From Eledone cirrhosa (taxonomy: Eukaryota), in assembly GCA_964016885.1 (NCBI GenBank), contig OZ024740.1, forward strand, positions 344,348,001-344,412,000: DNA of 64,000 nucleotides. Reading direction: 5' to 3'. Shown one piece after another: positions 1-64,000 of this stretch. Under the pieces are notes generated by a model. That model searched no databases. It was not told the origin of the DNA and was given only the letters and a program-made list of their open reading frames with translations. Both the position numbers and the translations under genes were made by a program. Positions within the stretch are counted from its first letter, which is position 1. Every line of letters starts with the position of its first letter.

Positions 1-530
1 GGGGTTAACGTTGCCTTTCAGCCTTACGTGGTCGATAAAATAAAGTACCAGTCACGCACCGGGGTCGATTTAATAGACTTTCCCCTCCCCCAAAATTGCT
101 GGCCTTATAAGAAACCATTATATATTTAAATATACAGGGTCGATAAAATAAAGTACCAGTAATGCACTGGGTAATTGCTGGCCTTGTGCCTAAAGTAGAA
201 ACAATTATATATTTAAATATTAACTTTGCCTTTCATCCTTACGGGGTCGATAAAATAAAGTACCAGTAATGTACTGGGTAATTGCTGGCCTTGTGCCTAA
301 AGTAGAAACAATTATATATTTAAATATTTAAGGGCGGTGGATTGGCAGTATCGGTAGAGGGTCGGACGCCAAGCTTTGATGCATGGAGTTACGGCCCTTG
401 CCATTCTGAGTTCAAATCCCACCGAGGTTAACTTTACCTTTCATTTTTACGGGGTCGATAAAATAAAGTACCAGTAATGTACTGGTGAATTTGCTGGCCT
501 TGTTCCAAAAGTAGAAACAATTATATATTT
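1..530 (+). mobile_element. Cluster of tRNA-derived SINE copies (three 3' partial copies plus one near-full copy at ~332-530)
   Basis: Repeated core TTTGCCTTTCATCCTTACGGGGTCGATAAAATAAAGTACCAGT. The full copy has a pol III A-box-like head (GGCGGTGGATTGGCAGTATCGG) and B box (GAGTTCAAATCCC). The same family recurs about 8 times in the window. Confidence 0.85.
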
Positions 531-551
531 AAATCTTAATTATTCATCATC

Positions 552-582
<31 letters not shown>

Positions 583-611
583 CAAATTATAAAATAATAG
601 AAAAATATACC

Positions 612-682
<71 letters not shown>

Positions 683-684
683 TT

Positions 685-1800
685 TAAAAACAACATTCTG
701 CCGGAATCTCAGTGTGGTTTCCATCAGTGTGGTTTCCATACAGATATGAACTTCATGGCGCGGCAGTTGCCTGAGAGGTGTAAGGAGCAACAGCTTCATT
801 TTGACAATTAAGTTATTGATCTCACGAAGGGATAAGTCACAATCAATAAGCAGACCATTTGGAGCATTCTTTTGAAGCTTGGTTGCCTTGAGAAATTTAC
901 TGCGTTTATACGTTCATTGCATGATGACATGAGATCATGGGTCTGCTTCAATGGTGAGCTACTAGAACCTTTCTCAGTTGAGAAAGGCGTAATACAATGT
1001 GGCCTGCTTGCCCCGACATTGTTTGCCATCATTTTTGCTTTTGTTTTGCTAAATGCATTCAACAACACCGATGCTTGTATATATACACGTGTTCGAACAA
1101 CAGGAAGTGTTTTAATCCGACGAATACTCGCTTCATTAAAACATATATCGCACTGATATGTGATCTTCTTTATGCTGACGACTGTGATCTTGTTAGCCAC
1201 AGAGGAGAAGACCTTCAACTTCTGATGGATTGCTTCTCTGCAGAATGTGAGGAATTTGGGCTGACTATCAGCCTGAAAAAGAAAGTGGCGTTATATCAGT
1301 ATGCACACGGAAAGTCATATATATCTGCCAAAGGGAAAATATTGAGTGTTGTGGATACGTTTGTCTACCTCTGTACCACTATCTCCTGCAGCAAGACCCT
1401 TGATGATGAGATAAGATAAAGGATGTCGAAATATTCTGATGCTTTTGGTATGCTGGAGAAGCATCTGTGATCACAGTCAGACATCACTGTGCGCACGAAA
1501 GTCGAAGTGTATTTTAGTCTGCTCCCAAAACCAGATTTGAAAAAAGCTCTTACATACGGGCAATGAGGAGGTGTATGCATGTCAAAGGCTGAGTTACTAA
1601 GCCATAGCAGACGTCGTACTCACGGAAATAACCCCCTTTGAGTACCACATATACTTTCATGTTGCATATGGCATCTGCAACAAAATGAGTCACACAGCAA
1701 GTGGGCTAACACGACACCAAAAAGCGTGCCATGCCAACCAGACTAAAGCAGGTGAGAAATTTAACTGAACACTGTTTGGTATGGCTTGAGGAGCCATCTA
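685..1800 (+). pseudogene. Decayed 5'-truncated RTE-clade LINE (RT C-terminal half)
   Basis: Translated pieces LPESQCGF, IDLTK, KLGCLEKF...GLLAPTLF, LLYADDCDL, FGLTISLKK and a C-terminal C2H2-like remnant (ICNKMSHTASGLTRHQKAC). Stops and frameshifts present. Confidence 0.85.
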
Positions 1801-1975
1801 ATGCGGTACAAGCGACAGCCACATCAATAAAATGTTTTGGGAGTTACCTATTTGTCCCTTTTTTTGTTCCAAGTAGTTTCCGTGCTGGGAGATGAGTAGG
1901 CTTCTACTATGTATGTATGTATGTGTGTATGTATGTATGTATGTATGTATGTATGTATGTATGTATGTATGTATG

Positions 1976-2595
1976 TTTTGACCGGCCACCTTCCTGGTGG
2001 CAAGGTTGTAAAAGAAAAGAAATTGTCATCCCTTGAATTGCAAGAATGTTTTGCAAATTTTTAAGGTGCCAGCTATCGCAGCCATTTGTAGACTATGAAT
2101 TAGGGAACTGCGCTCTTTGTCCGCAAATCCAAGTTCAGTCATACTTTGGTCCAAGCGGGTTGGTATATAACCCGTAGCTCCAATAATGATGAGTATGAAG
2201 CTAAAGATGTATCTTGGATACTGGATTTGTAAACTCCTCATCAATGGTCCGTAGATGTCCTCCTTCTCCTGTATTTTTCTGGCAGCGTTTACATCAAGTG
2301 GGAAGCTGATCTCCTCAACAGAATACGTTTACAATGTGTGGTCCCAAACAACAATATCAGGCCGGTTGTGCTTTAATTTGGTGGCAGTTTTTATTTTCAG
2401 GGTCCACCAGTATTCCTTAGTGCCATCTGTCTCAATATATTCTTCCTCGTTTGTTGTTAATTTTGTTTCCCGAAGTGCGTTCCAGATGGTTCTAGCTATC
2501 ACATCGTGTCTCATGGGGAGGTAGTAGCGAGATGACATTCTTTCGCAGCTGGCAACATAGCCTACATTTATTGTCAGCTGATGGCCCTCCCCATG
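1976..2595 (-). mobile_element. 5'-truncated R4/Dong-like RLE non-LTR retrotransposon inserted in (CATA)n
   Basis: RYYLPMRHD, KHNRPDIVVWD and IGATGY restriction-like endonuclease motifs. Short 3' UTR with a GCCACC/GGTGGC hairpin. (TATG)n on both flanks. Confidence 0.85.
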
Positions 2596-2611
2596 TATAT
2601 ATGCATGTATG

Positions 2612-2645
<34 letters not shown>

Positions 2646-2972
2646 TGTATGTATGTATGTATGTATGTATGTATGTATGTATGTATGTATGTATGTATGT
2701 ATGTACAGGAAACTGGGATAACTCTGACATAAAACCTGCGGCTCAGTAGTTACCGATGATGTTGATCTTTTCTTCTTTTGGGGTTATAGTTACTGTCGCT
2801 CAGAGTGTGGGATTGGCTCAGTGCACAGTCTTTCCACACTTAAAAAAAATCTTACGCACGAGTATTGCATGTTAGCATTAATTGATAATTATTAATAATG
2901 TTATATCGTGCAATGGCCATACTCGATAACGAGGGGACAGCCATAATAATATTGCATGTATATGTATGTAAG

Positions 2973-3016
<44 letters not shown>

Positions 3017-3450
3017 GTATTAGTTTCACTCTTGGAGAGGAAGAATAATGAGTGTGTGTGTGTGTGTGTGTGTTAGTTATGTGTGTTACTACAGTTACAA
3101 GCGGAGCGTCGTTCAAAGCACTTATTGCTACGAGTTCTGTATCGTGGTGGAATGTATTCCAGAGTTAAGGCGGCTGTAGTGTGCAGATACGAGGTTCGTT
3201 ACATTTGATGGCTCCTTCCACCACTTTTTTTTCCATCTCTAGGGATGTATATATTTGGCATATATTTTGTGGACAAGAATAATTCTCCCCACCCATCAGT
3301 TCAACATTCAGTTTCACTGCGCGTTGCATTCGGCAAGTATATTCTGGTATATTCAATAACCACTGAGCGTAGTTTTGTCGACGGAAACTAAGCAAGATAT
3401 ATCAAACATATATACATATATAAACGCACATAATTGCTTGTAAATATGTA

Positions 3451-3564
<114 letters not shown>

Positions 3565-3589
3565 AGAGGTGTAACACACGAGTTGTGAT

Positions 3590-3781
3590 ATATTAGTAAA
3601 AGGAAATGAACATGGTGACAAATTTTTCCCAGTGAAAAATAGTTTAATTAGCAATAAGTAAAAATTAGTAATAAGTATTGGTTAGTATTCAGTTTTAGTT
3701 TTCATTTTTACCGTTTAGGCATTTCTAAATATCGAATACTGTACACCATTTTTACCAGTATCACAAAAATACTGGTCCATC

Positions 3782-3812
<31 letters not shown>

Positions 3813-4501
3813 ACATATACACTCACACACATATACACACACACATACACACGCGTACACTAACATACAAACAGACAGACACACACACACACACGCACAC
3901 ACACACTTCTCCGTTTAAGACAAGAGCTGAAAAATATCTTTCAACATGTTAAAATATCCCCCACACACGTACAGACACATTCCTACTGACCGAATCCCTC
4001 TACCACGAACCACTCTGCCACACACACACACACACACACACATATTTGGCTTAACATTCTTATTTTACAGTGACTTCTCAATCAGGCGAAAAAGGACACT
4101 CTTCGACAAACCTACATTTGACGCAAAATCAATTTTTAACATTCACGTGACCTCTACCGACCAATCAAAATTGTTTTGACTACAAGAATTTTTGCAACAC
4201 GAATTGGTGCGAAAGTGATAGTACTCAATCACGTGACATTCAACAACCAACCAAATCTTAATACTTCTGCAGCCACTTTTTTCACATAAAACAGGTAGAA
4301 TTTCCCAAACTGATCAGATTAGAGCAAACATCACGGGCGCTCTATCTCAAAATTATTTCTGAAAAGTATTAGAAATGCGCAACCGGTAAAAACTTAAAAC
4401 TAAAACTTAATACTAACCAATACTTATTACTAATTTTTACTTATTCCTAATTAAACTATTTTTCACTGGGAAAAATTGGTCACCATTTTCTTTTCCTTTT
4501 A

Positions 4502-4507
<6 letters not shown>
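3590..4507. mobile_element. MITE-like non-autonomous element with ~140-bp terminal inverted repeats
   Basis: 3591-3730 (TATTAGTAAAAGGAAA...) is the reverse complement of ~4367-4506 (...TTTCCTTTTACTAATA). Non-coding interior, TA flanks. Confidence 0.7.
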
Positions 4508-4558
<51 letters not shown>

Positions 4559-4795
4559 TTACACACACATGCACGCACACACACACGCGCACATATATGT
4601 ATATATATAATTACAACAGAGATATAAACAGGTACTTAAGATTCGTTAGGTTCTGGCCCCAACTCATTCAGCCTGTCATTAGAAAAGTAAAACTAAAGGC
4701 TGACAGGCTGAATGAGTTGGGGTCCAGAACTATTTATATTAAAGTCGTACTATTGACTGTGTGCTTTTACCCTTTGATATGACTACTAAATTTTT

Positions 4796-4838
<43 letters not shown>

Positions 4839-4844
4839 TATGAA

Positions 4845-5050
4845 GAAATGGCGTGCTGCGTGGTTGCATATGGGTTACATATGAATAACATTAGTCCTTC
4901 ATCAGTGATCTTCCAGCCTTCATTGGTATTTCATCGCTTTAAAGATCATATACCTCTGGTTGTTGCGAGTAACGGCTAAAGAAAGTCGTTGGGACACGTA
5001 AATAGGGGGAACGAGCGAGACAGTAAACAAACAAAGATGGTAATGCAACG
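4845..5050 (-). repeat. Dispersed ~205-bp repeat (second copy ~27205-27410) containing a permuted HHR-like motif
   Basis: Near-identical to 27205-27410. Both copies abut (TA)n. Confidence 0.8.
4899..4954 (-). ncRNA. Candidate pseudoknotted/permuted hammerhead-like motif, copy A
   Basis: Minus strand reads GGUAU-A-UGAUCUU-uaaagcgau-GAAAUACC-12 nt-AAGAUCA-CUGAUGA. Stem III is 5 bp and stem I is 7 bp; no clear stem II. Confidence 0.5.
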
Positions 5051-6066
5051 AACTCAAGACGACACATTATTTAAGCTAATGTTCAATATCTCATATTAGA
5101 TGTTTAGTAATGATTAATACGAAATACACTTAAACCGAATTATATATTATAAATTCACTTAAATAATTATTGTGTCGTCTTGAGTTCGTTATGAGTCTCT
5201 TTTTTATAAAAGGATGCCACAGTGTGTACGATAGATAATGATTACAATATGTTTGAGCAACAACTCTAGTCCCACACATTTGAAGGTTTATTATAACATT
5301 CTGTCACTCTTTTGAGCGTGCGCATTTTTCAGGTCTAGTTTAATATGTTTTAAAGGCAACGCTTGTAATAACTCTAGTTCCACATGATATATAGTAATAA
5401 TAAATTATCGTTGTAATGTAATTAGATTTTATAATTGTTATTTTATAAATGATCTTATAAATATTATTGTAAGATGTATAAAAATACTTTCAGACTTTTA
5501 ATATAAACAACTACAAAAACAATCAATATTAAATAAATATATTTTACATAATAATTGTTATAATTGAATTAATAAATATTAAATATTACATACAAATAGT
5601 CTAACATAATAATAATAAAATGGACAAATATACAAGTAAATGCGATACAACCTATATTATAAGCATGTTATAACGAACTGAAAAAAAAATAGTTAATATA
5701 AATTAAAAAAATCATATATAAATTATCAACATAACTTACCAAAACGAGAAAAATATTTTGATGGTAAAGGACGAAATACAGGAGGAAGATTCGAAAGCGA
5801 ACGATAAATAAACGTGCAAACAAAATGGCGGATGCTTTTGAGCAACAATTACTCTCGTTGGTTGATTAACCAATAAGACGATGAAATTAGCCAATAAGAC
5901 GATACATTACAAAACATGTTTGGCAGCGATCACCACGGCCAGCGACACCCCTTGAAATTTTGATTCACAAGCTACGCATATATGTCAGACGCGCAGACTT
6001 AAAACATTCTGTTGTTGTCACTGCGTGTCTAACATATATATATATATATATGTTAGACACGCAGTG

Positions 6067-6162
<96 letters not shown>

Positions 6163-6857
6163 GTGTGTGTGTCTATGTCTGTTTTTGCATGTGTCTGTAT
6201 GCGCTCGCATATTATAATTGTAAATATACAGCAGTAATTCTTGAGCTTATTGTTTCGTACATAATTACATTCAGGCACAAAACGGCTGGCTCTCAAATCA
6301 TCATACAGCTTATCAATTATAAAAAATCATATATCATTAAACACAATTGTTAAGGTTTGTCCTTCCTTTTTACATAACCCAATATGTATACTTATGTTTA
6401 TTCATAGTAAGTATATGCGCGAGTATATAGGTATGTTCGTGTATGTATATGTGTATGTGTGTGTATGTATATATGTAAGTGTGTATGTGTATGTGTTTGT
6501 GTGTGTGTATGTACATGTGTGTGTGTGTGTGTGGGGGGGTATTTCTGTACATTCGTGTGCCGGTGTGGTTCTTTATAACACACTACGCCACGTCATATGC
6601 AGGTTCGGCCAGAAGAGAATGATAAGTAAAATACCCAAATCAATAAACCTAATATTGTTAAGCCAACCTGACCGATGTCCAATAACTGAAATCACTAACA
6701 GTCTTAAATAATTAAAGAATATGATAGGAGTCGTACGAATATGCGTATTCAATCTCATTTGAGACGAGTTGTACACAATTCTAAGCGGTGGTACTATATC
6801 AACAAACATTTGTATATATATATATATATATATAGAAAGATAGTATATTATATACTA

Positions 6858-7011
6858 CTGGTTTAGTTCGGATCTAGCTGACGAAGCGACCGGAGCTCAG
6901 CCGTCGAGTTCCTGAACATTTTCATATTACCCACTCTACTACCGTAAGTACCGAGTACTCTGGAGCGTTATAGTCCCCTGGTTCCTTACCACACTTTCTT
7001 TGCTCTCTCTA

Positions 7012-7092
<81 letters not shown>

Positions 7093-7289
7093 AAGAGGGC
7101 GTATGGTAAGATACTAGGTGGACCATAACGCACCAGAGTACTCGATATTTGAGGTAGTAGTGTGGGTAATATGAAAAGGTTCAGGACCTCGACGGCTGAG
7201 CTCCGGCCGTTTCGTCAGATAGATCCGAACTAGCTGTTCGGATCTAGCTGTGGAAACGGCCGGAGCTCAGCCGTCGCGGTCTTGGATCT

Positions 7290-7294
<5 letters not shown>
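6858..7294. mobile_element. Three pieces of an HHR-half repeat family (one + copy, then a fold-back centred ~7232)
   Basis: GAAACGGCCGGAGCTCAGCCGTC (stem III plus GUC) occurs in both orientations. Homologous to 36362-36557, 37500-37600 and 38181-38375. Confidence 0.7.
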
Positions 7295-7335
<41 letters not shown>

Positions 7336-7802
7336 GTGTATGTGTATCTGTCTGTGTCTATGTCTGTGTGTGTGTGTGTGTATGTGTGTGTGTGTGTGTT
7401 TGTGTCTCTATGAGTGTATGTGTGTGTGTTTGTGTGTGTGTATCTGTATGAATGCGTGTATGTGTATATATAGTTATATATAAATACGCAGATGGGCATT
7501 CACTCGGGCACACACAATGGCACACACCCACACAAACACAAACACATACACATTCATATATTTGTATGTCTGTAAGACCAAAGAATGCTCCAGGGAATGT
7601 AGTCAGAGAATACGATATTATGCATATGTTCTGGTATGTGTGTATTATATAATCACCGTAAAATATATTATGACGTGTGTGTGTACGTACGATATATTTA
7701 CATATGTGCGTGTATATCTAATTTATTTATATATGTGTATGCACACACGTATATATTGATACAAACACACACACATATATATGTGTATTTATATAAATGT
7801 AT

Positions 7803-7835
<33 letters not shown>

Positions 7836-7855
7836 CACACACACACACATCTATA

Positions 7856-7939
<84 letters not shown>

Positions 7940-8591
7940 TTCACACACACACATATATATATATACACACACACACATATATATATATATACATAAACAC
8001 ACTCACATATATATATATACATACACACGCACACACACACACACACACACACGTATATATATATACTTATATATGAATATATAAATATATGCATATTACA
8101 GATATGTATTTATACTGCAGATATCGGCCTCTAGAGATATGTGTGCTTGTAAGTATATTTATGAATGTATGTGTGTATAGCTATGTGTGTACGTGTATTC
8201 GTTTACATAAGAAGCGATATCATAATTCATTCTTTTTGATATTAAAGAATGAAGTGTAATTTTCAGGCCCAAGAGTATTTCCAGCAGATATTCCCCCTTT
8301 CTTTCCTGTCGGATATACTTTCTCTCCAGCTCATTCTCGCTACATAGGTTATTTGAATGGTAACACATACAGGCATAACATAAACTCCCTCTCATTCCAT
8401 TACACACAAACAATCTCTGTCTCTCTCATTCTTAAACACACACATATATATATATACATATATATATGCGAGGATATAAATATATATATATATGCGAGGA
8501 TATAAATTGACACAAAGTTTAATATTAATATACATGTTGATCTATATATGTATATACTCAGATGTCTATCTAAATCTGATTATGTTATATA

Positions 8592-8771
<180 letters not shown>

Positions 8772-8816
8772 AACTACGCACACACACATATATATATATT
8801 TATATATATATATATT

Positions 8817-8982
<166 letters not shown>

Positions 8983-10972
8983 GAGAGAAAGATGAGAGAG
9001 ACAGTGATGGAGATAGAGAGATCTTAACATGTGGAATGTTACACATACACACACATACAGATATATATATATATAAATATATATGAATATATATCGTGTG
9101 TGTGTTAGTGATAGCGTGGACGTCTCCGTTAGTTTAGATTCCGCACACTTATCCTCCTGCACATACATGACATTCTTGCTGTTTCTTATAATCAAACTCA
9201 TTCCTACTCTGAGATGATGCCACTGTTTACTCTCAGATAACATTTTCGACACACAAGCTTCTTTCATAGCCGACCTAGACACATCCCGCCTGACGCTCAC
9301 CACTTGTATGAACATATATATTTTACATACCATTCAAAGGAGAAATGAAATCCTATTCTCATTGAACATCCATAAGACACACTAAATACACATACAACAC
9401 AACTTCGTTTTTACTACCGACCTATACGCTGCTAATACCACAATGAACTAGGTCTGGCAAGTAATGATGACCTTTTCTTATTCCATATGAATGTCATTTA
9501 TACATTGCTTACCTGCATCTGAACTATTATGTTTTCTCTTTAAGGCCAGAAAATATTTTATCTTCTGTCTTTCATCACAAATGCGACCTACTTTAAGTCA
9601 AAATTGTATAGCTAGGTCTGAGAAACTGTTACACACAACTAATTCAGATCGTACACATAACGGTTATACGTATGATTACCTTTCATTAAACTACAGTCCC
9701 TAACCCGTAAATTATATTATATTCACTTTAACATCTACTACAATTGTTTCTGTTCATATCTATTGCATCAAAATCTTCCCAATGCCTACACTTCTTCTGA
9801 TACGCTTGTTCTGATTCGCTCACACAGAACCATATTAAATTGTAATTAAAACGTAATTCTGTTAAATTTAATGGCTTCTTCACCCTAACTATATTCTATC
9901 GAAGTCTTTCGGTAGGTTTCTCATAGTTTTGGTGTCATTTACTGTTAATGATTTCTTAGTATCATCAACATAATTTGTCACATAATTTCCATCTTGCTGT
10001 GCTGACGACCGATGAAATGTCAGATATTACAATCAATAATAACTCTACATTAATTTCATGTGTTAGCCCGCACCGGACATATGATACTCCAGAGGAGGGA
10101 ACAGTGGTAGCAACATCTTGGCATCTATCTTTTAAGAAGTGATACAGTCACTGGCTTATATTCCCATCATACTTCCCGGTGTGTCGTAAGATTTCTAAAA
10201 CTCATGAATACTACATCAACAGTTGATGATTTAACCATATGTTGTAACACTCAATCGTATAGCTACCGAAGCTATATAAGCATTTTCCACCAAAGCGGAT
10301 GACATGTTGTGTAAAACTTAGCAGAAGTAACATAAGGAAATATTCTTCGATGAATCATTCGCGACCTTGCTCATATGTGATGTTAGATTCCATTCTAATG
10401 ATTTTCATCTCGTCTATAGCATTCTTTATGCACAGGGAATATCCTGCCAATCTTCAGGTGTTAAGAAAATTGACAATGTCCCAGAAAGTAGAGGGAAAGT
10501 AACTGAAGAGTTTAACTAGTGCTTTTTAATTGCGTTAAGAGAGATTTTAGGTTAAAATCATGACTATGTAAATGGTGGCTGCAATTCCTATAGGTAAAGC
10601 TTTGATACTGATAAAGCTCTATCGACTCTACTGTTTATGCCACTTCGATGGTGAACATATTAGGACATTTCTTATTCACTATTTCAATAATTTTATAAAA
10701 AATTCGTTGGGACTATTCAACTTCTCCTAAATGTTATCCTCTTTTATGGAGTTTTCAAATATATTGAAAATCGTTCGAGTTGGGTTTATGAATTCTACAT
10801 ACCAGATTTATTAATAAAGTCTCTCATTTACGTAGAATTAATTCATTATGCTATATGTTTTTCATTATACAGAGGTTTGAATCTGGTTCAGTAGTCAACC
10901 GAGGTTGTGTGATCCAGTAGGGATTCTGTTTATGTACGCTTACAAATACACCTCCACCCCACAAACAGATAT

Positions 10973-11028
<56 letters not shown>

Positions 11029-11039
11029 ACACACACGCA

Positions 11040-11103
<64 letters not shown>

Positions 11104-11189
11104 CACACATACATATATACGGAGCAGCTTTCATGTACACTCCTAATATATACAACGAGGCCCTCCGTAGCTTTCAATGCTTGCTCAAT

Positions 11190-11445
11190 AAATGAACGTG
11201 TAAGTGGCTGAGCATTCCACAGGAAGGTGCACATATTAAGTTCTTCTAAATGAGATTCAGCATGTGAGTATGTGACAAGGCTGACTCCTTGAATTCCAGA
11301 CACACCTCATATTTGCTACTTCAGTGGACAGAGGCTATGATAATTAAAGTGTCATTTTAAGCTCACAACGGGTGGCTCGTTTCTAGAATCGAAACAATGA
11401 CCTTACATTCGTCAGCCAAACAACCGAACAACAAAGCCATATACA
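11190..11445 (-). mobile_element. Old CORE-type tRNA SINE
   Basis: Degenerate match to the SINE at 25110-25322 (…TAAAGTGTC…, B-box remnant on the minus strand). Confidence 0.55.
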
Positions 11446-11554
11446 TATACAGATGTATATATATATATGGAGAATAGGATTGGCTGTGGAGTTGTTAGTT
11501 AAGGTAGGCTTATAAATGGAATGAGAGGAAGAAGAAAGCAAGAAGGGGGGGTCC

Positions 11555-11610
11555 TCATCAGTTGTCTACTGTGGGTCTCGGATATTTCAACGCTTTAAAG
11601 ACAATATATC
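11555..11610 (-). ncRNA. Candidate pseudoknotted/permuted hammerhead-like motif, copy B
   Basis: Minus strand reads GAUAU-A-UUGUCU-uuaaagcguu-GAAAUAUC-13 nt-AGACAA-CUGAUGA. Both stems covary with copy A. Confidence 0.5.
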
Positions 11611-12756
11611 TACCACTAGAGCGTTAAATAACTGGGTAAGTTATTGGGAAAACGGAAGAGGCAGGGAAGAAAAATAGAAGGGAAAACGGAAAAAAGGAAG
11701 AAAAGAGAAAACAGCGAAAACAAAAATAAATCTAGGAATGTGCGAGCAACTTAAGGTAAGAAAATCCAAGACCACATCGGTAACTGAACTTAAGTTCGAG
11801 AGTGTGTGGGCGAATGAAAAGACACGACTGAACTCAGCGAGTGTAAGTGAGAAAAGGACTGCTCCGGGGTCAGGCGAGGGAATCAATGAGGTGGCTAGTA
11901 GAGAAAGGGTGAGTGTGTGTTTCTGTGTGTGTGTTTAGATATATGCACACATACACACACACATATACATACAGAAATTATTTGCATTTTTCGTATGTTA
12001 ATTTCGATATCCCGCATCTGACATTTTAATACATATATGAAATAACCTCATAACCTCATCGTCAACAACATCAACAACACCATTAACGGCAACAACAATT
12101 ATACAACTGCATCTTCGGGTGCAAACATATTTCAGATTTTATAAACACTTAGAAATCAAACTAAACATCAAACTAACTCATTGTCTATAATTCTTCATCC
12201 AATAAATTCAGAGGTTTTATAATAGTACTGTGCATCTGAACTTTTATTTAAAATCTTCCTACCTTCCTCGCTTGCTTGCTTTTGCTCGTTTTGCTCACTC
12301 ACAGCTGCTAACGTTTGAATGTGATCATTGTAAAGTCATTGAATAAACTATCACAACATTTCGGTACCAGCTAAATATGTATGTATTCTGCTCCCATACG
12401 CAGGATATACGTATACTACGCCGTATTTTGCATTAAAACTAAAAAAAGCAAGTAAAAAAAATAACAAACCTAGAAATAAATCAAAATATAACGCCAACAC
12501 AACCTCCAAATACGAAATACCATGGCATCCGCGTATACAAATGTGTATTTCGGCTTGCGTCTCTATGTATGTATATATGTATGTGTATGTTTGTGTGACT
12601 GTGTATGTTTGTGTACATGTGGGTGTGTACTTGTGTGTTTATATTTGTTTGTTTAGGAAGAAATTGATATGGAAAAAAGCATTTAGAATATTTCACATAT
12701 GTATGCATGTCTATCAACAAACATACACATACACATCTATGAGACACACACACACG

Positions 12757-12857
<101 letters not shown>

Positions 12858-12935
12858 GTATATATATATGATTAAACATAATTATGTATTTTATGGATTT
12901 ATTTTGATTTACACACTCACAGACATATTTCTATG

Positions 12936-12992
<57 letters not shown>

Positions 12993-13054
12993 TAGATAGA
13001 TAGATATATTATATATATATCAATAGACATACATATATATATATACATATATAT

Positions 13055-13113
<59 letters not shown>

Positions 13114-13161
13114 TAGATAGATATATTATATATATCAATAGACATACATATATATATATAC

Positions 13162-13285
<124 letters not shown>

Positions 13286-14140
13286 ATATGTATATATATA
13301 CATACATAGAAATAAATCATATATATATATATATATAAATGTATATGTGTGCGTGTATGTGTTTACGTTTTCCTGTAAAACGCTATACTGTAAATGTAAT
13401 ATGAAGCTTTTAGCACTGGTTACTTTGATTAGAGATGCGAAAATATTCGTATGGCGTGATTTATAAAATATTTTCTGGTGCGTAAGCAGTTACAGGGATT
13501 TTCCTTTACATCATATCCTTTTGCTTTATTTTGTATGTTACTCGCTATTATTGTTGTAAACGTGTTCCAATTCACGACTGTTTCTGGATATGGATTTGCC
13601 ATAAGATATTTGCAGAGATTGCTTCTCCATGCATTCGTAGTGAGTGTCTTTGGACGTTTTGTTTGTTCAGGTTGAGATACAAAACTGTTTCCTTCATCTG
13701 CTTAGTAATATTTTGGTTGGTTTCTCATTTTGAAATCGATGAGTTGCTGCCTATAGAATTCATATATCCTTTCGAGATTTCATAGCAATATTTACAAAAT
13801 TTAGTGTAATATTTTGTGTTCAAGCATTTAAAATATTGTTATTATTGTTATTATTCGTGACAATTGACTATTCATACTATATCTCGTTGTATCAAGAAAT
13901 GACGGCGTTAGATTTTTTAAACGCTATGTTGTGAACTTTTCGGTACTTGGCTGTTCTGTTTTGCATGTCATATAAAGACGAACGTGATCGTTACTTCACA
14001 TGACATTCATGTAGTTTCTAAAAGCATTAAGGTGATGTGGTAAATAAATATATATATATGCATATACATTAGATCCGAACACAATGGGACCCAACTCCCA
14101 TTGTCACTGCCTCCGTTTCTCCCACGCTCCCAATTTCTCA

Positions 14141-14470
14141 CTATGACCACCCCACGGTCACGGTGGACAGAATAAAGAAGGCGTTTCCCCGGAGGATGGT
14201 GAAGGACAAGTGATGGAGGAACCATTTCAGCTCACGAGGCTCACACCTGCCGGTAGCTGACTCTGTGCCGATGGTGGGGAGTAGGGAGGTGGTCCTAGGG
14301 CCAAGGGCACTAGAAGTCTCCACTGCTATGCGCTCGATCGCAAGCCTTTCGGCGAGCGAGCGATATTTAGAGAGTTTACCCTCCTTGCCTCAAAGAGCAT
14401 CAGAGCCTGTGTTAGACGCAGGTTGCACCAGCTTGCCGCTGGAGAATGTGTCGCTGCATGTGGTATTTAT
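14141..14470 (-). pseudogene. 3' fragment of a CRE-clade non-LTR retrotransposon (RLE domain C-terminus)
   Basis: Translation TTCSDTF...KLSKYRSL...IAVETSSALGP...EPRELKWFLHHLSFTILRGNAFFILST matches the CRE pattern D.TC.DT...K..KY...P.AVET.G...L.Q.LS.AIQRGNA. Confidence 0.75.
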
Positions 14471-14979
14471 AATTCTGTGTATTTCACGGAAGATTGAGCG
14501 TTAGTTTTGTACACATAGACGTAATGTATATATTTTAACCCTAGAATAGCTAGGTGTTTTAGGGGCTCCATAAACTCCATATGCAATGAGCAGAGAATCT
14601 GGCAGAAATATAGTCTCTTCGTAAACGAACATGTCTTCATTACAAAAAGGTAGCTGATCTCAATATTTCCCGAGGCTATACCAAAATAGATAGAAGGTAA
14701 TCGATAATCGATTACTTAGACCGATTTTAAATCTGGTTCTAGGATCTATAAAACGGCGTCATAAGGAATATAATGAATTTTCTAACTTACAGTGTATGAT
14801 GTTTTCTAAATATTATAAGATTTATATATATGTATAAAATAGTATGTGTTTTTCTAATGATATATGGCTATATGCATACATTAGAAACACAAAAATTTGA
14901 ATTATTGATTTTTAATGAGAAACATATTCATCATAGAAATGATATGTTATGATTCTTTAAATTAGTATATATATATATA

Positions 14980-15790
14980 TGGAAGTTCAGCAGAATCGAA
15001 GCTTTGTCTGCGGCCAAGCTAACGAATAAGCTCTCAATAAGGTAGTTTCACCTTCGAATAATTATTTCTACTTTTGGCACAAGGCCGGCAAATACCCAGT
15101 GCATTACTGGTACTTAATTTTTCGACCCGTAAGGATGAAAGGCAAAGTTAACCTCGGCGGGATTTGAACTCAGAATGGCAAGGGGCGTAACTCTATGCGT
15201 CAAAGCATGGCGTCCGACCCTCTACCGATACTGCCAATCCAAGGATAATAACATACGTTTAGACAGCTTGACAAATTGAAGACTGCGACCGGTGAGCCAG
15301 CCACAAGGACCTAAGCAACGAGAAAACCAACTGAGGATAATATGATAAACCTGGACCATCCCGTTGATATAATGCAATATCTCCGGTATGTTTCTGTGAA
15401 ATCGATATCAACAAATCCACTTGCGGGGTATGCAAGTTTTTGGTTTCGGAAGATCGAACAGAGAGTTCACTTTATTAACAGGGTTCCGTTCAGTGCCGCG
15501 GACGGATGTGAATTATAGCAGTAAGACTGCTGGCGGTCACGTGGTTTTCCCAAAGGGGGGTAACCCCCGGTTTTGGCGGTCGAAATTCAAATTTTGAACA
15601 AAGGAATAAATTCCTTTCCACAAACCGAATAAAGCTCTCGACCAGAGGTTATTTAACAAACATAAATAATTAACCAATCAATAGAATTGTCTAATTAAAT
15701 TAATTAATCAATCATTAAGTCTAGGAGATAATAATACAAATGGAAGTTCAGTAGAATCGAAGCTCTGGCTGCGGCCAAGCTAACGAAATA
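14980..15790. repeat. Unclassified element bounded by ~50-bp direct repeats, interrupted by a SINE
   Basis: ATGGAAGTTCAG(C/T)AGAATCGAAGCT..T..CTGCGGCCAAGCTAACGAA at ~14979-15028 and ~15740-15788. Confidence 0.5.
15059..15241 (-). mobile_element. tRNA-derived SINE
   Basis: Reverse complement of the 332-530 family. Confidence 0.85.
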
Positions 15791-16312
15791 AATATATAAA
15801 AGATATATATATGTGTATGCTAAATATATATAAATATATGCGCACACATTTATCTATCTATTTTGATATCTGTTTATAATCAATCGATTTTATCAGTCCT
15901 TCTCTATCGACCTATCAAATTATTTCACACATTATGTGCGTTAAAATGCTACGAACAGAACTTTTTATATTACATTTCATCCAGAATGTGTTCCAGGGGT
16001 TAGATGTGGAAGTTCTAAAGAAAACTAATTTGTAGAACCTAATAAATTAGACAATACTAACTTAACCCCGTTTATTCAATTTATTTTTAGCGTATCTTCG
16101 ATTTCTTTTTCTGTATGCTATTTTGTTTATATTATTTTCACTTACAATGTCCACGCAAACACACACTCTCTCTCTCTTTCTCTATGTATTTCTCTTGCAT
16201 TATATATACATTTATGAATAATTGTTATATATATATATATTATATATATATAATATATAACATATACATATATTTTATATATATATATATATATTATATA
16301 TTATATATACAT

Positions 16313-16430
<118 letters not shown>

Positions 16431-16433
16431 ATT

Positions 16434-16516
<83 letters not shown>

Positions 16517-16520
16517 TTGC

Positions 16521-16582
<62 letters not shown>

Positions 16583-16624
16583 AAATATATATACATATAT
16601 ATATATTTGCATATATATATTTGC

Positions 16625-16676
<52 letters not shown>

Positions 16677-16977
16677 TCATCTTGCTTCGCTGAAGTCAAC
16701 TCCCTTTGTACATTCGCCTGTTAAATATTCTAGTCTTTCGTCCAACTTTACTTTGTTTCTTTTTTCATCTTGTCTTCCTTAATTCATTTACGCCTTTCCT
16801 CTTTCACTTGATATTTTTATCTTTATTTTAATTATTCCGTACCTTTCTTTTGGTATATCTAATTCCGTTTATCGTTAAATTGGTCTGTTTTTTATTAGGC
16901 CTTTTTTTTCTCTAATCTCTTTTTATTTTGCTCCTGTACTTGTCTGCGTGAATGCGTATATGTACATACATACATGC

Positions 16978-17064
<87 letters not shown>

Positions 17065-17196
17065 GTGTATATATATATATATATATGCGTGTATGTATAA
17101 TGTATATATATATATATGTGTGTGTATGTATATATATATAAATGTGTGTGTATGTATATATGTAAGTATGTATATATATATATATATATACACACA

Positions 17197-17271
<75 letters not shown>

Positions 17272-17289
17272 CTTAGGTTCCTTGTTTAT

Positions 17290-17870
17290 TTTGCATCTGA
17301 TGTTGTTTTGTTGTTGCCACTATTCAATTTTCTGGATTTGGAAGAGTGCCAAAGTCCATTAGAATCCAGACTGCTTTATTCATCTATTTTACTTAATCTT
17401 TTCATCTAATTAATTCCCATTCCTTTACACTCGTCTATAGCCGTCAATCTAAAATGTCCAATCAAATCAAATAATCTATCACGTGTACAAGAGTTCAGGC
17501 TATCTAGAAATCTTATCAAATACATTTACAAATTCATTGTATTTGGCTTACCCAGCCTTACGTGGTCGATTCTCTGCCGTTATTACTATTCTATCTCTGT
17601 ATCCATAAATTCTTCACTCTGTCTATCCGTCTATTTGCCTCTCTTGTTTTTCATTATTGCATTCTCGTATAGCTTGCTTACACTTATACCCCCTTTCTTT
17701 GTCGTCACACTTGCATTGATCCCGTAGATAGTCTTCTGCAATCATTTTTCTAATTTTTCTTCGATGGACACGGGTCATGGGGCTAAAAGTTCTCATCGTA
17801 TACTGCCCTCTTTCAAACATTGTTTCACCTCGCTGCAACTTTATTAACCTTTTAAGACTTACTATTTAAT
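17290..17870 (-). pseudogene. Highly decayed LINE RT fragment
   Basis: Minus strand EFVNVFDKI resembles the DF.KAFD.V RT motif; otherwise degenerate. Confidence 0.35.
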
Positions 17871-18011
17871 GGACACGAACATTTTTTTTTTCATTGCTAA
17901 TAATATTTCTCTACAGAGTAGAGAAGCAGAATACGTTATTTCACAATACCTTCTCTTAATTTTCTCCCAGTGAGTTCAGAACCGTCCAAATTTGACGTAA
18001 CCGTTAACTTA

Positions 18012-18077
<66 letters not shown>

Positions 18078-18138
18078 GTGCACACAGATATAGACAAACA
18101 CACACACTTATATATATAAATACGCATATATATATATA

Positions 18139-18220
<82 letters not shown>

Positions 18221-18266
18221 TTTGTATACGTACATACATACATATATGTATACAGACGTACAGTAG

Positions 18267-18312
<46 letters not shown>

Positions 18313-18453
18313 CATGCACACATATGTATATGTACGTATGGATTCACCGAACATTTATTATAATGCTCGGTGTGTTTGTAAACAAACATCCCGAATTAAG
18401 CAGTACAGTGTCTAGCAACCATCGTTGCTCATTTGTTCAACATTGACAAAGGA

Positions 18454-18496
18454 ACGCTGTACTAGTTTCAAGCTTATTAGCTATCGTCAGCAACGT
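18454..18496 (-). ncRNA. Minimal type I hammerhead ribozyme
   Basis: ACGUUG-CUGACGA-UAGC-uaauaa-GCUU-GAAA-CUAG-UA-CAGCGU. 6-bp stem I, palindromic stem III (ACUAGU), GUA cleavage triplet. Confidence 0.8.
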
Positions 18497-18891
18497 ATAC
18501 CTTCCTGCCAGATGGTTGAACGTCTGAAAGTATATACTTTCCTTATGCATATTAACGGCTGAGCAGCCTAATTTGCATATCGAGTGAGTTAATCGGCCGG
18601 GGTACCGAAAACGATAAACGGAAAAAAATGAAACGAAATTTCATTTCTCACTCGTAGTACGGCTGTTACTTAAATATAAGTATGTATACGTACATACATA
18701 TATGTATACAGACATACAGTAGTATGTATATATATATATATATATACATACATGCGCACATATATATATGTACGTATGGATTCACCGAACATTTATTATA
18801 ATACTCGGTGTGTTTGTAAACAAACAACCCGAATTAAGCCGTACAGTGTCTAGCAACCATCGTTGCTCATTTGTGCAACACTGACACAGGA

Positions 18892-18934
18892 ACGCTGTAC
18901 TAGTTTCAAGCTTATTAGCTATCGTCAGCAACGT
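18892..18934 (-). ncRNA. Minimal type I hammerhead ribozyme (copy 2)
   Basis: Identical to 18454-18496. Confidence 0.8.
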
Positions 18935-19084
18935 ATACCTTCCTGCCAGATGGTTGAACGTTTGAAAGCATAAACTTTCATTATGCATATTAACGGCTGA
19001 GCATCCTAATTTGCATATCGAGTGAGTTAATCGGCCGGGGTACCGAAAACGATAAACGGAAAAAATTAAACGAAATGAAAGGAC

Positions 19085-19280
19085 ATTAGTAGAGGCAGTA
19101 TCGGTAGAGGGTCGCACGCCTTGTTTGGAGCATGGAGTTACGGTCCTTTTATGATCTGTGTTCAAATCCCACCGAGGTTAACTTTGCCTTTCATCCTTAC
19201 AAAGTCGATAAAATAAAGTACCAGTCACGCACTGGGGTCGATTTAGTCGACTTTCCCCTCCCCAAAATTGCTGGCAACTG
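19085..19280 (+). mobile_element. tRNA-derived SINE (long variant)
   Basis: B box GTTCAAATCCC, core TTTGCCTTTCATCCTTAC, and the 3' extension also seen at 1-120. Confidence 0.8.
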
Positions 19281-21110
19281 CTGGTTCTTCCTTTACTCCC
19301 AGTACGTTGGACTGTCCATATTACAGCTATACGACTAAATGGTGTTTAGTGTTGGATCGAATCACGTAACCTATCCATCACCATATGTTCTGCATTATTT
19401 CTTCATTTATAAGGTCGGTGGATTGGCAGTATCGGTAAAGGGTCGGACGCCATGCTTTGACGCATAGAGTTACGGCCCTTGCCATTCTGAGTTCAAATCC
19501 CGCCGAGGTTAACTTTGCCTTTCATCCTTACAGGGTCGATAAAATAAAGTACCAGTAATACACTGGGTAATTGCTGGCCTTGTGCCAAAAGTAGAAATAA
19601 TTATTTCTTCATTTATATAGGGTTATTTTCTTATGTCTTCAACCACTTTATTTCCAACATTATTGGAGAAATTGTTCACTACATTTCTTCGGAACTCTTT
19701 ATTTCCCAAATCTCTACATGTAAGAAATAGATTGATTGTTGTGTCATAATTTTCTCGTGTATTGTTCAATTACTATTAGTTCAATGTTTGTATGAATCAC
19801 CAATATATTTTATTTACAAACATTTGTAAACATTACTAGTGCTTAATTTGTCTTTCCAAATTTTTCATTTAATTTAGTTCTCCATATACAACACTTTTTA
19901 TAAGAGTTCCAAGAAATTCAAACTTATTTACCTCTTCTAATATGCGCCTATTCAATGACATTTCTTTTATGAGCTCGATGTATCTATATGATTCTAATTT
20001 CATTTATGTTTAGATCTAAATCCTCCCGATTGCTTATTCAATCAAGTTTTAATATCTCTTTTTTTTTTTGCTACACCGTTGCTTAATTCAACAACATTCT
20101 TTGTATGTTTGATGTTTCATTACTAAGTAAACAATGTTATCTGTTTAATACAAATCCGTCAAGTTCTTCCGGAAAATATATTCTGTTCTTTCTTTACCAT
20201 CTCCGATTGTTTCCTTTATGACTGAACACTTTCACATAACTCTCCAAGCCCCGATTCAATGTCATTTGAGAGATAACCAATTACACACATTCAACATCCT
20301 CGATGTATTGCACAAAATAGATTGACAGTTTTTGTCAAACCATAATAAGACAGTACTTTCCAATCTATAAACATATGTACACTATCAAACTATACCTCAG
20401 CATCACCAAAAGGCATTATCGAAGGCTCTCTGATTTCGAGGCAATTTTTCGTATTATGCTTCAGCAAACGTTATTATAATCATAGGACACCTGCTTGTGT
20501 TCCTCTGAGTAGATATGTTAATGCAATTTGTATCCTATTCATAATATCCAACTTGTACCATTGTAATACTATACCCATATGATTGCTACGCTCTCTCAGA
20601 TACCTCTCTATATGTTATCATTGTCATTACACCAACTTCCCAATCTTCAGGCATGCGTTCAATATTGTAAATAGTACAATATAGTAAGAATAATGCTCTT
20701 ATAATCACGTGCTTATCTGTTTTCAACATTATTAATACAATTCTATTTAATCCAGAAGCCTTTCAGTTTTTAATTACTCAATGGCTCCTTCTATTTCTTC
20801 AATAGATATTTCATATATAGCCGCTTTTAGTTTTTCTTGTACTTCAGGAATTATCGGAGCATTTCTTCCATTAAATGCCTTGGTCATGACTGTATTAAGA
20901 TGTTCTTTCCATCTTTCTCAGATGTTTATATATGATGTTATTAGTTCACCATCAATACATATTCTTTTTGATTTCTTTACTTTGCCTCTAATCTCATTTA
21001 TTATTTCACAAGCTTTCCTGATTCCCCTACTGTCTCATGTATTCAGTAGTTTATCGGCTTCATCAGCTTTCGCTTCCAAGTATCTCCTTTTATCTCTTAC
21101 ACAACACCTT
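19280..21110 (-). pseudogene. Very old RTE-like LINE remnant
   Basis: T-rich plus strand (A-rich coding strand) with scattered remnants such as a GRP-like 3' end and a G.KQG.P-like motif. No intact ORF. Confidence 0.35.
19413..19599 (+). mobile_element. Full tRNA-derived SINE with target-site duplication
   Basis: Flanked by ATTATTTCTTCATTTATA at 19394-19411 and 19600-19617. Confidence 0.9.
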
Positions 21111-21148
21111 TAGTTGGGAATCCAATGTCAAGCTATGTCCCACTCATT

Positions 21149-21270
21149 TTTCTTCTTCTTCTTCTTCTTCTTCTTCTTCTTCTTCTTCTTCTTCTTCTTC
21201 TTCTTCTTCTTCTTCTTCTTCTTCTTCTTCTTCTTCTTCTTCTTCTTCTTCTTCTTCTTCTTCTTCTTCT
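21149..21270. repeat. (TTC)n microsatellite
   Basis: About 40 uninterrupted units. Confidence 0.95.
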
Positions 21271-21569
21271 CCTCCTCCTCCTTCCCCACCCCTTTCCCTT
21301 CCGTTACGTGCTGTACTGTGCATCGGACGGTATTTGGATGGATTCAGTAACATATCAGTTTTCTATGGGAAGAGTTTGCTAGCTACTCGCACACCTCGTT
21401 TCCGTTTCTGGAGAAAATGACGTTGTGAGTGATCCCACACGACATATCTCTTAGAACGGCAAAAACGTAGCCGATTTCCAGTGGTATATACAAAGTGATA
21501 AAGAAGAGAGGAATGTGAGAAATAAACAGACGAGTAGAGAAAAAGAGAATGATTTCTCTAGTATGCGGC

Positions 21570-21710
21570 TCGTATTTTATTTATCGACTCCATGAGCATG
21601 AAAGCGAAAGTTGACCTCAGAGGTATTAGAGTTGAAAGCGTAGAGAGCCGGAACAAATATCGTAAAGCAATCTAACCAACATACTAACAGCTCTGTCAAT
21701 TTGACGCCTT
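21570..21710 (-). mobile_element. Old SINE copy
   Basis: Degenerate TTTATTTATCGAC...ATGAAAG...AAAGTTGACCTC, the reverse of the family core. Confidence 0.6.
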
Positions 21711-22432
21711 CTGATGTAAGCCCCATTTTATTTCTTTTCCAGCTTTCAACATTTAGTTTCGTTCGTTTTGTGTCTTAAATCCGTTGTGTCCTAAATCCGT
21801 TGAAAATAAAATTGCTGCAAGTAAATATTCCCAAGCATATGTCTTGTGTATTGCTATAATAGTCTCTTGGTAGACTTAGATAAATAGCAATAGCCACAGT
21901 CTACACCACATACTACAAATCAAACCTGGATAGGAAAATATTAATGGAAGATACCTCTATACAATACAGAATTCCCTATACAGACGCATGATTAATTATA
22001 GAAGCGTTGCTCGTAATGTAAGTCCATGCTAAAGTAAAAACATTAACATCTTGCACAGATTGTAATATTTAAAGTTGTATAACTGTTTACCAATACATAC
22101 AGCGATCAAAACTGGAATTTCACATTACCTACCGTAAAATATGTAATCACGTAAGCCAGAATGACTTCACATTCTGAAGATGAAACGGTTAAAGTCTAGA
22201 AATATTTTTAGAAATATTTTTCCTCCAAACAAGAAGAAAACAAGAACTAAAAAATACTCAGAAACAAGAACTAAAAAATACTCAGAAATGTGAATAAATT
22301 ATTGAATATAATATATTATATATGTGTTAAAGTTTTGTTAAAATCATGTGCCTGTATATATATACAGAGAGAGAAAGAGTGAGTGCTCTGATAGCTATTT
22401 CGTACATTCGACAAGAAACCTTAGCCAAACAC

Positions 22433-22494
<62 letters not shown>

Positions 22495-22619
22495 ATATCC
22501 ACGGTTAGTTGTGGGGGTCTAGTCTGCATGAAGAACTCAATGTAATCCATATGTTGAAAATGTTGTAGGTTAAAATAAATCCCGGAAAACAATAAAACAT
22601 CAAAAGGAAGACAGTCATG

Positions 22620-22998
22620 ATATAAGTTAAAACAATGAAATAAAAATTCAAGTCATTAGGAATATACTTCACTGCTTTACGATCGTTTCTAGGTGATAAT
22701 AATACATCGTACGCATATTTCGTTATCGATCTATTTAAGGTTAGTTACAAAATTTCAAATAAGGAATATATTTACCTACGTGTATACCATCAGCCGTTGT
22801 CAAAAGCAATTCCTTTTGACAACGGCTGATGGTATACACGTAGGTAAATATATTCCTTATTTGATATTTTGTAACTAACCTTACATAGATCGATAACGAA
22901 ATATACGTATGATGTATTATTATCACCTAGAAACGATCGTAAAGTATTGAAGTATATTTCTAATGACTTGATCTTTTATTTCATTGTTTTATCTTATA
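22620..22998. repeat. Long fold-back palindrome (~185-bp arms) containing an HHR 3' half
   Basis: Centre ~22809 (AAAAG-CAATTC-CTTTT). Each arm carries GAAACGATCGTA reading outward. Confidence 0.85.
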
Positions 22999-23014
22999 TA
23001 TATATATATATATA

Positions 23015-24018
23015 CTAGCAGCAGTACCCGGCGTTGCCTGGGTAGGTAAAATAATATCTACTTTGATGAAAAGGTGTTGTCTTTGGCGACTGCTTCTCGA
23101 TGACTCATCTATGGCCACACACAGGCCATGCGGGGGAGGGTAGTGATGACCTCTATCATTGAGAAACGCGGGTGACTGACGAAGGGGCATGCTGAGGGAG
23201 GGAGGTAATGACACTAAGCCAAATTTCCCCACGCTACTTGATTGGAAACCGATGAATTCTCAAATGGAGAACTAAAAGCGCAGACGACGTCAGTAGCCAT
23301 CGTTTTGCCTTTGACCATCTATAAGATGTGCAATGATAGGTTCTATCGTAGTATAAAAGTTGAACCAAATAAATTGATTTATATGTGAGGTGGAGTCGAA
23401 GTTTCGAATTTGAAAGAAAATCGGTTGAAAAATGTGGGAGCTAGAACTGAAAAGGCGGAAATTTGAGAGAAAAGGTGTTATTTTCGAATATTTAAGCGGC
23501 TGCCACTCCGTTCCTGAACAGAAAATCCAAAATGTAAAGCCACTTTAAAACGTGAAATAATCAGATCTAGTGTAATATTTGAACAAAGTAGGTTGATTAA
23601 TGTGGGAGCTAGAGCCGAAAAAGTGGAAATTTGAATCTAAAAGTAGTATTTTTTAATATTTAAGCGGCTGCCACGCCATCCCTGAACGACAAATGCTAAA
23701 TATGCATTACAGGATGCATTACAGGATGCGCAATGATAAATTCTATTTTGCTTTAAAATTTGAACGAAATCAGTGGCAAAATTTGGGAGCTAGAGCCAAA
23801 AATCTTATTTTTCGATACCTAAAAATAGGTGACACCCCTATCGATTTTTTTCTGCAGAATGACCCCGAAATAAAAATAATACGATACGCTGATATATAGG
23901 AAACACTCCCCGATGACTAATATATGAGCCTGTAAAGATTCATGAAAATCGGTCGTAAGATGTAGGCCCCTATATGTAATACACAGACACACAGCACTTA
24001 ATTTTATATAAATACAGA
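23015..24018 (-). mobile_element. Non-autonomous Helitron
   Basis: Minus strand begins TC(TGTATTTATATAAAA) and ends with a CCCAGGCAACGCCGGG hairpin then CTAG. Inserted between A and T with no TSD. Internal ~170-bp subrepeats. Confidence 0.85.
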
Positions 24019-24387
24019 TGTGTGTGTTTGTCTGTATGTGTATACATATAATAGCATACACACACACGCACATATATATATATGTATAGTTATTCGGAGA
24101 AAAATCATAGTGTTAATTATTTTTGGACTATTAATGAATGCTTTGTAGAAAAATATGTGCTCCATAAGGAAAATGATGTTATAGCATGAAACCAGTGTTG
24201 CACCAAACGACAGATACATCACGAACGCTGTTGGTGTCTCACGCACAAGCGCTTACATGCGACTGCACATCAAGTTTCATGCGGGGAATGTTGGAACTTA
24301 TGCCGCCTGTCACTCATGTATGATATTCATTTACTCCATTAAAAAGAAATTAATCCCTCCAAAGTCATGAGTTAGATTCCACTTAAG

Positions 24388-24511
<124 letters not shown>

Positions 24512-24512
24512 G

Positions 24513-24571
<59 letters not shown>

Positions 24572-24624
24572 TTTCTGAATTTGTTTAGCAAGATTCTTTA
24601 TCTGAAAACGTGTGTTGAAACCGA

Positions 24625-25094
24625 TATTATTATTCTTTGGGAGGGTCAGGTTGCCAATAACAAACACACGCACCAATAGCTTTCACTCCAATTTATTATA
24701 AATTAAATTTATAAATTTAAGAATTTATAAATTTCCGGTTGGTTGGTTGGTTCCACAAATAAATAAACAAATATAAACACTCACAGACAATCGGATGTAA
24801 CACATGTGCAAACTAAGCACACAACACACACAAAAACAAGATGGCGTAGGACAGAACAAAGGAGAGGCACAAAAACAAAGAAAAGAAAAGAATCACCAGT
24901 CACTGAAGAGGTCACATAATGTGTGACGAAAGAACTTTGACAATATATAAACAATCATCTGGTTGTGGAACCAACCAACCAACCGGAAATTTATAAATTC
25001 CTAAATTTATAAATGTATTATAATAAATTGAAGTGAAAGCAATTGGTGTGTGTGTTTATTATTGGCAACATGACCCTCCCAAACTATAACAATA
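24625..25094 (+). mobile_element. Inverted-repeat element (~130-bp arms) with an HHR in the spacer
   Basis: 24625-24758 is the reverse complement of 24963-25094. Confidence 0.75.
24899..24941 (+). ncRNA. Minimal type I hammerhead ribozyme
   Basis: GUCA-CUGAAGA-G-GUCACA-uaaug-UGUGAC-GAAA-GAAC-UU-UGAC. Confidence 0.65.
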
Positions 25095-25109
25095 TATATA
25101 AAAAAAAAG

Positions 25110-25322
25110 GAACGATCGACTTTCTTCAAATCGGACCGAGGGAACAATGTTTCCATTGGTCTTTCCAATCGCTAATACTATCTATCGGTCGCAACTCCAG
25201 GTAGAAGGAGCAACGTGAAATAAAGTGTCTTGCTCAAGGACATAACGCATCGCCTGGTCCAGGAATCGAACTCACAACCTTACGATTGCGAATCCAATTC
25301 TCTAACCACTCAGCCACACGCC
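25110..25322 (-). mobile_element. CORE-type tRNA-derived SINE
   Basis: Minus strand GGCGTGTGGCTGAGTGGTTAG (A box)...GAGTTCGATTCC (B box)...GTCCTTGAGCAAGACACTTTATTTCAC (CORE-like). Confidence 0.8.
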
Positions 25323-25372
25323 ATATATATTTATATACATATATGTATATATACATATATATATAGATACAT

Positions 25373-25419
<47 letters not shown>

Positions 25420-25432
25420 TATATATAGATAT

Positions 25433-25490
<58 letters not shown>

Positions 25491-25512
25491 GTGGTTACAC
25501 ATATAACCATGT

Positions 25513-25562
25513 CCATTACGAGCTGAGGATCCGCTAAGGTGAAACAATTATTCTCGGTATGG
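25513..25562 (+). ncRNA. Degenerate type I hammerhead
   Basis: CGAG-CUGAGGA-UCC-gcuaa-GGU-GAAA-CAAUUA-UU-CUCG, enclosed by a 15-bp inverted repeat (25487-25501 / 25575-25589). Confidence 0.5.
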
Positions 25563-25685
25563 TGAACTAACTGTTGTGTAACCACTTCTACCTAACTCGT
25601 CACATGGACTGACTGCTCTACCACTACGGATGTTACCTTCCAGTGTTCTACCACTATATATATATATATATATATATGTGTGTGA

Positions 25686-25735
<50 letters not shown>

Positions 25736-25799
25736 AATTAGATGATTCAGTAGAATTGTAGCAATATTAGCAAACAATGCTACAGCAGAGTGGTAGATA

Positions 25800-26082
25800 T
25801 TAAGAAGAAAACGAACTTTCACATTTAGGATTTTATTGATTAGGCTCAGTTACTAACGTTTCACAAAAGCGTGACTAATGATTCATATTAGTGTCACAGG
25901 CCTAACTCCAGCTCCAATCACCTCAGATGAGATTTTGGTTTTGCCTGATTAACAGGTCTGGTTATCAGATTGGGACTGGCATCTGGCCTTCGTCATTAAT
26001 GTGGATACTGAGTCACTTATCAGTATAACATTCGTAACTGAGCTTAAAAACCTAAATGTGAAAGCAAGTTTTATTCTTAATT
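25800..26082. repeat. Imperfect inverted repeat (~60-bp arms)
   Basis: CTTTCACATTTAGG...GCTCAGTTAC is mirrored by GTAACTGAGC...CCTAAATGTGAAAG. Confidence 0.6.
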
Positions 26083-26090
26083 TGTATATA

Positions 26091-26156
<66 letters not shown>

Positions 26157-26810
26157 CTCTGGACATAGCTATCCACCAGTTAATTTTATTGCTCATTTTT
26201 TGTCGATTCTATTGAGTGATGAATAGCTTTTGTTTTATTTTAACATGTCTATTGAGCACTCTAATTCGATATGTGTATTTCCACATTCCTTCGAATTGTT
26301 TTCGCGGATATAGGGGTTATCTCCCTTGTCGCCATGTGCGTTTTTTCACTGGTAGTTAGCCCCTCTACCGCCAGGAAAAAAGCTCGTTGAGAAAGTAAAA
26401 CTCCGTTCCGCTTGCTCTAGTAGGCTTTTATATTTGTATGTGAGCTGATAGAGAACAGTCTAAGGATTTACAGAAACCCATGAAGCTAGATTTAACACCT
26501 GTCTAGTGGGTCCGGGTATGATTTTACATTCATTTTAATTATTGACGTATTGTTTTATTGATATTTTTTATCTGTTTGTCCCGAATCTTCCTTTATCGAT
26601 TTTTTATCGTATGGTTGATTGTAGACTTGTTCTATATGTGACGGTATTTTAACGATAGTTATAGCTCTGATTCATCTGAATTATTGAGCCCTCTGCCGCT
26701 CATTTCGAATCTTGTTTATCGTGAACTCGTGCGCCGATTTTTCGATACTCGATCTTTCTAATATATATATATATATATATAAATGGAAACTATATTTATA
26801 AAACCATATT

Positions 26811-26875
26811 TATTTAATTATACATATTTCAGGGATACCAGATTAAATTATGGTATGCCTTCATCAGACAAAATA
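26811..26875 (-). ncRNA. Type I hammerhead (left arm of inverted duplication)
   Basis: UAUUUUGU-CUGAUGA-AGGCAUACCA...UGGUAUCCCU-GAAA-UAUGUA-UA-AUUAAAUA. Confidence 0.65.
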
Positions 26876-26969
26876 CAATATATAACATTATTTTTGGAGG
26901 CCATCCAAATATAATGGTCGCATTTTAAAAGGGTACGTCAAAGCTTATTTGTAAAACTGTTATATATTG

Positions 26970-27037
26970 TATTTTGTCGTCTGATGAAGGCATACCATAA
27001 TTTAATTTGGTATCCCTGAAATATGTATAATGAAATA
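26970..27037 (+). ncRNA. Type I hammerhead (right arm of inverted duplication)
   Basis: CUGAUGA at 26981, stem II AGG.AUACCA/UGGUAU.CCU, then GAAAUAUGUAUA. Confidence 0.65.
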
Positions 27038-27122
27038 AATATGGTTTTATAAATATAGTTTCCATTTATTAATATCGTATATCTACTCCAAATACTTGTT
27101 GAGTGCTTTATATCAGTTATAA

Positions 27123-27204
<82 letters not shown>

Positions 27205-27257
27205 ATATGGCGTGCTGCGTGGTTGCAAATGGGTTACATATGAATAAATTTAGTCCA

Positions 27258-27313
27258 TCATCAGTGATCTTCCAACCTTCATTGATATTTCATCGCTTTA
27301 AAGACTATATACC
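27258..27313 (-). ncRNA. Candidate permuted hammerhead-like motif, copy C
   Basis: GGUAU-A-UAGUCUU-uaaagcgau-GAAAUAUC-12 nt-AAGAUCA-CUGAUGA. One mismatch in stem I. Confidence 0.4.
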
Positions 27314-27515
27314 TCTGGTTGGTACGAGCAGCGGCTAAAGAAAGTCGTTGGGACACGTAAATAGGGGGAACAAGTGAGACTGTAAACAATCAAAGATGGT
27401 AATGCAACGGTGTGTGTGTGTGTGTGTAAAAGGTAGACATAAATAACAAAACAATCGGTACAGTATATGGAAGGGATATATTAGGTTAACGCTTGATATA
27501 GCAGGAAGAGGGTCA

Positions 27516-27544
27516 TAACGTTTCGGACGCTAGTCTTTCATCAG
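27516..27544 (-). ncRNA. Hammerhead core, stem I not evident
   Basis: CUGAUGA-AA-GAC-uagc-GUC-C-GAAA-CG-UUA with palindromic AACGUU. Confidence 0.45.
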
Positions 27545-27641
27545 AAGAAAGAATGAGAAACAAGATAGATTGAGGGGACAGACGGGTTGGAATTGGAAAA
27601 AATGTCTTTAGATGAAAATAACAGGTCCAATATATATACAA

Positions 27642-27707
<66 letters not shown>

Positions 27708-29067
27708 TTGTATATATATATATGATTATTATTACGAAATATTACAAAAATAAACCTATGGTTATGCAAAGTTCTGTCTTAAAGCTCTTTTTCCTTCTGC
27801 TCTATCTCAGAACATTCACAATTGTAGAAGATAGCAATCTCTAAGTTATACTTCCAGAATGAGTTGAATGTAAGCCCAGTATCAAGATATTTATGAATAT
27901 TTAAAATGTTTATCAATACCTAAATTTTCTTTACATTCTGAATTCTAAATCCCAACATATTCCCTTTTGCTTTTTAAACGTTCTCAGTATACACAAATAA
28001 AGTAGAAGTAGTGTACAAGTGTCAAATTCATCGACTGTGTCTTTTGCTTAATTTAAGACGATTTCTTTTGTGCTAAAAGTCATTATTTACAGGTGAAAGT
28101 TGGCGGAATATTTATTGAGTTGAGCTAAATGACTTTCAGTAGTTTGTTATAGTAATTTATTTTCTAAGATCAAGTGTTGCTGAGGTCAAATTTGCATTTT
28201 GTCCTTCCGTGGTGGATAAGCTAACATACCACACAAGTACTGGCATCTGTTTAATACATACAAAATCTGGGGTATTGTACAATTGTTATGAATTCGTATT
28301 ATAGTTAATGCCACAGAGTACGTCGTTGCTATATTGCGCTACGTATTTACCTCTGAGCAAACTGGGACTTACATTGAATTTAGTGCACTATGTTAATACA
28401 TGCATTTCCCTATGTACACACGCCCCCCCCCCCCCCCCGCCCCATATATATAGATATATACTTGTATACAAAATCATAATTATAAAAATCTGATACAGCA
28501 AGATTACTCACATAAACGAATGTATACATGCGCATATGCATATATACATACATTCATTTGCATCTGACTCTCCGATCTAAATCAGTTCCTCTCCAGGATT
28601 TTGTCTGTCTCTTTCTCGCTCTCTGTATATGCACCACACATACACACACACACACAGTCTCACACACACACAGACACACACACACACACACATGTATATG
28701 AAAATCCTATAAATGTGTCTTTTTTGCTTATGTATATACATATATAGTGTGTGTGAGAGTGTGTGCGTACAAATGTGCGCAAAAACACACGCATGTATAA
28801 GTTTCGTACATACATTGACCAATTTTATATATATAGGCGGTAGCCTACAATCATAGTGATCTGATGAGAAAATGCGAAATGGGGATATGTAGGATAGAAG
28901 CTGAAAGAGAACCCTACCTATCTATATATGTGTATTTTCGTAAATAGCGTCGTTATAATATATGTGTATATATATATGTATGCATTTATGTATGTATAGA
29001 TGTATGTGTGCATATACACACTCACACACACACATACGCACACATACACACACACACACACACAAAA

Positions 29068-29111
<44 letters not shown>

Positions 29112-29767
29112 GAGTGAGCCTGTGTATAAAATATATTACACGTTCCATTCATATCGAAGATATATCAATACATCGACCCGTTTCCGAAGCAGGCTGACTG
29201 GCTACTATATAGGGACTATATAGGTAGAGAGATATGAAGTTTCGTTAAACTGAACTTCAGCATCCACACCAGCAATAATCATCAATAACTATCACAGCAG
29301 CAGTAGAAGTATTATCATCCACAAGAACAGCAACATAAACAACAACAGTGCTAACAGTACCGATAGCAAATCTCCGGCCGGCATCAAACGTAGATGATGG
29401 TGTATAGCAGAAAATAGATTCTGTGGAAGCGACTGTGGACGTGGTGGTAGTTTGGGTTGGAAAGATGTGATGTAGGTACGTAGAGGCAGCGAAGCGATTT
29501 AATTCATACTACAACAATCTCTTTATCGGAATATGAAATAATACTTATAAATATTCATATGCATATATCACAATCATCATTTAAGCCCGTAACCTTAAGC
29601 CCAGTGCTGGCATACGCTTCCCTTGTCGGCAGATATTAACTTAACTGCTACGAATCATTTCTCTGGTTTTTGTTGTTGTTTCATTTTTTTTTTATGTGTG
29701 TGTGTCAGTGTTTTCTTTTATATATTTAATTTTGATTGCCTCTATATTATATACGCACATCTATATT

Positions 29768-29820
<53 letters not shown>

Positions 29821-29843
29821 ATATGTATATGTATATATATATG

Positions 29844-29910
<67 letters not shown>

Positions 29911-29936
29911 ATATGTGTGTTTGTGTTGTATGTTAA

Positions 29937-29969
<33 letters not shown>

Positions 29970-29999
29970 AACATATATATATACATATATATGTGTATG

Positions 30000-30044
<45 letters not shown>

Positions 30045-30485
30045 GCGTGTGTGTGTGTATATATATATATATACATTTCTGTTTGTACAGAAGTGCGTAT
30101 GCCTATATATATACATGTGTATTTGAATATGCTACACATATTGATTTAACTCTTTTGAAATATGTCAATGCAAATGCAAGCAGGTATATAAATATATATA
30201 TATATATATATATTCACAAAATATGTACGTATGTGTGACCATGTGTATGGGCGTATAAATATATATATTTTTTTCCTTTTATTTACTGATGTCATTTGCT
30301 ATCATTTCCTTCTTTCGTCTTTCTCCATTTTCTTTTTCTTTCTATCTATTATATTTTCTTACTGTTACTATCTCCATGTTTCTGCATTATTCCCTTATGT
30401 TATCGTTTTTCTTTCCATCCCTCTCTCCAATAAGCCTTTCCTTGCTCTAATTTACTAGTTTCTATATTATTGCCATTTCCATGTT

Positions 30486-30548
<63 letters not shown>

Positions 30549-30902
30549 TCATATACGCACTGATACACACACATACGACACAGACAAACACGAATATACT
30601 CATATATATTGAAAATATTAAAAAGGTTTAAAGTTGCATGTAATGTTTTATATATACAAGTGAATTAGCAGCACATAACGAAAACAAATAGCTTAATAAT
30701 AAGGAAATGATGGTCTTTTAAGAATATATATTTGGGTTTGCTGAAACAATCATGATTGCCTAATTAGGTTTTCTACAAACCGGTTTTACTATGAGTAGCT
30801 TTTCAAAATAACATTAAATGTTTGTCGGTGTTGAATAGATTTAACACGCTCTGTTGTTCACAAAAAAAACGCACTCTCACACATATATACATGCACATAT
30901 AC

Positions 30903-31274
<372 letters not shown>

Positions 31275-31590
31275 TTTTCTTTATACTTTAACTCGTGTAG
31301 GACACCTCGGTTATTTTTAATTTTGTTTAAAAAAACCTCGCTTTCTAATATATATACATATTGTTATACTAGGGGAGTGTCATATTTGTGTAATCATATT
31401 GCCAGAATTAATAACAGAACACACTCACTGTTTGGTTGGTTTTCGCTTCTGTGTCTTTTATATATAATATCTCAGATATATCTGAGATATTATATAATAT
31501 ATCTGAGATATTATATAAGCAACATTTTCTATCGGGTAATCACTTTATTAAATCTTAACCATTTAACATCTCAGGGTATGTCATGCATCA

Positions 31591-31651
31591 TTATATTTTG
31601 TCTGATGAGGACGTACTGTTGTACATCCGAAATATGTATAATAAAATATAA
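31591..31651 (+). ncRNA. Type I hammerhead ribozyme
   Basis: UUAUAUUUUGU-CUGAUGA-GGACGUAC-uguu-GUACAUCC-GAAA-UAUGUA-UA-AUAAAAUAUAA. 11-bp stem I. Confidence 0.8.
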
Positions 31652-31798
31652 TTGATCAAAAGAACATCTATTTTATTAATACATATATTTTAATATTAAT
31701 AACTCATGAAAATTATTTTTAATCGTTGAGTGCTTCCAATCTACTGTAAAACTCATTATTTGACATAATCATCGAATATTGTTTAACAACTTAATACT

Positions 31799-31921
<123 letters not shown>

Positions 31922-31923
31922 AC

Positions 31924-31954
<31 letters not shown>

Positions 31955-32144
31955 CATATATAAACATTGAGTGGATATGTATTTATTAAAAATCAACCTG
32001 GTATTAGAAACTTGAACATCCTTTTTTATGTAAAATAGACTAACAAATACGGCATGTATGCCTTATTCGTCTGATTATTTCATATTGCTTAACAAATCCA
32101 GCTTTGAAACATTTTAGTCTAAGCTAATTTACAATAAATATAGA

Positions 32145-32211
<67 letters not shown>

Positions 32212-32258
32212 GAAGTCTATATTTATTTAAAATTAACCTAGAGTTAATATATATATAT

Positions 32259-32442
32259 AATTGTTTCTACTTTTGGTGCAAGGCCAGCAAGTACTCAGTA
32301 CATTACTGGTACTTTATTTTATCGACCCCGTAAGGATGAAAAGCAAAGCTAACCTGGGCGGGATTTGAACTCAGAATGGCAGGGGCCGTAACACTATGCG
32401 TCAAAGCATGCGTTGTCCAATCCTCTACCGATACTGCAAATC
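32259..32442 (-). mobile_element. tRNA-derived SINE
   Basis: Reverse complement of the 332-530 family. Confidence 0.85.
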
Positions 32443-32973
32443 AAGGATCGATCAGATTGGCTAGCACAGGAAGGCGTGTACAACTGGAAACAAGACATGA
32501 TACGGTACAGACATATCATGCAAATCGTTATGCGGGTATGATGGAAATATAGATAGACTTACATCAAAAGCAAGCTCTAGGTACGGCAAGTCAGCTAAGA
32601 AAAATAAAGCACCATCAAGATGGGTAAAAGACATGGTACGCGAAATCTTCATACAGAAGGACTTCTTTCGAAGACTGGTAGGTTTGTTAAATCTAAATAT
32701 AGTCTTTCTGAAGGCGTGTTAAATCTGGTGAGTTAGTATGTCAAGAGCAAGAGCAACTGCAATTAATTCACTGGTTTCTGCAGTTTCTATGTATGCATAT
32801 TTTTTTTTTGGGGGGGGGGGGGGGGAGCCATGTCAACACGTGCTAATGTAGACGTCGATGGCGATGGTGACTTGGGGCATAACGAATACGGAACTATATT
32901 CCGAACCGAAATATTTAACTTTACGTTATTTCCTGCCTTCGAGTGTTTTTGTCAGGACAAATGTCTATATAAT

Positions 32974-33350
32974 AATTGTTTCTACTTTTGGTACAAGGCC
33001 AGCAATTACCCAGTACATTACTGGTACTTTATTTTATCGACACCATAAGGATGAAAGGCAAAGTTAACCTCGGCAGTATTGGAACTCAGAATGGCAAGGG
33101 CCGTAACTCTATGCTGCAAAGCATAATAATGGGTTCTGATTTAGGTACAATTCCTAACAATTTGGGGGAAGGGACAAGTCGATTAAATTGACCCCAGTGC
33201 AATACCGCTGCGCTTTATTTTATCGACCCTATAAGGATGAAAGGTAAAGCTTACTTCAGCGGGATTTGAACTCGGAACCTAAAGGGCCGAAACTCTATGC
33301 CACAAAGCACGTTTTCGGACGTTCTACAGAAACTGCCAATCTACCGCCTT
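32974..33350 (-). mobile_element. Two adjacent SINE copies (short and long variants)
   Basis: The family core occurs twice (~33020-33075 and ~33215-33275). Confidence 0.8.
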
Positions 33351-34224
33351 TAATGTTTATATAATAATGCTATGCTTGTTTCTAATTGTCATCCTATAAA
33401 GAAACAAGATAAGAATCGTATTGTGTACGAAATTGGAGCATAAAATATGATTATCTTAAGGTATCAAATATTGTACTTAGTAACATCTAACGGTCACCAT
33501 ATGTAATCAGCGAAAAGCACCAAGAAACGGGTATGCAAACCATCGACTAACTAGACAATAGGCCGATATGCGCCGCATAATGGCTGAGCGAATGTATAAT
33601 ATGTACTAATACCATGATAAATTTTCCATAATTCAGAGGATAACTATGGGCTCAACCGATTTGACACTATAGAAAAAGAATGTAACGAAATATCTCAAGG
33701 CATTTACTTCTTAATCTGAAACACTTCAGATTCCGTCTTTCCCCTACGAATGTGTTAAATAAAAAACTAAACAAGAAAAACAATCAAGTATCGGGATCAA
33801 TTTGATCTATTACCGCCGTTCCTAAATGATTAAGAATGTGTCCCTTATTAAGATATGAGTATTTTAATCTGCAGACTACCATTTTTGTAATTTATCTAGG
33901 GTTTATATGTGATGCCTCGAAAGACATCTTTTTTAATATTGTTTCCTATAACGATTTCTGACGTTAGGCACAAGTCATACATTTTCTGCAAATGAAATTT
34001 TTTTAACAACGTCAGAAATTTGGAAGGTAAAGTTTAACGCGATGGGATTAAAACAAAAACTAAACTCTGCTTTGTATTTTGTTTGATATTTTATTAATAC
34101 AGCCACTTTCAATCATATGTACTTAGCCTCACATTTGCGGTGCGAAATCGTCGGTAATTCTATTGATTTCGGCTGTAGTGAAATCGAATGCAGCGGGAGT
34201 TGAACTTTAAAGAGGAAGCATGTT

Positions 34225-34376
34225 CTCTACTGATCCGTCATGGTTCTACTTATCAGATCATCCACAACCAGCTCGGCTTCCACAAAGTCTTTGCGAGATA
34301 GATGCGAAGAGAGAGTACGACAGAGCATAAGCGCAAAGATGTTGAGTTCTTCGAACGTTTACTTGACCGTTACAAC
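34225..34376 (+). pseudogene. mariner transposase fragment (HTH2-linker)
   Basis: IRHGSTYQIIHNQLGFHKVFAR*MRRESTTEHKRKDVEFFERLLDRYN matches the mariner IS.GS...I.H..LGF.KV.ARWVPR.LT pattern. Confidence 0.8.
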
Positions 34377-34560
34377 TGTCACCGTGTTGTGTTAAAAGCC
34401 GCCGATGAATTTCAGCCCCTGACACAAGTTCGGATCATTTCTGTCTGTTCCTCTTTAGTGCACACTTCTAGCAGAGAGGCCACGTTTACACTGTAACTCG
34501 AGAAAGAAAACTGGGACGATCAAGCTCAAACTTCGATAACATGACCACAATAGAAGCACG
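34376..34560 (-). pseudogene. mariner transposase N-terminus and 5' leader, inverted
   Basis: Minus strand ASLLEVCTKEEQTEMIR...VSGAEIHRRLLTQHGD. Confidence 0.7.
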
Positions 34561-35188
34561 ATTGAGCAGAAGGCTGTGTGACAAACCAAAACATGTCATG
34601 GCGAAAGAGCGGATACTATTTGACTTTCCCTTGTATATATCTTTTTACATATCAGCTCAAGGTTCGAACCCCATCGAACGAGCCCAACTATATATATGAA
34701 TCGAACATGGAACAACATGATTGCAAATCGTACATCTTAACCTTATATCTATACTTGCCTAAGAGTATGGAACTTTAGTTACGTCTAAGTAGATAAATGG
34801 AAAATAACATTAAAGAATGTAATTTGCTTTGCTAGACAAACAACAAAGGAGGGAACTGACAATTGCAAATTATCTATTAGCCGCCATATGCTCGAAGCAG
34901 TTGCCTTGATACTATTATTAAAATTCATACTTCCTCTACAATTTAGGCGTCAGTTTAATATTAACGCAGTCAGAAGTTTCTAATTAGATTCAAGCAAGTA
35001 CAACTAATAGAACAAATCCAACGAAGGAAAATAAATCATTATTATTGTTTAACTCTCTATTTCGTATTTTCGTTACTTCTGTTCTTTTCAATTCTTATAT
35101 ATCACTCTACGTTTATCTTCCTGACTGTATATGAATACACTATACATACATATATGCAAACTTGCATACCCCCACCGCCACTCCACAC

Positions 35189-35234
<46 letters not shown>

Positions 35235-35274
35235 TATGAGGAGGGTATATATATATATATATATATGGGGAGGG

Positions 35275-35310
<36 letters not shown>

Positions 35311-35778
35311 TATTAAAATAACAGATTAAAGTTTAAGTAAAGAATCGCTGCTTTCACCCTTAACGGGATCGTCTGAAACTATATATATATTAATTATAAT
35401 AAAAAAATATGGTCGCATGACAACTATTAGCTACATTTATCAAAGTAGTAATGTGTCTATGATATCTTACATATAATATTTAGAATGTTTTTTTTAAATA
35501 CAAATCCATGTGCCTCACGGGTACAGTGCTAGTATATATATATATGTGTATGTATGTGTGTATTTAAAATGTTTTTTCACACTTTTTCTCTTTAATCTTT
35601 CAAATGCATCCCATTAGAGACACAGACCCAACACATATTTTATATCAAACATACATGTCAGACAAGATCCCTCTTGTGTTTCACACAATTCCGAATTTTG
35701 ATTAGATTAGGCCGACTCTGTAATCAAAAGCTCGTCGGACCTCCTCTGTGGTAATGATAGTAACTGCACGATACATTT

Positions 35779-35833
<55 letters not shown>

Positions 35834-35989
35834 CCCATGCTAGCGTGGAAGATGGACGTTAAACGAAGATGGTAATGATGATAATGATATATATATGTGT
35901 GTGTGTGTATATGTGTGTGTTCGTGAATTTGTGTGTGCTCATATGTGTGTGTGTGTGTGTCTGTGTGTATAAGTATGCATACGTTCAGA

Positions 35990-36265
35990 CAAACACATAT
36001 ATATCGGTTATATCGAATATTAACAATAATTTTCGTTTCATTTGTAAACAACGGCTCGAATAAAACTGCGCTGTGCCGATGACAAATTGTCATCCGTTTG
36101 TTCAACACTGGCATTGAGGAAAAATAAACATGTTTCTGGGTCATTACCCTTAATCAGGACTGTATACCTCTACCAATCTGTTGATTGGTTGAAAATATAT
36201 AATATTTCTTAAGTACACATCGGCTGAATAGCCTCATTTGCATACCGAGCGAGTTCGAGCGAGTT
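35990..36265 (-). mobile_element. Diverged relative of the 438-bp HHR unit, with a mutated core
   Basis: Shares TTTGTAAACAA, TTTGTTCAACACTG, GTATACCT, CGGCTGA and ATTTGCATA.CGAG.GAGTT in the same order. Core reads CUGAUUA-AGGG-uaauga-CCCA-GAAA-CAUG-UU. Confidence 0.6.
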
Positions 36266-36281
36266 CTAGCTGGCCATTTTA

Positions 36282-36361
<80 letters not shown>

Positions 36362-36366
<5 letters not shown>

Positions 36367-36555
36367 AAGTATGACCCCGACGGCAGAGCTGAAGCCGTTT
36401 GGACGGCAATTTCTGGACTAAAGTCCAAAAATAGCCGTCGAAACGGCTTAAGCTCTGCCGTCGGGGTCATACTTTCTCCCATTACCCACACTACTACCCT
36501 AAGTATTGAATACTCTGGTGCTTCATGGTCCATCTGGTTCCTTACCACAACTCCG

Positions 36556-36557
<2 letters not shown>
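36362..36557 (+). mobile_element. Fold-back element with HHR 3' half
   Basis: Palindrome 36362-36478; GAAACGGC-TTAAGCTCT-GCCG-TC, then a conserved tail (ATTACCCACACTACTAC...TGGTTCCTTACCACA). Confidence 0.75.
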
Positions 36558-37286
<729 letters not shown>

Positions 37287-38124
37287 AAAATTGGAAGTTT
37301 GAAGAATTATCTTGCAATATTATAATATAATATAGTATATATAATATAATATAATATATATATTATAATATAGCTTTGATTAATAATTATTTGCTAATAA
37401 GTTGTTTCATTGAGTCACACCATGAAAGGTAGCCACACTCATATATATTCCTGTGACTATGTCTAAATATATACATATATATATACACAGAAACAAACAA
37501 TTCAGGACCCTGACGGCTGAGTTCTTGCCGTTTCAACAGCTAGGTCCGAACTAAGCCACCAGTATTAGAAGGGCGGGAATCTAGCTGAAATTACAGTCCA
37601 TATATTGCCACCTTCTCCCTTTCCGATTTTGCTTTCTTTCTTTTTCTCTTTTTTCTCTTGTTTCCCTATTCTTTTTTTTTTTTTGTTTCCTTTTTTCTTT
37701 TTTATTATTGCTATTATTATTGTTGTCGTCATTATGTATATATTTTAAAGAGTGTTTCTAAACGTATTTACAACATATGTGTATGCAGTGAAGTTTCCTG
37801 GTTCCAATAATGTGAGGGAGGGAACTTATGACACGTCATGTTGTACAATAAAAGAAAAGATTACGTTGTTCTGTGGAGCGAGAAGAACAATTTTATAAAT
37901 ACATGTGTTTATATATATGTTGTGTGACTAAGTTCACATTTATGACTATGATAATGTCTCATAACTCTAGAGGTGTGACGGAAGGCAATGGATAAAACAA
38001 GCTCTGCGGGAAATAGGATCGACTAAATGCACGTAGAACCAAATTATGACCCCATGCCTATGACTGAAACCACAATAGTCACGCACACGCATATATATAT
38101 ATATATAAATATATACATATATAG

Positions 38125-38180
<56 letters not shown>

Positions 38181-38185
<5 letters not shown>

Positions 38186-38373
38186 AACAAGTAAGACCCC
38201 GACAGCTGGGCTCAAGCCGTTTCGACGGCTAATTCTGGACTGAATTAGCCGTCGAAACGGCTTGAGCTCAGCTGTCGGGGTCTTACTGGTTCCTATTACC
38301 CACTCTACTACCTCAAGTATTGAGTACTTTGGTGCGTTATGGTCCACCTGGTTCCTTACCACATTTCCTTCGT

Positions 38374-38375
<2 letters not shown>
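38181..38375 (+). mobile_element. Fold-back element with HHR 3' half
   Basis: Palindrome 38181-38296 with loop TGGACT; GAAACGGC-TTGAGCTCA-GCTG-TC. Confidence 0.75.
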
Positions 38376-38414
<39 letters not shown>

Positions 38415-38427
38415 GTATATATATATG

Positions 38428-38459
<32 letters not shown>

Positions 38460-38511
38460 TGTGTATATGTGTGTATATGTATGAGTGTGTATATATATAC
38501 GAGTGTTGTGA

Positions 38512-38587
<76 letters not shown>

Positions 38588-38617
38588 GTATGCGTGTATG
38601 TGTATATGTGTGTAAAA

Positions 38618-38649
<32 letters not shown>

Positions 38650-39651
38650 TTATGTGTGTATGTGTCTATGTATTTATATGTGTATGTGTATTTATATGGT
38701 ATGTGTATGTATATGTATGTGTATGTATGTGTTTATATATATGTGTATGTATATGTATGTATATGTATGTGTGTGTATGCGTGTGTATTTATTTATATGT
38801 CTATATGTATGTATATCGATGTATACTTTATATTTTACTTGTTTGTATATATATATGTGTGTGTATGTATATGTGTATATATATATGTGTGTGTATATAT
38901 GTGTGTGTATATATGTGTATATATATGTGTATATATATATGTATGTGTGTATATATGTGTATATGTATATGTATGTGTATATATGTGTGTGTGTGTGTGT
39001 GTATGTGTGGATGTATATATATATATATATATATATATTTTCTTGATATATTTCTTTTTTCTTTTTTCTTTTTCTTTTCTTTTTATTTCTAAGTTTATAG
39101 ATACATTTATAAATAGGCAGTCTGCCGAAACCGTTGAATACTGACCTCTCCCCCCCCCCTCCCACCTAATTTCTGTATCCTGATCTAAATATGTGTGGCA
39201 GTGTTTATGTGCGTGCATTAATGTCCATATGCTTATGATAATACTATATGCACACATATATATATGTGTGTGGGTGTGTGTGTGTGTATGTATGTTCGTA
39301 GTTATGTGTATGTTTATGCATATACGCGCGTGTGTGTGTGAGTGTACGAATATGTGTGAGTATATGAATGTGTGTATACATTTATTTCATATTTATGTGT
39401 CTATACGCATTTTATCTGTGGATTATAAACTTACAGAGACATTAGCCTTGAATTTTTGTATTTACATACATCTTTTTGGCATGCGTATGCATGTGAACAT
39501 ATATCTTTATGTAAATATGTGTACGAAGTTAATTACATGTATATACACACACCTAACTGCATAACATTTTTTGAATTTTCATTGGTCAATTTGAACTCTG
39601 TTCCCAAACGGACCTGAAATTTTGAATTGTTGTTATTATCAATAAATATAT

Positions 39652-39806
39652 TTCATTATTTCTGAAGACGGCATATATATGTGTTTGGTATGTATATTTA
39701 ATTTTGATAGTTTGTATAATTTTGTATAATTTTGTACATAGATCTGTTGAATATGCATGCCAATTCTAACACATATATATCTTAGAAACGATCGTTAAAT
39801 AATGAA
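39652..39806 (+). ncRNA. Type I hammerhead with extended stem II
   Basis: UUCAUUAUUU-CUGAAGA-[AUAUAUAUGUGUU...AACACAUAUAUAU]-GAAA-CGAUCG-UU-AAAUAAUGAA. Perfect 10-bp stem I. Confidence 0.7.
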
Positions 39807-39860
39807 CTTTTTTTGTTTAATATAAGGAACTGTTTCATTGTTTTATTCATTATTTTTTTA

Positions 39861-39997
<137 letters not shown>

Positions 39998-40001
39998 GCA
40001 C

Positions 40002-40059
<58 letters not shown>

Positions 40060-40269
40060 GTAGAGGCTGTACGCCAGCGTTGGTAATTTTTACATAATTT
40101 CATACGCATTTCATGAAAATAAATGATATAAGCATCAAAACTGCATTAGACACTCCTGCTATTCAATGTTTAGTATGTTTACTACAAAAGGAATCTTAAT
40201 ATTCATGAGCAATGTTTAATATTGAAAAATAATAGTGATGGATGAATACAAACATGTACATAGTACCCT

Positions 40270-43210
40270 GTATGTATGTTCTTCTGGTTTTATAAATTCA
40301 CAAAGTTTTACCAATAGAGAGAGAGTCGGTTTCTAACATAGACACAGTACTCTCTCATTGGAATTTACACAACATCAACTAGGTAGCTATGTATGTATGC
40401 ATGCATGTGTAGATATGGATGTTATTGTATGTGTGGATGTGTATGTTTTGAGTTGTATGTTTGCATGTGCATATGCTTTGCATCTGTATATGTGTATATG
40501 CAGTTATTAGATGCAACATTTTTGGAATGTTTTACATATTTTTACTGTTCCATTAATGAATTGTACTTGTAATTTCCTAACTAGTTGTGTTCTTTCTGTT
40601 CCTGTGAAGCCTAGCTTCTCAAGATTTGTATTGAGGCAGTTACTAACATATCCCAGTGCCCCAATAATCACAGGCATATATCTGAAGGTGTAATCAGGGT
40701 GGAGTATCTGCAGATTTCTCATCAGTTCTGCATAAATGTTCTCCTTTTCACTAATCTTTGATATTATATTGGCATCTGCTGGGCAGCTAATTTCCACTAC
40801 TGTGCATGCTTACTTCTCCCTGTCCCATATCATAATATCTGGTCTGTGATGCCTGCATTTTATCGGGGTTTTTACTGGAACATTCCTCCAGTACTCTTTC
40901 ATATTATGTACATGGATGTCTTCCACATTGCTGTAGCTTTTAATGTGTTTATTATCGGGGCTATCTTTTTTAAGAACTGCATTATACAGTGTTTTGGCCA
41001 CTATATCATGCCTCATAGGTAGATAGTACCGCGATGACATCTTTGAACAGCTGCTGATGACATGGGTGATATCCTCGATGTTAGTTCTGCAGAGTTTGCA
41101 CTTGTTATCACATGTAGGTGTTTTGTCTGCATCCATATCTCTTTTGTGAATCAGGTATTTCGTGATAATCTTCTGTTCCTTGATTACAAAAGCGTATCCT
41201 TGAAAGTGGGAGCCAATATAGCGGTTGTGGGTTCAAGATAGACTACTTTCCTTATCTCACTCTAGAGCTTCCTGGCAACATATCCAGGCATGATTTTTTA
41301 GCTGATAGGCATGCAGTTTTTCATCCATGGATTCACTGCGATACTGCTGAGCGACATCCCTGGGTGTGAGTTTTTGATTATCACACAGGGAATATCTCTC
41401 TAGGAGTTCCTTCCCAACTCTCATGATCTTATCTGTTTCATGCAGATAGACTTGCTCGAGAAACGGGCTCCTACGCTTTGAGGATCGTAGATGTTGTCGG
41501 AGAGATATGATGCTACATTCAAATGTTGTCTGGACTGATGTTAGGCCTCTGCCTCCCTGCTTACGTTTCAAGTAAAGGCGGTCTATGTCACTGTTGATGT
41601 GGAAGTTTCCGGTGTTGTTCAGTATTTTTCGAGTTCCAACATCACCTGCTCGGATTTCGTCTATCGTCCAATTGAGTATTCCAAACGTTGGTGTTAGGAC
41701 AGGCACAGCAAACACATTGTGAGCCACTGTTTTGTTTTACGCAGAGAGTTCCGATGACCAGATCTTTCTTAATCGGGTGTAGTATTCCCTGGTTACGCGT
41801 TCTTTATTACAGATACCATTATAGGATATGTTCTCATCTATCCCCAGGTATCTGTAGCAGTCCTCATCAGATATCGGTGAAACAGTTAGGCCATTGATGA
41901 CAATGTTGCTAGAGATGGGTTGTTGTTTTTCCTCGCTTTACAGTCATGTATGAGCATTTATCTTGGCCAAACTCCATTCCTATATCCTTTGAGAACGTTG
42001 TAACCAGGTCAAGATATTTCTTCATCCCATCCATGTTCTTGGCATAGAGTTTCAGATCGTCCACAAAGAAATTATGGGTTAGGTTCGTATTTCTGTCCTC
42101 CTGTTAGCCAATGATGTATCCCGCACATTTCTTGAACAGAAAGGACAAGGGGTTTAAATGACAAGATGAATAATATCACAGAGAGACTGTCCCCCTGAAA
42201 TATACCCCTGCAATATTTTATTTTATCAGTGAAAATAGAGTCCTCCCTCTCTGTCTTTAACCTTAGGATAGTAGCCCAAGAAGAAGACAGCCTCTCTATG
42301 GCTCTGACAATAATGTCTGGGACTTTAGCAAGTTGGAGGGCATCTATCATCCAACAGTGGAAAACAGAATCGAAAGCTTTCCTGTAGTCCAGCCAGACTG
42401 TAGTCATATTCCTCCTAAGTTGTCACACCTCTGACATCGCAGTTTTGTTGATTAGGAGTTGTTCAGCACATCCCCAAAACCCTTTCTTTCCAGCTGCTTG
42501 TTCACCTGTGATGATGTTATTATTTTCACAGTGATCTTGGAGGAATAAGTTCAGGCAGGCTGTATACATCTTATACATCAGGTTCTGGCATGCAATTGGT
42601 CGGTAGTTTTTTGCCAAGTGGGTGTCTTTGTTCTTGGGGACCAGCAACGTTTGAGCTAATGTCAACCATTCTGGTATAAGTGTATCTCCCTTAAGAACTT
42701 GTTGGTAGAGGTCAGTAAGATACCCCCGATAGAATATCAGCTTTTTGTACTAGTAGCCGACAATCATGTCTCTTCCTAGTGTTTTCTTATCTTGGAGTTT
42801 TCCTATCACAGTCTCAATGGTACCCTCACTTATTTAGTATGTTTTTGTTGTAGTGTAGGAGCAATAGTTATTTCGGATTTCTCTTAGCCACACTGCATCT
42901 TGGTTGAAATTCTTTTTTTCACGCCATATTTTGCTCCAAAAGGAATCTATGTCTTTCTGGGATGGGGTCTCAGTGACAGTTATTATTTTGCTCTTCATAT
43001 CTCTATAGACTGATGTTTGGTTTCGTCGGAATCTTTTATTACGCACTTTTCTCTCATTTACCTTCTTCAGGTATCGGCGTTTTTCGCTAACAGCTCTCAA
43101 TTCTTGTTTGAGGGTGATCAGCTTATATTGGAGAGTTCTGGTTCTACTGTTACCAAACATCGTCTCTATTTTAATGTTCACTCTTTGTTGGTGAGGAGTG
43201 AGGTTTTTTT
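40270..43210 (-). mobile_element. 5'-truncated, decayed R4/Dong-like non-LTR retrotransposon (RT, CCHC, RLE)
   Basis: NYRPIAC, WLDYRKAFDSV, GIFQGDSLS, FFVDDLKLYA, CKLC...HVISSC, RHD, RPD, EISCP. Multiple stops. (CATA)n at both ends. Confidence 0.92.
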
Positions 43211-44519
43211 GTGTATGTATGTATGTATGTATGTATGTATGTATGTATGTATGTATGTATGTATGTATGTATGTATGTATATATGTATGTATATATGCAC
43301 GAATGTATGTATGTACGCAATTATGTATGTATGTATGTATCTATCTATCTATCTACTATCTAACTATCTATCTACCTATCTATCTGTCTGTCTACCTTAC
43401 TAGTTTGCTAACTACATGTACCAATGCACACTTAACTGTATATGCATACATACTATTTACATCAAATGTACATCTATATGTCTTTTCGATTGTCTGAATC
43501 TCTCTGGCGTTCTTTCTTTATCTCTATCTATTTCTCTCTCTCTCTCTTTCTCCTTCTATGTCTTTTTTCTCTGCCTCTGTTTTTCTGTTTCATGACTACA
43601 AATACATGAATGGCGTTCGTTTTACATTTTAGACAATTCTCTGTACTTCGGTGGACTTCTGCATTGTACAATGCTTCATCATTGTCTCTATGGAAATGGC
43701 TTTTACTGAAAGTAGGTGGTCTAACCGCTTCAGGCAATCAAAGACAATGTATTTCAACTTAACATATGATCTTTCTTACAAGTACGAACCTGACTACATT
43801 CTTGCATTTCTTTGGTGTGATAGCATTTCTGGCGGCAGTTTAACATAGCATGTTGTTATGCTGTTTCTCTCACCTCCATGTCAATTGAGGTCATTCACAT
43901 ATGTTCTTCAGAGACTCGAAACAAGTGAATTCAATCTTTAGTCTTTTCAAATGTAGCCCAAAGTGTATATTGGAAGTTGAAGTGTTATTAGGGTTCATGA
44001 CATATCACACATAACCAACGAGTTATTCAACGAAAGTTTTCAGGGAATAAAATGATAATATTTGAGGTACTGCGTCGTGGCAGAATCATATTTTAATATT
44101 TGCCATTATCAAGACAATAGCCATTGTCTTAAACAGCACAACATTAACGCTGGGTAATTCATACTTAAATATATCTATTTGACCTTAACTTTACAATCAT
44201 TTATTTATTTCACTCATATTGCGTATTCATTTGTATTTTCTCTCATCAGCGAAAATTGAGGGAAATACATTCCTTCAATTGCTCTTTTACCATTATTAGA
44301 TAAAGTGCTCTGATACCATATTAGCAAATATCCAAAGATTTACTAATAAATAGATATGAACAAATTATCTTTAGTTCTTTGATGAACCAATTACGCATTT
44401 ATCCAGGGTAAATGACCATAGTTGTTCTTTTCTTTTTTAAAATTCACCAACGTACACACAAATAATTACACATAGATACACACACACAGACAAATATATG
44501 TATATATATATATATATAT

Positions 44520-45855
44520 GCAAATGGTGCTTCAGTAACATATATAACCTAAAAATGACTCAAGTGGAGCGCAGTACTTACCATCAACTGCTACATAATG
44601 CTGTAACTAAGGATTACCGTAAAACTAATCGGTGCGTCATTAATGAAATCAACGATGCTGGGTTTAAAATCACCTCTGATCTTAACATACTGGACCGGGC
44701 TGAACCTCTGGACCCTATTTCTCCCCACATTACCATGAAGGATCACCAATCCAATTTTCCGAACAACCCCTCTATTCGACTTATTAACCCTACGAAGGCC
44801 GATTTAGGTAGACTTAGTAAAAGAATTCTTGATAGAATTATACCTGAAATTAGAAGTTTGGCCCCTCTTGCACTGTGGAACAATTTTTTCGCGGTGATTG
44901 ATTGGTTCAACGGCATATGCAACAAGGAACATTGCCGTTTTATCCAATTCGACATCAATAATTACTACTCCTCCATCACTTTACCACTTCTATCAATTTC
45001 GCTGAAACACTCACAGTGGTTAAGGATTTCGAATTTGATGTCATCCTCAATGCCCGTAAGTCGGTGATTAATTTCGACGACTCTGTTTGGATTAAAAAAT
45101 CTAATAGTACCCTATTCGACGTGAGTATGGGCGCCAGCGATTCTGCGGAGGATACTGATCTTATCGGCCTTTTCCTTCTTTTCTCTATCAAGGAAGAATT
45201 CCCCAACGTGGGCGGTGGTTTGTACCGTGATGATGGTCTTCTGACCATGACTAAGTTCGGCCCACGCGCTTGCGACAGGTTCAGAAAAGAACTCACAGTC
45301 TTCTTTAAAGGCTTCAACCTCTCCATACAAGTGGAGGCCAACCTCTCAGTCGTTAATTACCTCGACGTTACCCTCAATTTATCGAATGGCTTGCATTAAC
45401 CGTATAGAAAGCCGAATGATACGCTTAATTACATACGTAAGCATTCCAACCATCCTGCCAGCATAACCAAGAACCTGGTAAGAAACGTTTCGTTGAGGCT
45501 TTCCCGTCTATCTACTAACGAGCATATTTTCACCGACCATTCCACATATTACAATGAAGCTCTTGCTCGGGGTGGATTTGTCGATAAGGTAGCATATACA
45601 GAGTACGAGAATAGACCTAGAAGAAATAGATCCCGACGCATTATATGGTATAACCGACCATATAGTATAGACGTGGCCACACCATTAGCTAAGATCTTTC
45701 ACTCCCTTTTTATGAAGCATTTTCCCCTACACATAAATATAGTAACATTTTAAATAGAAATACTATTAAAATTTCTTACTCTACGACTCCTAACCTTGCA
45801 CATAACATCACAGCTTCAAATTTAGCTAACCTACCTAGCCGTGGTCACAGTTAGC
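44520..45855 (+). pseudogene. Penelope-like element RT fragment
   Basis: ITMKDH...RLINPTKADLG, IQFDINNYY, FDVSMGASDSAE, GLYRDDGL, NYLDVTLNL, SNHP, IIWYN.PYS. Frameshifts present. Confidence 0.85.
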
Positions 45856-46092
45856 CAAAAGTTATAAGAGATATTCAATAGGGAGTTTTTTTCAGCTCGC
45901 CTTGTATATGTGTGTGTACGCGCGCAAACACACACACATACAGACACATATATGTAAAGGCATGTATTTATGTATGTATATGTAAGGGAGAGAGAGAAGG
46001 AGAGAAACATATATATATATATATATATATATATAGGCATGTATTTATGTATGTATATGTAAAGGGAGAGAGAGAGGGCGAGAAAGAGAGAG

Positions 46093-46128
<36 letters not shown>

Positions 46129-46183
46129 CTCTCTCTTTCACGCCCTCTCTCTCTCCCGTTACATATACATACATAAATACATG

Positions 46184-46223
<40 letters not shown>

Positions 46224-46241
46224 TTATATATATTATATATA

Positions 46242-46283
<42 letters not shown>

Positions 46284-47239
46284 TATATATATAAAGGCAT
46301 GTATTTATGTATGTATATGTAAAGGGAGAGAGAGAGAGGGGGGGGGGAGAAAAGAGAGAGAGATTTTATATTGTAAAGTGTCTTGTTCGACACACTACAC
46401 ATTTTTCTACGGAAATATACACGTACTTCGTAAGAAAAAGTGAATTAACTGTCATACTACAAGCCATTCTAATTTCAAATGATGTAAAATCTTTGGCTGA
46501 AAAGTAAGTATAAACAAACACAAGCTCGTAGTTTCCTGTCTGTCTGATTGCGTGTTGCTTTCCCATACAAATTTCCTATCTCTCTCATTTTCCTTTCACC
46601 ACATTAACCCGATGATTCTTCCCCCGAGTTTCTTGCATTTCTATTTTCTGCCTTCTTTTTTTTTTTACTTTCGCCTCGGGAGGCAGTGTCATACCTATTG
46701 TGAATGTCAATACCTCATGTTCATCTAATTAGTCAGTCAGTCTAATATATGTCAGGTTGTCAGGGCAGATTTAATGTGCTGATCCTGGCATACAAGTGTC
46801 CCTCTCTAAACGTAATTTCCTACGCAGACGCGCATGCACGAATGTACGCACGAGCTTGCATACGCACATAAATATGTACACGAATGTCACACACACATAC
46901 ACACACTTACACACATACACACTCATATGACTACACTTATATACGTACAGTTATGATGCTTGCATGATTTCAGACTTATACAAATGACAGTGTACACACG
47001 CACATTATGCAACCATCAATATACCCGGCGACAGTATTCACGCTTTGGTCTGACATTTGAACGACGGAAATGCCTCAACTAAAACATGATGCATATATCA
47101 AGTCACATGTTGGATATAGTCTACATTGTAAACAGCGAAGAAAATGTTCTTCTGAAATTAGGCTTTTTCAATCTCAACATAAAATTTTATAAACTTACAC
47201 ACATTCATATATATATACATAAGTGTATGTGTATGTATG

Positions 47240-47349
<110 letters not shown>

Positions 47350-48069
47350 TATATATAAAGTAAGGGAAGGAGAGACAGAGAAAGAGATAGAGGGGGAACA
47401 AGAGCGAGAGAGAGGGGGAGAGAGAGAGAGTTGGAAGAGAGAGAAAAAGAGATTGGGGGTGGGGGGTCAGCAGAGATCATTGGGTGCTCATTCAGTTGTG
47501 AATAGAAACGTATGTGTGTTAGCTAGTGTGCAATGGAATTTTGTGAATCTTAAAACTCTCTCCAATATCTTTTCTAAAAAGTTTCAAAATATGCGAAGAT
47601 TTTTGTTATGTAGTGTGTATACTATGTATGTGGGTTTGGTGGTTTATCATGCATTTTCGTGCGTGTATATGTGACAGAGAATAGTGTCATGAACGATTTA
47701 GGAGATCTGATGATAGGGTATTGCGAGATGTGTGTTTCCAATTGAACAGGATTTTACTTTAGACAATGATTAATATCTCAGTTTTAAAGTTATTTTAAAT
47801 ACTTGTTTGGTCAAAAATCCTAAATCTTTCACTGAGGCAGAATGAAGTTTTATTGATGTTTAGAGAATGTAATGTGCTCTCTGCTCGGCACCGACTATAA
47901 TTTCTACCGTTGGGAACAAAGATGTGCAATATGGGACCGCATATATTCATTCTTTCTTTTTAATGAGCTCGCTCTATACGTAATTCGCTGTCAGGCAGTT
48001 ATCATCTAATGGGTTTTACTACTTGTAGGTCGTATTTTTCTTTCGCCTGATACTACCAACAAGGTTTCT

Positions 48070-48590
48070 GAGTTCTTAAATACCGTGGTAACTAGAGATA
48101 TGTACGGGTACGACCCGAAAACCAAGCTTCAGTCATCACAATGGAAGCATCTAACATTGTCAAGGAACCTGCCACCCAGAAAAAAAAGCTTGCTAGATTT
48201 GAATAAAAGAAGATGATACTGACTGATTTCCTTGACTACTTAGATGTTGTGTATCACGAATGACAAGGACAAAAAATACGAAGAACCACAATTAAGAAGC
48301 CCTTCCACGTTTAAGGGATACGGATCTGCGCAGGATCTTTAGACAATTGTATCATTCGTGAAATCTGATCTGAAATTTCTTGGAGAGGAAAGAGATTTTT
48401 CTCATTCACCAGACTTAGTTAACAGGCAATAAATAATTAGCTCCCTTCTGATTACTTTGAGAGTCATGGGAATATGATGCGGTCCAAGTCGGCGATCTGA
48501 CAGTAATTCCGGAAGAACCATTGCAACGTACTCCACACAGTAAAAGAACTGCAGTGTTAAATGTGTGGATTAATTGGGATCTAAGTCAAT
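48070..48590 (+). pseudogene. Decayed mariner transposase catalytic domain
   Basis: FLNTVVTRD..YGYDPKTKLQSSQWKH, KMILTDFLDYLDVVYHE and HSPDL (YSPDL motif). Confidence 0.75.
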
Positions 48591-49280
48591 AGGGATTAGA
48601 AATTAAACCCCAACACGCACACAAATATATTTCCGACTAAGTGCGGATATATTTTAAATAGATGTTGTACACATACACACACACACACATCTATCTGTAT
48701 ATGTATATATAAATTTCCTCTGTGTGTATGTGTGTATATTTGTGTGTCTGTGTTAGTGCCTGTGTCTGTGAGTATACTTATGCAGGTATACATGAGTGTA
48801 TTTGAGAGATAGATTTCACTCACACAGTTTGCGTCACGCATGTTTGGATTTAAATCTCATTTGGATCAAGTGAGCTTTTAGATTTATCATGGTTTTATTA
48901 AAATAAATATATGTGATACATATCGAAAAAAATAAATACACTGACACTTATTAGTTTCTCCCTTTACAAAGATAGCTTTGGCAACAAATGATGAATCAGA
49001 TTCTTGTTTGATCGTAGAGCCATAAAACTTTAAAAAGATTTGAATACAAACTCACATTCTCATATGAATAGATATGCTAATACCATCCTCAATGACACAA
49101 ATATGCAAACAATATGTATTTATATCACAGACATATCACAGACAGACACAAATACACAAACACATACACGCACACGCACACGTACGCACACACAAACACA
49201 CACACACAAATGTTTATATATATATATGCCAAGACTGGAATTGAACCATCAGCACAGTTGAGATATGTCAGACATCAATT

Positions 49281-49346
49281 TATTTTATCTGATGAGGACG
49301 TACTGAGGAAACAGCACAGTACCTCTGAAATATATATAATAAAATA
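49281..49346 (+). ncRNA. Type I hammerhead ribozyme (same family as 31591)
   Basis: UAUUUUAU-CUGAUGA-GGACGUACUG-11 nt-CAGUACCUCU-GAAA-UAUAUA-UA-AUAAAAUA. Confidence 0.75.
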
Positions 49347-49488
49347 TATTTGATTACATGAATGTCTATATTTATTAATATTTTGAATTAATATTATTAA
49401 TAACTCCAGAACACTTATTTGTTGAGTGCTTCTAATCTATCGTAAAACTATATTCATTGATTAATCAATGAACTTTGTTTAACTTTTG

Positions 49489-49552
<64 letters not shown>

Positions 49553-49769
49553 AGAAAGTATCGTGCAAATCGAATATTATTGGTACAAAGTAGAAATGAA
49601 AAAACGACAGGAGTACATTTCTAGAAGTGTTTTCTTTAATCCGATAGAAAAAATATTTTTATAATTGTTATATTAAATTGACTTAAATTTTGTCAAATAT
49701 TACCTATTTCGATTGGCTTGTCAGTCTCATCAAGAAATGGTTTTGGACTTGTAATTTGCGTAGACGGAA

Positions 49770-49940
49770 ATTCGATTAAATGGACCCCATTGCGTGACTA
49801 GTACTTTATTTCATCGATCTCGTAAGGATGAAAGGCAAATATTACCTCGGCGGGAATTGAACTCAGAACGTAAAGGGTGGTAATTCTATGCTGCGAAGCA
49901 GAGTGACCGACGCTTTACCGACACTGTCAATCCAACGCTC
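49770..49940 (-). mobile_element. tRNA-derived SINE
   Basis: Reverse complement of the family core and head. Confidence 0.75.
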
Positions 49941-50441
49941 TAGTCACATCAAATATAAAAAAAACCGTTTCTTTTCATATACTTTATGCAGATCGTTAGA
50001 ATTTTATAAATTTTCAGCTAATTTACAAACACCGAAAATAACCTGAACTCTTGACACGATGGAAAACACATTTTACAAAACAAAATAATATCATCTGGAC
50101 CTTTATTCCGAATGGAAAATAAACTTTTTGTTTAAATCAAGAACATTTTCTAGTAGTTCTAATGAATCCTAATCTGTTGCAGCCCACATCCATCATCAAC
50201 GACTCCCCTTCATAAAGAACATATATAAAAAAAGAAATCTTGAGAGAACATTCTCATATACTTTAACTCCCGACAGAATATGAGAACAAACTTAATATCT
50301 GGTAATAGTTATATTAACTGTAACCATTAATATTTGGCAAAGCCTAAGTCCAGATCATGTGACAATTATATAAATATTTATTCAGTCGGATTAAAAAAGC
50401 ACAAAAAAAAGCAAAACAATTAATGTGTGAGTGTGTGTGTG

Positions 50442-50480
<39 letters not shown>

Positions 50481-50489
50481 GAGAGAGAA

Positions 50490-50589
<100 letters not shown>

Positions 50590-51133
50590 TGTGTGTTGGT
50601 GTGGATAATATCAGCAACTGAAATGTATGTAATACTAGAAAAAAAGAATACTTTACACAAATCAATTAACCTCGCAGACCACGCTTCAACCAGAATCACG
50701 CTACTTGTATAACCCTGTTTCTGGCTATAAAAAAAGCATCAATGTGCATCAGGAGCGAAGAGGTGGATGAACGGATTTTCAAAATGTTTGGCTCAATCAG
50801 AAAAAAAAACAGAGAAACAAACAGATGTATCACAAGAAGCTGGAATTCATAAACCTCACCAGGGTGTCTTTCAGTCTACGATGTCTGATTCCAATAAAGA
50901 AATTATATTTGAATTCAGCTCATGTTGAAATGATACCGATAACAATGAAATATAATAATTTATAGATAAAAGGTGACAGTATTTTGTTATGTAACGGATA
51001 TACAAACGAATTCTGCAAACATAATTTTTCCTCAATATATAAAATTTCACTTGATGAAATACAGTAAGATACACATGATTACGAGTAAAACTAACAGACA
51101 AATATATATGTTTCAACTTATGTATGTATATAT

Positions 51134-51223
<90 letters not shown>

Positions 51224-51445
51224 GTTGTTGGTGAAGCCACGCTTCTTATCGCCTCCAGTCTTTTTCAACGTTTTTACCTCGTTTTCAACCGTTCTAAAAA
51301 CCTTTTATTCAAGTTTTAAATTTGATAAAAGTTTAGAAGAAGTGACCCACCTAATACAGGGGTTCACTAGTAAATAATACGGCACCCCTTTACGGGGTGT
51401 CGTATTCGTATTTGTGTAAAAACATTTTTTTGAAAAATTTCAACA

Positions 51446-53557
51446 TGGATAACACAAGAAAGGGAGAAAGCGCTGTCAGACGACACAGAGAGAGGGAGAC
51501 TTTATCAGCATGTCAACAAGACAGCGTTCCAGCGTAGGTAAATATAAACGAAAATATTACAAAGGAAAAGATGATTGTTACAGATTTAAAATTAACAAAT
51601 ATTTCTAACACAAACACACCAACAATAACACCAACAACACCAACAATAACACCATAAATAACAACAGCAACAACAAACATAACAGCGGTAAAGTCGAGAT
51701 CGACAATAACAAAAATAACAGCGGTAAGGTCGAGAACAACAATAACAAAAATAACAGCGGTAAGGTCGAGAACGACAATAACAATGACAATAACAACATG
51801 CACAACAACAATAATAGTAGGAACAGTATCAACAAAAACAACAATAATAATAACAGCCACAATAACAGTAACAACAGCAACAGTATCAACGAAAACAACA
51901 ACAACAACAACAACAACAACTGTACCAACGAAAATAACAACAATGACACCGATACCTGTAATAGCGATCACAGCACCACCAGTAAGACCAGTAGCGGCAG
52001 CAATAGTGGTGCTGCTGAAAAAGGGACCACTTCTTTTGCAGGTGTCGCCCGAAATATCTAGACAGTGTTAGTCACAGAGGAGGAAATGGCAGTCGCCAGG
52101 GCCATGGTGACAAGAAGCGCAAATAGAGTTTCCCTGAAACCTCCACCCGATTTTTTCAAGGACCAGCAGCTACGGACGGTGACTTACCGCACCGCACCGT
52201 AAGCAAAATCTCACATCGAGTGGAGAGAGCCACGGTGGCTCAAATCCAAAAGGCTTTGGTGTTTGTCTGGGCACGCAAAACCCACATCACCCGAGGCAGA
52301 AAGTACGCCACAGTAGACGTACTTTTAGCCCCCCCCCCAGGAAGCAAAGTCTCACTCTTTGGAAACCCTAAAGAGTGCCCTCCTACTGCGGGCAGGAAAT
52401 TGTGAGGGTCAAAGTGACCCAGGTCCCACCCGACGTGCCCATACCTTGGCTGGCCGCGTCTGTCCTTGCTGGAATCGAGAACAGGACGACCATACTGAAA
52501 GTAGAAAAAATAGGGAGAGAGAACTGGTCAGGTATAGGCATGCAAATGCTTATACAAACTGACCAGGAATGTATCGACGCTATCCCCGATATCATAGACA
52601 TCGAGGAAGGACTCCAACTCCCTATAAGTGTAGAAGGAAGACGGCCAAAATGTTATCTCTGTGGGTCGAAGGGTCACCTCAGGGCCTTTTGCCCGCAGAA
52701 GACAGCGAAGAAGGCCCTTCTCCTTTCAATACCTGGTCCGCTGCTACCAAGAGCAGGGCAGGCAACAAACGAAGAAGCCCCTTCCACGGTGAGTAGGAGG
52801 GCAACGTCCGTAACACCCGTACCAAGGCCACGGACAATTAAAGCATCATCATCAGTGGCGGCAACACCAATAGCTACATTTGAAGTAGCTACAGCAGCAA
52901 CAAAATTGCCGAAGAGGGCGCTACTACCACCACCAACAGCCGTGGAGCACATACACCTCCTAGACGCCACAGAATCCGACATGGAGTTTGAGGCGGGAGT
53001 GAAGTGGCAAACGGTCTGCCACAAAAAAGAAAAAAAGAAAAAAACCCTTAGATTCACCCTCCAAAAGCGAAGGCATACAAAGAGGGGTAAAGGCAGCAAG
53101 GAAACTTGCAGCAACACCACCACCATCACCACCACAAGCACCACTGACAACAACAACCACACCATCACCAGCATCACCAAAAACACCAACAACGCAAACA
53201 CAACAAGACACACACACCAAACAGCAACAAGAAAAAAACAGCAACAAAATCACCCCTCCTCCAAAAATGTACACAGCCATAAATATGGCAAAAAAAGAAC
53301 TCATAAAATATATAAAGCAGCACACAGACATCACAGAAAAAAACTACTACACCCCACCAACACCAAGAACTCTCCCGACAAACATAAGCATCATCGAATC
53401 TCAGTACAAACCTTTAAAACAAAAATTCCCGAACCCAGTTGGAGACTTCAGAGGTTCGGTTACCAAGAGGATATACACTGTCATCCTCTTAGTAACACCC
53501 ATGACCAGCGAAAGGGACGGTTCTACTGTCCCTTCACCACACGAACAAGGAAAGTGA
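51446..53557 (+). pseudogene. Tx1-like ORF1 (gag-like, CCHC zinc knuckle), disrupted
   Basis: Asn-rich N-terminal repeats and CYLCGSKGHLRAFC. Stops and frameshifts present. Confidence 0.8.
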
Positions 53558-53589
53558 TCCTTTCTCACTTGCCCCGTTTCTCATCCAAC

Positions 53590-56500
53590 ATGGCCGTACT
53601 CAGAATAGGCAGTATAAATGCACGTGGCCTGGGGTCATCTTGGAAGCAGGGTCACCTGCTCAACAAACCTCAGGTCACTAAACATAGATGTGGTGGCTAT
53701 CAGTGAAATCAGAATCTCCGAAGCACAAGCCTTCGCACCGATCTCCGGCGGCTACGATGTATATGCATCTCCCAGCCGTCCATGATCGGGGGGAGGGTTC
53801 GCCGTCCTTTTTCGGAGAGGCTTGGATCTCGCGATACGGGCCATATTCCTAGACCCAGAAGGTAAGTCGGTGGTGCTGGACGTGACCGGCTGCGAAGGCA
53901 TTGCTTTCAGGCTAGTAGCCGTCTACGCCCCAACAGGGGCAGGACGGCCAGAATCTCTTTAGACTTAGATACCTTTCTTGGAACATGACGCTTTTTAGTG
54001 TTAGTGGGCGACTGGAACGGTATCTTGGATGCACGCTGGGATCGTGTGGGGCTAGTGGATAGGGGAGGAGGGTGCAAGAGCCTCACCAACATGCTCAGAC
54101 ATTTTGAATTGTCTGAGAGATATCGACTGGATCACCCGAATATGCCAATGTGGACATGGACAAACCGTCTCGGGTCATCCAGATCGTATCTCGATAGGGT
54201 ATTCTGCAGAGAACTAGATAAGGCTAATATAAGTTATCCACAATTTAAAATAGTCGACTACACAGACCACAAATTTGTGATCTGTGAGATCGACATAGAC
54301 AGACTTCATAGACAAGGGCCTGGTTACCGGAAGCTGAACGCGTCTTTCCCGGCGCGCAAAGCCTACAGAGACCGGATTAGCGTATTAGTTAAGCGGGCGT
54401 TGACGGCAGCGATCGTCAACAACAGGTGGTGGTTCGCTCTGAAAAGGGCAATTAAAGTAGAGTCGATTAGGTTTAGCAAAGGAGTAGTGATAGAGGAAAA
54501 TAGAGTAGAGGGAGAGCTAGTCAGAAAGCTAGAAGAGGCGTTTAGGACAGGCATCGCCACCGACGTGCTGGCGGCGAGATTGGCACTCGACCAATTCTCA
54601 CAACGCAAAACACGAAGGCTGAGTTGTCAGAGCTAGAGCGCGTGCTCTGAAATACGATGGGACAAAAGTCATCCAATGGGCCCGGGTGGCAGAGGCGCAA
54701 CGTGGCAACAGAGCCACAATTCGGTCTTTGTCTGACCAAAACAGGTGCGTGATACTCGAACACGAGCGGATGTGTGAAGCTTTTCAGCAGCACTTTGCTG
54801 AACGGTTCGGGAGCGGAGGCGGCCCGGATCGGGGCATGGACTTCAGTGCATACCTCGACGGACTGCCTCGGCTCTCGAGGACCGCAGCACAGTGTTCCGA
54901 AAAGCCAATAACAGCCGGTGAAATACGGGAAGCGATGGCTAACTGCACAAGGGGTAAATCGCCAGGTTTGGATGGCCTGCCCTACGAGCTTTATGCATTT
55001 ATGCCAGACTTGTTCGGTGACCTCTTGGCTGACGTCTACTGCAACTGGCAGAAGAACGGGAGCATTCCCAGTTTTGTGAGCCGGGGAGCAGTGGCGCTGC
55101 TGAGAAAAGACCCGAACAAGGGGGATGTTATCGGGGGTCTGGTGGGAGAGGCACAGACATGCGCCATTCCGGACAGATCCATACACGACAATCTCCACCT
55201 CATGCGATACATCATATAGAGGGTGGTTAAGCAACCTGGAAAGGGTGGGGCCCTGATCAACTTGGATCAATCCAAAGCATTCGATAAGGTCGACCATCGG
55301 TACCTGGTGGCTGTCCTCGAGTCAGCCGGTTTCGGGCCCGTTTTCAGGGGTTGGATCGCAGCAATGTACAGCGACATCTGCTCAGTTGTGAAGGGGAACG
55401 GTCACCTGTCGCAGCCGTTCAGCATCATGGGCTCAGTCCGCCAGATTGTCCGCTCTCGTCCCTCTTGTTCGTATTGGCTCTCGAGCCGTTACTACACAAA
55501 CTGGGGGCGATGAGGGGCGTCCTACGCGAACTAGGATGCGGGAAATCCGAGTCGGCTTACGCTGACGACGTCACCGTGGTGGTGTCGAGCACCAGACACG
55601 TCAGGATGCTCGGCACCGCTCTCAACGAATACTAAGCGGTGACAGGAGCAAAGATAATCCAGGAAAAGTCGGTGGGCTTGTAGCTTGGCACCTGGAGAAG
55701 GAAGTCCATGCCGTCCGACAGCGTCGTCGTGCGTTTGACGGACGGACCGGTTAAATTGCTCGGGGTCTGGTTCGGACCGGACCTCCAGAAGGAGAAAAAC
55801 TGGAACGAGGTGACGAGCAGGGTGGCCTCCCTCACCCAGAAATGGGCTGAGAGGAAGCTGTCCTTGAAAGGCCGGGCGGTTTGGCGAATGCGTATATCGC
55901 ATCCGTCATCTGCTACCGCCACACCGTCGTCCCTTGCTCCAGCCCAACTCTCACCAAAATGGAGCACCTCCTCTTTCCCTTTTTGTGGAAGGGACGCGCT
56001 CCCATGGTCAGACAATCCATCTGCTGTCAACATCCGTTGCGTGGAGGACTGGGCATGCCATGGCTGATGATGCGCAAACATGCGCTGAGGCTGCGACATC
56101 TCTGGTGCTTCCTTGATTGTGAACAGGTGTCGTCGCCGTCCCTCAGGCCCGTTTTACCACAGCTCGTCTCCTTGTCGGAGCTGCAGTCCTGGGTCAGAAA
56201 CAGACCGAGGGATAGCGCTTGGAAACTGGAATGTATTCAGGCGCTCACTGCCCTCTGCCAGCTGGGCACCAGTATCGCTGGAACATCCACCTCGGCGTTC
56301 TATAGAGGACCAGTGGAGGGGAAGAGCGACGACATTCTCGGAAAGATCCTGGGCGTCGAAGAAGATCAGCTGTTTGCTCTCTTCAGGAGAACTTTCAGCC
56401 CGGGGCCTATGGATAACTTCCAACAATCCCTGGCCTGGCAGTGCTACCGGGGAGCGCTGCCAGTTCGAGATAAGCTCTACAGGCACGGAAGTGCCGTCAG

Positions 56501-56922
56501 CCGAGCCTGTCCGAGATGCGCGCAGAGCGACGAAACCGTCGTGCACGCACTTGTTCAGTGCCCGAGCATTGCTCATTTGTGGAGCTATATCGAACAGTTG
56601 CTGTCGCGTGTAGGACTGATCCGGTTGTCTACTGAGTCTATTGTGCAGATGGTCTCGCCGTCTTCCTTAGAGGAGGAAGGGCAGGCGATTTTCATCTGCC
56701 TGGTGGCCATGGCGAAAGAGATTGTGTGGTGGACAAGGTTAACTGGGTTAAAGACAGACACTTTTCTCTTCGGCGAATCCCTAATTAACTTTTTGAAGTT
56801 TCACTTGAAGAGGAAAATCAGGGTGGAGAGGCAAGTGCTGCTTTCTAGCAAGTTTGTTGAATTTGGGTGAATGTAGCGAGAATGGTCCGAGTGAACGGGA
56901 CCTATCTGAATATACGCCTGTA
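53590..56922 (+). pseudogene. Tx1-like ORF2 (APE endonuclease, RT, zf-RVT), disrupted
   Basis: MAVLRIGSINARGL, VYAP, GDWN, YLDR, TDH; KSPGLDGLP, LDQSKAFDKV, AYADD; CPRC...H....C. Confidence 0.92.
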
Positions 56923-57230
56923 GTTTGAGAGATGGAAAAATTGAGAGAGGGCGCTTGCCCTGGTGGTCAGGGTGGCCGTGGTCTTTTGTGTGGTTTTCGC
57001 CACGAGTAACCCTCGGAGGTTTCCCCCCTATTGGGGAATTTTTCATTGTTTCAATTTTCATTTTTATTGTTTATATATGTATGTTTCTATGTCCTTTTTT
57101 TTTTCTTTCCTTATATAAGTAATAAAAATATTTACACGCACAAAACCCACATCGTACCATCCTGTACCGTCCTGTTCCGTCTGTAATGTTTTTCTTGATG
57201 TCAGACCTTGTGGCCAATAAAGAAATCATC

Positions 57231-57271
<41 letters not shown>

Positions 57272-57299
57272 TAATTATAATAATAATAATAATAATAAT

Positions 57300-60200
57300 G
57301 TTTTATTTATTAACCACAAGGGTTTACATAAAGTAGACATTAAGGACAGTACAGGACAATACAGGACGGTACATATGGGCATTTCTGAGTGTAAAAAAAC
57401 AGAGGATGTATTAACAAATAACAATGAAAAATTCCACAATAGGTGGGAGACTTCCGAGGGACATTTGCGGAGAAAGCCCATTAAAAGGCCACAGTGACCC
57501 TGACCACCAGGGTAAGTGCCCTCTCCCAGTTTTCCACCTTTAATTTACTGACACATACTCAGAGTAGGCCCATTCACTCGGGCCATACTTGCTTCTCTCA
57601 CCCATCTTTCAACAAAATGCTCGGAAGAGAGCACTTCCCTCTCTACCCTGATTTTCCTTTTCAAATTTTCAATTTGAAAAAGTTAATCAGGGCATCACTG
57701 AAGAGGTAAGTGCTCGTCTTCGCCCTTTCAAACGTATCCACCATACTATCTCTTTCGCCATAGCCACCAGACAGATAAAAACTGCCTGCCCTTCCCGGCT
57801 AAAGGAAGAGGGCGGGGCAATCCTCACGATGTACTCAGCTGATAGCTGGATCCGTCCTGCCCGTGACAGCAGGTGTTCGACATAATCCCACAAGTCAGCA
57901 ATGCTCGGACACTGGACGAGTGCGTGCAGGACGGTTTCGTCGCCCTGCGCGCATCTCGGCCTTCCCGGCTTAAGGCACCTCCATGCCTGTAGAGTTTATC
58001 CCGAACTGGCAAAGCTCCTCGGTAGCAGTGCCAGGCCAGGGATTTCTGGAAGTTGTCCATAGGCCCCGGCCCGAAAGTCCTTCCGAAGAGATTGGCTAGT
58101 TGATTTTCGTCGACATCTAGAGTTTCTCCAAGTACGTCGTCGCTCTTCCCCTCCACTAATCCCCTATAGAACGCCAAGGTGGAGTTTCCTCCGATCACAT
58201 TGTCCGATTGGTGGAGGGCTGTGAGCGCCTGAAGACATTCCAGTCTCCAAGCGCTCCCTCTCGGTCTTTGCTTGACCTAGGACTGCAGCTCCGTCAAGGA
58301 GACAAGCTGGGGAAAGACGTGTCTAGCAAACGGCGACCACACCTGATCACCGTCGAGGAAGAGATGGAGATGTAGTAGCCTGAGCGCGTGTCTGCGCATC
58401 ATCAGCCACGGCATGCCCAGCCCGCCACGTAGCGGGTGTTGACAGCAGATAGACCGCCTGACCATCGGAGCGCGTCCCTTCCACAAAAAGCGAAAGAGCA
58501 AACGCTCCAGCCCAGTCAGGCGGGACTTAGGACAAGGTACGGCGGTCAGGCGGTAGTATATGACGGATGCGATGTACGCGTTAGCCACCTCCGCTCGACC
58601 TTTCAGGGATAGCTTCCTCTCCGCCCATTTTTGGGTGAAAGAAGCCAGCCTGCTCGTCACCTCATCCCAGTTGTTGTCCGTCTGGAGGTCCGGACCGAAC
58701 CAGACTCCTAGCAATTTAACCAGTCCGTCCGTCTAGCGCCCGACGACGCTGTTGGACGGCATGGACCTGCCTCTCCAGGTGCCGAGCTGCAGGCCCACTG
58801 ACTTTTCCTGGCTGATCATTGCTCCTGTCACCGCTTCGTATTCTCTTAGTGTAGTGCCGATCGCCTCGATGTGTTTGGCGTTCAACACCACTACGGTGAC
58901 ATCGTCCGCATATGCTGACACAGATCCCCCGCATCCTAGTTCGCGCGGGACCCCCTCAACGTCTCCAGTTTGTGCAGTAATGGCTCGAGAATCAATACGT
59001 ACAAGAGGGACAAGAGGGGACATCCTTGGCGGACCGAGCGCATAATGTTGAACGGTTCCGAAAGGTGACCGTTCACTCTCACCACAGAGCAGATGTCGCT
59101 GTGCATGGCAGCTCTCTAGCCTCTGAAGACGGGCCCAAAGCCAGCCGCCCTCAAGACTGCCGCTAGGTAACGATGGTCGACCCTATCGAAAGCTTTCGAC
59201 TGATCTGAATTAATCAAAGACCCACCCGTGCCACGTTCGCTAGCTACCCTCTCCACGATGTATCGCATGAGGTGAGGTTGCCGTGGATGGATCTGTCGGG
59301 AATGGCGCATGTCTGCGCCTCTTCCACCAGACCACCAACGAGAAGCGCCAACCTCTTTGCTAGCACCTTGGCCAAAATCTTGAACTCTGTGTTTAGCAGA
59401 ATTATGGGCCTGAAATTATCTATGTTATCCCCCTTGTTCGGATCGTATCTGAGTAGCGGCAGCGCTCCTCGGCTCACAGAGCTGGGAATTCTCCCGTTCT
59501 GTTGCCAGTTGCAGTAGATGTCAGCCAAGAGGCCTCCGAGCAAGTCTGGCATATGTATGTAAAGTTCATAGGGCAGACTATCCAAACCAGGCGATTTACC
59601 TCTTGTGCAGCCAGTCATTGCCTCCCGTACTTCAGCGGCTGTTATCGGCTTTTCGCAACACTCCGCCTCAGTGGCCGAGAGCCGCGGCAGTCCGTCGAGG
59701 TAGACACTAAAGTCCATCTCTCGATCCGGCCCGCCGCTGCCTCCGAACAGCTGAGCGAAGTGTCGCTGAGAAGCTTCACACATTTTCCCGGAATCGAGTA
59801 GCATGCGCCCGTCGTGGTCCACCAAATACCGGATCGTGGCTTTTTTGCCACGACGCGCCTCCGCCACTCGGGCCCATTGAACGGCTTTCGTCCCCTCGTG
59901 TCTGAGAGCACGCACCCTAGCTCTGACAACGCAGCCTTCGTGCTTTGAATTGAAGAATTGTTCAAGGGCCAATTTCGCCGCAATACGTAGTCTTCTCATT
60001 GCAGAAGGCCCTGAGGTGTGTCTTCGACACACAGCGAAAGCATTTCGGGCGTTTGCTCTCAACACTTATGGGAAGTTGAGTGCCGTTATCAAAGTCTATC
60101 ACATCCGGATAGCTTCGATGCACTCCTGGTTGGTTTGAATTAACATCTCAATGGAGGCGCCGACCCAATCTTCTCGTACTTTTTTCTGTACTTGCAGTAC

Positions 60201-60799
60201 GGTTGTTTTGTTCTCGATTCCGACGAGGAGAGACGCGGCCAGCCAAGAAGGGACCATCCCGGGGGGACTTGGGTCAGTTTGACCTTCACAATGTTTTGTC
60301 CGCAGCAGGAGGGCACCAACACCATTTCCTCGCTCCCTTAGGGTCACTAAGGATTGAGCTTTTGCCTCCTGGGGTGTGGCAAAAAGCAAGTCCACGGTGG
60401 CATATTTCTTACCCGGGTGATATGCTTTTCCACTGCCACACAGACCCTAAGGCTTTTTGTATTTGAGCCTCTGTGGCTCTTTCAACCCTATCTGATTTTG
60501 TGCTTACTGCACGGTACGTGACCGTACAGTGCTGTTGGATTTCGAAATATTCTTCGGCTGCCTTGCAGATTTCTCGGTGTCCGGTTTTCGTCACCACCTT
60601 CTTTGCTTCCTGTAATTCCTCATTTGTTATAAGGATAGTTTCCAGGTTCTTTGCGATACCTGCAAACGAGATTGGTTTTTCTTTCTTGATTTGCTGTCGT
60701 CAGAGCTGCTATTACTATTGTTGTTGCTGTTGGTACTACGACCGCCGCCGCCGCTGTTGCTGTGGTTGTTTTTGTTGTTGCTGCTGCTGCTGCTGTTGT

Positions 60800-60830
<31 letters not shown>

Positions 60831-61431
60831 TATGCTGCTGCTGATGTTGTTGCGGCTGCTACTAGTATTTTCTTAGCGACTGTTGTTGCTGCTGCTGTTA
60901 TTACGGTTGCTACTGCTATAATTCATGACGTCAGACGAATGAAATGGCTTTCCGTATTTACCGCACACATCTTTCGTTGTTGTCGTCGTCGTGGAGAAAT
61001 GTTCCACGGTACGCGCGTTCTCTTGATGAAGAACGCTACGAGAAACTACATTTTCTTTTTCTTTAATGGCGTCGTTTACGAAAGAGGCGACAGAGGCGAT
61101 ACCACATTTAGAGAAGGGCGGGAGAAAGATAATCTTTTCTCTGACGTAATGACGTTTGAGGAAGAAAAATACGGAAGGAGTGGGAGTGACTTGTGATAAT
61201 TCTTTTTTGTAGCCATGTTTTTGTTTACGGTTTAAAATGAATTGGGCACAAAACCACAATAACTGGTTATTTAACCCCGAAGGGCCAAATAACGGGCAGA
61301 AAGACCCCTCTCACGAGGAGGAGGGTGTCTTTATCTACAATTTGGTTCAAGTTTTAAACAATTTACAATTGTTATAACGGTTACAAATTACAATACCTTA
61401 CAGAGCCGAGCCTCTGTCAACCATGGCATTC
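57300..61431 (-). mobile_element. Second Tx1/L1-like element, related subfamily, internally deleted, in (ATT)n
   Basis: ORF1 N-half and knuckle (CFRCVSKTHLRAFC) are fused directly to the RT region (NFRPIILLN, AYADD). The 3' end CCTTGTGGTTAATAAA resembles element 1. Confidence 0.92.
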
Positions 61432-61476
<45 letters not shown>

Positions 61477-61709
61477 AATATAATAATACAAGGACGATTG
61501 TTAAGCCTCCATTACGTTTATTGATTGGTGACGCACGTTTTGTCATTGGTCAACTCAAGGGTCGATCTGTATCGATCTGGCACGACTCTCGAATCAAAAG
61601 CTCGCCGGACCATTACACACTGTCTAACTCTACACCTAGACACTGATGTGAACCTAAACATCGAGTGCTCACCTCGGTGAACCTACAGTAACATCACGTT
61701 ACACTCCCT

Positions 61710-61770
<61 letters not shown>

Positions 61771-61971
61771 TGTGTGTGTCTGTGTGTGTGTGTGTGTATG
61801 AATACATATATATAATAGTATGAACGAGGTGATAGATTTTCATTACATTTATTGAGGAGTAATGCACGTTTCGCGATTTATTAGCTGAAAGCTCGTTCTG
61901 TATAGATCTGGCCCGAATGTCGACTCAAAATCTGATTGAATCTACAGTAACTGGACGTTACAATCCCTAAA

Positions 61972-62022
<51 letters not shown>

Positions 62023-62716
62023 AGAGAGTATTGAAGTTTGCTTGAAGCATTGTGGAACAATAAGTAAATATCTATAAGTCGTTTGGAACCCTCCACAATG
62101 CAAATGGTTAAATCTCCGGGTAACAAGGTCCGGTGGTGGAGAGAGAGAGATGTAAGTGGGTGTACGTTGAGATGCGTGGTGTGTATAAGATGTTTGAGAT
62201 GTGTAGAATGGAGGGAAGAGTAAAAGGATAAAAATAAAAATAACAACACAAGAGAGAGTTACCTTGGGAGAGATTTAATAGTCCCTATATATTTCGGATT
62301 CACATCCATCAACTGGGGTTTTTTCCGGGGTGGGGGAAAAGGTTGTCTGTCGGACAAGTCCGGAAGGCGTCTTTCGCTGTTTGCTGATTTGAATATCTGA
62401 GGTTTTCGGCAGAGCGCGCGTGCGCGTGAAATGGGGTTGGTCGTACAAAGGTCAGCGGCGGAATGAGGGAGTGGGATGGCGCTAGCTGTCAGTCCATTCT
62501 CTGCCTGTTTGTTAGATGTTACTGTGTGTGTGTGTGCGTGTGTTGTTGTCTCGCTTGTGTGTGTGTGTGTGTGTGTTGTTGCCTTGTTCATCTGTATTGG
62601 CAGTGTAGTATGTTCATATGGTGGAATGCTACAATGTGTGTGTGCGTGTGTGTGGTTGTCTCGTTTGCGTGTGTGTGTGTGTGCGTGTGTTGTGTGTTGT
62701 TGCATCGCTTGTTAAC

Positions 62717-64000
62717 TTAAACCAGCCATTTCATTTCGCTTCTCTCTAATTGGTTGTTTATTTGCGGTTGCAGGCGTTTGATAAAAAGTGCTTCCTTGAT
62801 ACGTAACGTGCCGACGTTTCTTTCAGTCGCTAGAATTGTGACAATGGGCCTTCCGTCTTTGTTTCCGTATTTGTCTATGTGTTTCCGGAAAGACGAGGCC
62901 CTGGTTTTAGTGTGTTCCTTGATCCGGATGTGTAAAGGTTGAATTGTGCTACCTATGTAGTATTGGTTGCACCTGTCACATTCTATTTTATACACGACGT
63001 ATGTGCGTAGGCAACAGTTAGCATGGCGTATCGGGCAGTCTCTGAGGGAGCATGCGTCAATAGATTTTTCGGGTTTCCTGGAGAGGCATCTTCGCAGGGA
63101 GGGGCCCGAGTGGGCCAGGTGGATGTCGAGGCCCTCTCTCCGAATAGCCTAGCGGTTAGCGTTGGTGGTTTTCTCGCCCAGGTGTGGCATTTTAAGGAAG
63201 CACTTGCCTTGGGTGTTTCTCTGTCTCTTGCGTCTGGTGTCTCCTATTCTGTCTGTGATCGAGGTAGGGTACCCCTTCGTCTCCAGCACCTCGAGGAATC
63301 GCTTGGTATGAGTGACACCACTCGCGGGATCGCTGCATCTGTTTTTGATTTGCGCGATCTCGTTCGTGATGTATCCTCTTTTGGCACTGTTAGGGAGGGC
63401 GGACTTGTAGTGAACGAATAGGTCCCTGCAGGCTGCCTTTCTGTAGAAGTTGCAGTGGATCCCTCCTTGTTCCGTGATGTTGATTCGGAAGTCGAGGAGG
63501 GCAAGTGACCCGTCTTCGTTGGGGTGTTCAACACTGAAGTCAATGTTATCGTCCGTGTTGTTGAACGTCTCATAGATTCTGTTCGCCGTGTCTTGGGAAG
63601 ATGTGAGGATGAGGATATCGTCCACGTACCTTGAGAAAAAGGCTACGGCGTTGGGGTGGCAGGCGTTGAGTGCCTTGCGTTCGAGCTTGTCCATGTAGGA
63701 GATCGCTAGCACACCTGATAGACTTGATCCCATGGGCAATCCCGAGGTTTGTTGGTATATTTGGTCAAGGAATCCGAAGTAGGTGTTGTCAACGACGATG
63801 GATAGGAGTTGGTGGATGTCAGTGGTGGTGAGCCCGAAGCAGTGTAGGTCGGTGGATTGGACGCGTTCCATTAGTATATTGACGGCCGGGAGTGCCGGGA
63901 CCGAGGTGTAGAGAGCGACTACATGAAGGCTGAAGGCATATCTTTTATTCCTTCTGGTGGCGGGATCCATTTGATGCAGGCGCTTCAACACCTCGGAGCT
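62717..64000 (-). pseudogene. Penelope-like element ORF (RT plus C-terminal GIY-YIG endonuclease), runs off the window end
   Basis: QTSGLPMGSSLS, RYVDDI, LLDF, Cys-rich linker (CSLRDCPIRHANCC), VVYKIECDRCNQYYIGST...RIKEH...KEALFI. One TAG at ~63149. Confidence 0.92.

Follow-up and report, generated by a model that had tools for sequence, protein, structure and literature searches.

The feature that includes positions 11555–11610 of the window (the whole 64-kb stretch of DNA that was analysed) is real and selected, and on sequence evidence we consider it likely to be a hammerhead ribozyme that cleaves itself, non-circularly permuted and with its stem II split, present once per unit in a non-coding Penelope-like repeat. 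The conserved letters are hammerhead-like and the pairs covary, so the motif likely cuts the repeat's own RNA. It is probably used by a large class of Penelope-like (PLE) non-autonomous repeats and native to Naiad elements.

Layout and covariation of the six-helix motif

On re-reading, the minus-strand letters quoted for 11555–11610 in an earlier note on this DNA were exact. That note had described 56 nt with two helices; the actual motif is approximately 105 nt with six helices, four of which, reaching 45 nt upstream, had been overlooked. From 5′ to 3′ the order is P6a, P7 hairpin, P5a, P4a, stem III strand, N17, stem I strand, a short linker, P5b, GAAA, stem III strand, P4b, stem I strand, CUGANGA and P6b (Table 1; residues are numbered by the established hammerhead convention). 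P5 is formed by the strand before GAAA and an upstream strand, P4 by the variable linker and the strand following P5a, and P6 by the strand after CUGAUGA and the strand directly 5′ of P7, which is itself a hairpin directly 5′ of P5a, between the upstream strands of P6 and P5. Each corner of the proposed four-way junction of core, P6, P7 and P5 has 0–1 unpaired bases, and in family B a 1×4 loop connects P4 to stem III. The family-B insertion that holds the 11555 copy comprises ~450 bp out of a ~560–580 bp unit, and runs into a (TA)n tract at its 3′ end and adjoins a (TG)n tract at its 5′ end. This copy is a decayed insertion with weakened P4, P6 and P7 and may itself be poorly active; its single-sequence minimum-energy fold was a different, non-significant structure (z −1.3).

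Table 1. Coordinates of the motif, its host insertion and the related copies in the window
Feature	Position	Strand	Basis or remark
Host insertion	11463–11915	−	5′-truncated family-B copy; blastn to family-B loci, unit spacing in loci L095–L097
P6 5′ strand GUUUUCC	11647–11653	−	Partner is the strand after CUGAUGA
P7 hairpin, CAAUAACU / AGUUAUUU	11626–11646	−	Covariation; closing pair mutated in the 11555 copy
P5 5′ strand AACGCU	11620–11625	−	Displaced 10.x-equivalent strand of stem II
P4 5′ strand	11613–11619	−	Covariation, RNAalifold; degenerate in the 11555 copy
Stem III 5′ strand GAUAU	11610–11606	−	Ends in U16.1; paired with AUAUC 11585–11581
N17 = A	11605	−	Predicted scissile bond 11605/11604
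Stem I 1.x strand UUGUCU	11604–11599	−	Paired with AGACAA 11567–11562
UUAA linker and P5 3′ strand AGCGUU	11589–11598	−	11.x strand of stem II
G12-A13-A14 (GAA)	11588–11586	−	
Stem III 3′ strand AUAUC	11585–11581	−	Starts at A15.1
13-nt linker	11580–11568	−	Contains P4 3′ strand
Stem I 2.x strand AGACAA	11567–11562	−	
CUGAUGA core	11561–11555	−	
P6 3′ strand GGA	11552–11554	−	Shortened in the 11555 copy
Family-A copy, six-helix motif	4889–5000	−	N17 at 4949
Family-A copy, six-helix motif	27248–27359	−	N17 at 27308; one stem I mismatch

Covariation was scored over 28 pairs of P7, P5, P4, III and I in 30 hand-picked copies, namely 27 of the 137 complete copies (nine subfamilies) and the three window copies. 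The results showed that 94.7% of 835 pair cells were paired, compared with 28–49% in a control in which the partners were slid by 1–3 columns, and that 16 of the 28 pairs changed on both sides. Both-side changes were found at 3/7 pairs of P7, 5/6 of P4, 5/6 of stem I and 2/5 of stem III, the last two bearing out the compensatory pairing that the earlier note had claimed for both stems. One-side changes were of the G–U type, consistent with the minus strand. The covarying copies are related (approximately nine subfamilies) and the structure was read from the same sequences, so the covariation represents a limited number of independent events. P6 was scored on its own, as an extra A may follow A9, and it forms 3 bp or more in 127 of the 137 complete copies. 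Its sequence is GUUUUCC, forming 7 bp with GGAAAAC, in intact family-B copies, GUCC/GGAC in families A, C, D and F, and CCA/UGG or CCU/AGG in H/K, where the P6 pair beside A9 alternates between U–A and A–U (n=30). Across the copies, all six helices covary.

RNAalifold by itself recovered P4 and stem III only, and single-sequence folds recovered P6, P7, P4 and III in three of five sense-strand copies. The upstream helices outscored shuffled flanks for 12 of the 16 representatives, with no more than 1 shuffle in 60 equal to them; the other four, from D (32/60), I (7/60), J (6/60) and K (3/60), were not clearly above the shuffles, and for C2 and D the scoring script settled on a different register.

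The pairings are kept across subfamilies, which supports the earlier proposal of selection on a permuted hammerhead-like RNA structure; their loss from the family consensus was one of two outcomes named in advance as fatal to that proposal. Other parts of it needed correction. The two repeats had been called unrelated, and their distal flanks indeed lack a meaningful blastn match, but in the 45 nt upstream, 20 of 45 aligned letters and four helices are common to the 11555 repeat and the 4845/27205 repeat, so that the two are not wholly unrelated. In architecture, the families are distant homologues. The linker does differ between the repeats, as stated, because it is one strand of helix P4. 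The downstream GGAC, taken as conserved, is in the 11555 copy a shortened form of the GGAAAAC that many family-B copies carry. The suggested role of UAAAGCG, as a substitute for stem II or in a tertiary contact, was only half right, in that GCG(U/A) is the 3′ strand of stem II, and pairs with the upstream strand (UCGC/GCGA, ACGC/GCGU, UUGCA/UGCAA, GGCGC/GCGCC).

We then have the copy number. A first tight pattern (TTAAAGCG-NN-GAAA-gap-CTGATGA) matched at three places in the window and at none in 100 shuffles; in the microsatellite-rich host genome (3.0 Gb) it gave 9,068 exact matches (4,548+4,520), and the reversed-pattern control gave 0. A looser pattern gave 10,428 matches in the host genome compared with 55 in the control. 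Family B, to which the 11555 copy belongs, accounted for 506 exact matches and the divergent H/K group added 822, with 0 in either control. A stem-only descriptor (core plus stems I and III), run on 2.46 Mb of copy-flanking sequence, yielded 18 further matches and four in reversed controls. Four of the 18 are likely chance, six are mutated or mis-registered copies of known families, and the remaining eight led to five more divergent families, G–K. An Rfam scan of the window gave nothing at the gathering score, and around the motif at E values up to 10 it gave microsatellite-driven miRNA-type matches only and no ribozyme family. Pattern matches in metagenome (nine loci) and viral (one locus) sequences lacked the stems and were rejected as chance. 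At 41928–41942 (−) the window has a one-mismatch match to TTTAAAGCG-NN-GAAA with no downstream core, which is probably chance.

Hammerhead core, possible cleavage footprints and alternative explanations

The core C3-U4-G5-A6-N7-G8-A9 adjoins stem I. In the 30 H/K copies, for which the pattern left both letters free, G8-A9 was invariant (30/30), and the free N7 was C in 23 and U in seven. G12-A13-A14 is present, the A15.1–U16.1 pair opening stem III is kept in 29 of 30 aligned copies, and U16.1, a letter outside the search patterns, is kept in 133 of 137 complete copies. N17 is A in 102, C in 34, U in one and G in none of these 137 copies, and C in 13, U in six and A in two of the 21 parsed among the 30 H/K copies. 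P4 joins the distal end of stem I to that of stem II (P5) and covaries, and by analogy it presumably serves as the stem I–II tertiary helix. A stem II made from the strands directly after A9 and before G12 is absent, as these strands pair with the P6 and P5 partners. In H/K, P5 ends in a G–C pair directly beside G12; in families A–G, including the 11555 copy, A–U or an unpaired base stands in place of G10.1–C11.1, and this may reduce activity.

Eckert et al. (2023; PMC10085705) defined the blocks S, G and C and validated types SGC and CSG in vitro. The order of the present motif is S-G-C, and it does not fit types I, II and III, which are circular permutations of C-G-S without core pseudoknots. 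It shares with SGC/CSG a non-circular cyclic order with crossing stems and an I helix. An uninterrupted block C (at most 1–2 nt from CUGAnGA to stem II) was not found, as P6 and P7 intervene, and for this reason we file the motif as a presumably undescribed permutation and not as type SGC.

In the arrangement that we favour, P5 would stack on the core as stem II, and the SGC/CSG pseudoknot topology would be opened between A9 and 10.1 and resealed there by P6 and P7 as a four-way junction. The motif would cut multimeric repeat RNA after N17 into unit-length pieces, and these unit RNAs, linear or circularised, would be reverse-transcribed in trans into (TA)n by a PLE reverse transcriptase, at present maybe that of a young Neptune-like family. 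Against this arrangement count a stem II that is not contiguous with A9, a contiguity that Eckert et al. assumed to be necessary, and the missing G10.1–C11.1 pair of families A–G; in a monomer, moreover, the chain has to turn tightly from stem III into P4.

We looked at the ends of insertions for possible footprints of cleavage. Head-to-head junctions gave 24 matches (control 9; three unrelated by eye), and in 9 of 21 junctions an arm ends at the predicted site or one base before it (rough expectation 19%). In family A, homology ends within −4..0 of the predicted site in 117 copies (23 of 30 checked were true 5′ ends) and within −9..−6 in 21 (16 of 21 true), and in the wider family set it ends within +3..+6 in 199 (13 of 20 true). 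This corresponds to ~18 5′ ends per base at the site, ~4 upstream and ~32 downstream; the predicted site shows no sharp peak, the downstream control window being as dense, and the profile is instead a step with its drop on the upstream side. Such a step is suggestive of linear templates starting at the predicted site, and TA-rich microhomology could produce an equal pattern.

The tight turn bears on an alternative in which the ribozyme works only as a domain-swapped dimer. Each core would then consist of blocks S and G of one unit and the CUGANGA, P5a, P6 and P7 of the next, and the stem III–P4 arms would bridge the two cores. The 1×4 loop of family B is tight for a monomer, tandem arrays are common (nine units in locus L089), dimeric action has been proposed for minimal PLE hammerheads (PMC4209133), and covariation is blind to pairing in cis or in trans. 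However, all six helices are able to form within ~105 nt, there is no palindromic stem III such as dimeric minimal hammerheads have, and SGC/CSG ribozymes of equal I-helix connectivity cleave as single short transcripts (PMC10085705). We regard an obligate dimer as unlikely.

A hammerhead-derived RNA that no longer cuts, and that serves the PLE reverse transcriptase/endonuclease near priming sites as an element for binding or protection, would account for the position of the motif 20–80 nt from the preferred 3′ ends and for the loss of G10.1–C11.1 in the most abundant families; moreover, one PLE transposed in vitro without needing hammerhead cleavage (PMC11167929). Against it, the catalytic letters and the exclusion of G at N17 are kept across otherwise differing families, and the density of 5′ ends at the predicted site and beyond it downstream is ~4 times that immediately upstream, which makes a purely structural role quite improbable. 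That the motif arose from repeat sequence by chance or ascertainment, or is a transposon coding region, we consider hardly credible. The first search patterns did include the core letters, and the reversed control of the stem-only descriptor did give its four matches, but the reversed-pattern controls gave none and the four helices outside the patterns covary. As for coding, the other outcome that the earlier note had named as fatal, no stop-free frame of 100 codons overlaps the motif, the longest being 97 codons of low complexity, and locus L089 holds no complex ORF of 150 amino acids.

Host repeats, possible mobilisers and Naiad elements

The repeat units are 470–810 bp long, pyrimidine-rich on the motif strand and without ORFs. 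They are dispersed or occur in tandem arrays of up to nine units with one motif per unit, as in L089, where the units are spaced 720–810 bp apart, and inverted head-to-head pairs are common. The insertion features are PLE-like, with 5′ truncation, inverted copies, an optional 3′ tail and microsatellite flanks; 64 of 175 3′ ends run straight into TA repeats. Among 92 copies of families A, C, D and F, the 3′ ends form two clusters ~50 nt apart (26 and 21 copies in 10-nt bins). These two preferred ends resemble the PLE tail, which is tied to two reverse-transcription starts (PMC11167929).

No canonical hammerhead was found in the tandem units. Pairing between the motif and a minimal hammerhead nearby was considered and rejected, because the units lack a canonical one and the minimal motifs belong to separate elements. 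One of these, at 27512–27549 (−), is a canonical minimal type I hammerhead with one stem II mismatch; the separate non-autonomous element that bears it adjoins a family-A copy across a CA tract and has intact versions in L090 and L091. A canonical type I hammerhead-like motif at 24903 (+) belongs to another repeat family, seen also in L038, L091 and L113.

The earlier note had proposed a search for autonomous elements carrying the motif; none was found in the flanks examined of 32 loci with Naiad remnants or among 245 motif loci. In two of these 245 loci (L015 and L016) the motif repeat is fused directly to inverted pieces of a single young Neptune-like PLE family; a chimera of the two is present in L090/L091. 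This family bears its own minimal type I hammerhead and is therefore a candidate trans-mobiliser and not the source of the motif; a reading of the motif as the pLTR of this family was rejected on the same ground. Pfam searches of the PLE fragments gave no reverse transcriptase family, and GIY-YIG only, in one of 10, so the label 'Neptune-like' is drawn from linker features and from comparison with PMC8557442, and not from a tree.

Other mobile elements were noted in passing. The window contains broken Penelope-type reverse transcriptase and GIY-YIG (Pfam) fragments at 44441–45399 (+) and 62717–63642 (−), unlinked to the motif, and two decayed, inverted LINE-like elements at 52372–56870 (+) and 57824–60065 (−), ~80% alike (endonuclease/reverse transcriptase by eye). 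A second, AT-rich PLE family with a C-terminal GIY-YIG is present at L100:4400–6100 (−), L162, L176 and L276, with no hammerhead motif at its 3′ end in L100.

According to Craig et al. (2021; PMC8557442), canonical hammerheads are absent from Naiads, eight of which are marked as half-core. We compared the last ~330–370 letters of 53 of the 54 published Naiad consensi, judging pairings by eye. Within these 3′ ends, the split-stem-II architecture was recognized in seven of 53 and type CSG in six. The split form occurs in the coral Naiads Naiad_Amil, Aacu and Anas, the octopus Naiads Obim and Ovul, the squid Naiad Esco, and, with a stem I of only 2 bp, the ctenophore Naiad Bfor. In the 3′ end of Naiad_Amil it has 8 bp in P6, 6 in P7, 6 in P5, 10 in P4, 12 in III and 6 in I, with no unpaired base at the junction, and the G–C pair of P5 beside G12 is also seen in Naiad_Amil, Obim and Bfor. 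The nematode Naiads Nbra 1–3, Hcon, Hpol and Asuum end in a clean type CSG with an I helix in the letters compared. Four of the eight half-core Naiads, namely Nbra-3, Hpol, Ovul and Esco, were thus resolved as split or CSG forms. The remaining 40 ends have no such motif in the stretch examined, and several may have it farther upstream. Judged by its resemblance to these Naiad ends alone, the host would probably be a cephalopod.

Some of the Naiad 3′ ends hold other structures in the stretch compared. In spider Naiad_Ptep the order is S-G-C and a hairpin separates the stem I strand from GAAA, and in ostracod Naiad-4_Dst G then C blocks occur with a contiguous stem II; both may be further permutation variants. 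The bivalve and hemichordate Naiads CGi, Sglo, Olur, Tgra, Pmar, Skow and Pfla have a different conserved structured 3′ motif directly after the ORF, which may be an HDV-like ribozyme.

In the host genome, a pattern from the octopus Naiad motif gave 0 matches, and decayed Naiad-like reverse transcriptase remnants gave 102 matches; the remnants in the 32 loci mentioned above are heavily decayed. Like Naiads (PMC8557442), the motif repeats are found in (TA)n targets as tandem and inverted 5′-truncated copies with an optional tail; unlike Naiads, they encode no protein. We infer that this ribozyme type comes from Naiad-clade elements, and it may be the ribozyme thought to be missing from them. 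We lean, with some reserve, towards a broader reading in which non-circular hammerheads are native to Naiads across phyla and the split form is an active seventh permutation that drives a large and so far undescribed class of retrozyme-like repeats here. CSG would then be the form of nematodes and the split four-way-junction form that of ctenophores, corals and cephalopods, and the seventh permutation would lie outside the six-block scheme, with its break between A9 and 10.1.

If this holds, non-circular permutations, so far a matter of a few hundred environmental RNAs, would become a feature of animal genomes, in an element of high copy number. The assumption of an uninterruptible CUGAnGA block would be broken, since the core would tolerate a four-way junction at the base of stem II, and such a core would be a new scaffold for structure work and ribozyme engineering. 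From the report of Naiads without hammerheads, the ribozyme was taken as dispensable in PLE biology; Naiad hammerheads were perhaps missed because descriptors assume the canonical order. Likewise, Rfam and descriptor scans miss the motif, and censuses of invertebrate ribozymes and retrozymes are therefore probably undercounts.

Comparison with known hammerhead systems

Our search of the open-access full-text literature turned up neither a retrotransposon nor an animal genome with a hammerhead described as non-circularly permuted, nor a four-way junction at hammerhead stem II; variants of the hammerhead that have additional helices are noted in PMC13725137, which cites a 2015 paper for them. 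Eckert et al. found non-circular permutations almost exclusively in metatranscriptomes, with a single bacterial GCS candidate among the genomes of known organisms, and assumed that block C tolerates no interruption; engineered and natural SGC and CSG forms cleave in vitro as single short transcripts (PMC10085705).

The minimal hammerheads of PLE pLTRs and animal non-LTR retrozymes (PMC4209133; bioRxiv 10.64898/2026.07.22.740005) are like the present motif in occurring once per non-coding tandem unit, near the 3′ end, in an optional nucleotide after A9 and in PLE-type insertion features. They are of type I (C-G-S), their stem II being a hairpin and their palindromic stem III dependent on dimers, whereas the motif is non-circularly permuted and has a full 5-bp stem III, and is not type I.

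Type CSG, previously represented by two metagenome sequences (PMC10085705), has an equal cyclic strand order, and the motif in a tandem array or a circle is the CSG form; it differs from type CSG in two extra helices between A9 and 10.1 and in a linear opening that falls within block C. With type SGC (HRIMA-1 and its variants) the motif shares the S, G, C order and the mutually pseudoknotted stems I, II and III. Both also have the short stem I–stem II linker and the 'I' helix connecting these two stems that mark SGC forms (PMC10085705), P4 being the counterpart of the latter. However, the 10.x strand that directly follows CUGAnGA in type SGC is moved upstream of block S in the Eledone motif, where A9 is rejoined to it through P6 and P7. 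In contrast with the metatranscriptomic SGC sequences, the motif is present in more than 10,000 DNA copies in one animal genome.
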